The notes beneath the pieces were generated by a model that had not been told where the DNA came from, did no database searches, and saw only the letters and a list, made by a program, of their open reading frames with translations. Positions 1-64,000 of a stretch of DNA of 64,000 nucleotides are shown one piece after another (position 1 is the stretch's first letter; the number at the start of each line of letters is the position of its first letter). The DNA lies in assembly GCF_009914755.1 (NCBI RefSeq), contig NC_060927.1; one strand, written 5' to 3'. The translations under genes and the position numbers were made by a program. The stretch is from the human T2T-CHM13v2.0 reference genome, Homo sapiens.

Positions 1-384
1 GCTCTCATCCTATCTGATGATAGAAAAGTTACTTTGTTATGCCTCATTTTCCTCATTGGTAAAGTGGCAATAACAATAATTACCTCAGGGTTGTGTTATG
101 ATTACATAAGAAATTAATATAATAATGTACTTTGGACCCTGCTTATCACATAATAAACATTTAATAAATACTAGTTCTTAATCATTAGAAACAAATCATG
201 AGAATCTTTTACCATTTTCATCACCGACAATGTCTACAATTCAACGTTTACCTTTTGCCAACCTAACAGATGAAAATGGTATCTGTTTGTTGTTTTAACT
301 AATTTTGCATTGGGCTGCACATTTTATGGGTATTTGTTGAATGATTTCATTTTACATAGATTGCCTTTTATGATTTTTATGATT

Positions 385-730
385 TCTTCAACTTTCATTT
401 TAGGTTCAGGGTTACGTGTGTAGGTTTGTTATATAGGTAAACTTGTGTCACAGAGGTGTGATGTATAGATTATTTCATCATCCGGGTACTAAGCATAGTA
501 CTCGATAGTTAGTTATTTTTTCTGATTCTGTCTCTTCTCCCACCCTTCTCCCTCAAGTAGGCCCCAGTGTCTGTTGTTCCTCCCTTTCTGTCCATGTGTT
601 CTCATTATTTAGTTCCCACTTATAAGTGAGAACATGTGGTATTTGGTTTTCTCTTCCTGCATTAGTTTGCTTAAGATAATGGTCTCCGACTCCATCCTTG
701 TTCCTGCAAAGGACAAGATCTTGTTTCTTT

Positions 731-767
<37 letters not shown>

Positions 768-975
768 GCTACATAGTATCTCATGGTGTAAATGTACCAC
801 ATTTTCTTTATCCGGTCTTTTGCTGATGGGTATTTAGGTTGCTTCCATGTCTTTGCTATAGTGAATAGTGTTGCAATGAACACATGAGTGCATGTGTCTT
901 TATGGTAGACCAATTTATATTTCGTTGGGTATATACCAAGTAACAGGATTTCTGCGTTGAATGGTAGTTCTGTTC
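385..975 (-). mobile_element. L1 3' end fragment (old L1PA/L1PB-type) with an expanded internal T run
   Basis: Minus-strand translations match the L1 ORF2 C-terminus and 3'UTR ([34 protein letters not shown]); ~31-T run at 732-763. Confidence 0.9.
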
Positions 976-1631
976 TTTTACCATTTTTATTACATTTTCT
1001 TTTTTATTCTTAAGCTATTAGAATAGTAAATTAGATTTCTATGCTGCAAATATTATCCAGTTTTTTATTTATTCTATTATTAATAATTACATGCACTATT
1101 CTTTGATGGGCTCTGAGTTTTTACTTACAGTTTAAAACACCATCCCCATTTTACCATAAACATGTTTACCTGTGTGTCATCTTTAGTTTTGATATTTTAT
1201 ATTTACATTTTTGGTCAATGTGATTTTTATTTGCATGTAATAAATTTTGAAAAGCAGTATGAGGAAGTAATTTGATAATATCTAATGTATTTAAATTTTT
1301 GCATACCCTATGGCACATAGGAATGCACTGTATGACACAGCAATTCCATTTCTAGGAACATTACTTATTAAGCTCCATTTACGTACTATGAGACAAGTTT
1401 GATGATTTTTTAAAAACATTATTGAAAAATAGAAGAAATCTAAGTGTCCATATGCACAAAAGTGGTTTAATTATGGTGCAGCCATAAAATTAAATACTAT
1501 AAACCTGTGAAAATCAATGAATCAGAGTATTACTTACAGATACTATATTAAATGAAAAAGTAAGTTGAATGTAATGTGATGTTTATATGGTTTTAATCAT
1601 GAAAAATAAAAGTAAAAAATGTTTAGGAATA

Positions 1632-1936
1632 CAATAGCTCCTTCTTATCTGTGGAGGATACATTCTAAGACCCCCAGTGTATGCCTAAAATCATGTATAG
1701 TACTGAATCCTGTACATACTATATATTTTTCCTATACAAACAACTATATGGTAAAGTTTAATGTACAAATTAGGCACAGTAAGAGATTAACAAACATAAT
1801 AAAATAGAACAATTATAAAATGTATTGTAATAAAACTTAGATGAATGTAGCCTCTCTCTCTCTCAAAATGTCTTATTGTACTGTACCTTGGGTAACTGAA
1901 ACTGTGAAGGCAAACCAGAGATAAGGGGGAATACTG
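1632..1936. mobile_element. MER44/Tigger-type DNA transposon remnant (TcMar-Tigger)
   Basis: Degenerate terminal inverted repeats caatagctccttcttatc ... gataagggggaatactg, with TA on both sides (1630-31, 1937-38). Confidence 0.75.
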
Positions 1937-2640
1937 TACATACTTATATTGTGGAATTATAAAAGGATTCATGAGAATGTTAAACATCAGCATTAAGATA
2001 ATGCTTACTTCTCAGAAGCCATGGGAGAATGTGATTTGGGAGGGGCACGGAAAGCTTCCACCAAGGTTATGATGATTTAGGCCAGAAGATGGGTACATGA
2101 ATGCTCACTATTATTCTATGTACTCTTTGGGGCTTTTTGCATTTGCTCCAAGAGTGAGATAGGAATGCACTGCTCTTTTGCAAATGATTAGCCAATTTTA
2201 TTCTCAAATAATATTTACTAAATAATCCCTCCTACTAATTTGCATCAAATCCTTGAATGTACATTAAATTCTCCATGTGTATTTGAGTCTATTTCTGAAT
2301 TTTCTACTCTATTGATCTCTTTGTTCTATTCTAGCATCAAATTCTATTACTCTTGTAGCTTCTCACTCCCATTTAATATTTATAATTTTTTTCCAGAATT
2401 TCTTGGATGTTTTGAAGTGATGATTTTATCAGATAAATTTTAACACTTTGTCATTTCAAAACCTTTCTGTTACATCTGAATATACAGATTAATTTGTAGA
2501 AAATTTTGCATTCCTACTCAAATAGCTTTGCATTTATTTTTCTTCTTTTATGTTCTTCTATAATATTTTGAAGCTTACTTTCTATCTTTCTATAGATACA
2601 ATACATTTCTTGCTATATTTATGTTCAGAAAATGTACCAT

Positions 2641-2936
2641 TTTATTTATTATTTGAGACAAAGTCTAACTCTGTTGCCCAGGCTAGAATGCAGTGGTTCA
2701 ATCTCAGCTCACTGAAGACTCTGCCTCCCAGGTTCAAGCAATTCTCTTGCCTCAGCCTCCTGATTAGCTGAGATTACAGGCATGCACCACCACGACTAGC
2801 TAATTTTTTTGTACATTTAGTAGAGATGAGGTTTCACCATGTTGGCCAGGCTGATCTTGAACTCCTGACCTCAGGTGATCTTCCTGCTCAGGCTCCCAAG
2901 GTGCTGGGATTACAGGCGTGAATCACTGAGTCTGGC
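2641..2936 (-). mobile_element. Alu (AluS-type)
   Basis: Antisense dimeric Alu with a T-rich tail. Confidence 0.95.
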
Positions 2937-3260
2937 AAAGGTATCTTTTTTAAAGTTATTGTAAATCAGATTTTTTTTCTTTCTTATAATTTCTACCTGG
3001 CCATTATTTTAGGAAAGTTTTTCATTTTGTTATATTAAATCTATATAAGCCATTTTATATGTTTCTCATTGTTCTAATAGTATTATAGTTGATTTATTTG
3101 CATTTTCCAGTTATATAATAATTTCATATGCAAGTTGATTATTTTGCATCTCACTTTTTGTTTTAGTACCTCTTGTTCCCATCTTGTGTATAAGTATCTA
3201 GCTACCATTTCCAGAGCAGGAATCCTTGTCTTGTTCCTGACATTAGTTAGAATGGATGCA

Positions 3261-3552
3261 TTTTTTTTTTTTTTTTTAGACGGAGTCTCGCTCTGTCGCT
3301 CAGGCTGGAATGCAGTGGCGCAATCTCGGCTCATTGCAAGCTCCGCCTCCCAGTTCACGCCATTCTCCTGCCTCAGCCTCCCGAGTAGCTGGGACTACAG
3401 GCGACCGCCACCACACCCGACTAATTTTTTGTATTTTTAGTAGAGGGAGTTTCACCATATCAGCCAGGATGGTCTCGATCTCCTGACCTAGTGATCTGCC
3501 GCCTGGGCCTCCCGAAGTGCTGGGATTACAGGCGTGAGCCACTACACCCGGC
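3261..3552 (-). mobile_element. AluY
   Basis: Diagnostic gcaagctccgcctcc and ttcacgccattctcc; CpG-rich; poly-T tail; tgcatt on both flanks. Confidence 0.93.
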
Positions 3553-3789
3553 TGCATTGTTTTTACAATGAGAAAAAAATAAACATATAAAAGATGAGAA
3601 GTTGACATTTTGTATTTTGGATAATTTGTTGGTATTTAATTATTTTTTATTTGTTGGCATTTTACATTTTTTTCTCAGTAATAAAAGATATTTATTTGTT
3701 CCTAATAATGCTCTATTTTGGAACATTTAGAGAAGGCATTATTTTTCAATTTGAGAGAAGTTGGATCACATTTGTGGGCTCCAGTGAAG

Positions 3790-3885
3790 GGCCCATGGAG
3801 GTTGGTGGATTGCTTGAGCCCACAAATTCAAGATCAGCCTGGGCAAAATGGCAAGACCCCATCTCTATAAAAAATTAATAAAATA
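3790..3885 (+). mobile_element. Alu monomer fragment (FLAM-like)
   Basis: ggattgcttgagcccac...agcctgggcaaaatggcaagaccccatctcta followed by an A-rich tail. Confidence 0.7.
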
Positions 3886-5924
3886 GATAATTTAAAAAAA
3901 AGAAATAATGGATGGAATAATATCCTAGGCTTAGGAAGGGTTTATTCAAAGACCTCAGGTTACTTGGAAAAGAGAGAAGGCATTCTAGAGAAGGGAAGGA
4001 AAGTGAATGCAGACATTAATAAGATTTCATGGATAGGGATGGGAAGCAAATGGAATTTGTACTGGACAAATATTCTTCCATGAGAATCAATTTCCTGTGC
4101 TGAGTAGGAGGCAAGGTCACTTACTGAGAAACAAAAGATTGGATGGGCTAGGAACCTTGATGAAAAGCCTGAAAACTTGAAAGGCACTTTTAAGATGAGA
4201 AGGGTCAAGGCCAGGGGATTGTAAATAAATTGCCACTTGATTACAGGGAAGACTTTTTAATGGCCACTGTCTATATGCTTATGATATTTTGTTTAGTACA
4301 ACTTAAAATTTGGGATAGTGGAGAGGGTGATTGGATTCATCTAGAATGGGACCATTTGAGTACATGTCAGAAGAGAGAGAAAGGAAGAAAGAGTGAGGAA
4401 GGACAGGATGCCAATGGCAATACCTTAGTTAAAAACATATATTGTGACATATATGCTGGGTAGAAAATAAGATTACTTAGGCCCAGTTCCACTTAGTCTC
4501 TACTACAGAAAAGATGACACAACTATAATATAATGCAGGATGTGATAAATGCCATAAAAGGTAAATACATGACGTTTTGAGAATACAATTTAGCAAGAAT
4601 TAAAGCTTTGCTTATGGGATAAGAGCAGGGCAGAGATCATGGATAGAAGTTAAAGGGATCTTTAAAATGTAGATAAATGTAGCTGGACCTGGGACCTCTC
4701 TTAATTTGAAGTTGGCTACAAATAATCATTCCTTTGACAAATATTTAATGAGCATGTACTATGCCAGATAGTTTTCTATGTACCTGGGGAGAATATAATG
4801 ACAAAAATAGCCCCTTTCCATGGTGTTTACATTATTCTACTAAGAGAAAAACCAACATAACGTGATAAAAACCTAACAATATGGTATATTAGAAGATGTG
4901 AAGAGCTAAAAAGAAAAAATGGATAAAGAGGAAAGGGGGATGTTGGTGCTGGTAATGGATGGTGTGGATGCATCACTCAATTGATCATGTTCAATAGACA
5001 CAGCACACTCCTCAAACATGTTGATTCCCATGTCAATGCAGATGCCTTATCTTGCTCACAGCACTGACCTGAAATACAGAGATGTTTAATTTGTTGTAGA
5101 GAATACCACAAGATACTGTATAAGTTATAGAAACTATTTTGAAAGGTAATCAATGTCCTTTGAATGACTATAACCTACTAAAATGGGGAACCCCTAAGCT
5201 CAGTTGTGCAACTGTTTTAACTCAGAGCTATAGACTATTAAAGATGGAAGGGATGTTGCCCATGACCTGATTCAACCTTCTCATCTTAGAATGACTTGTG
5301 GGATTAAGTGGCTTGCTCAAGGGTATGGAGATAGTTGGTGGCAGACCTGATGTTCAAGTCCAGATTGGCTGCCTCCAAGGCCCCTGCTGCTTCCATTAAA
5401 CCAACTTTTCACTTTACCTTAAGCAGAGAGGCAGAGGCAGAGAGGCCTCAGAGAGAGGAAGCGTGACCTGAAAGAAATAGTACCGGACCAAGAATCATGA
5501 AAGAGCATTTAACAAGGTGTCAATTTGTGTCAGGCACAATTTGAGAATTCCCACTTTCATTGTCTTATTTCATCTTCTTAACAACAATTTAAGGAATATT
5601 TTATGATTCTATATGTCCTTCTGATTTTTTAAAGAATGAAAATATTACATATTTTAATTGAAGACCCCTAAGTACCACTCCTTAATTCCATATTTCTTCT
5701 TTTCCAGAAAAAAGTATCATCTTGAAACCTGATACTTCTTTAGGCCTTGCATGATTTTATATTATTACACTTAATAAGTATACATTCAAACAACAAATAG
5801 CATATTTTCAATTTTTCTAATACTAATTTTACTCTAGTGTAGATTTCTGCAGTTTTTCACTTACATTTTGAGATTTATTCAAATCCATACATGAATCTAT
5901 ACATTCTATTATTTTTTCCCCTTT

Positions 5925-6660
5925 AAATATTTTTTATAGCAGTTTTAACTTCACAGCCAAATTGAGCAGAAACTAGAGAGGGTTCTCATAAGCCCTTTCA
6001 TCAGAATCCTGCACCAGAGTGGTACATTTTTTACAATTGATGAACCAGTGTTAATACATTATTATTAACTAAAGTCTGTAGTTTATATTAGATTCATTCT
6101 TTGTGATCTGCAGTTCTGTGGTTTTGACAAGTGCATAATGTTATGCATCCACCATTACAGTATCATAAAGAATAGTTTCAGTGACATAAACATCCCTTAT
6201 GCTGGGCCTGTGTATCTCTTCCTCTTGCCCTTCAAATCCCCGGCAACCATTGATCCTTTTCCAGCCTCTATTGTTTTGTCTTTTCCAGAATTTCATATAG
6301 TGGAAATACCATAGTATGTAGGTTTTTACAACTGGCTTCTTTCACTTAGTAACATGCATTTAAGGTTTTCCATGTCTTTTCACAGCTTGATAGCTCATTT
6401 CTTTTTGGTGCTGCATAATATTTCATTTTCTGAATGCACACAGTATATCCATTCACCTCCTGAAGGATATCTTGGTTGTTTACAAGTTTTGGCAATTATA
6501 AGTAAAGCTGTTATAAATATTCATATACAGTTGTTTGTATCAACACAAGTTCAAATCATTTGGGTAAATACCAGTGAGCATGATTTCTGGATTTTTATGG
6601 TAGGAGTATATTTGGTTTTGTAAGAAACTGCCAAACTGTCTTCAAAATTGATTTACCATA
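5925..6660 (-). mobile_element. Old L1 (L1MB-like) 3' region
   Basis: Antisense L1M 3'UTR motifs (ttcacagccaaattgagcagaa, ggcttctttcacttagtaacatgc, aagaaactgccaaactgt). Confidence 0.75.
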
Positions 6661-7929
6661 TTTAATTCATGTTCACCATGGCTTAGAAATCTATTATGTA
6701 AATATTTCAAAATTTATTTATCTGTTCTTTCACTGATGGACAGTTAGGTGGTCTCAAGTCTGATTGGTATTGGTTAATATATCTTCTTTAGTAAATTATG
6801 AATTTTTCTAAGTTATGGCTATAGATGTGGAATTTATAGGTTATTAATGCACATTTTCAACTTTATTACATGTTCTCAGAGTGATCTCCAAAGATACTGT
6901 GTCAATTTACTCTTCTTCTGCCAATATATCAGAGTTTTATATTTTATAAATTATGATCCTGCACTTGGTATTTTCAGGCCTGATTTTTTAATTCAATTAA
7001 AGATTTGTGAACTGGGAATTCAGTGTTCTTTCACCTTGTATGCATCTGATTATGGCGGGTTGAGCATATTCGTGTGTGTATTTGTCATTTTGTCTATATT
7101 AAAACCGAGACTGCTTATATTTTTCTAATTGATCTGTAGGAATTTATATATTCTGGATAATAACAGTAATAGCTAACCCTTATTGAGCTTTGTCCCTGGT
7201 ACTTTCTGAGCATTTGAGATATATGAGTGCGATAAATTGTCTCAACCTTTTAAGGTAGGTAATAACTCCATTTTACAGATAAGAAAACTGAAGTACTAAA
7301 AAAGTAAGCTACTTGCTCAAGCTCAGTTTTAAGTAATGCACAATTTCTAACCAGCTCAGCTGGCTCCAAAAGGGTTTATACTAGAATAAACATTTGTCTT
7401 TTATGTGAATAGCCACAATCAGTGACTTTCCATTTCAGTTGCTTTATGGTGTTTCATATTATTCAAAAAAATAATTTGAGATTAATTGTATTATTTTATT
7501 TCTTTATGATTACTTACTGTGTTTTGTTAAAATATTCCTACGGGACGTCAAGCTTATAAAGATATTGTCCTACATTCCCTTCTGAAAGTTTTAAACTTTT
7601 AAATTATGGAATTTATTCTCTCTGTAATTTAATTCCTTGTACTGCGTGAAGTAGTTATTTTACTTTTGTTCGATGTGGATAGAATTATGTAAGCACAATA
7701 TACTGAAGAGTATATACTTTATCCATAATTTATAAAGTCAATTCTCATCTATCTAGTTATGATAGGTCTTAGTTTGAATTTTCTGTTCTATTCTACCAAT
7801 CAATTTATTTTTGTGCTTTCATTATTCTGGATTTTTGTTATACTTTGCAAAACTTTGCAAAAAGGTTTTATAGCTGGGATGTTTCCCCCTGCCTTATCCT
7901 TCTTCAAATACATCTTAGTTCCTATTCTC

Positions 7930-8610
7930 TTAATTGACACATAATAATTGAATAATACATATTTATGGGGTACAATATGTTGTTTTGATCCATGCATACA
8001 TTGTGTAATGATCAAGTCATGGTAATTAGCATACCCATCACCTTATTTTTTTGTTCTGAGGACATTGAAAATCCTCTCCTCTAGCTATTTGAAACATACA
8101 ATGCATTATTGTTGGCTGTAGTCATCTTCCTGTGCCACAGAGTACTAGAACTTATTCCCCCTAACCAGTTATCTAATATTGTACCCGTTGAGCAACCTCT
8201 AACAATGTTCCCCTCCTCTCTACCCTTCTCAGGCTGTGGTAATCACAGTTTTACTCTCAACCTTTGTAAGATCAACTTATTTGTTTATTGATTGATTGAG
8301 TCAGAGTCTCGCTCTGTTGCCCAGGCTGGAGTGCAGTAGTGCAATCTCGGCTCACTGCAACCTCCACCTCCTGGGTTCAAGCAATTCTCCTGCCTTGGCC
8401 TCCTGAGTAGCTGGGACTACAGGTGCCCATCATGATGCCTGGCTAATTTTGTATTTTTAGTAGAGATGGAGTTTCGCCATGCTGGTCTTGAACTCCTGAC
8501 CTCAGGTGATCCACCCACCTCGGCATCCTAAAGTGCTGGGATTACAGGCATGAGCCACCATGCCTGGCCGAGATTTTAGATTGCACACATGAGTGAGATC
8601 ATGTAATATC
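7930..8610 (-). mobile_element. L1MA-type 3' end interrupted by an Alu
   Basis: atttatggggtacaat...agaacttattccccctaacc; resumes after the Alu with cacatgagtgagatcatg. Confidence 0.7.
8277..8569 (-). mobile_element. Alu (AluS-type)
   Basis: Antisense full Alu body. Confidence 0.93.
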
Positions 8611-8932
8611 TTAGTTATTCTTGAGGCTTTTCTTCTCTGTGAATTTTAGGTTGAGTTTATTAAGTTTCATGAAAACCCCTGTGTAATTTTGAATGGAATT
8701 ATATTGAGATTATATATTATTTAACATTTAGAAATTTTATGTTTTTATCACATTATATCTTCCCATCTACAAAATAGTATATTTATTATTTTATTCGAGT
8801 TTGCTGTAATGACATTTTGTAACTATCTCTGAATGATTTTTCATACATAGAAATATATTCAAACATATCTGATTTTATTCATCTTTTTTTGTTTTCAGAA
8901 AGTTATGTTCTTTATTTCTATTCACTATGCAG

Positions 8933-9290
8933 CAGTGGTCCCCAACCTTTTTGGCACCAGGGACTGGTTTTTTAGGAGTCAATTTTTCCATGGTGGGGGG
9001 ATGGGGCATTGTGGGGGGTGGGGATGGTTTCAGGATGAAACTGTTCCACCTTAGATCATCAGGCATTAGATTCTCATAAGCAGCATGCCACCTAGATCCT
9101 TTGCACGCACAGTTCACAATAGAGTTTGCACTCCTATGATAATCTAATCTAATCTAATGCCCTGCTGATCTGAGAGGCAGAGCCAGGTGGTAATGCGCTC
9201 TCATCAGCTGCTCACCTCCTGCTGTGCTGCCTGGTACCTAACAGGCCATGGACAGGTACCAGTCCATGCTCCCAGGGTTGGGGATGCCTC
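8933..9290 (+). mobile_element. MER1 (MER1B-like) hAT-Charlie DNA transposon
   Basis: TIRs cagtggtccccaac ... gttggggatgcctc; internal gatgaaactgttccaccttagatcatcaggcattagattctcataag. Confidence 0.85.
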
Positions 9291-9597
9291 ATTTATACGA
9301 TGTGTCTTTTTCATTATTGTATTTTAAACTCTTCTCTTAGATCTCTTACAGATGTTTCTCCAGGAAGTAGCATATACCTTGACTTAGTACTACTCTGGCC
9401 CATTGGTTTATTGTTTCTATCATTTTTTATAATATGAAAACCCCTAATTTTTATTTATTTGGTGATTTTAATCCATTTGTATGAATTATAACCACAGATA
9501 TATTTGGACTTACACCATCAGTAACAGATATTTTTTTGTTTAATTCTCCAGCTTCTTTTAAGTTGATTTTTGTAAAATTTTTCTCTAATGATGTGGA

Positions 9598-9619
9598 GTG
9601 TGTGTGTGTGTGTGTGTGT
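9598..9619. repeat. (TG)n microsatellite
   Basis: Direct read. Confidence 0.95.
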
Positions 9620-9801
9620 CTTTAGTTGTTAACCTTAAATTTAAAAAAGCATCAAATGTGTAAGTAAGTATACTTTCTCCTAACAAGAATAAAGCATTAG
9701 TTCTATCCTAGAACATGAAAGGAAAGGTGGGGTTGATGTATAACCCTATCCTCGTGTTTTTAAGCTATAGCATTTTAATTTACATTTCTTTTATGCTTAA
9801 G

Positions 9802-9946
9802 GTCCAAGTGTTCTTTAGTTGGCACATGATGAATCCTGCCATGACTGGTTCCTTCCTTTCAAGGCAGCAGCTTCCCTTCTGGCCTAGGGTGTGTCTAGAA
9901 ATGTCATCCAGGAGCTAGGGACTGGGATGGGGGATCTCATGACTCT
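9802..9946 (-). mobile_element. Isolated L1 5'UTR fragment, antisense, flanked by a direct repeat
   Basis: Reverse complement aligns to 11681-11805 of the neighbouring L1; ttatgcttaag at 9791-9801 and 9976-9986. Confidence 0.85.
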
Positions 9947-10014
9947 CAGGAAGAGCCAAGAGGTTATGACTTTCCTTATGCTTAAGATAAATGTAAATTA
10001 AAATGCTACAGCAC

Positions 10015-10905
10015 GATTAGTTTCTTGATGGTCAACAATGTAGAGCACCTTTTCATTTGTCTATTGGCCATTTATGTATCTGCTTTGGAGAAATGTTTAT
10101 TCAAATCTTTTGACATTTTTAAATTGTCTTTTTATTATTGAGTTGTAATATTCTTATATATTCTAGATACAAGTCTCATCACATATATAATTTACAACTA
10201 TTTTCACCATTCTATGATTTATCTTTTTACTTTTTGATGTATCATTTGAAACACAAATATTTTTAATTTTGATGAAGTCCAGTTTACCTATTTTTTAAAA
10301 TTGTTGCTTGGCTTTATTCTGTTATATAAAAGCGTATGCCTAACTGTCATGAAGGTTTTCTCCTGAGAGCTTTAGAGTTTTGGATTTACATTTAGATCAA
10401 TGATCATGAGTTAATTTTTTTTGTATGATGTGGAGTGGGAGTTCAGTGTTTTGAATGTGAATAAAGTTTCCCAGCACTATTTGTTGAAAAGATTCTTCTT
10501 TCCCCATTGAATTATCATGGCGATCTTTCTGAAAATCAATTTAATGTAAAACTAAAGTTTGTCTCTGGGCTCTCACTACTATACCATTCATCTATATGTC
10601 TATCCTTATGCCAGCACTATGCTTTCTTAATTGCTACAGGTTTGTAATATGTTTTAATATCAGAAAGTATGAGTCTTCCAACTTTGTTCTTTTTTCAACA
10701 TTATTTTGGCTATTTTGGATCTCTTAAATTTCAAAATGAATTTAGAATCAGCTTGCCTATTCCTGCAAAGAAGCCTGCTGGGATTTGCATTGAATGTGTA
10801 TGTTAATTTGGGGGTATATTACCACCTGAACAATATTAAGTCATCTGATACATGACCATGGAATATCTTTCCATTTATTTAGTCCACTTTAAATTATTTC
10901 AACAG
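10015..10905 (-). mobile_element. Old L1 (L1MB-like) ORF2 fragment
   Basis: Antisense L1 motifs (gagcaccttttcat, cccagcactatttgttgaaaaga, tttagaatcagcttg). Confidence 0.8.
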
Positions 10906-13483
10906 ATGGGGGAGGCTGAGCAAGATGGCCAAATAGAAGCCTCTATTGATCATCCCCCCTGCAGGAACACCAAATTTAACAACTATCTGCATAAAAAAGC
11001 ACTTTCATAAGAACCAAAACTCAGGTGAGCAATCACAGTACCTGGTATTAACTTATTCATATCACTGAAAGAAGCACTGAAGAGGATAGAAAAAACAATT
11101 TTGAATCACTAATGCCACCCCTCTTCCATCCGCACTACTATGACTGTGTGGCATGGAGAATCTGTGTATTTGAGGAAGGGAAGTCTCAGTGCCTGTGAGA
11201 CAGTGCATTGAACTCCTTGCTGCCCTGTCACAGCGGAAAGCAAACCCAGCCTGAACTCAGTGGATGCCCACTCATGGAGAGAGCATTTAGACCAGCCCCA
11301 GCCAGAGTAGAACTGCCAATCCCAGCAGTCAGCAATTGAGCTCCAGCAAGCCTCACCACCATGGGCTAAAGTGCTCTGGGTTTCTAAACAAACTTGGAAG
11401 GCAGTGTAGGTTACACGGACTACAGTTCTAAGGTAAGTCCTAGCACTGTCCTGGGCATGAAGACAGTGGATGTTGGGGTCACATATCCTAATGAGACACC
11501 AGTTGGGGCAGCTAAGAGAGTGCTTGCACCACCCCTCCTCCAACACCAGGCAGCAGAGTTCGCAGCAACAAAACCGACTTCTTCCTTCTTGAGGAGAGAA
11601 GTGGGAAGAGTAAAGAGCACTTTGTTTTGCATCTTGAATACCAGCTCAGTCACAGTCTAATAGAGCACTGGGAAGAGCCTTGAAGTTCCCCATCCCAGCC
11701 CCTAGCTCCTGAATGACATTTCTAGACACACTCTGGGCCTAAAGGGAAGGAAGCAGTCATGGCAGGATTCATCATTTGCCGACTAAAGAAAGAGCACTTG
11801 AACCCTGAATAACGAGCACTGATACCCAGGTAATACATACCCTAGGCTATGGGTGAGACAGACATGCTGGCTTCAGGTCTGACTCAGCACATTCCTAGCT
11901 GTGTTGTCTATAGGGAAAGACTCCTTCTAATTGAGAAAGGCAGAGTATAAAGTAAAGGAGACTTTGTCTTGTACCTTAGGTACCAGCTCAGCCACAGCGG
12001 GGTAGAGCACCAAGCTCTTGGTGTGCCCAGTTCCAGGCCTTGATTCTTGGATGGCCTTTCTGGACCTGCCCTGGGCCACAGGGGAGCACACTTTCCTGAA
12101 GGGTAAGTGTCAGGCCTAGCAGTATATACCACAAGCTGACTGAAAAGATTTGGGGTCTTAAGTGAACATCAGTGGTAGCCTGATAGTACTCACTGTGGGC
12201 CTGTGGTAGTGGTAGCCACAGGGAGAGACTCCTTGGTTTGTGGGAAGGGCAGGAAAGAGTGGCCTTAGCCATGGTAGTACGGAGCACCAGGTAGATTTCT
12301 AAGGTTTTTGACTCCAGTTTCTGGCTCCCAGATAGCATCTCTGGATGCAGGAGGGCCTGGGAGAACTCACTGCCCTGAAGGGAAGAACATAAGTCTGGCT
12401 GGCTTTGCCACCTGCTGACTGCAGAGCCCTAGGCACTTAGCAAACATAAGTGGCTGGTACGTAGTGGTTACAGCAGGCCTTGAGCAATAACTAAGTACTG
12501 TGCTGGCTTCAGGTCTGACTCAGTGCAGTCCTAGTGACGGTGGCCACAGTGGGGGCTTGTGTCACCTGAATCAGGACAGAGAGACAGACATCATCTATGT
12601 GGAAAAGTAAGAGTCTCTGCCTGGTAATGCAGATAATTCTTCTAGATCTTATCTAAAACCACCAATGCAGTATCTCTACAAGTCTGCAAGAACCACAGTG
12701 TTACTGGGCTGGGTGTGCCCTCTAATGCAGTTTGGCTTAGCTTACAACACCTAAGTCACTTCAAGTGCATAGAAAGCCTTTTGAAGAAAGATGGCTACAA
12801 ACAAGCCCAGACTGTGAAGACTATGATAAATACCCAACTGTTCAATGCCTGGACACTGACAAACATCAATAACCATCAACATCATCCAGAAAATGAACAC
12901 CTCACCAAATAAACTAAATAAGGCACCAGGAAAAAATCCTGGAGAAACAAAGATATGTAACCTTTCAGACAGAGAATTCAAAATAGCTGTTTTGAAGAAA
13001 CTTGAAGAAAGAAATTCAAGATAACACAGAGAAGAAATTCAGAATTCTATAAGATAAATTTAACAAAGGGATTGAAAATTTAAAAAAGCAGCACAAATTC
13101 TGCAATAGAAAAATGTATTTGACATACTGAGTAAAGCATCAGAGTCTCTCAATAGCAGAATGGATAAAGCAGAATTAGAATGGATAAAGCAGAATTAGCT
13201 TGAATAGAGGCTATTTGAAAATACACAGAGGAGACAAAAAGAAAAAATAATAAAAAACAATGAAGCATGACTACAGGATCTAGAAAATAGCCTCAAAAGA
13301 GCAAATCTAAGAGTTATTGGCCTTAAAGAGGAGGTAGAAGAAGAGATAAAAGTAGAAAGTTCACTTGAAGGGATAAAAATAGATAACTTTCCAAACCTAG
13401 AGAAAGTACAAGAAGGTTATAGAACACCAAGCAGATTTAACACAAAGAAGACTACCCTGAGGCATTTAATAATCAAACTTGCA

Positions 13484-13781
<298 letters not shown>

Positions 13782-14758
13782 TCAAAGGTCAAGGATAGGT
13801 AAAGAATCCTAGAAGTAGTGAGAGAAAATAAATAACAAGCAATGGGGCTCCAATACTTCTGGCAGTAGACTTTTCAGAGGAAACCTTATAGGCAAGGGGA
13901 GAGTGGCATAACATACTTAAAGTCCATAACATACTTAAAGTCCTAAAGAAAAAAACTTCTACCCTTGAATAGTTTATCAGGTGAAAATATTCTTCAAACA
14001 TGAAGAAGTAAAGACTTTCACAGACAAAAGCTGAGGGATTTCATCAACATCAGAACTGTCTGACAATAAATGCTAAAGGGAGTACTTCAGTATGCAAGAA
14101 AAAGTTTGTAATGAGCAACAAAAAAATCATTTGAATGTACAAAACAGAAAATCACAGACTATTATAACATTGTAACTGTGGTGTGTGAACCACGCTTAAG
14201 TAGAAATATGAAAAGATAAAATAATAACTACAACAATTTTTCAAGACATAGTAAAATAAGATAGAGACAACAAAAGTTATAAAGCAGGGAGATGAAGTTA
14301 AAGAGTAGCATTTCTATTAGTTTTCTTTTTGTTTCTTTTTTTTAGATTTTTTAGTTTCTTTTTGCTTTTAGTTTTTATTATTTGCTTGTTTGCTCATGCA
14401 ATCAGTGTTAAGGAGTCATCAGTTTAAAATAATAAGATATGAGATACTATTTGCAAAGCTTCATGGTAACCACAAATCTAAAAACATACAATGGATACGC
14501 ACAAAAAAAAGAGCAAGAAAGTAAAGTACATCACCAGATAAAATTACCTTCATTATATGGAAGACAGGAAGAAAGGAAAGAAGATCACAAAACAACCAAA
14601 AAACAAATAACAAAATGACAGGAATCAGTCCTTAACTCATCAATAATAACATTTAATATAAATAGACTAAACTCTCCAATCAAAAGACATAGAGTGGGTG
14701 AATGGATGAGAAAACAGGACCCAATGATCTGTTGCCTAGAAGAAACACACTTCACCTA

Positions 14759-15183
<425 letters not shown>

Positions 15184-16979
15184 GAAGAGACAAAGAAGGT
15201 CATTATAGAATGATAAAGGGGTCAATTCATCAAGAGAATATAACAATTGTAAGTCTATATGCATTCAATTCTGGATCACTCAGATATATAGAGCAAGTAT
15301 TACTAGAGCTACAGAGAGAGACCGTAATTCAAAAAAGCTGGAGACTTCAACATAGTGCTTTCAGCATTGGACAGATCTTCCAGAAAGAAAATTAATACAG
15401 AAACAGCAGACTTAATCTGAAGTGTAGAACAAATGGACCTAATAGATATTTACAAAACATTTCATCCAATGGCTGCGGAATACACAATCTTTTCCTCAGC
15501 ACATGAATAATTCTCAAGGATAGACAAAACAAGTTTCAAAACATTCAAAGTAATTGAAATAATATCAAGTATCTTCTCTGATAACAATGGAATAAAACTA
15601 GAAATCAATAGCAAGAGGAATTTTGGAAACTAAAGAAACCCATGGAAATTAAACAATATGTTCCTAAATGACCAGTGGGTGAATGAAGAAAATAAGAAGG
15701 AAAATGAAAAATATCTTGAAACAAATGAGAATGGAAACACATCAGGGATACAGAGAAAGCAGTACTGAGAGGGAAGGTTATAGCAATAAGTACCTACATA
15801 AAAAAAAAAAAACTTCAAATAAATACCACGATGATGCATCTTAAAGAACTAGAAAAGCAGGAGCAAACCAAATCCACAATTAGTAGAAAGTAAAAATGAT
15901 TGAAATGAAGAAAACAAAAATAGATCAATGAAATGAAAACTTGGTTTTATGAAAAGATACCAAAAAATATAAACCTTTAGCCTGACTAACCAAGAAAAAT
16001 AGAAGACCCACATAAATAGAATTAGAGATAAAAAGCAGACATTGCAACCAATACTGCAGAAAATCAAAGGATCATTACCGGCTACTATAAGCAACTATAT
16101 GCCAATAAATTGGAAAAATTCTAGACACATACAACCTACCAAGATTGAATTATGAAGAAATCTAAACAGACTAATAACAAGTAATGAGATTGAAATAATA
16201 ATGGAAAGTCTCTCAGGAAAGAAAAGCCTGGGATCTTGTGGCTTTACTGCTGAATTTTACCAACCATTTAAAGGCAGATTAATACCAATCCTACTAAAAA
16301 TATTCTGAAAGGGAGAGAAGAATGGAATACATCCAAACTCATTGTATAAGGCCAGTATTACCCTGAAAACAAAACCAGAGAAGGACATATCAAGAAACAG
16401 AAAACTACAGACCAATATCCTTGATAAATATTGGTTCAAAAATCCTCAATAAAATACTAGCAAACTGAATTCAACAATACATTAAAAATATTATTTCTCA
16501 TGACCAAGTGGGATTCATCTCAGGGATGCAAACATTGTTCAACATATGCAAATCAATCAATGTGATACATTACACACATAGAATGAAGGATAAAAAAATG
16601 ATCATTTCAGTTAATGCTGAAAAAGCACTTGATAAAATTTAATATCCCTTCATAATATAAACCCTCCAGAAACAGGGGATAGGAGTAACATAGCTCAAGA
16701 TAATAAAATTCATGTATGACAGACCCCACAACTAGTATTAAACTGAATGGGGAAAACCTGAAAGTCTTTTCTCTAAGATCTGGAACATGATAAGGATACC
16801 CACTCTCACCCCTGTTATTGAACATAGTACTGGAAGTCCTAGCTAGAGCAATCAGACAAGAGAAGGATATAAAAGGCATCCAAATTGGAAATGAAAAAGT
16901 CAAATTATCCTTATTTGCAGATGATATAATATTTTATTTATATAAACCTAAGACTCCACAGAAAAACTATTAAAAACTG

Positions 16980-17296
<317 letters not shown>

Positions 17297-19174
17297 TAAC
17301 CTACAATATGGTATCATCGTATTCCAGTTAAAATGGTTTATAGCCAAAAGACAGGCAATAACAAATGCTGGCAAGGATGTGGAGAAAAGGGAACCCTTAT
17401 ACACTGTTGGTGGGAATGTAAATTAATACAATCACTATGGAGAACAGTTTGGAGGTTCCTCAACAAACTTAAAGTAGGGCTACTCTGTGATCCAGCAATC
17501 CCACTGGCTGAGTATAGACCTGAAGAAAGGAAATCGGTAGGGACTCCTATGTTTGTTGTAGCACTGTTTACAATAGCTAAGATTTGGAAGCAAAAGTGTC
17601 CATCAACAGACGAATGGTTAAAGAAAATGTGGTACATATACACAGTGGAGTACTATTCAGCTATAAAAAAGAAAGAATGAGATCCTGTCATTTGCAACAA
17701 CGTAGATGGAACTGGAGATCATTATGTTAAGTGAAATAAGCCAGGAACAGAAGGACAGACATTATATGTTCCCACTTATTTGTGGGATCTAAAAATCAAA
17801 ACAGTGAAACTCATGGGCATAGAGAGTAAAAGGATGGTTACCAGAGTTTGGGAAGGGTAGTGGAGGGCAGAGAGGTGGATGGTTAATAGCTACCAAAAAA
17901 ATAAGAAGAATGAATAAGACCCACTATTTCATGGCACAATAAGGTAACAATAGTGAATAGTAACTTAATTGTACATTTTAAAATAACTTTAAAAGTGTAA
18001 TTGGGCTGTTTATAACTAAAGGATAAAGGCTTGAGGGGGTGGATACCTCATTCCCCGTGATGTGCTTATTTCACATTACATGTCCGTATTAAAACATCTC
18101 ATGTACCCCATAAATATATACACCTACTATATACCCACAAAAATTTTAAAAAGAAAAATAGAAATGTGCATTTATACTGTCTTTAAAACTTACATTATTT
18201 TCCCCAAATCCCTACCCTTACTAGATGTTTTTTTGTGACTCTTTGGTCAATAACTGATTACATAGCCACCTTTGTCTATAAGGGAATCTAGACAAGCTGA
18301 GGGCAGGTTTAACAATATTGGCTTAGACAAGTCATGATTTGTCATCACTGGGTGCTGGGCACTTTGGTGCCATCCATACTCTCATTCTCTCAAGTTGTAA
18401 TTCTATTAACTAGGAAGATAAAGGGGATTGTATGTTAGGTAAGGAGAAAATAGTGCCAGATATATTGTTCCTTAGCCCTCTCCTCCCACCCCCAGCACAT
18501 AAACAAAACATACTGTGTACTATATAGTCTTAATTTCACCTAGAGAAAATCCATTTTCTAATTGTTTACTGTTCTACTCAGTAAGTGAAACTTACTTCTC
18601 CGTAACAAAAAAGTTCTTGCTCAATTCTTAACCATAGTCAATTACTTCATTTACATGAATTCATAGCATACCACTGGTTTTCTCCTTCAAACCACAACTA
18701 CTGTTTGGAACTGGTATTGAAGTTATTGAGTAAAATTATAAAGAGCATGTAGAAGACTTATGAACCGAGTCTAACTTTACTTAGAGAAGAGGAAAGAGAT
18801 TGCTGGTCCTGGTTGGGATGTTTTACATTAAAGGCAGGCAGAAGTGCAGAAGGACTGGGGCTCTTTGGAACACAGCTACCTTTTCTTTTTTGTGAAAGAA
18901 CCAAATGTGTTACATTTCCATTAAAATGGAAAAGTGGGAACACAAGGAATGAGACTTCATTAGGCTATTAGTTTTATACCTAAAATGTTCATACAGTACA
19001 CTGTGTCTCTACATACTGCCATACCGACCCATTTATTTTAATACCATCAATGTTTGAACACCAGGAGTTTGATCCTGTGGGATATTTGATTGCACACTTG
19101 CAAATACCAGCAAGTGTGGTATTTGCACACTTGCAAATACCAGCAAGCAAGGTTTATAATTAATCAATTTCAAT

Positions 19175-19640
19175 AATGACCTCCAATTGTTTACTTCTTG
19201 TATCCATGTCCTGTGCAGTGTGATTTGCTGCTCTTACCATTAAGAGGTGAAATCTCTTTCCTCGCTATTTGAATATGACTGTGCCTGGTGAGTGACACTG
19301 AACGAAAGAATGCAGCAGAAGTGATGGTGTGCCAATTCCAAGTCCAGGCTTTACTCTCTTGAGATTCTTGCAAACAACGATGTGTGCAAATCCAGGATGG
19401 CCTGCTGGAGGGAGACAAGTGAACCATCACCATCTTCACCCTGACCAACAGCCAGCCAATCATTAGACGGGAGTGAGGACATCCTAGGCCAGCCACTGAC
19501 CTGATGACTGCAGATCCATGAGTGAGCTCTGCTCAGATCAGCTAAATATGGCTGGCACCAAAAGAATGACTCAGCTGACCCACAGATTCATGAGTTAAAT
19601 ATGTCCCTTTTGTTTTAAATCACTAAGTGACTTAATGAGT
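19175..19640. mobile_element. MLT1-type MaLR solo LTR
   Basis: MaLR-like motifs (ccattaagaggtgaaatct, agaatgcagcagaagtgatggtgtgccaattccaag, cccacagattcatgag). Confidence 0.65.
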
Positions 19641-21849
19641 GATAAATGGCATAGGGTTTAAACTATCTTGTTATGAAGAAGAATAGTTGAACCACTTGCT
19701 CTGAGTAGAAGTCAATGTAAGTCACATTTTCAATAAAAAATACAGGTTTGTTGTTATATAACTTAAGGTAAATGTGCTGGCCTAAATTATCTTTCCACTC
19801 TACTCCAGAGAAATTACAGTCTGTATTTCAAGGTAATTCTGATCAAATTCTCAAAGCCAATAATGTCTCAAAAGTACTTGCAAATATTAATATATTTTTA
19901 TTTGATTTTATTAGTCATATCAAAAATCACTAAATACTTATGAATATAAAATTCTTGAGCTATTTTCCTTTTAAATTAAAACTTTTTAGTTTTAAATATA
20001 TTACATGTTCATTAAGAAAGAAAAATGCAAAAAAAAAGTGCAAAGAAGAAATTTTTGAAAAAAAGCCTATAATCCCATTGAGCCACAAAGAATTGTTTGA
20101 CATTTTAAGCTGACTTAGAGTTTCCCTAAATGGTTTCCAAATACAGACAGGGTCCAACTGGCCTCCTGCAGATAGAAATATACTCTATATGCAAATGAGA
20201 AAACTTCTGAATTTAGTCTAAAATATAGTATAGATATCTATCATGCATACACACACACACACAAATTCACACAATTACCTCCTCACAGAGGTTCCTCATA
20301 GACCTTTTTTTTTCTTTTGGGGGAGGAGGGGTGTTTGCAGCAGTAAATCAGAATAGAAAGCAGCAGCAGTAAAACGTTTTATCACCTTCTGCCTGTGATT
20401 TGAGTGCCAAAGATAATTTTCTAAGTTTTTAATCAAAATTTTGAGGGTTTTGTCACAAGCTGACCCACAAGTTCTAGAATAAAATAATGTCAATAACTAT
20501 GTTATTTATTTTTTGAGTGCATAGTATACACTAGATCTTCTGTTGCAGTCTCTACATTTATAATTCTGTTTTTCTCTAAATAACACTCTGAGATAGGTAA
20601 TGTTATTTTTATTATTTCTTTATCTTATAAAGGAAATGAAGCTTAAGAAGGCTGAGACACCTTTGAACATTTTATTTTTAGTAAATATTGGGGCAGGGAC
20701 TTCACCCAATGCAACTCATTACCAGCCTCATTCTGTTTGCCATTCAGCTACAGGGCTTCTGGGGGTCCCAAGATTCCAGAGGGGTGTCATTGTTGAATTT
20801 TGTGTGGTTCTATTTAACAAAGAATATAGGATTGATGCAGAATATATCTTATCAATCTTATTATGAAAATTCTTCTATTCAGGGTGCCTAATACATTAAC
20901 TAAACATGTGTGATCATAACTATATATATATAAAATTTTGTATTCATATAAAACATCATGTTTTTATGCTTCCTTTGGATGACAGTAGGTAGATCTTATT
21001 TCTATAGCCTAAGATCCAAAATGCATAGTAGAAATAATACTGGACATGAAGTTGCATGGACCTGGGTTTAATTTTTAATTCCTACCAGTTCAATGAGATT
21101 ATGGGCACGTGTGTTTGTTAACTTTCATAGACATTAGTCCAACAATAGATGCAACTCTTAGAACCCTGGAGGTGGATTCTCAGGCACAGTTTTATCTCAA
21201 CCAGAAATCACAAACCAGTTGACTTAAATTTGCATAATTGCTTGGTTTCAGCATTTAACTTTGACCTATTTGATGTTAAATAATAAAAAAGAAAGAATAA
21301 AAAGAAGGAAGGTACATAAAAGGAAGGAAGGCAGGAAAGGAGAAAGGAGGGAGAGATCTTGAACATATGTGGAAGCTCTAGAGATTTCACTTAAACATCT
21401 GTGTGTCCAGGTTCTCTTGAAACACAGAATATCAAACAACACAAGCACACATTCCATTAGGCAATAAAACAAGTAGAGAAGTGGCCATTTCCCTAGTTTG
21501 GGCATATGATCACTATTGTGTCACATTCTTCACTGGTTCCTTTTATCTCCCAGACCCTAAGGCTAAGTGGTAAATGTCAGGCATTGCCAAGTGTGTGCCT
21601 AACACCTCTTCTGGTGTTCCAGGCCTTAGGGTTTGAGACATAAATCCTAGCTAAATCCAAAATGAGTAAGAAAAGGGTTATATTACTGTCTTACTGTAAG
21701 TACAGTACTTTCTCCTTTCCTTAGAATTATTAATTACCATTATTTAGAGAGGTAATTGATCTTTTTTCTGCTGCTCCTCCCAACCTGCTCAAATAGAAAT
21801 TATTTTTATTTAAAGACTGGCCCTTGGTTTCACAAAAGAAGTACTCTAT

Positions 21850-22339
21850 TGAAGAAGGAATTAGTGAAATCAACAACTATAACCTAATAGTAGTAGTAAT
21901 AGAAATTTTAAAATCCTCTTAAAGTTGCTGCAAAGGGTGACCCCTCCTTACACTCAAGTTAAAAGAGAATACTAACAGCCTGTCTTCTCTCTGTGGACAG
22001 TGGACCTTATCTATACTCTCCACCTCCACATTCCTCAGCATTTATTATGGGCCCAGTGAGTTCCTGCCTGGCTGCAGGGTCACAAGACTGATAAGTTTAG
22101 GTTGCAAGACATGTTTCTCTCAAGATGTAAGAAATGTAATGCTGCCTTTTTTTCTTGCTTCTATAACTTGCATCCCACCTCACGTAGTTCCTGCCTTAAG
22201 ATGTTTAAAAGTAGGAAAAGTCCTTTGTTCGGGGTTCAGACTTTCTGGATGTATGTCTGGCTGAGTCAGTGATCACCTTGATTTGATAAACTCTCCTGAA
22301 CCTTTTTCAGTTTCTCCAGTCTTTGATTGTCCCATAATA
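21850..22339 (+). repeat. 5' LTR (490 bp)
   Basis: Starts TGAAGAAGG, ends cccataata (terminal CA mutated to TA); about 90% identical to 29312-29801 by manual alignment. Confidence 0.96.
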
Positions 22340-22343
22340 TTTC

Positions 22344-22361
22344 TGCGGGCCCGTCTGGGAT
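22344..22361 (+). promoter_or_regulatory. Primer-binding site, tRNA-Pro type
   Basis: tgcgggcccgtctgggat vs canonical PBS-Pro TGGGGGCTCGTCCGGGAT (15/18), just after the LTR. Confidence 0.8.
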
Positions 22362-22568
22362 TGGAGATGGCCTATTTTCTATCTTCTTTGCCTGTGGGCT
22401 AGAGCCCCAGGATGCAGGAGACCTGGGGTCCTTGGTGCCACCAGGAGAGTTTCAGCCTGGAAGGAGAATGTCCCTCCCTCATTCCAGAGCCCTCCCCCGA
22501 CAGCACAAATGGAACTGGTAGAAAGGGTTGCAGGACAGTCACGGGAGCAGCACATAGACATCTGAACC

Positions 22569-22577
22569 GTGGTAAGG
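22569..22577 (+). promoter_or_regulatory. Probable major splice donor in the proviral leader
   Basis: GTG|GTAAGG about 230 nt downstream of the LTR, upstream of gag. Confidence 0.55.
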
Positions 22578-23062
22578 TTTTGGCCCTAAGGCAAGACCTG
22601 TCCCATAAAGATGGAAGGGGAGCCTGATCACCTGCCAGGGTATGAGGACTAGTCTGACCTGAGGGGGTTGGGACAATTGGAGAAGGCCATTGATTTGGAT
22701 GAAACTCACACCCTAACCGACACCAGATGTGGGTGGGGCTCGTGAGTCGGTCAGAAAGAAAAACTGTTTCAGGGATGGGGAGGTGTGTGAAAGTGAGTGA
22801 AAGAGATGGTCCTGGGAGAGACCAATGTGGGGCGTGATGTGGGGAGACACAGATCTCTTAGTGTGTACTGTGTGCTCCAAGGCAAGTGTGGGAAAAACCA
22901 GACCTATGACACTGCATACGGCCCATAGGACCAGCTCTACAGCTGCAGCTAGCTGTGACAGGCATGCTCCTGGCTAAGCAGAGTCTGAACCTGCTGTAAT
23001 AGGTCCTGGTCTGGTCTGTCCAGGAGTGAAAGTGAGAGTGAAAGTGCATCACAAAGGGTGGA

Positions 23063-24780
23063 ATGGGAGGAAAAGCATCAAAGCCTACTCCATTGGAGTG
23101 GATGTTGGAGAATTTCAAGAAAGGTTTTAATGGATATTATGGAGTTAAATTAACCCCTCAGAGATTGAGAACTCTCTGTGAAATAGATTGGCCTTCTTTT
23201 AATGTTGGGTGGCTGGCCTAAGTAACGATAGACAGAGAGATAACTGGCCTTGTGTTTAGGGTCATAACCAGAGTCAAAGAACAGCCTGGGTACCTGGACC
23301 CGTTCCCATACATTGACTCCTGGCTGAGCATCATTCAAACTCACCCCAAGTGGTTACAAGCCTGTTATGAGACTTCCTGTAAGACCCTGGTAGCTCGTGC
23401 CAGATCTGAGGTAGCAAAAGAACCTAAAGGGATGGTGGAAAGAAAGGAAAAGCCTTAAGGAAAACATAAAAAACCTGTTCTGCAGGCCTTGCCCGAGAAG
23501 AGGGAGTTTCCACCTCTCTATGTCCCAATCTATCCATCTCTAGCAAGGCCAAGGCAAGATGCTGCACAAGCGGCCCCTGAGGAATCAAGTTCAGAGGAGA
23601 GTGAGCCTCAGGCATCACCCCGCAGGGAAGAGTCAGAGCCCCCTACCTATAAAGACTAAAGAAGCACTTCAAGGTGACGGGGCAGGCTGTCTCAGATCCG
23701 GCCGCACCCAAGCCATGCAGATGTTTCTCCAGGAGACAAAAAGCCAAATTTATCATGCTAAATAAGGTCAAGTACAAGGAGGGCAATGCCTTTTGGTTTA
23801 CAAGCCTTTCTCCACCACTAACCTCCTTAACTGGAAACAGCATACACCCTCCTACGCAGAGAAGCCCCAGGCCCTCATGGACTTGATGCGGTCCATCTTT
23901 GTGACTCTTAACCCTACCTGGCCTGATTGTCAGCAACTACTTTTAACATTGTTCAATACAGAAGAATGCGGGAGAGTTGCTCAGAGAGCCTTACAGTGGT
24001 TAGAAAGCAATGCATCTGAAGGCAAAAATTATGTCAAGTGGTATGCACAGGAGAGGTTCCCAGAAGCAGATCCAAATTGGGATCCAACCAGGCAGAACTG
24101 CAAAACCTGCAGAGGTATCTGGAGGCACTTCTTAATGGAATAAAGGCTGGGGGGAAAAAGGCAATGAATATGGGAAAGTTCTCAGACGTATGCCAAAAGG
24201 CTGATGAGAGTCCCAGTGAATTTTATGAAAGACTCTGTGAAACATTCCAGCTTTATACACCATTTGATCTGGAGGCTGTAGGGAATCAATGCATGGTTAA
24301 TGTGGCATTTGTGGGCCAGGCACAAGGTGACATTAGATGGAAGCTTCAGAAGTTGGAAGGTTTTGAGGGTATGAATATTATCCAGCTCATTCAAGTAGCT
24401 ACTAAGGTGTTTGTTAATCAAGAGGAGGAAATCAAGAAAGGGGCAAAGTGCATAAGCCAAGGGAAAGGCTGATTTGTTGGCTGCTGCTCTGGTTGAAAGA
24501 GAGACTGGTTTTGTGAGAGGACGTGGACATGGTCATGGATGTGGTCACGGGAGAGGACAAGCTAGGCCAGGGTTTGAAGGCTGGCCTAGGCTTGAGAGGG
24601 ATCAATGTATGAGATGCAAACAGAAAGGGCATTGGAAGGATAAATGTCCAGAAAGAGAAAAGGAAGAAAGCAGCAGCCAGGGACCTGATGCCCAGCCAAG
24701 GACTGCAGCCTCTAGCCATTGTTCTAAAGCCAGACGCTGATCTGGTTGGCTTAGCAGGAGTTGAGGAATATAAGGACTGA
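23063..24780 (+). pseudogene. gag: gag (MA-CA-NC), with stops and frameshifts
   Basis: MGGKASKPTPLEWMLENFKKGF start with myristoylation motif; PPLY late-domain-like motif ~23510; CA PFSTTNLLNWK; MHR QKADESPSEFYERL; zinc knuckle CMRCKQKGHWKDKC; ends GAC TGA. Confidence 0.95.
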
Positions 24781-27700
24781 GACAGACTGGGATCCATCTC
24801 TCTAGGCCTCCAGGAACCCCTGGTCTCCATGAAAGTGGGAGGCCAACAGATGGACTTTATGGTAGATACAGGTGCTGAACACTCAGTGGTGACATGGCCC
24901 ATTGGGCTGCTTTTTAAAAACTATGCTACTATAGTTGGGGCAACCAGACTATCAGAGAAAAGGCCTTTCTGTCAATCCAGAAGGTGTGTCATTGGAGGAC
25001 AAGAAGTCCAACATGAATTTTTATATTTGCAAAATTGTCCAGTGCCCTCGTTAGGAAAAGACTTGCTCCAGAAATTGTAAGGACAAATCTTTACACCAGA
25101 AGGGGACATGACTCTAAACCTAGGTCAAAGAAAAGCCATGATAATGACCCTTACTGTCCCAACAAGAGAGGAATGGAGACTCTATGAGAGATGCAAAATT
25201 TGTAAAGATGCATTTTGACAGTGGGGAAATGAGGCAATATATAAGGAATTATTTCTCAAGCTGCCAGGGGTCTGGGCAGAAGACAATCCCCTGGGGCTAG
25301 CCATAAATCAGGCGTCCGTAGTGGTGGAACTGCTGCGGGGCAATTACCCAGTGTGAATCTGTCAGTATCACATGCCAGTAGAAGCCACCCATGGGATTAT
25401 AAAGCATATAGACTGGCTCCTTAAATTTGGATAATAGAAAGATGTGCCTCTTCTTGGAACACTCCATTGCTACTGGTGTTAAAGCCCTCTGGGGATTACC
25501 GGCCACTACAGGATTTGCAGGCAGTAAATGAGGTTGCAGCTACATTATGTGCCATTGTGCCCAACCCATATACAATGCTTGGGCAAATTCCTGCTGATGC
25601 TGCTGGGTTTATGTGCTTATACATAAAGGATGCATTATTCTGCATTTGACTAGCTCTTGAAAGCCAGGGCATCTTTGCCTTTGAGTGGAGCTCATCACAG
25701 TATACTTGGACCAGGCCTCCCAAGGATTTAAATGCTCCCCAACCATTTTTTTGAGGAAGCACTAGCCTCAGACCTGAAGGCTTTCGTGCCACCAAGTGAC
25801 CGCTGTGTCCTCTTTCAGTACATGGATGATTTATTGTTGGCTGCACCCACAAAAGAAGAGAGCTTTCAAGGCACAGAAAGCCTCCTTCGTGTTCTGTGGA
25901 AGGCTGGCTATAAGGTATCTAGGGAAAAGGCACAAATCTGTGGCCAAAGAGCAAGGTATCTTGGCTTTAACATCTCTCAAGGGCAGTATGAGCTTGGACT
26001 TGAGCAAAAAGAGACTGTGTGCGGCATTCCTTGACCTGACACTAGACAACAAGTGTGGGAGTTTATAGGGGCAGCTGGTTTCTGTTGCATTTGGATTCCA
26101 AATTACTCACTCTTGGCAAAAACATTGTATGAGGCTACCAAAGTGGGGGAAAAGGAACCCCTCCTGTGGAGGAAAGAACAGGACATGGCCTTCAAAGAAA
26201 TCAAGAAGGTTTTGATCCAGATCCCAGCATTAGGACTGCCAGACATGATAAAGCCTTTTTACCTATATGTCCATGAAAGAAAAGGAATAGTTACAGGAGT
26301 CTTAGTACAAACACTAGGGTCATGGTATCGGCCCATGGCATATTTGTCCAAGCGACTAGACTTGGTGGCTATGGGATGGCCACCCTGTTTCAAGGCATTG
26401 GCAGCCACTGTCCTGTTAGTGGAAGATGCTAACAAGCTCACATTTAAACAAAGTTTAATAATTTGGGTGCCCCATGCAGTCGTCACCCTGATGGAGCAGA
26501 AGGGTCATGGCTGGCTTTCTAACACTAGGATGTTAAGATATCAAGGGTTTTTGTGTGAAAACCTGTATATAACCTTGGAGACTGTGAATGCTCTAAATTC
26601 AGCCACACTGCTGCCAATAGAATGGGTGGAGCATGGAAAGTCCCGTTGTGTGGCCCAGGGTATCACTGTTTTGTGGAAACAGTGGATGAAGCTGAAAAGA
26701 CTTAAAGAACCAGCCCTTAAAGGACCCAGATGTTGAATACTTTACTGATGGAAGCAGCTTCGTATTTGAAGGAAGACTGGCTGGATATGCAGTGGTAACA
26801 CTGAATTCAGTAGCCAAAGCCTGCCCTCTGCCGGTTGGAACTTTGGCCCAAAGAGCTGAGCTAATAGCTCTCAATAAAACATTGCTCTTGGCCAAAGGAA
26901 AGTCGGTATACATCTATACTGACTCAAGGTATGCTTTTGCCACTCTGCATGCCCATGAAGCCATATCTAAGGAAAGAGGATTATTAACAACTGAAGGAAA
27001 GGAAGTCAAAAATAAAAAGGAAATAGAGCAGCTCTTAGAAGCTGTATGGGCTCCAAAAGAAGTAGCAGTCATCCATTGCAAACGGCATCGAACAGGAGGA
27101 GGTGATGAGGCTAGAGGAAAAAGAAAGGTGGACAGAGAAGCCAAAAGAGCTGCAATGACAGACGTAACTAAGAAGGAAGAGGAAACCCTTACCACGCCCT
27201 TACTGGAGCTTCCCCTTACAGAACCCCCTAACTACTCCTCTAATGAAAAGGCTTGGTTTGAGCAGGAGAGCAGAAGTTACCAGAAAGGAAGTTTGTGGAA
27301 GTTCTCAGATGGGAGACTTGCCATCCCAGAAACAATAGCTCCCCAGTTCATAAAGCAATTTCATCAAGAAACGCATATGGGAAAAACCGCATTAGAGACT
27401 CGTGTAGGATGGCATTTCTATGTGCCGTGCCTAACTGCCATCACTCGAGCTGTTTGTGAGCAATGTTTAACTTGTGCCCAAAACAATCCACAGCAGGGGC
27501 CAACATGGCCCCCAGGGATTCAAGAAACTGGAGCTACACCCTGTGAAAACCTGCTTGTGGACTTTACCTAGCTGCCTCGAGCCAGAGGTTACCGGTACAT
27601 TCTAATGTTTGTCTGCACTTTCTCAGGGTGGGCCGAGGCATTTCGCACCAGGACAGAGAAAGTTCGGGAAGTAACCAGAATCTTATTAAAAGACATTATT

Positions 27701-28457
27701 CCTAGATTTTGACTGCCTCTAACTTTAGGACCAGACAATGGCCCAGCATTTGTGGCAAAAATAGTACAACAGCTAACGCAGATGTTAAAAATCAAATGGA
27801 AACTGCCAACAGCTTATCTATCGCCCACAGAGTTCTCAAAAGTTGAAAGAATGAACCAGACACTCAAACAGCTGTTAAAGAAGTTTTGCCAAGAAACTCA
27901 TCTAAGGTGGGATCAGGTGCTGCCCATGGTCCTTCTCCGAATCAGGTGCACCCCTACTAAATTAACTGGGTATTCACTCTATGAGAGTGTTCAGCCGACC
28001 ACCCCCTATCATAACTCAGATAAAAGGAGATTTAAAAGAAATTGGGGGATTAACCTTAAGAAGGCAAATGCAAGCCTTAGGTGAGGCCGTGCAGGAAATA
28101 CAAGGGTGGGTAAGAGAAAGGATACCTGTTAGCCTCACAGATGCAGTACATCACTTCCAACCTGGAGACTCTGTCTAGATCAAATGATGGAACCCATCCA
28201 CTTTAAGGCCTTTATGAGATGGTCCCCATATTGTGATCTTGTCTACCCCCACTGCTGTTAAAGTTTCAGGTATCACACCTTGGGTTCATCATAGCTGGCT
28301 GAAACCAGCAGTAGCCACCTCCCAGGACCAGTGGACCAGTCAACAAAACCCAGACCACCCGACACGGCTGATCCTGCAGTGAAACCAAGCTGCTGCTGAC
28401 AAGGACAACTGCCCTGCTCCGACCACACTGGAGGCTGGTCGGTCCATGCATGGCTGA
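24781..28457 (+). pseudogene. pol: pro-pol (protease, RT, RNase H, integrase), disrupted
   Basis: Protease VDTGAEHS; RT YRPLQDL, YMDDLLL (25819); RNase H YFTDGSS, AQRAEL, YTDSRY; integrase H..H..CEQCLTC, VDFT, DNGPAF, VERMN; several stops and frameshifts. Confidence 0.96.
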
Positions 28458-28555
28458 AGCTTGAGGAAACATGGAGCCTTGTTCTAGTCACACAACTGGA
28501 AGCTGACTAGTCTATGCACAGCCAAAGCCTGAGGAAGTCAACAATAGACAAGAAA

Positions 28556-28675
28556 ATGTGGATTAAATTTACAAACATAGTTATATTCTTACTTGTACTG
28601 ATTGTTTTGCTGTCATGATATCTTTGCAAATGCTGCCAAACTTGTTATCCAGAAGGGTGCCCGTGCATAGTATAA
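28556..28675 (+). pseudogene. Putative 39-codon pre-env small membrane protein ORF (one internal TGA)
   Basis: Translates MWIKFTNIVIFLLVLIVLLS*YLCKCCQTCYPEGCPCIV-stop; A at -3 of the ATG; hydrophobic core plus Cys cluster. Confidence 0.5.
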
Positions 28676-29278
28676 GTAAGTTTAATTATATTAGTAATAC
28701 TGAAGCCACTGACACTTTCACCTATGGTTATAAAAGGGGACCAGGATGCCTGTCATCACTGTATGATAGTCACACTTTTTCCAGACCAGCTTCTAAAACT
28801 CTGTTATACCAGACCTACTATGAGTGTACAGGGACTCCTACAGGAACTTGTGTCTATAACCAGACTAGTTACCTGGTCTGTGATCCTGGAAATGGGCAGC
28901 TCCAAGTATGTTATGACCCAGAGTTCTTGCCCTGTGACTTCTGGTTTGAAGTCCAAATTGGCGAACCCCTAATGCCATCATATACAAACCTCACAGAAAC
29001 CGGGGTCTGTAAACTTGTAAACAAAACAGACGTATTCCCTTACTCACATAAAGGGCCTGTCTCTGTATATTTTGATGCCTGCCAAGCTGTACATCTCAGT
29101 AAACTAAATAATATTGGGACCATCTGTAAAAATCTAGGACAAGACAGTCAGCATCAGAGCCTCCAAGGACATACATACCACCACCCAAATAATGGCTCTG
29201 CAAAAGTACCAACCAGTATCCCAAGATGAGTATGTACCCACTCAAGAAGAAGTAGCTAACTATTGTGCTCTTTACTAA
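28676..29278 (+). pseudogene. env: env remnant (ERV3-like SU N-terminus fused to the TM cytoplasmic tail; large internal deletion)
   Basis: Signal-like VSLIILVILKPLTLSPMVIKG, then CHHC; frameshift ~28775; KTLLYQTYYECTGTPTGTCVYNQTSYLVCDPGNG resembles ERV3-1 Env; jumps at ~29172 to TTTQIMALQKYQPVSQ...ALY-stop. Confidence 0.9.
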
Positions 29279-29299
29279 TTTACATTTGTGTTGAGCACC

Positions 29300-29311
29300 A
29301 AAAAGGAGTAA
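29300..29311 (+). promoter_or_regulatory. Polypurine tract
   Basis: aaaaaggagtaa immediately before the 3' LTR TG. Confidence 0.8.
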
Positions 29312-29801
29312 TGAAGAAGGAATTAATGAAATCAACTATAACATAATAGTAGTAGTAATAGAAATTTTAAAATCCTCTTGAAGTTGCTGCAAATGTGACC
29401 CCCAACTTACACTCAAGTTAAAAGAGAATACTAACAGCCTGTCTTCTCTCTGTGGACAGTGGACCTTATTTATACTCCCCAGCTCCACATTCCTCAATGT
29501 TTATTACAGGCCCAGTGAGTTCCTGCACTGTTGCAGGGTCACAAGACCGATAAGTTTAGGTTGCAAGACATGTTTCTCTCAAGATGTAAGAAATGTTGTA
29601 ATGCTGCCTATGTTTCTTGCTTCTGTAACTTGCTTCTTGCCTCATGTAGTTCCCACCTTAAGATGTTTAAAAGTAGGAAAAGCACTTTGTTTGAGGCTCA
29701 GACTTTCTGGACATATGTCTGGCTGAGTCAGTGATCACCTTAATTTAATAAACCCTCCTGAACGTTTTTTGGTCTCTCCATTCTTTGATTGTCCCACAAC
29801 A
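29312..29801 (+). repeat. 3' LTR (490 bp)
   Basis: TG...CA termini; AATAAA at 29747-29752; followed by the CTAT TSD. Confidence 0.96.
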
Positions 29802-29842
29802 CTATATTCTAATAAAATTCCTCATTTAAATTATAATTTTGT

Positions 29843-29963
29843 AGTTGGGTGTGGTGGCATGTGCCTGTAGTCTCAGCTATTTGGGAGGCTGAGGCAAGAG
29901 GATCCCTTGAGCTCAGGAGTTCAAGGCCAGTCTGGACAACATAGTGAGAGCCAATCTAAAAAA
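29843..29963 (+). mobile_element. Alu monomer (FLAM/FRAM-like)
   Basis: gggtgtggtggcatgtgcctgtagtctcagcta...ggacaacatagtgaga followed by an A tail. Confidence 0.8.
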
Positions 29964-30273
29964 ATTGTTGTACTTTTCTCTAATTGATTCGATCTGTATT
30001 ACTTTTTAGGGCACAGGGAATACTATATTTTAGTTGAACCCATTGAGCTGAGTTAGATGCAATAGGTCAAATATGTTAATGTTCATGCCTTCAAAATTAA
30101 AATTCTTTCTACTTCCCTCCTCCAAAATGTGGGGCCTGTAGATGAGGTGGGTGAAATTAAAGTATCTTCACTTTTTATTCTAGGTGTTTTGATCTCATCA
30201 GTGGTGTTTCTGATCTTGCTGGTCTTCTAGGTATTGGTCCCCATTATGTGCTTACACAGCTTAAGTTTCCAGA

Positions 30274-30484
30274 CAGTGGTATGCTAGAGCCAACTTGTAC
30301 TAGCTTATGAAAGCCAATTGTGTACATCTTGTCCCAACTCTATATTTTGTCATTTTGGCTTGTCACTTGGTAGTTTTAAAGGGCCATGCTTGGAGTATTT
30401 ATAACCTGGAAATTGGCAAATGCTACAAATCTCAGCTGTTTCTCCTGAAGAGTTGATTGTTAAATATTTACAAACATACCACTC
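30274..30484. mobile_element. MER63-like hAT DNA transposon
   Basis: Inverted ends cagtggtatg ... cataccact; internal gagccaacttgtactagc. Confidence 0.65.
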
Positions 30485-30489
30485 CCTCC

Positions 30490-30920
30490 AGATGAAGTGG
30501 AATTCAAGCTGTGTATTGTCCTCTTCCATTTCCACTGTGGGCTTGTATAACTTGCTTTGACCAGTTTGACATTAGCAAGTATCGTGTCAGCAGATTTTTG
30601 TTAAGCCTTGCACAATGGAGATAGTCCTCTTTGGAACCTTGTAACTACCATGCTATGAGGAAGCCAAAGTCACATGAAGAAGCCATATGGAAGAGAACTG
30701 AGAAACATAGTTGAGAGCTAGAATGAGAACTCAGACATAGGACCTAAATTTAGCAATCCCAGCTAGCAGCTGTCAGTGTAAGCTACCTCAGGAGAGGTCC
30801 CAAGCAGCTTGGAATAGAGATGAGATGCTCCATTTTACCCTTCCTGAATTCCTAACACACAAAATTGTGAGAAAATAAGCTGGTAAGTTTTGGCGTGGTT
30901 TCTTACACAGCAATAAAACA
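30490..30920. mobile_element. MLT1-type MaLR LTR
   Basis: acttgctttgaccag, aagccatatggaagagaactgag, cacaaaattgtgagaaaata. Confidence 0.6.
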
Positions 30921-31829
30921 CTTGAATGAAAATGTTTTTCAGCTTTCTCAAAGTCTCGTGGCTCTTGATAGCTGACTCAATTTTACCTCACATTTTGTTC
31001 ATATTACATATGTGTCTGAGAATCCTCCATAATTTCCACTTGGTAAATGTCTTAGGCAGTTATGCCATTTCTCTTCATCTAGATCACCAGCACTCAATTC
31101 TTTGGTTGTCCTATGCTCAACAGAACCAAAACACCTCAGAGAAACTAGCCTCTGGTCTTCTAAGAGCAGACCACTCTTACTTGCAGGTATCTTTGATTGC
31201 TATACCCAGGTTGATGTGAGGACAGACAATAACACAATATCTTTCTAGCACCCTCAGAGTGATTTGGGTATAAAATTTCCTGCCTAAGATAACTCACTTG
31301 ACTTTAAGATACCATTTAATTTCTGGGCTAAATTTTAAAAATAACCATTTAATGACAACATGTTTGAGAAAAGTCCAAGAAACCTATTCCTTTTCAAATG
31401 AAAATGATTTTATAACAGTACAGTCACATACTTTTAAAAAGCTAATTGAGGCTGATAATCTAAATTACTATGCCAGTTATACTGAGAAGTGTAGTCTACA
31501 GTAACTTGCATTTGACATGGAGTTGATCTTCTGCTGACTTGATCAATAACTTAGCAGCCAAACAGGTGGCTCTATTATCTTACTTTGATGCTAAGAATCT
31601 GATTTTAATCAGATTTTAATTAGTTCCATGGATAAAATCAATTTGGACATGAGTTTGACAGTGCTACTTTAAATCTAACATTATGAATTAGAAATATTGG
31701 ACATGATTTCTGTAATGTGAAGATTTTAATGCAACCTTATTTTCCCATTATTTCGGTTCATGATTTTAAAGTATACTAAAAAAAAAAACTTGGAGAATCT
31801 TAGAAATATTAAACACTGTTTTTTTCTGT

Positions 31830-32580
31830 TGTTCTTACTATTTTAGGCTTTTGGATGGGAGGCTAATGATATCTCACTGTGGTTTTAATTTGCTCTATCT
31901 TGATGACTAATAAAGTTCAGCACATTTTCTCATGCTTACTGACCATTTGGATATCCTCTTTTGTAAAGTTTCTATTCAAACTTTTTGTATATATTTTTTC
32001 TATTTAATTACCTATTTGGACTGACTTCTAACATTTTTTATATATTTTAGATAAGAGCCCTTTTTCAGATAGATATATTGCAATTATGTTATCTATGTGG
32101 CTTACCTTTTTCCTCTCTTAATGGTATCTATTGAAAATTGAACTATATTAATAAAATTCAGTGTATCAGATTTTATGATTTGCACATCTTTTTTCTGTTT
32201 GAAAAATCTTTGCTTATATCAAAGACATAAAGATATTCTCCTATGCTTTCTCCTAAAATAATTTCTTTATATTTCACATTTAGATCTGCAACCCATCTGT
32301 AATAGCTTTTTTTTTTTTAATGGTTTGAGGTAGGGAACCAAGATTTTTTTTTTTTAATTCAACAAGGATATTCAGTTCATCCAGTACCATATTGGAAAGG
32401 CCACACTTATGCCACTGCTCTGTAATATTCCCTTTGTCATAAGTCAATTGACAGAGAGCCATGTAAGTGTGGTTCTCTGCACTCTATTCTGTTTCAGAGT
32501 CCTTTTGTATCTCCTTATGCCAATATCATTGTCATAATTGCTGTAACTATATAATGAGCCTTGATATCGTGTAGTGCGCT
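31830..32580 (-). mobile_element. Old L1ME-type fragment
   Basis: Antisense L1 ORF2 C-terminal motifs (tatctcactgtggttttaatttg, ccagtaccatattggaaagg). Confidence 0.65.
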
Positions 32581-34226
32581 TAATTATTTTTGACATTTAT
32601 ATATATATTTTCTTTTTGTTATTTTATTTTTAAATTGACATATAACTATATGTATTGAAGGAGTACAGTGTGATATTTTGGTACATGTATTCATTCTCTA
32701 ATATCAAATCAGCTAAGGAGAGGAGGGGGAAGAGGGAATGGGAAGAGGATAGTCAATTGGTATAAAGTTACAATTAGGAGAAATAAGTTCTGATGTTCTT
32801 TTAGAACTGCTCCTGCTGGTCTATGGATTGCATTTTGGGTTGTGAAAGGCTTTTTTTTTTTTTGAATTTACAGACTATATTAATTTATTTATTTGTATTA
32901 TTTATTTATTATTTTTATTTCCATAGGTTTTTGGGGAACAGGTGGTATTTGGTTACATGAGTAAGTTATTTAGTGGTGATTTGTGAGATTTTAGTGCACC
33001 CATCACCCGAGCAGTATACACTGAACCCAATTTGACTAAAGGTCTTCTTAAAATGGCATCAGGACCCATTAGGTGGGTCCTAATTCAATATGACTTGCAT
33101 CTTTATGAGGAGATTAAGATACAGATACAGCGAGGGAAGACCATGTAAAGACATAGAAGATAAACATCTGCAAGCTAAGGACAGATGCTTCAGAAGAAAC
33201 CAGCCCTGCAGACACCCTTGATCTCCAGAACTATGATACATTTCTGTTGTTTAAGCTGACCAGTCTGTGGTACTTTGTTACAGCTCCAACAAGGTAATAC
33301 AACTATTGTTACTTTCTTGTTCAATAATTTCAAAAATGCATTTTTCAATATGTACTCGAGGCTCACTGGGTCACATTGGGAATATATATATATTCCCTAT
33401 GTATGTGTATATATACAAAATTATTTTTAATCTTTTAATATGTTGGCTTCATATTTTGGTCACTGTAGCTTTGGATTATTTTATCATTTTATTAATTCAC
33501 CTTTATTCAGAGTGTCAATCTTAAGTTTTCAATGAGATTTTAATATACCTATTGATAAAAGAAGAAATAGGTATAATTAGGGTGAACAAAAAGAAGTCGT
33601 TTGGACAAAAAATATAGAGTAGACAAAAGACATGAGTATCCAAGGTCATGAATACTGTAATAGCAGAGAACGGAGGCAGCCTGTCAGGTAACACTGAGCA
33701 GGAACCAAACAACAAACTAAAACTTTACATACGTGTCACTTGGGGATTTTGTTTTGTTTACATGTGGATTCTGAATCAGTAGCTCTGGAGTGGTGCCTAC
33801 GAATTCAGGTGACATGGCTGCTGGTGGTCTATTGATTGCATTTTGAATTCCAAAAGGCTAGATTATCTGCTTCTTCATACTTTTATCGACTTCCTAGCAT
33901 TCTCTGGTGCAGACCTGTTTCTTCCACCTGGCTCACACTCATCTCATTGATGTACTTGCAGCTACTGTACATTTTGCCCTCATCTTATTTGCTTAAGTTA
34001 TACTTGAAAGACTTTTATCTTTCCTGACCCAAGTGAAACTATTTTGTCAATCTGAGTGGGTTTAATAGCATTTCCTGGTGCTATCTCCAGCACCATTCTA
34101 TGTTGCCAGTCCTCTTCAATGAAACCAGAAGTCACTTTCTGTTTATTTCCAATATAATTGGGCTGTACTTAATGAAAACCTGACATACAATTCTACAATT
34201 TTAAAAAGGTTACTTTAAAAAAAGGT

Positions 34227-34228
<2 letters not shown>

Positions 34229-34272
<44 letters not shown>
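34229..34272. repeat. (AT)n microsatellite, about 22 units
   Basis: Direct read. Confidence 0.95.
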
Positions 34273-34278
<6 letters not shown>

Positions 34279-34719
34279 ATGAATTTAGAGGAAAATGTGA
34301 GTTATTGAAAAATGAATAATGTTAGATATTCTAGCAGAAATACAAAACATTACTATTTAATAGTGAGCATCCTAGCTTTCATGTTGTAATTATTATATAA
34401 GAAGATATTCCTAACATTTTAGTTATTTGTCATTAAAACTTAAAAATTTATTGAGTTAATATGCTATTAGGCAAAGAAATATAGGTTTCATTGTATATAA
34501 GTAATATCTTTTGAAATAAATAGTTATTGATATGCATCATCAACTCTTTTGACATTTGTGTTATCTCAATAATGAAGAATAAAAATGGAAATAACTGACA
34601 TTTTAACTCACTAGTTATTATAGTTAACTGATATTTTAACTCATATATGTATATTTATATATATATATTTAACTCATATCTATCTATATATAACTCATAA
34701 TTTTAATTATAATAACTAT

Positions 34720-35830
34720 ATTTTGAAGTCTTAACCCCAATATGATCATATTGGGGGGGGGCTTTGAGAAGTAATTAGGTTTAGATAAAATCATGATGGT
34801 GGGGCCCCCCTGATGGGATTAGTGTTCCTATAAGAAGAAGAAAAAATTGATCTCTGTCTCCCTTCTTCCCTCTCTCTCTCTCTCTGCCATGTGACAATAC
34901 AGTGAGAAGGCAGCAGTTTTCAAGCTAAGAAGAGGACCCTTATCAAGAACCAAATCTGGTGCCACCTTGATGTTGAAATTCCAGTGTCCCAATCTGTGAG
35001 AAATACATGCCTTTTTTTTGAGTTGTGGAGTCTATGGTATTTTGCTGTAGCAGTTTTAGCTGACTAACACAGAAATTGGTACCACAAGTGGGGTGCTTAT
35101 TTAACAAATACCTAAAAATGTGGAAGCAGCTTTGGAACTAGGTAATGGGTAGAGCTTGGAATAGTTTTGAGGTACATTATAGAAATGTACACAATGAGGA
35201 CAATTATGATGAGAGCTCAGAAGAAAGGAGTTGTAGAGAAAGTTTACATCATATATAAGTAGTCATAGACAGAATAATGATAGAAATGTGGACAATAAAG
35301 CCCATTCTAGTGATATCTTATACAGGTATGAGGAACATGTTATTAGACAATGAAGAAAAGGCAATCCTTTTCATAAAATGGCAAGGAACTTGGCTGAATT
35401 GTATTCATGTTCTAAAGTTTTATAAGAGATAGAACTTTCAAGCAATGAAATTGGATATTTAGCTGAGGACATTTCTAACCAAAGCATTGAAGGAGTGACT
35501 TGATTCCTCATGATTGTTCATAATAAAATGTGAGAAGTTAAAAATAAATTGAAGAAGGAATTGCCAAAAAATATTTGTAAAATTCTGAGCCTATGCACAT
35601 TGCAAAAATTGAGAAAATTTGTTTGGAAGATAACCTCAAGTGTGTAGCTGAACAACTATTTGATAAAAAAAATTTCTGTGGGTATGAGCTATAAACCTAA
35701 TCAGCCATCTCAACAGAAACCAGAAAGAGATACCTCGCAAGAATTGGACCACGCCTGCACACTGTTAATGAACTCCCAGCCTCCATAACTGTGAGAAATA
35801 ACTTTCTGTTATTTAAGCCACCCAGTGTAT
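34720..35830 (+). mobile_element. MaLR (MLT1A/MST-like) LTR with internal sequence
   Basis: LTR 3' end gctgactaacaca followed by internal start gaaattggtacc...aaaatgtggaagcagctttggaact. Confidence 0.7.
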
Positions 35831-36239
35831 GGATTGAAATTGCTTTCTCCAGCTTTCTTCTGAAATATACACATTGAACTCAGCATAATATTTGCTTCTA
35901 ACTGGCATCATTTAATGTTGTGTGCCAGGGGGACCTCCTATTCTTACTGTATATTAATTAATTTTGGTTATACAGAAGGGGGCTCTGTGAATCTTGACTT
36001 CCTGCCAGTACAATCAAATGTGAACTGTGGTAATGGAAAGCAAATGTTACCTTCAGAATTCTAGTAAGGAAGATATTACTTACAACTTATTTAAAAAGTA
36101 AGTTATGTTTTAGTTTAATGATGACAAACTTCTTTAGTGGTTACAGGGTCTGAAATGAGCACCCAGTTAGTATTCTGCTCTTTCCTGGTCCATGCACAAT
36201 GCAATTTCAAAATTTCATTTTTTAACAGCTTCATTGTTA

Positions 36240-36620
36240 TTGATTACATCATGCCTCTACCCTTCATATGTTGAAGCCCTAATCCTCAATGTGACTGTAT
36301 TTGAATTTAGGGCCTTTAATGAGGCAATTAAGGTTACATTAGGCCATGAGGTAGGGCCTAGTCTGATAGTACTGGTGTCCTTCAAGAAGAGAAATAGATA
36401 CCAGTGATCTCTCTCCTTTTGTGCATGCACAGAGGAAAAGCCAAGTGAGAAAACAGAGAAGGTGGCTGTCTATAAGCAAGAAAGAGAGGCTTCACCAAAA
36501 ACCAACTGGACAGCATTCTCATTCTGATCTTGGACATCTAGCATCTAAAACTGTGAGACATACATTTCTGTTGTGTAAACCTCCCAGCCTGTTTTGTTAT
36601 GACAGCCCTAGCAGATGAAT
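36240..36620 (+). mobile_element. MaLR (MLT1A/MST-like) solo LTR
   Basis: tatgttgaagccctaatcctcaatgtgactgtatttg...aaaactgtgagacatacatttctgttg...gcagatgaata. Confidence 0.7.
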
Positions 36621-37110
36621 ATGCCTATTTTCCACATTTTATTAATTTTAGAATGACTCTTCTTTCTTTTGAAAGCAACTATTGTGAAAAGTTGAGAGTA
36701 AAAGCAAGTGGAGATGGAAAGAAAATGACTGAGAAAATAAGCTTGTTCTTAAACTCTGGCTTGTATTTACTAGAGTTTTTACTAGCTAGAGTATTTACTA
36801 CACAAGAAGATACCTGCAGACTGCTGTGGTTGCACAAAAGTCTGATTGTAAGGTTTTCTCTTGGGCTGAAATATTTCTTATCCTTCTGCCCCACCATGTA
36901 TAGGGAGCTAACTATAATTTATAGTCAGAATGTATGCGGTATAGTCAGCTTATATACATTATACATATATGAATATTCATATTGTTTATTAACATATTTA
37001 ACTAATTTTCACATTGGAATAATTTTTGACATATTTGCTAATGTATCTCTCCCCTCCAAGATACACAGACACCACAGACAAAGACCACACACACATTCAC
37101 ATACACTTAA

Positions 37111-37659
<549 letters not shown>

Positions 37660-38869
37660 TAGTTGAATAACAAAATGAATAAATAAATAAATCATACTCC
37701 AGTTAAATCTGCTGGAGAGATTTCAAAGTATGTGACCTGCATGAAACAGGTCTAACAATGCAACAGAGTATGATGAACTTGAATAATTTGGTGGGACCAC
37801 CATGACAATGTTATGACTCTTGATGTGAATCCTACTATTTTCAATGTTTATTATGAAAAGGCCATGACTAAAAAAGCCCTGAAAATTAGCTGGCCAAAAG
37901 CTACATAATTTAAGTATACTTTATTCATGTTCAAATACTAAATTGTTATTTCATTAATACTTGACCTTAGGTCAAACACATTAGCCTGCCAAGTAAAGTC
38001 TATGTCAGTCAAGGTCCCATGTTCCCCCTAAAAGATTTATAGAATTGTGTGGTACCCCAAATAAATATCATTTCTAAGGTCTTCTCTTTTTCTCCATCTG
38101 TTTATCTGTCATCTGTCTCTCTCTCTTTTTCTCTTAAAAAGAAAATTCTCAAGATGCTATCAAAACGATTAAGTTGTATGGAACAAGAACAGCATTGCGA
38201 TGTTAGTTGCAAATTATATTAGGACTAGGGCATCAACATGAATCAATCTCTTGTTTTACTCTTTATAATGTAACTGTAATGAACAATTAATCTTTGCGTG
38301 TTTTTTTCTCCAGTGGAATTAATGCTTAGGCTTGTGTAGAGCTCCCCTCCATACAATAAAGATATACTCTTTTTACTTCTGTTTCAATTGAACTCCTTTA
38401 TAAATCCTTAATAAAGGATATGCTGATTATGGGATTAAATATTTAATGTTTTTTGCCTATCTGGAATTTCTTTCTCTGAATTCAACAATAGGGTAAGAAC
38501 CCTAATAAAATAATCTCTTTTACAGAACACCTGTTCCAGGAACTACAGTAGTTTCTTTATATATGGGAAACAATTTAATCCTCATACCCACACAGGAAGT
38601 TGAGCATGAGTATCTCCATTTTCCAGATAAAAGACTGTGAGGACTATGCACATTGTCACCCAGGTTGGAAATGCTAGAGCTGGGATCAATATCCAGATCT
38701 GTCTGGCATCCTTTTCAGTCTAAATACATAAAAGAAGTATTTCATGGGGATACAGTGAGGTGTCACTAATATATTAGGTGTCATAAGGTTTAGATTTATG
38801 ATGAATTTAGCCTCCACTTTGCAAATTTCCATTTAAAAAAAGAAGTTGTAATGAATTATTGTCATAACC

Positions 38870-39100
38870 TTGCTATTCACTGAGTACTTCTTTTGGTGTG
38901 CCTGGAAAAATGGGTTAAGCACTTTATATGCATTAGTTCATGTGATCCTCAGAAGAAATTATGTAGGTGCTTTTATTTGTATTTGACAGATGAAATAAGT
39001 GCAACTCAGAGAAGTTTATCAACTTGCTCCAGGTTACACAACTTTAAGTGGCAAAGTTGGGGCTCAAACCAGAGCCACATCCTTAACCACCACCCTTTTC
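38870..39100 (+). mobile_element. MIR SINE
   Basis: Core-like acagatgaaataagtgcaactcagagaagtt..acttgctccaggttacaca. Confidence 0.6.
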
Positions 39101-39205
39101 TGTAAAACAAGCTCGGAATCCACTTAAAAACTGTTTTTTTACAGTTTTATCAGAGCCTAAGATCAGCCCTGGGAATGAAAGGACTGAGGCTGGAAGTAGG
39201 GCTGA

Positions 39206-39521
<316 letters not shown>

Positions 39522-40129
39522 GGTGTTGTGTTTCTACTAAACAAGCAAAAGAGGAAGACCTTCAGCATACAGTCTTTATGGTAGTGTATGCACCACAGTA
39601 AAGGAAAGTTTTTACACTTATTTTCACTTTGTGTGCAATGAATGTCAATTGGGAAGACTGTTTTTATAGGCGCATAGACGCAACCTCCAGACTGGTAAAG
39701 TCATAGGGCCATGCTAACTCTTGAAATCTGAGAAATCCATTTTGTCATTCTAGGTAGTCATCAGAAATTTCAAAACACAGACCTTGTCCTCATTCTTGCT
39801 TTTGGGGAGAAATGTTCTTTGTATTCATTCCAGAAGCACATAGTCATTTTTCATTATTTAAAAATGTTTTACAGGGTCACGTTAACATTCTGCAATGTCA
39901 CATCAACATTTTAAAAATATTTTTTAAGCAACCAGCTCTCTTTATGGAGGTATTTGTCAAGAGGAAGTTCTGTTTCGTCACTAAATTCTTGTCACCCATG
40001 CAGATACTTTATTGGGTGATTTCCCACTACTTCTCCCATTCTATTCTTTCTCAAGCATCATTATCATGATTATTTTATTTAGGATCTAGTAGTTATCTTT
40101 TTTTTTCTTCTCTATATCCGAACCTTAGA

Positions 40130-40300
40130 GTAGGGCTGTCCAATATAGTAAATTTAAATTTAAATTAATTTAAATTATATAAAACAAAAAATTCAGTGTC
40201 TCAGTTTACTAGCCATGTTTAATGTGTACAATAGCCTTATGTGGCTTGTTGCTGCAATATTGAACATTGCAAATATATTTATTTTATTTCTAAAAGTTCT
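40130..40300. mobile_element. MER3/MER33-like hAT-Charlie fragment
   Basis: gctgtccaata...aaaattcagt..ctcagt..actagccatgtt...tagccttatgtggct. Confidence 0.55.
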
Positions 40301-42615
40301 AGTTGTTAGCTTTAGAGCTTTGATTTCCTAAAAAAGATATCTCTTAATGAATATTGCAGTAGATTGCATTAATTTTCATGATATATCTTGTACCTCCATT
40401 GTATGTCTCTCCATGGAGTTCCCTGAATATGATGCCATTCCTTGCAAAAGGATTGTATATACCTTTGCCCCATTGTCATCAAACTTGAATAATGGCTTGC
40501 TTTGTCCAATGAATTATAAGCACTAGTGATGTGTGTAACTGATAAGAGGAAGCATTAGTGGCCAGTGTATACTTCGCCACAATATCTTTTCCCTCTGTCG
40601 TGAGAACAACACTGTTTGAAAATAGAGTTTCTTCTGAGTCCCTGAATTAAAGTGGCACTAAACAGATTGGAACACATCCATAATTAATATTTAATATGGA
40701 AGAAAATAACCCTTTATTGTTACAATTACTACTTTATGTATCATTTATTATCACATGATAACTTGACATAAGCTGACTGATACAAATATGGACACTTTTC
40801 AGTATTCTAGAGATGAAAACAGGGATACTAAGTGTTTTTCATCAGTGATATTTTGTGCAGGGCTGGGCTCCAAGCCAATGTAACAGTAATAAACCATACA
40901 GAAAACACAGTTGCCTATCAAGTTCACATATCATCCAGAGAACAAAAGCTATGCCTCCGGGTGAATTGGTAAAACCATGTAATAGGACGAGAGCTAGTAT
41001 TTTTGGATTTCATTCTATTATCAAGTGCCCAGAATCTGAGTGGTTTTATCCCTAGGGTGTGAATAGACCTCAGATGAAGAGCTCTCTGTGCTAAATGTGC
41101 TTTCTGCAGTCGAGTGACTCCATTTATACTAATGACTTCTCTGGTGTCTGCAAGGGAGAGGTTTCTCTCTTCTTATTTCTAGGGTATTTGTCCTACCATT
41201 TCAATACTACTTTTATATTTTGCAGTTAAAATAGGGGAGTAATGACAAGTATGAATACACAATAAGTGATTGAAGAGTTAGGAATAAAGTAGGTTATTAG
41301 TTAGTGACCTGCCCTACCTGAGGAGATGTGGGAGATGAGGGGACTCAAATTTTCAGTTTAATATTTTATTTTGTTATGTGTATTTTGATGCTTGGATTTG
41401 TGTATTGAATGAAAAGAAAAAATTAAAAATTGTCATTCCTTGCAGATTAGATCCTGCTATCCATAGTGACTTAGATAATGTTTAAATAAAGAAAGTAACC
41501 TATGGAGAGTTAGAGACCCATTTAAATGTCTTGTGTGTCTTAGTCAATAGAATTTTGAGATCATCAATGATGAATCTCTCTAAAAATGAATTCTGGAGCT
41601 AAAATACCCAAAAGAAAAGACTATTATCCCATAAGATTGAAAGGGCACTGGCCTAAAGATGTCCTAGCACTGATTTTAACAGCATATTAAAATTCCCCCA
41701 TATTGGGGGAATAAATTCCTCTTTATGGCCTCTACCCTTCCAGTTTGCTTAGATGAGATCAGTGGCTCTAACTTGTGGGTGGATTTTAAGAAAATCATCT
41801 ATGCAGTTTAGAAATACATATATCATATGCCTAGGTATAAAAAATGTGTAAGACTTTACCTGGAAACTAACAAAGTTTATCAATACATTGAACCAAATTT
41901 TTGTACATGCTTGAAAATGAGGTAGTATTCATCTAAACCACATTGTCTTAAAATAAGATGCTAATTGTTATGCCCAGGGAAACTGCTAATAAAATAAGTA
42001 AAAATATATAGTACAAGAAAAAGTAAGGAAATAAAATGGGATTCTAGAAAGTATCTATTTTACAGAGACAAGGATAAAAATTGAGGGATAGAGGAACAAA
42101 GGCATAAGATATATAGAGAATAAAAAGCAAAATGGCAGATATAAGTACTATCTTATAAGTAATTATATTGAATGTAAAGTGATCAAACATTCCATCAAAA
42201 TGTAGAAATTGGCAAAATGGATAAAAAACAATGATCCAAATTATGCTTCTTATAACAGACACACATTATATTCAAAGACACAAATAGGTTGATATTAAAA
42301 GCCTGAAAAAAGATATACCATGAAAACAGCAACCTAGAGAGAACTGGAATCACTATACTAATGTCAGAAAAAATCAACTTTAAGACAAAAATAGTATTAG
42401 AAGAAAAAGGGATATTTAGGATGATAAAAGGATCAAGCAAAAAGAAAGATTTGAAAATTATAAACATCTATGCACCTACAAATACAGCCCCAAATACAAG
42501 GAGCAAAACCTGAAAGAATTGAGGGGAGGAAAAGACAATTTAATAATAATAGCTGGATATTTCAATACTTCACTTCCAACAATAGGTAGAATAATTAGGA
42601 AAAATTTAACAGGGA

Positions 42616-43445
42616 TGTATATATTTTTTTGAAAAGTGTCCGTTTATGTCCTTTGCCCACTTATAACAAGTATATGAAAAAAAGCTCAGTAGCACTGATC
42701 GTTAGAGAAATGCAAATCAAAGCCACAATAAGATACGATCTCATACCAGTCAGAAGAACTATTATTAAAAAATAAAAAAATATCAGATGCTGGCAAGGTT
42801 GCAGGGAAAAGGAAATGCTTATAAACTGTTGATGGGAATGAAAATTAGAGCAACCAACATGGAAGACAGGGTGGCAATTTCTCAAAGATCAGAGTCAGAA
42901 ATACCATTTGACCTAACAATCCCATTATGGGTATATACCCCCCAAAATGTAAATAATTCTACCATAAAGACACATGAACATGTATGTTCATTGCAGCACT
43001 GTTCACAATAGCAACGACATCGAATCAACCTAAATGCCCATCAATGGGAGACTGGATAAAGAAAATGTGGTACATATACACCATGGAATACCATGCAGCC
43101 ATAAAAAAGAATGACATCATGTTCTTTTGCAGGAACATGGATGGAGCTGAAGTCTACCATCCTTAGCAAACTCACCCAGGAACAGAAAACCAAATACCGC
43201 ATATTCTCACTTATAAGTGGGAGCTAAGTGACGGACACAAAGAGGGAACAGACACTGGTGCCTACTTGAGGGTGGAGGGTGGAAGGAGGGAGATCAGAAA
43301 AAAATAAGTAACGGGTACTAGGCTGAGTACCTGGGTGATGTGATAGTCTACACAACAAAACTCCATGACACATACCTGCACATGTACCCATGAACCTAAA
43401 ATAAAGGTTAAAAAAAGTAAATATTTTGCACACAATCTAAAAAAA
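42616..43445 (+). mobile_element. 5'-truncated, 5'-inverted L1PA/PB 3' end
   Basis: Antisense piece 42616-42661, then sense ORF2 C-terminus and 3'UTR; TSD aaaat(a)tt(c)aacaggga. Confidence 0.88.
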
Positions 43446-43934
43446 TATTCAACAGGGAAATAGAAGACTTGAATAGCACTATAAATCAACTAGACCTAAC
43501 AGATATTGTATTAGTCTGTTTTCATGCTGCTCATAAAGACATACTTGAGACTGGATAACTTATACAGAAAAAGAAGTTTAATGGACTCACAGTTCCATGT
43601 GGCTGGAGAGGCCTCAAAATCATGGTGGAGAGTGAAAGGTGTGTCTTACATGGTGGCAGGCAAGAGTGAATGAGAGCTAAGGGAAAGGGGAAACGCCGTT
43701 ATAAAACCATCACATCTTTTTAGACTTATTCACTACCATGAGAACAGTATGGGAGAAACTGCCCCTATGATTCGATGATCTCCCACTGGATGGATCCCTT
43801 CCATAATATGTGGGAATTATGGGAGCTACAATTCAAGATGAGATTTGGATGGGGACAGAGTTAAACCATATTATTCCAAGCCTGGCCCCTCCCAAATCTC
43901 ATGTCTTCACATTTCAAAACCAATCAATGCTGGG

Positions 43935-43969
43935 GCATTGGTGGTATAGTGGAGAGCATAGCTGCCTTC
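43935..43969 (+). pseudogene. 5' half of tRNA-Gly(TCC), tailless retropseudogene
   Basis: gcattggtggtatagtggagagcatagctgccttc matches 33/35 to recalled tRNA-Gly-TCC nt 1-35; flanked by duplicated aaaaccaatc. Confidence 0.88.
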
Positions 43970-45062
43970 AAAACCAATCTTGCCTTCCCAACAGTCCCTC
44001 AAAGTCTTAACTCATTTCAGCAGTAATGCAAAAGTCTACAGTCCAAAGTCTCATCTGACACAAGGTAAGTCCATTCTGCCTATGAGCCTATAAAATCAGA
44101 AGCAAGATAGTTACTTCTTAGATATAATGGGGTGCAGGCATTGAGTAAATACACCCATTTTAAATGGGATAAATTGGCCAGAATGAAAGGACTAAAGGCC
44201 CCATGCAAGTCCAAAACCCAGCAGGGCAATCAAATCTTAAAGCTCTAAAATGATCTCATCTGGCTCCATGTCTTACATCCAGGTCACACTTCTGCAAGAG
44301 GTACGTCCCATGGTCTTGGGCAGCTCCACCCCTGTGGCTTTGCAGGGTACAGCCCCACTCCTGGCTGCTTTCACAGGCTGCTGTTGAGTGTCTGGCTTTT
44401 CCAGGTGCACTGTGCAATCTGTCAGTGGATCTAGCTTTCTGGGATCTGGAGGATGGTGGCCCTCTTTTCACAGCTCCACTAGGCAGTGACCAAGTGGGGA
44501 CTCTGTTTTGGGGGCTCACACCCCACATATCCCCTTCTGCACTGCCCTATCAGTGGTTCTCCTGAGGGCTCCAACCCTGCAGCACACCTCTGCCTGGACA
44601 TCCAGGTGTTTCCATACATCCGCTGAAATCTAAGTGGAGGTTCCCAAACCTCAATTCTTTACTTCTGTGCACCTGCAGGGCCAAAACCACCTGTAAGCCA
44701 CCAAGGCTTGGGGCTTGCATCATCTGAAGCTATGGCCTGAGCTCTACATTGGCCCCATTTAGCCATGGCTGTGAATGGAGGGCACCAAGTTGTAGGCTGC
44801 ACACAGCAGGGGGTCCCTGGGTCCTGCCCAGGAAACCATTTTTTCCTCTTAAACCTCTAGGTCTGTGATGGGAGGGGCTGCCACCAAGGTCTTTGACATG
44901 CTCTGGAGACATTTTCCCTATTGTCTTGGTGATCAACATTTGGCTCCTTGTTACTTATGCAAATTTCTGTAGCTGGCTTGAATTTCTCCTCAGAAAATGG
45001 GTTTTTCTTTCCTACTGCATCATCAGGCTGCAAAATTTCCAAACTTTTATGCTCTGTTTCCC

Positions 45063-45375
<313 letters not shown>

Positions 45376-46535
45376 TCTGTTTCTCTTTTAAAACTGAATG
45401 CTTTTAACAGCACCCATGTCATCTCTTGAATGCATTGCTGCTTAGAAATTTATTCTGCCAGATACCCTAAATTATCTCCCTCAAGTTCAAAGTTCCACAA
45501 ATCTCTTGAAAAGGGGCAAAATGCCACCAGTCTCTTTGATAAAACATAGCAAGAACCACCTTTACTCCAGTTCCCAACAAGTTCCTCATCTCCATCTGAG
45601 GCCATCTCAGCCTGGATTTCATTGTCCATATCATTACCAGCATTTTGGTAAAAGCCATTCAACAAGTCTCTAGGAAGTTCCAAACTTTCCCACATTTTCC
45701 TGTCTTCTTCTGAGCCCTCCAAACTGTTCCAACCTCTGCCTGTTATCTCATTCCAAAGCCACATCCACATTTTCAGGTATCTTTACAGCAGCGCCCCACT
45801 CCCGGTACCAATTTACTCTATTAGTCCATTTTCATGTTGCTGATAAAGAAATACTCAAGACTGGATGATTTATAAAGAAAAAGAGGTTTAATGGACTCAC
45901 AGTTCCATGTAGCTGGGGAGGCCTCACGGTCATGGTGGAATAGCAAGGGAAGTGTTACCTGACATCAGAAAAGAGAGAATGAGAGCCAAGGGAAAAGGGA
46001 AACCCCTTATAAACCATCAGATCTCTTGAGACTTATTCATCACTACTTACTCCCCGAGAACAGTATGAGAGAAACTGCCCCTATGTTTCAATTATCTCCC
46101 ACAAGTTCCCTCCCACAACATGTGGGATTTATGGGAGCTAACATTCCAGATGAGATTTGGGTGGTGACACAGTCAAACCATATCAGATATCTATAGAACA
46201 CTCCACCGAACAATAACAAAATACATATTCTTCTGTGTGAGAAAAGATATGGTCAGTGGCTCATTCTTTCAAGTGCACATGGAATATTCTGCAGGATAGT
46301 ACATATGCTAGGCCATGAAGGAAGCCTCAAAAAATTTAAAACAATCTGAAATAAAATAATTACATAAAGTATGTTTTCTGACCATAATGAAGTTACACTA
46401 GAAATCAGCAGCAGAAAAATTTGAGATTTGGATACAGATGACCAAATAAGGAACTCATTGCATATGTTATTCTCATGGCCAACAGACTCCTAATTTGATG
46501 TGAATATCTCTTCCTTTGAAAATTTTTCATATCTA

Positions 46536-48467
46536 TGTGTGTGTGTGTATATATATATATTTTAATGTATATAAATATATATAAATTTTTATTTATAAAA
46601 ATTAATATATCATTATATATAAATATAAATTTATATATGTATATTATATATATTTATATATTATATAAATATATACAAATTTTATATATATAAATTTTAT
46701 AATATATAATATATTATACATAAATTTTATAATATAATATATATTATATATAATATATACATATATAAATTATATATAAGATATATTATATATAATATAA
46801 ATTATATATAAATTATATATAATATAAATTATATATAAATTATATATAATATAAATTATATATAAGTATATATAATATATAAATATAAATTTATATATAT
46901 TTATGTATATTATATATAATATAAATTTATATATATTTATGTATATTATATATAATATAAATTTATATATATTTATATATTATAGAGAAATATAAATTTA
47001 TATATATTTCTATATAATATATATACATTTATATATTTCTATATAATATAAATATAAGTTTATATATAAATATAGAAATATATAAAATATATAAATATAT
47101 ATAAATTATATTTATATTTATATATAAAAATTGTATATATTTGTATACAAAAATATATATTTTATATATAAATATATACATATATAATATATAAAAATAT
47201 ATAAAATATATATTTATATTTATAAAAATTTATATTTATATTTATATTTATATATTAAAATATAAATTTATATTTACATATTATATATTTATATATAATA
47301 GATATATATATTTATTTATTATATATAATAGATATATATATCTATTATATATAATAGATATATTATATATAGATATATTTATTATATATAATAGATATTA
47401 TATATAGATATATTTATTATATATAATAGATATTATATATTGATATATTTATTATATATAATGTATCTATTATATATTGATATATTTATTATATATTTAT
47501 ATATAATATATTATATAGATATATTTATTATATATATCTATTAAATATATTTATATATAATATATCATATATTATATATAATATATCATATATATTTATA
47601 TATCTATTATATATATTTATATATATTTAATATAAATGTATATTTATATTATATATTTATGTTATATTTATATTATATAAATATATATTTATATATATTT
47701 ATATTATATATATTTATATGTAATATACATATAATTTATACATAAATTTTATATATAAAAATTATATATATAATTTATATATTAAAAATTCATATATAAA
47801 TTATATATATTAAAAATTTATATATAAATTTTATATATTAAAAATTTATATATAAATTTTATATATTAAAATTTATATATTTTATATATTAAAAATTATA
47901 TATAATTTTATATATTAAAATTATATATACAAATTTTATATGTATAAAAATTATATATATATTATATAAAATGTATATAGAAATATATATTATATAAAAT
48001 GTATATAGAAATATATATTATATATAGAAATATATATACTTATACATAAATATATATGTTTATATTAAATACATATTATATATAAATATATATAAATATA
48101 TACTTATATATATTTATCAAATATGTGTATATTTATATTATATATATTTATATAATATATACATATTTATATTATATATTTATATTATATATAAATATAT
48201 ATTATATATAATACATAAATATTTATATTATAGATATTTATATTATAATATAAATATATATAAATATGTTTTTATATATTATATATAAAATATATTATAT
48301 AAAATATAATATATGTTATATATAAAATTATATATAAATTATATATAACATGTATTTTATATATAATATATATTATATATAACATGTATTTTATATATAA
48401 TATATATTATATATAATTTATATTATATATTATATATAAATATATATGTAAATATATATATAAATTT
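46536..48467. repeat. ~1.9-kb TA-rich degenerate minisatellite
   Basis: Almost entirely A/T, with nested tandem units such as aatataaatttatatatatttatgtatattatatat. Confidence 0.97.
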
Positions 48468-49804
48468 TTGATTAGCTTTACTAATCAGCTCAGATCATAA
48501 GGTGTGCACTTAGAGAGTAGAGAATAATTTCCATTTTTGGTTTTCTAGGATTTACGTGGCCTCTCTGCCTAATGTTCAACTGTGTTTTAAATGGCCTCTC
48601 TGACTAATGCTCTATTTAATGTTGATCATTAGCTACAACAACTGGATATCAAATGTTCTCATAACAGTAAGAGGCAGACAGGAAGAGAAGTTGTTCAGGA
48701 TACCTGGTTAGAGTTAGTACAGTTATCAGCTAAATGAAAGAGAGAGAAATAAAGCCATGGAGGACTTAATCATGGTTAAAACAGTTTTAGAGTAACCATA
48801 ATAAAAATAAATTATTTTCGATTAAGGTTATAATTATTATAAAGCTAGACATATTTAGGAGTGGGGAGAAGCGTCCTTATTATTTCATTTTTTTAAAGAA
48901 AGACACTGGAATTAGTGACTTATACAACAGACTTGCTTCATCTATGTAACTGAGGACTGGATTAAACCGTTTATATCACTTCTTTTCACTCTTTTTTTTC
49001 TCATTATCATTCGTGAGAGAACACTTATAGTTTGAGGGGAAGGTTTATTCCTGAGCCTTTACTTCTGGGCTTATTCTTTGATCCTCTTAATATTACCCTG
49101 TACACTCTATGGAATTCAAATTAGAGGTAAAGGGAATTGAGTTCCTTCTGCGACCTTTTAAATAATGAAGTGTCCCTATGTTCTGTACCTTAGTCTTTTC
49201 AGTCTGAAAAAAAATCTCATCATCTCTTAGCACCCATTCATCTGCCACACTTCCCCAGAATAACTTTAGGGAAGATCTTCAGTTATTTCTCTAAACTAAA
49301 GAATGCAATTCCTTCTGGGAACATTTCTGGGTACAGTGAAGCCATCGTATTAAGTAATGCTCTCTTTCAAATTTGAGAAGTAGACATTTCTCTCTCCCCT
49401 TCTACATTCATGAGGCTATTATTATATAAAAAATTCATTTAAAAATACAAATGGAATTTTGCCCAAAAGAAAAATAGGAATTAAAGCAATTTATTCATAT
49501 ATATTTTTTCTTTCATTTACAGTACACGACAACCGATCCTCCTAATCTGCACTTCTTATTATTCCTTACATTTACCATATACTCCTTTACAGTGTTTTCA
49601 TTCCCACTTCCTAAATACTTAAAATATGATTTGAGTGACTATCATGTGGCAGCTACTTTTATTATATTGTTTCTAATCATTGCTAGAGTCCTGTCATTTG
49701 TCTACAATGGTCTTTACTCAACAGATGAAAGAATAGTGATTCAGAAATGTTAGTCACTAGGTTGAAGTGGAATAGTGAAGAGTCATAACTGGGATTAAAA
49801 CATA

Positions 49805-50980
49805 GGCTGGCAAATGCAGAAGATTGAAACTAGACCCTTTCCTTACACCATATACAATAATCAACTCAAGATGGATTAAAGACTTAAATGTAAAACCCAA
49901 AATTATTAAAATTCTGGAAGACAACCTAGGAAATACCATTCTGGACATAGGAACTGCAAATATTTTATGACAAAGACACCAAAAGCAATCACAACAAGAG
50001 CAAATATTGACAAATGGGATCTAATACATCTCAAGAGCTTCTGCACTGCAAAAGAAACTAGCAAAACAGTAAACAGACAACCTACAGAATGGGAGAAAAT
50101 ATGTGAAAACTATGCATTTTACAAAGCCCTAATAGCCAGCATTTATCAGAAACATAAGAAAAAAACAAACAACCCCATTAAAAAGTGGGCAAAGGACATG
50201 AACAGACACTTTTCAAAAGAAGACATACATGCGGCCAAGCATATGAAAAGAAACTCAATATCACTGATCACTAGAGAAATACAAATCAAAACCACTATGA
50301 GATACCATCTCACACCATCAGAATGGCTATTATTAAAAAGTTAAAAAATAAGAGATGCTGGCAAGGATGTAGAGGAAAGGAAATGCTTATACACTGTTGG
50401 TGGAAGTGTAAATTACTTCAACCATTGTGGAAAGCACTGTGGTGATTCCTGAAACAGAATTACTATTTGACTCAGCAATTTAATTACTGGGTATATACAT
50501 AAAAGAATATAAATCATTCAAATTTAAAGATATAAGCACAGGTATGTGCATCACAGCACTATTCACAATAGCAAAACCATGGAATCAACCTAAATGTCCA
50601 TCAGTGGTAGACTGGATAAAGAAAATGTGGTACATACACACCATGGAATACTTTGCAGCCATAAAAAAGAACAAGATCATGTTCTTTGCAGGAACATGGA
50701 TGGAGCTGGAGGCTATCATTGTTAGCAAACCAACCCAGGAACAGAAAACCAAATGCTGCATGTTCTCACTTATGAGAGCTGAACGCTGAGAATACATGGA
50801 CAGAAGGAGGGGAAAAACACACACTGAGGGAGAGCATCAGAAGATTAGTTATTGGATGCTGCACTTAATACCCAGGTGATGGGTTGATTTGTGCAGAAAA
50901 CTACCATGGCATATGTTTACCTATGTAACAAACCTGTACACACTGCACCCCAGAACTTAAAGTTGAAGAAAAAAAAATAC
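49805..50980 (+). mobile_element. 5'-truncated L1PA/PB 3' end
   Basis: ORF2 C-terminus ([35 protein letters not shown]), 3'UTR and A tail. Confidence 0.92.
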
Positions 50981-51572
50981 CAGTGTCTGATCATTTATTT
51001 AAAAGATCCGTGAAAAGCATGGGCAACTGCAAAAGCATGGTAAGAATTTTGAGAATCTCCTATAAAGAACTGGCAATGTAGAATAGGAAATAGCACTATA
51101 GGGTGTTCAAGAAGAATAAGCAAGACTAAGTAAGTGATTAAATAAGAGTTAAGGAAGAAGAGGGAGAGTAAGATGATACAGTGAACATTAGCTAGATGAT
51201 CATCAAGTCATTTTCTCTCTCTTTGAACAAAGTTAATTGATATTTATTTTATGTACCTTGCAGTTGGGTGAAGCCACATGAAACACTTTTGCCAGTGGAA
51301 TATAAACGTAAATGATTTGTGGGTTAGAGAGTTAAAGTACATGTCTTTTCCAAGCTCTCTGATCTCCCAGTTATTGAGGTGGATGATGTCAAAATGACTT
51401 GGTACCACATTTTGAAGATGGCAGATTCATTAAAGTATCTTGCATCCCTGAATGATTGCATGGGTACAAACCACACCCCACTGATCCACATTTGACTCAA
51501 ATGTGAATGAGAAATAAATGGAGGGGGGTGTGCATGTGTGTGTTTTGTGCACACTAACACTTTAAGATTTTG

Positions 51573-51575
<3 letters not shown>

Positions 51576-51603
<28 letters not shown>

Positions 51604-51885
51604 GGAGATGGACTCTCACTCTGTCACCCAGGCTGGAGTGCGGTGGTGCAATCTTGGCTCGCTTCAACCTCTGCCTCCCAGATTCAAGTGATTCCCTTGC
51701 CTCATCCTCCCATGTAGCTGGGATTGCAGGTGTGCACCACAATGCCTGGCAAATGTTTGTATTTTTAGTAGAGACACGGTTTCACCATGTTGTCCAGGCT
51801 GGTCTTGAACTCCTGATCTTATGTGGTCCACCCGCCTTGGCCTCCCAAAGTATTGGGATTACAGGCGTGAGACACTGCACCTGGC
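51576..51885 (-). mobile_element. Alu (AluS) inside an MLT1-type LTR
   Basis: Alu body, long poly-T, tttgag flanks. Confidence 0.93.
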
Positions 51886-54401
51886 TTTGAGTTGTATCTT
51901 TTTAACAGAAGTTAGAGATACACTGACTAACACAGCTATCATTTATATTTCTTGCTTGATATTATGAACAGATGAATAATACCTTTCACTGAACTCTGGA
52001 ATATGGTGTAAGTTTTTGGAGAGGAAGATGACTTCAGATTAATCAACTAATTTTGATATGCCTATGGTTTATGAAAAAGCGCATGCCAATTGAAGGTCTG
52101 GATATGATTCTGGAGCTCAGAAGAAAAGATAAGGCTGGACACTTAGTAATGAGAGTTATTAGCATAGATTAAAATTGAAATTGAAATTATGATAGTGAAT
52201 GATAATACCCAAGAGTTTTTATGCTATGAGAAGAGACATTGTCCAGGACCAATACCTTATGAATATAAACACTGAAGAAATAGAGAAAAAATAACTTCCA
52301 AAGGACCCTGGAAGTGGAGTTGAGGGGTGCAACAAAATGGTTGAAAGGAAACCCAGGATAAAGGAGCATCTATAATACACAGAAGGACAGAGTTGTGCAA
52401 AGAAAGTAACAGCCAATAAAGTAAATATTTGCAGAAAGGTCAGGGAGTAATCAGTTTATTATTTATTATGTGTGTTATGGCCATATGTCCTATTTGTTTA
52501 GAATAGTCACAGTTTATGCTTAATTATTAACAGTGCTCCTTTCACTCTCAAAAGTATTCTGGTTTAGGTGATAAGAAATATATTCACTTTAATCATGAGA
52601 CTCTTTGGTAAAAATAGTTTCACTAGTGATGGAATGGGTTTGCTGCAGGTTGAGAAGTTAATGGATGAGAAAGTGAGAAGGAAGAAATACATGTTACTGT
52701 GAAGAAAAAGAGAGAATTGAGAAGGTTAGTTGAAGACTTGATGGGGGGATTTTTATTTGTTATTTTTGTACTCAAAGGAAACGTGAGCATATTTTGTGCC
52801 AAGAGGAGGAAAATAACTACAGAGAGAAACAGATTTCTTGGTAATAAAGAAAGTTTCTTAGATTTAATTCTAAATAAGGCAATATGAATTAAATATCAAT
52901 TTTTTATCTCCTTTGTTAATCATTGGTTCTCCTTTTTGCCACTCAGGATCACAGATATAACAGGTTTTAGGCCTACATTATGAGTGATATTCCCTTAAAA
53001 ATGAAACCTTTTAATCAAATCATGGACTATGAAGCCAACACTACTTATTTAATACCTAGAGTATAACCAGAAGCCTATTTATTATCAAATATATTTTTAT
53101 TTCTTCTCTTTTGGGGATTGTAATCACTATTTGATATTTGGCTATATGTTAATGACCTCAGAAGTCTGTAAATATCCAAAATTTGCAATATAGAAGTAAA
53201 GAATAATTTATCCACAATATGCTACTAAATAATCAGTATTAACTGTACTACATATGAAGAAAAGGTCAGAATTAGAACTGGTAAGATAAAGTCAGAATAA
53301 CCGCAATTAGGATTCTTATCTGCTTAGAAACATGAGGAAATGCAACCTTCAGTATCATTCAATCACGCATCTCTAATTAAATATTTTGTTTAGCAAAGAA
53401 CTTTATTGCATAAAGAACCATTTTTTAATGAAAGATGTCCTTCTCTCATGGAAGAAAATGAAACTGTTTTAAAACAAATAAGATTTTTTTTTAAGTTTGA
53501 AAAGGTAATGCTGCTAGAATTGGTGACAGGCTTATGGGCAAAGCAGGCACAAGCTCAGTGGTTCATGTATAATAGCAATCCAGGAGACTTAGCTGTAAAG
53601 TTGAAGTTGAGATCTCATTATAAAAAGGAACTTACTGCTGTTGAAGATCTGTTCCACTAGAGTTAATATTCGGCCCAAGAGAAGCCATTTTTCAGAGAGA
53701 TGTCAGTGGTAATTGTGATTTTCCCAAAGTAGTAACATTCTATATAAAAGATCATCTCTCATTCTCACTATGAGACTGCCATATTAAAAAATATTTTAGT
53801 TTAAGAACTATCTGACTCATCTACTTTAACAGCCAAGCAATATTTGTATTGGACTTTCCTAACTTATTTTTTCCCCCAGGTCTCTGTAAATTTAGACTTG
53901 TTGGAAAACAGTTATGTATTTCCTCATGGAGATGAGTGAAACTTGGAGAAAGGAAGTAGGGTCTTAGCAAAACTAACATTAAATAGCATTGGATAGAAAG
54001 AAAACGTTTGTCTTAAGTGGACAGGAATATACAAGTTAACATACGAGAGAGGGTAGCAGGCTTGGTTATGCTGAGATAAGTAGACAAACAGAGTCTTTGG
54101 GAAAAACACGAAGAGCAATCAGGCCTGCCTGTATTTAGAGGAGCTAGAGGTAAGATTGGAAGATGTTGGAGTGGAGCACCATATTCACTGGGAACAGAAT
54201 GGAGCTGTACTTAATATCAGACTTTACTGTGGGTCTGTAGCAAGCTTATGAATCCTTTATTTCTAGAACTTGCACTTAAGCTACATTTGATATGTTTCTC
54301 CTGGGCACTAACTTGGTGTTCCCATTAAACTTGTTTTCTCCCAATCTTGTCCATCTTGTTGAATGAAAGAACCACCCAGATTCCAAGAAAGAAACCTGGG
54401 A

Positions 54402-54722
<321 letters not shown>

Positions 54723-54973
54723 TCATTCTTAATTTCTCTCTTCCTTGTTCTTTTATATCTAACCAATGCCCAAGTTAAGTAAATTGTTTCCTATAAGTAT
54801 TTGAAATACATGCACTTCTAACCATCTCCATTGTTATGATGCTATTCTATGTCCTATCATCTCTTAACTGGACTTCTGTAACTATCTTTTCACATTTATT
54901 CTTATCTTCTACCATATACTCTCTAAATAGCATTTGCTCTAATGTCTGGACAATAAAAATCTAATCATGTTAA

Positions 54974-55285
<312 letters not shown>

Positions 55286-55330
55286 AACTCCCTTCTTAAA
55301 GCCATTTGTTTCCCATTTTCTTTACAATGC

Positions 55331-55848
55331 TGTGATGGTTAATATTGTCAACTTGATTGAAGCATCCAAAGTACTGTCTGTGAAGGTGTTGCCAAAGGAG
55401 ATTAACATTTGAGTCAGTGGACTGGGAAAGGCAGACTCTCAGTCTGGGTGGGCACCATCCTATCAGCTGTCAGCAGGCAGAATAAGGTGAGAGAAGCTGA
55501 CTTGCTGAGTCTTCCCGCCTTCATCTTTCTCCCATGCTGGATGCTTCCTGCCCTCAAACATCAGACTCCAAATTCTTTGCCTTTCAGACTCTTGGACTTA
55601 AATCAGTGTTTTGCCAGGGGCTCCTGGGCCTTTGGCCACAGACTGAAGGCTACACTGTCGGCATCCCCACTTTTGAGGTTTTGGGAGTCAGAATGAGCCA
55701 TTACTGGCTCCCTTGCTCCTCAACTTGCAGACAGCCTGTGTAGCACTTGATGTTGTGATCGTTTGAGTCAATTCTCCTTAATAAACTCCCTTTCATATAT
55801 CCATATATCCTATTAGTTCTGTCCCTCTGGAGGACCCTGACTAATACA
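55331..55848 (+). mobile_element. MLT2 (ERVL) solo LTR
   Basis: tgtgatggttaat...gccaaaggagattaacatttgagtcagtggactggg...ccctgactaataca. Confidence 0.88.
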
Positions 55849-55912
55849 AATGCTTTCTAACATCTGTACTACATGGCCTTCTTCTTTCTGTATTGTGTCT
55901 GTCTCTGGAACA

Positions 55913-56213
<301 letters not shown>

Positions 56214-57457
56214 TAATGCAATTCTGCCAGCCAATTTATATTTACCCTTCTGGTCTCAAATTAAATGGCATATCCATATGGAAAATCTTCCTGCATGTCA
56301 TTCAAGCTAATAAAGAATCTCCTGTTTTATATTATAACAACCTGTCCACAGCATGTATTATAATGTAATTAACTATGTTTGTTATTTGTGTAATAACTGG
56401 GTTAGTCTTTTTCTGTTAGACTATAAAATCCATGAAGGCAGGCTCTATGAAATGTTGGATTCCCTAGCATCTACAATAGGGCCTGGAAGTTGATAGCTAC
56501 TCATTGTTAAATTAGCAAATCAATGAATACCTGACTAAAGAGTTTAATAACAAAAATATTTTTGTGACTCTGAAATTATTTTACACAATAAGAGTCACTT
56601 TGACAACGATTCAAGATTAATCTTATTTATATTTAAAAAAATGTCTGCAGTCATTCTCTTGTTCTGGACCTCTTAACTTCTTAGGATGAAAACACATATT
56701 TTTATGTCCTAAAGAGCTCCCTGGCTCTTGTTCAACTTATGTGTGTTTGTGTGTTAGTCAATGTGTGTGTAAATGCTAAGGGTGGGTTTACAGGATTTTC
56801 ACAGGTTTCTCTCTGGATATAAAGATATTTTAGAAAAGAAAAACTGAGAGAGAACCTCCTCAAAGCCAATCACTTTCCAGATGTTAAGTGACTTGCTCAA
56901 AGCCATAAAAGACAGTTATAAGTAGGACTTTCCACTCCAAGAACAGTGCTTTTTTTCTAAGGTAGCATCCTGACCTTCTTTATATTGTCTTATACATATA
57001 GCTACATATAGATATTGTAGATGCATGGAATAATAATCTCATAAGCCAAAAAATAATGCTAACTGATGACAACTTTAGAAGCCACGGTATAGTAATTGTT
57101 TTAGCACATTGATTTGTTAATGTGGAAAGCACTACAGGCCTAGAATCTGGGACAAACTGGGCATTTATCCTGCATTGAGCACATTCATTTTTGTTATATT
57201 TCTCTATTTTTGAACTTAAGTACAAAGTGGTGTTTCTCCTTCTCCTTAGTTCATAGCACATTAATATTATTTGTCCAGTAAATTCCCCCCTTTTAATTTT
57301 ATTTTACTTCATGTTTTTTTTCCTCATTTCTCATTCTCACTCCCACTCTGATTATCAATTCTGTTGTATTTGATATTTATCTTTAGATATGTTTCAAGAT
57401 CATATATTACTGTTAGGTTATAAATCACATCTGATGAACAGTTTCTGCACCCAGAAC

Positions 57458-57640
57458 AGTAGTTCTTTACTGAGGGAAATTTTGTCTCCTCAGGAGATGT
57501 ACAGTGCCTAGAAACATTTTTGGTTGTCACAAGCCAGAGCATGCTACTGGCATCTACAGGTGTGCTGTGAAATGTCTTACAATGCCCTGAACAGACCCCT
57601 ACAACACACTTATCAATAGTGCTATGGTTGATAAATGATT
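57458..57640. mobile_element. MER20-like hAT DNA transposon
   Basis: gaaacatttttggttgtcaca...tgctactggcatcta...aatagtgctatggttgataaa. Confidence 0.65.
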
Positions 57641-58939
57641 ACCTAGAATAGGAATAAAATTATGTGTAACATCCAATGCTTGAATGTAGTCTATCGTTTA
57701 CCAGCACTGTGATCTTGGGAAACTTACTTTTTTCTGAGTCTCAGTTTTATCAGAGTGGAAGATTATACTGCTTGCTCTGAAGGATGACAATATATGAGAA
57801 GTGAAATGAAGTGAGTATTCAGCAAAAAGTACCTGTTACTGCTTTGCTCTTGACTCTTTTAAAATAAATGTAGGAAAAACATATAAAAATTATTCTGTAT
57901 ATTATGCAGCTGTGCTGTGGAATACTGTGTCCACTGTGTAACTTCCTATCTATGTTTATATAAATTTTCACATAACTGAGGAATTTCAACCTGTTCTTAA
58001 GAACATTCTCTGACTGAGAATTTCCTTAAATAATACTGACCTGTTAATTATCTTCTATTACAATATTTCTACTTGGATATGTCTGTTTGATCCTCTTACA
58101 ATTGGGAGGATTAAAAAACACATTGCATTAAAAAGTTATTTTTCTATGTAGACTTTGTCTCTTTAATTGTGCTGTATGGTTTCATAGCACTTGAGTTACA
58201 CATTGGTGTTAATATTTATCACTCATTATTCTGATTTATTTAATCAGTTTTCTGTCTTCTACAAAAGTATGTGAATTCATTAAGTGATTTATGTATCTGT
58301 AAGTCCCTGGAAATTAGTATATGGAAGGAGGCAGAGTCAGTGCTACAAGGGAAGGGCTCAGGGTGGCATATATAAGAATTGAGGAATAGGCACATTTGGA
58401 AGAAACAACGTTCTTGTGAACTAATGGATATAATATTGGGAAGGGTGACTGTGGGAAAATAACAGAGACATGAATATCAGTTAGAGTAAGGAGTCGAAGA
58501 TGTATCTGATAAGTTAAGGAAAAAATGAATCATTCCAAGGGATAGACATGGTAAAAATGTAGATATTTGGCAAGGCTAAAGTGATTGCAGTATGCAGGGC
58601 AGTGTGATAGGGGAAGAAATTGAAAGATGAAGGACAAATTAGGGAGTTAATTAATACAGTAGGTCACACATGAAGCTCCAGTATATCACAGAGAAGGTCA
58701 CACAGGGGACACTGTGGCAATAGAAGTAGTAATAGGAGCTAGTGACTGATCACTTATGGCAAAGAAGAAAAAGCCTCATTTATAGCATCAAAGTTTTACC
58801 CCTGAGAACATAGTGCTGATGACAGAAATACGGAAGTCAGTGGGTGAAGAGAGTTTTGGTATAGAAGACAAAAAGTGAACTAACATGCTTCTGTTGCCTG
58901 TTGTAAGCACTGGGGTAGATAGTTTACAGAATATACTTT

Positions 58940-59540
58940 CTTCTACAAAGATATTTGTAATTCTGAAATTTTGAATTTCAAATTTTTACAATTAAGTGTA
59001 GAGTTTATTCAAGCTCAAAGCTTGAGGATGGCCACCTGGGAGCACAGATTCAAGTTGTCCTGAATATACCCTTCTATTAGCAGTAGTTACAAGTGTGTTT
59101 TTACGGAAAAAAGAAGAGTTCCTAAGTTGTTACCAATAATTTACATTAAAATAACATAAGCTATTAACTGGCTATACATTGTTCTTTGTAACATAACTTC
59201 CAGGAACATGAAGATAACGAGTGAGACAGCTAGTGAGCAACCAAATGTCTTTAACAACTGCCTCTGAGCATGGGGAATAGGGGAGGAAGTGGAGGCATGA
59301 CTGTCGTCCCATACTCCTGTCTCTCTGGGCTTGATAACAGTTTGGCATACCCCACAGAGCTCAGACTGCTCTGTACTATTTTTCTGTTCTCATTTCCCCC
59401 TTTTTGCCAAGATCTTTTGAAGAAAGCATTGTAGATGAACCTAAAGGGTTTTGGCTTCTTTTATGTTCAGGAGCTTAGTCCACCATTGTTAGGAGGACTC
59501 CTTCCCAGACAGCCCTGTCCCAAAGCTGGGGTGAGGGGAG
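58940..59540 (-). mobile_element. ERV1 LTR (MER31/MER67-like) with an adjoining PPT and internal stub
   Basis: Minus strand begins TGAGAACAGAAAAATAG at 59392, preceded by purine tract AAAAAGGGGGAAA (plus strand tttcccccttttt). Confidence 0.65.
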
Positions 59541-60636
59541 GGAATCTAAGTATGGAGAAGCTATCCGTGTGGATATTTATAGCAGATAAATAGAAATGTG
59601 GCACAAAAACTGGATATGGCTCAGAATCATTCAGCATAGAAATGACAGTTAAAGCCCTGGGCATGGATGAGATTTTCTAGATAAAAAGTAGAGAGAAAGC
59701 ATCATCAAAATTAGTTTGGACATTGGAAAAACCCACAATTGAAAGAGGCAGGGAAGGAACATAATATATAAAATTTATTGAATACTTACTATGTACCAAG
59801 CATTGGACTTGAAATTTATATATTAAAACATTAAATGTGCCTGGCACAGAACAAGCAAAAATAAATATATATGTTTTAATGAAGTAATGAATTTCTATGA
59901 GAACTATTTTATTAAGTACATACTATTTTTGCTTCACGCCAGATAGAGAAACTGAATCTAAAGATGTCTAAATAACTTTGTCATCACATACTTTAACTGT
60001 TGTCTTAACATTTATTTGAAGCCAGATTTGTTTGAGTCCAAAATGTGTGGCTTTTCTATTATGCCACATTGTCACCTTAGATATTTCTATGCCAAGACAG
60101 GAGGAAGTTTCAATTAAGAGAGGATGACCAAATATGTAAAAATGCTGAAGTGAGGTTAAAAAAAGTAAACACTAAAAAGGAGACAGGGGAAAAATGTTCT
60201 ATGGATTTGATGATTAACTGCTAGTCTCTTTTTAGTGTAGTATCATTAGTTTTGTGGCAACCAAATATGTCAGAATCAGGATCAGAAGGAAAACTTAAAA
60301 TCAAGGACTTGGGTGAGGGTCATATTTGTCACCATCACCTCAATGTTTCCCACATTTTCTATTAATATATTTAATCTTCTTGCTAACATATATTCTTCAA
60401 TTTTTTTCACTTGAAGTCTGCAAATGGTGACATCTCTTTCTCTTTTATAATGTGTCTATTTTGTGCTTATATTGAAGAATAGTTTAGCTGACTGTAAAAT
60501 TTTGGGTTGAGTTATTTTCCCATAAGACAGTTTCTTTTGATATATATTGTTGCTGGCGGGTAGTCTGCTTTCATTCTAATTATTGTTTATTTGCTCTTAA
60601 TCTCTCCCTTCTCTCTTTAAATATTAAGATTTTTCT

Positions 60637-60779
60637 CACCCAGGTATTAAGCCTAGTACCCATTAGTTATTTTTTTCTGATCCCAAAATAATCTATACGA
60701 CAAACCTCCATGACACAAGTTTACCTATGTAACAAACCTGCACTTGTACCTCAGAACTTAAAGTAAAAGTTAAGAAAAA
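60637..60779 (+). mobile_element. Very short 5'-inverted L1 3'UTR insertion
   Basis: Antisense cacccaggtattaagcctagtacccattagttatttt, then sense aaataatctatacgacaaacc...aaaagttaagaaa; aagatttt flanks. Confidence 0.8.
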
Positions 60780-61489
60780 GATTTTCACTGTAACATGATG
60801 CCATGCTGTTTCACTAAGATGTTTTGGGATGTAGATTTATTTTTGTTTATTTTAATCTGTACTTATATGACACTTTTTATTTAAAAGGACTTAAGGCTTT
60901 CCTCAATTATAGGAACTTATTAGCTTTTTTTTGTCTTCTCTTTTTTTTGTTTTTCTAGGATTGCAGTTGTATGTATGTTGAAGCTTCCTAGCTTATCTAT
61001 CATATCTCTTCACTCTACTTTTATAATTTTTAATCCCTTGGTCTTCCTGTGATACATTTTGTTTCCATTTCTCAGTTTTATCTTTCACTCTGATGAGCTA
61101 ATTTTAATTGATTCCTGGCAAGATATTTTTTATATTGAGGATTTTATGTTTTCTCTAATATATTTCACATCTAACTTCTGTCTTAAGTCTTTTTTGTATT
61201 ACCCTGTATATTCCGATTATCTATCTTCTAATCAAAGCCATTTCTTTACTTTTCTCCAAGTGCACAAAATATATTTTTCATTAATGTCTTTTTCAGATAT
61301 TTCAATAAAAGTAACTTCATACAAAATAAATTTATTTTTAGATTAGTAATGTTTTGTTCTTGTTTTTAGTGTACCTTAAGTGCATTTTTTAATTTTTTAT
61401 TTTCAGGCTCTTTTAAAGAGTCTTAAAGGGTTTTTTTGTTGTTTTCATTGTCACTCAATGTTGATTTTTTTCTGAGTTCCTCTATCAAC

Positions 61490-62560
61490 TCATTCACAAT
61501 CCAGAAAAATAATAGTTTTTCAGAATTTTCATTGGTAATATTAATCAATAAACTTCATAAAGCATTCAAAACTGATAAGTGTTCAGTACTATTGGTACAA
61601 TATTTACATCAAAAACTTTTAAGCATTTACATACATATAACCAGGTAAAAATTACAATGAAAAAAGAAACATCATTTTTAACAAGTAACAAGAAAAAATA
61701 TATGATACTTAGAACTTTACCCAATGACTTTAGGAAAAATAAGGCTTTACTGAAGAGCTCGAGTATATAGAGCTCTAAGTAATATTCATGCATGTGAAGC
61801 CTTAATATGTACAATATATCAGCTCTCCAGATATATTCACAGATTTGATGCACTTTCATCTAAAAATCTGAAGGGTTTTTATTTGGTGGAGGTTGCTTGA
61901 CAAAATGATATTTAAAATATGAAAGAAAAAAACAATTAGTAGCATTTACATTTTGATCTAAAACTTGGGAAGACAGGACTTATTTCTGCTAGATATCAAG
62001 ACATGTTCTAATTGTATTTTAATTAACAGAGTGTGGTATTTGCATAATAGAATATAACAGAGCACCCAGAAAGAGACCCAGTAATATATGGAAGTTTAGT
62101 ACACAGTAGATGTTGTATACCATTCCATAAATTATGTAAGAGCATTGACTATTTATATAATCCATACATTCATCCTCACCTTATGCCATATACCAGAATA
62201 AATACCACTGAAATGAGGATTTAATTGTTTGGAGAAACTACAGGAGATATTATGATCCTGAAGTAGAAAAGTTTTTTCTAACTGGACACACACATGTGCA
62301 CATACACTACCACCATGAAGAAAATGATTGAGGTATCCCATTACCTTACATTTATCTTAAAACAATATCATAAAATATGGTTAAGCAGAAAGTCGCGAAC
62401 TACACAGAAGCTTTGCAGCCACATATAACCAAAACACATAAATTCAGTATCCTTGATTTTGTAAGAACTTCTAAAATTTACTGTGAAAAACAAATCGTTT
62501 ACTTAAAACATAGACATTGGTTGTAAACAAAGCGCAGAAAAACACTCATGAATGTTATGT
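61490..62560 (+). mobile_element. Old L1ME-type ORF2 fragment
   Basis: Degenerate L1 motifs (aacagagtgtggtatttg, cctcaccttatgccatatacc). Confidence 0.55.
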
Positions 62561-63164
62561 ATTTGGAACAGCAGAGATTCATAAAAGTGTAATATTTCTG
62601 TATCATTTTAAATAGAAGTTTCCTAAATAGAGTCAACAGAAGAACAAGTGATGGAAATGGCTACCACTAATGGAGTCATTCGCAGCTGCTACTCAGATGG
62701 GTAAAAAGCTGAGAAAAGCAAAGTTGGAAAAGGCACCAGGCAAAGGGCATTTTTCTTCAGTGTGGGCCTCTGAAGGGATCACTTTGGAAACATGAAAAAA
62801 AAAGAAAAAGGCTAAAAGTTATTTGGGATTATTCTTGGGTTGGGGAAAAACAGAAGAGATAACTTGGTGTTGTGAGGAGAGAAAGCCCGTGGAGCTTGTA
62901 CTGGAGCCTGTTTTGACCATCAGATAGCAGGCCCAGGTGCTTGCTGCTGGACCATGATGATAAGAATGGGGTGGTGAAGAAGCATGGCTGGTGGAAATGG
63001 AAAGGCATTAATAGAAATGGACATTAAGGGTAGATGGAAACTTCCAGGAAGGATAGGCATGCCACCATTGCAAATACTCATAATTTGAAAAAAGTCAAGA
63101 ATTGTTCAGATGTCCTACTTCAACACATAAGATGGTCTGCTTGACAAAGAGTGTCACAAACAGT

Positions 63165-63545
63165 TTTTAATTTTAATTTTTTGGGTACATAGTAGGCATA
63201 TATATTTATAAGGTACATGAGACATTTTGATACAGGGATGTAACGGGTACTAATCCCATCAGGGTAAATGGAGCATCCACCACGTCCAGCATTTATCCTT
63301 TGTGTTACAAGTGATTCAATTGTACTCCTTTGGTTATTTTAAAGTATACAATAAATTATTGTTTACTGTAGTCACCCAGTTGTGCTATCAAATACTAGAT
63401 CTTCTTTATTTTATCTAACTTTTTTTTTTGGTACCCATTAACTAGTTTCACTCCTCTCTTGCTACCTTTTCCATCCTTTAGTATCCATCCTTCTATTATC
63501 TCCATGAATTCAATTGTTTTAATTTTTTTTTAGCTCTCACAAGTA
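63165..63545 (-). mobile_element. L1MA-type 3' end
   Basis: gggtacatagtagg...atcagggtaaatgg...tgtgctatcaaatactagatct. Confidence 0.8.
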
Positions 63546-64000
63546 ACTTTTTTTCTCATGGAAGACTGCTAGCATTCTGTTGAATGTTTTGGTAAATATT
63601 CATCTAGATTATAATTTGTGTCCTGGAAACACTGCCAGGGCTCAGAAAGTGTCAATTATATTTTTAAAAATCTATGTTTAGATAAAGTCTTACAGTAATA
63701 GCATTTGTTCTGTGTGGGCCTTGATTTAATATATAGATGGGTGATAAAGGGATTAGCATTATGATAACTCACTGAATCATTGAAAGCATGTGGGGCTGGA
63801 GTAGCCTATTTTGGGTGAGGCCAAAGAAGCAGCACTGGTTTCAGTGGAAGACCAACTGCACTTTCTAAAGATATGATCCTATCAAGCATGTGAGTGAGTG
63901 TAGAACTGGCTTGGATAAGGTGAGTAGCATGAAGGTAGTCTTTACAGAGAGTGCAATATGATTTTCTCTGTCAGAATAGTGAATTTATTTGATATTAATA

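What the first reader, a model, noticed from the sequence alone, without database searches (positions are those of the whole stretch)
43913..43983. Retroposed 5' tRNA-Gly(TCC) half, broken inside the anticodon, inserted in THE1 with a TSD
Seen: the THE1 internal sequence ...atttcaaaaccaatc(a)tgcc... is interrupted by tggg plus a 35-nt segment (43935-43969). aaaaccaatc is duplicated at 43916-25 and 43970-79, and there is no poly-A. Known: the segment matches tRNA-Gly-TCC nt 1-35 (GCGTTGGTGGTATAGTGGTGAGCATAGCTGCCTTC, 2 mismatches, one at a CpG) and stops after TC of the TCC anticodon. Tailless tRNA retropseudogenes made by L1 are described, and 5' Gly halves are abundant in sperm and stressed cells. 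Inference: this is a germline fossil of either an anticodon-cleaved tRNA half or internal priming at the anticodon loop (ttc/aa microhomology; bottom strand TTTT/GA is an L1 endonuclease-like site). The extra tggg may be pre-tRNA leader, which would identify the source gene.
Basis: partly seen in the sequence, partly recalled or inferred. Interest (0 to 1): 0.7.

Follow-up and report, generated by a model that had tools for sequence, protein, structure and literature searches.

The report
Tailless tRNA-Gly retrocopy in an LTR element
A 39-base scrap copied from the front half of a glycine tRNA was pasted by the LINE-1 machinery into an old retrovirus-like repeat; it is an ordinary member of a published class, and this very locus appears to be in the published catalogue.

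Summary
Window 43935-43969 matches positions 1-35 of the human tRNA-Gly(TCC) genes at 33 of 35 bases. It is preceded by four extra bases (TGGG). The insert is flanked by a 14-nt target-site duplication and has no A tail. It interrupts a high-copy LTR-element internal sequence: 7 of 7 aligned paralogs read straight through the site.

It is not new. It meets the criteria of a "tailless retropseudogene" (Schmitz 2004; Noll 2015). Table S2 of Noll 2015 has a row at hg19 chr3:34742646-34742685, GlyTCC, which is almost certainly this locus.

My survey of this genome covered 100 of 105 Gly-TCC 5' matches:
- 29 are full-length.
- 71 all stop inside or just after the anticodon loop, at positions 33-39. 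None stops at positions 40-63.
- 0 of 71 has an A tail.
- The empty target carries the tRNA's C36 in register in 39 of 52 clear cases.

This supports annealing of the nicked target to the loop. Pre-tRNA leaders are recognisable in at least 22 of 71 copies. The window's TGGG matches no present-day gene leader.

Internal priming is favoured over a pre-cut tRNA half, but the sequence alone cannot settle this. Interest is low.

The parts
43913..43915 (+). TTC of the host repeat, immediately before the left TSD copy. It is identical to tRNA positions 33-35 (microhomology).
   Evidence: sequence. Present in 7 of 7 empty paralogs. Register analysis.
43916..43930 (+). Left (5') copy of the target-site duplication, AAAACCAATCAATGC. 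This is the 14-nt consensus site plus one inserted A.
   Evidence: Alignment with 7 paralogs. The exact 10-nt core was seen.
43931..43934 (+). Four extra bases, TGGG, between the TSD and tRNA position 1. They are either a pre-tRNA leader remnant or untemplated bases.
   Evidence: No extant gene leader matches. One other copy, L092, also has TGGG upstream.
43935..43969 (+). Copy of tRNA-Gly(TCC) positions 1-35, with 33 of 35 bases identical. The last three bases, 43967-43969, could equally be host TTC.
   Evidence: Gene identity from ARAGORN.
43970..43983 (+). Right (3') copy of the target-site duplication, AAAACCAATCTTGC, with one A>T change against the consensus.
43507..46185 (.). Host: a full-length LTR retroelement. 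LTRs lie at about 43507-43873 and 45817-46185. It has a 5-bp TSD, GATAT, at 43502-43506 and 46186-46190. The insert lies 40 bases inside the left LTR boundary.
   Evidence: Direct repeats with about 2310 spacing. LTR alignment gave 63 mismatches in 356 aligned columns, JC K=0.20. The family name THE1/MaLR and the minus orientation are recalled or inferred, not tested.

Best explanation
This is a LINE-1-made tailless retropseudogene of tRNA-Gly(TCC), with no present function.

The L1 endonuclease nicked the bottom strand of an old LTR element in the A-rich stretch TTTC/AAAACC. The freed DNA end annealed to the single-stranded anticodon loop of a tRNA-Gly(TCC) transcript instead of to a poly(A) tail. 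In the register the product requires, the target pairs with U33 U34 C35, mismatches C36, then pairs with A37 A38, G39 (as G-T) and C40.

L1 reverse transcriptase copied from C35 back to position 1, plus four more bases. Those four are a short unprocessed 5' leader or untemplated additions. Repair of the staggered break then duplicated 14 nt of target.

What is shown: the insert, its source RNA family, the TSD, the absence of a tail, the microhomology, and membership of a large class with the same anatomy.

What is inferred: the role of L1, the exact nick position, and that priming was internal on a whole (pre-)tRNA rather than on an already cut half.
For: Anatomy:
- 7 of 7 paralogs are empty at the site, and the duplication is 14 nt.
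- The insert matches the Gly(TCC) genes at 33 of 35 bases.

Class survey, 100 of 105 genome matches analysed:
- 71 are truncated, and all end at positions 33-39 (38: 37, 37: 12, 35: 8, 39: 5, 33: 4, 34: 3, 36: 2). None ends at positions 40-63.
- 52 have clear TSDs of 9-24 nt.
- 0 of 71 has 6 or more A after the break.
- The empty site matches the tRNA in register at C36 in 39 of 52 (chance 0.25, p = 6e-14).
- It matches at C35-C36 in 18 of 52, and at positions 33-36 in 6 of 52.

Leaders. The three bases upstream of +1 are GAT in 8 of 71 copies, which is the leader of the L015 gene. They are GCG, GTG or GCA in 14 of 71, which is the chr1 array leader and its CpG-decay forms. Both give p of about 1e-5. 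Unprocessed nuclear pre-tRNAs were therefore frequent templates.

Literature. Noll 2015 (PMC5322556; abstract, sections 15 and 16, and passages of other sections read) defines the class, gives the target consensus TT/WAAAAWW and argues for internal priming. Its Table S2 lists chr3:34742646-34742685 GlyTCC. It also lists GlyTCC 67 times against GlyGCC 13. By my recall GlyGCC is the abundant sperm half, so retrocopy numbers do not follow half abundance.
Against: - L1 involvement is inferred from anatomy only. No L1 sequence is attached.
- If the TTC belongs to the TSD, the nick would lie at TTGAA/AT on the bottom strand, which is not a canonical L1 endonuclease site. If the nick is the canonical TTTT/GA, the primer's last T faces C36, a terminal mismatch.
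- The window's copy lacks C36, unlike most of the class. By my reading of the listing, only 4 of 71 read TTC followed directly by A.
- The microhomology and the sharp stop at A38 would also be produced by a pre-cut half annealing by its 3' end. They do not by themselves prove internal priming.
- TGGG matches no extant leader.
- The match to Table S2 rests on coordinate offsets, not on a liftover.
Confidence: 0.88

Rival explanations
1. Same L1 machinery, but the template was an already cleaved 5' half of tRNA-Gly-TCC or its precursor, cut in the anticodon loop by an RNase such as angiogenin, RNase T2 or RNase L. The 3' end of that half annealed to the nicked target.
For: - The insert ends in the anticodon loop.
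- All 71 truncated copies end at positions 33-39. That is where halves end.
- A 2025 preprint (10.1101/2025.02.02.635956; passages read) proposes pre-cut halves as the source of the 1-37 nt tRNA parts in tRNA/L1 chimeras.
- Microhomology is compatible with 3'-end annealing of a half.
Against: - At least 22 of 71 copies carry recognisable pre-tRNA leaders. By my recall, known stable halves come from mature, 5'-processed tRNAs. The window's copy also has 4 extra 5' bases.
- 0 of 71 has an oligo(A) tail.
- Apparent end points are spread over 33-39 rather than fixed.
- Noll 2015 reports finding no truncated RNAs or oligoadenylated truncated copies for 5S and U2 (section 16).
- GlyTCC retrocopies (67) far outnumber GlyGCC (13) in Table S2.
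Confidence: 0.2
2. A DNA-level event: a piece of a tRNA-Gly gene or pseudogene was captured as filler DNA during repair of a double-strand break, without reverse transcription.
For: Short templated insertions at repaired breaks exist (general knowledge). There is 3-nt microhomology at one junction.
Against: - A clean 14-nt duplication of the target is the signature of a staggered cut with fill-in, not of end joining.
- The insert starts within 4 nt of the RNA's 5' end, and 70 other copies in the survey share that start and the stop in the anticodon loop. That points to an RNA with defined ends.
Confidence: 0.02
3. Not an insertion at all: the segment belongs to the host repeat's consensus, or resembles the tRNA by chance.
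For: None found.
Against: - 7 of 7 aligned paralogs, and all 39 further copies scored, lack it.
- The reversed-pattern control gave 0 genome hits against 53 and 105 for the real patterns.
Confidence: 0.01

Closest known systems
Tailless retropseudogenes (Schmitz, Churakov, Zischler, Brosius 2004, Genome Res 14:1911; Noll et al. 2015, Genome Biol Evol 7:889, PMC5322556)
   Same: - Complete at the 5' end.
- Truncated at the 3' end in a single-stranded loop.
- No oligo(A) tail.
- TSD within the 8-35 nt range.
- Target complementary to the last bases of the copied RNA.
- A-rich target.
- Processed or unprocessed tRNA templates.
- A GlyTCC row at the matching hg19 position in Table S2.
   Different: Nothing of substance. 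Within the Gly-TCC set it is a minority variant: the junction lies at or before C35, whereas 49 of 71 reach A37 or A38. Its target has A, not C, in register with C36 (8 of 52 do).
Classical L1-mobilised processed pseudogenes and SINEs (Alu, poly(A)-tailed small-RNA retrocopies)
   Same: Target-primed reverse transcription at an A-rich site, and a TSD of typical length.
   Different: No A tail. Priming is by a few bases of internal complementarity instead of a T-tract/poly(A) duplex.
tRNA-half/L1 chimeric insertions (bioRxiv 10.1101/2025.02.02.635956)
   Same: The tRNA part is about 1-37 nt, that is, a 5' half.
   Different: No L1 sequence is joined to this copy. The whole insert is 39 nt between the TSD copies.
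Stress- or sperm-type 5' tRNA halves (tiRNA/tsRNA)
   Same: Same span of the tRNA, ending in the anticodon loop.
   Different: Those are RNAs from mature tRNA. This is genomic DNA with 4 extra 5' bases, and the class often keeps pre-tRNA leaders. No evidence links it to a cut RNA.

Membership tests
Tailless retropseudogene (criteria of Noll 2015, Methods) | Derived from a small RNA and (almost) complete at the 5' end (at most 5 nt overhang) | tested here: met
   Starts at tRNA position 1 with 4 extra bases.
Tailless retropseudogene (criteria of Noll 2015, Methods) | Truncated at the 3' end by at least 10 nt, at a loop or other single-stranded region; length at least 30 nt | tested here: met
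   Ends at position 35 of a 72-nt gene, inside the anticodon loop, and is 35 nt long.
Tailless retropseudogene (criteria of Noll 2015, Methods) | No oligo(A) tail | tested here: met
   The only A run (AAAA) is host sequence, present in 7 of 7 empty paralogs.
Tailless retropseudogene (criteria of Noll 2015, Methods) | Flanking TSD of 8-35 nt with at least 70% identity | tested here: met
   14 nt, with one substitution and one 1-nt indel between the copies.
Tailless retropseudogene (criteria of Noll 2015, Methods) | Target site complementary to the terminal 2-18 nt of the copied RNA | tested here: met
   TTC (positions 33-35) is shared. In that register the target also matches positions 37, 38 and 40.
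Tailless retropseudogene (criteria of Noll 2015, Methods) | Target resembles TT/WAAAAWW (section 15) | tested here: inconclusive
   The target reads CATTTC/AAAACC. It is A-rich and fits the L1-like TTTT/GA on the bottom strand, but it does not fit the published consensus exactly.
Tailless retropseudogene (criteria of Noll 2015, Methods) | Made by L1 reverse transcriptase and endonuclease | not testable with these tools
   Inferred from the anatomy only.
Functional tRNA gene | Complete cloverleaf recognised by tRNA finders | tested here: not met
   ARAGORN found 0 genes in 43000-45000. Rfam gave no tRNA match.
Retrocopy of a nuclease-cut mature 5' tRNA half | Mature 5' end without leader, and a fixed nuclease-type 3' end | tested here: inconclusive
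   There are 4 extra 5' bases of unknown origin. The 3' end is ambiguous over positions 32-35 because of microhomology.
THE1/MaLR LTR retrotransposon (host) | Two LTRs of about 370 bp starting TG and ending CA, a 5-bp TSD, high copy number | tested here: met
   The LTR pair and the GATAT duplication; the right LTR now starts TC, read as TG with one change. 1269 first-look candidates in the genome. The family and subfamily name was not tested, because no repeat library is on hand.

The most novel reading that the evidence does not exclude
The insert, and with it the 70 other Gly-TCC copies that stop in the anticodon loop, are reverse-transcribed copies of RNA halves that had already been cut in germ-line nuclei, some from unprocessed pre-tRNA. 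The genome would then hold a dated archive of ancient tRNA-half ends. The window's C35 end would record a cut inside the anticodon.
Probability: 0.15. Interest if true: 0.45.

Novelty: already known. Interest (0 to 1): 0.1.

Why it matters
As a single locus it matters little. It is a neutral fossil in a gene-free stretch, belongs to a class described in 2004 and 2015, and is apparently listed in that catalogue.

The class-level numbers gathered here have some modest use for the still open question of internal priming versus pre-cut halves:
- every truncated Gly-TCC copy stops in the anticodon loop;
- the target is strongly complementary up to A38 but not beyond;
- pre-tRNA leaders are frequently kept;
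- there are no A tails.

Tried and rejected
- Rfam on 43800-44100, and on the insert alone, gave no tRNA match. There were 4 weak miRNA-model hits well below their gathering scores, and 0 hits. ARAGORN found nothing. Neither tool is built for half a tRNA.
- Source gene from the leader. TGGG was compared with positions -4..-1 of all 29 full-length copies: TGCG x21, TACG, AGAT, GTAC, CGGA, CAGG, GGAC x2 and TGTG. None is identical. The best is 3 of 4, with the chr1 array leader, which is not beyond chance. One other truncated copy (L092) also has TGGG upstream. That makes 2 of 71 with GGG, where about 1.1 is expected.
- G3>A as a mark of a special source gene was rejected. The heads of the 71 truncated copies are GCA 24, GTG 17, GCG 16 and other 14, which is ordinary two-way CpG decay.
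- Alternative parse with an 11-nt TSD plus 8 extra bases (ATGCTGGG). This is less likely than a 14-nt TSD with a 1-nt insertion, because the first four 'extra' bases would have to equal the next four host bases by chance.
- Dating. Only a crude estimate is possible: 2 substitutions over 61 site-lineages gives 0.033 per site, with a 95% interval of 0.004-0.118. This is lower than the host's LTR-LTR K of 0.20, consistent with nesting. No primate genomes are on hand for an empty-site test.
- Schmitz 2004 (PMC524414) is not held. Its content is cited through Noll 2015 and from recall.

Full report
**1. What is in the sequence**

One search shows the following, reading along the + strand:
- host TTC at 43913-15;
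- AAAACCAATCAATGC at 43916-30;
- TGGG at 43931-34;
- a 35-nt segment at 43935-69;
- AAAACCAATCTTGC at 43970-83, after which the host sequence continues.

I searched the window's own assembly with a 151-nt stretch around the site. There were 1269 first-look candidates, of which 40 were scored. Besides the locus itself, 39 copies matched the right flank. Of these, 37 also matched the left flank as a separate piece. None matched the middle. The two pieces overlap by about 14 nt in the other copies.

An alignment of 7 such copies reads uninterrupted through the site in 7 of 7. The window therefore carries 54 extra bases.

The duplicated target is the 14-nt AAAACCAATCATGC. The left copy has one added A and the right copy has one A>T change. 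The AAAA after the insert is host sequence, so there is no A tail.

**2. What the insert is**

The 35-mer has 53 matches in the genome at up to 3 mismatches. The same pattern read backwards has 0.

The full-length matches are tRNA genes that ARAGORN calls Gly(tcc). It places the anticodon at position 34 in four of the five it called (L016, L037, L059, L060), and at position 35 in L015, where its gene call starts one base earlier.

Against these genes the window differs at G3>A, which lies in a CpG, and at T19>A. The copy stops after T34 C35. Because TTC (positions 33-35) is also the host's own sequence at the site, the last unambiguous tRNA base is C32.

ARAGORN and Rfam do not call the fragment.

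**3. The host**

Direct repeats about 2310 bases apart align as two LTRs of about 370 bp. The first begins TG; the second begins TC at the aligned bases, which I read as TG with one change. Both end CA. The whole element spans 43507-46185 and is flanked by a 5-bp duplication, GATAT.

The LTRs differ at 63 of 356 aligned columns, giving a Jukes-Cantor K of 0.20.

The name THE1/MaLR and the minus orientation are my recollection, supported by the look of the sequences next to the LTRs. No repeat library was available to test them.

The insert's own divergence is lower: 2 substitutions over 61 site-lineages, or 0.033 per site, with a 95% interval of 0.004-0.118. This fits a later, nested insertion, but the estimate is very imprecise.

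**4. Survey of the class in this genome**

I took a 29-mer from a real gene, positions 4-32, which leaves out the CpG at positions 2-3. It gave 105 matches at up to 3 mismatches and 0 for the reversed control. 100 of them were listed. I fetched the flanks and analysed all 100.

*Where the copies end.* 29 copies extend to position 64 or beyond. They include the 22 copies of the chr1 array. One of the 29 tested is called tRNA-Glu(ttc) by ARAGORN, and another gets no gene call.

The other 71 copies all stop at positions 33-39:

| Last matching position | Copies |
|---|---|
| 38 | 37 |
| 37 | 12 |
| 35 | 8 |
| 39 | 5 |
| 33 | 4 |
| 34 | 3 |
| 36 | 2 |

None stops between positions 40 and 63.

These are not 71 independent events. 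L061 and L100 share flanks, as do L055 and L097, and L080 holds a tandem pair.

Of the 8 copies scored as ending at position 35, my reading of the listing is as follows. Four read TTCTAA, that is, C36>T in a copy that really reaches A38. Four read TTC followed directly by A. The window is one of these four.

*Target-site duplications.* 52 of the 71 have a clear TSD of 9-24 nt, mostly 14-16 nt. None of the 71 has 6 or more A after the break.

*Complementarity of the target to the tRNA loop.* In the 52 clear cases, the empty site carries the tRNA's own letters in register far more often than chance:
- C36 in 39 of 52 (p = 6e-14 against 0.25);
- C35-C36 in 18 of 52;
- positions 34-36 in 10 of 52;
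- positions 33-36 in 6 of 52;
- A at position 37 in 47 of 52, and A at position 38 in 43 of 52.

There is no enrichment at G39 (10 of 52) or C40 (4 of 52). Target and RNA are therefore complementary across the loop and not into the stem.

The window's target has A in register with C36, as 8 of 52 do. This explains why its copy lacks C36.

**5. The extra 5' bases**

31 of the 52 clear cases have 3 or more extra bases. The window is counted there with 9, because the ungapped aligner stopped at the 1-nt indel. By hand the number is 4.

Among all 71 truncated copies, I tallied the three bases upstream of +1:
- GAT in 8 copies, matching the leader of the L015 gene (p = 1.6e-5);
- GCG, GTG or GCA in 14 copies, matching the chr1 array leader and its CpG-transition forms (p = 4.7e-6).

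Unprocessed pre-tRNAs were therefore common templates, as Schmitz 2004 is quoted as reporting (Noll 2015).

The window's TGGG equals no leader of the 29 full-length copies. The best match is 3 of 4, which is not beyond chance.

**6. Mechanism**

The anatomy is that of target-primed reverse transcription without a tail.

In the only register that yields the observed product, the target pairs with U33 U34 C35, mismatches C36, then pairs with A37, A38, G39 (as G-T) and C40.

The nick position is ambiguous. It is either the canonical TTTT/GA, which puts a terminal mismatch opposite C36, or it lies three bases further, which makes TTC part of the duplication.

I favour internal priming on a whole (pre-)tRNA, at about 0.6-0.65, for four reasons:
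- pre-tRNA leaders are kept in many copies;
- there are no oligo(A) tails;
- the apparent ends are spread over positions 33-39;
- Noll 2015 Table S2 lists GlyTCC 67 times against GlyGCC 13, GlyCCC 16, GluCTC 16, GluTTC 7, LysCTT 28 and ValCAC 15. By my recollection GlyGCC is the dominant sperm half.

A pre-cut half, at about 0.2, is not excluded. Microhomology and the stop at A38 fit it too, and a 2025 preprint proposes it for tRNA/L1 chimeras (passages read).

**7. Comparison with what is known**

The class is in print. Noll 2015 (PMC5322556; I read the abstract, sections 15 and 16, passages of other sections, and parts of supplement 2) defines tailless retropseudogenes by exactly the features met here and discusses both mechanisms.

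Its Table S2 is titled 'all perfect human tailless retropseudogenes'. It has the row chr3 34742646 34742685 chr1.trna117-GlyTCC.

The offset of that row from the window's T2T position is 40.7 kb. For the neighbouring entry at 15.8 Mb the offset is 38.3 kb. In one search the only Gly-TCC core match on this chromosome between 18.4 and 122 Mb is the window's. So the row is almost certainly this locus, although I could not run a liftover.

Searches of the paper library are.

**8. Verdict**

The feature is an already known, catalogued and functionless retrocopy. Interest is 0.1.

Noticed in passing
L080 (G000:C10:22508247-22508732): Two Gly-TCC 5' fragments stand 57 bases apart in tandem. Each is followed by the same sequence, CTTCCAAAATACCC..., so the layout is TSD-tRNA-TSD-tRNA-TSD. 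This is either a local duplication of a tailless copy with its TSD or a double insertion.
   Followed up: no
L061 vs L100 and L055 vs L097: Two pairs of truncated Gly-TCC copies on different chromosomes share the same flanks. These are probably segmental duplications, or insertions inside a repeated element. The 71 copies are therefore at most about 68 events.
   Followed up: partly
window 43829-43913: An inverted repeat spans the LTR end and the adjacent internal sequence (GAGATTTGG...CCAAATCTC). It is conserved in the 7 paralogs and gives weak sub-threshold hits to miRNA models: MIR2275, and mir-1261 on 43839-43899 (bits 23, 23 and 17 against gathering scores of 60-91). A fourth weak hit, mir-1267, lies at 43800-43855. 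The tRNA insert lies just after this hairpin.
   Followed up: no
L016-L036, L049 (G000:C1:160.577-160.733 Mb): 22 tandem units spaced about 7.4 kb apart. Each matches the Gly(TCC) gene. ARAGORN, run on one unit only (L016), finds tRNA-Glu(CTC), Gly(TCC), Asp(GTC) and Leu(CAG) there. The Gly gene is identical in all but the outermost copy, which has diverged.
   Followed up: partly
L068, L069 (G000:C1:160.875 and 160.957 Mb): Genes whose 5' half resembles Gly-TCC (2 mismatches in 29). ARAGORN calls L068 tRNA-Glu(ttc); L069 was not tested.
   Followed up: no
window 45163-45366 and 46529-46999: An Alu-like dimer lies inside the host element's internal region (direct repeat D5). A long TA-rich low-complexity block lies just beyond the right LTR.
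   Followed up: no
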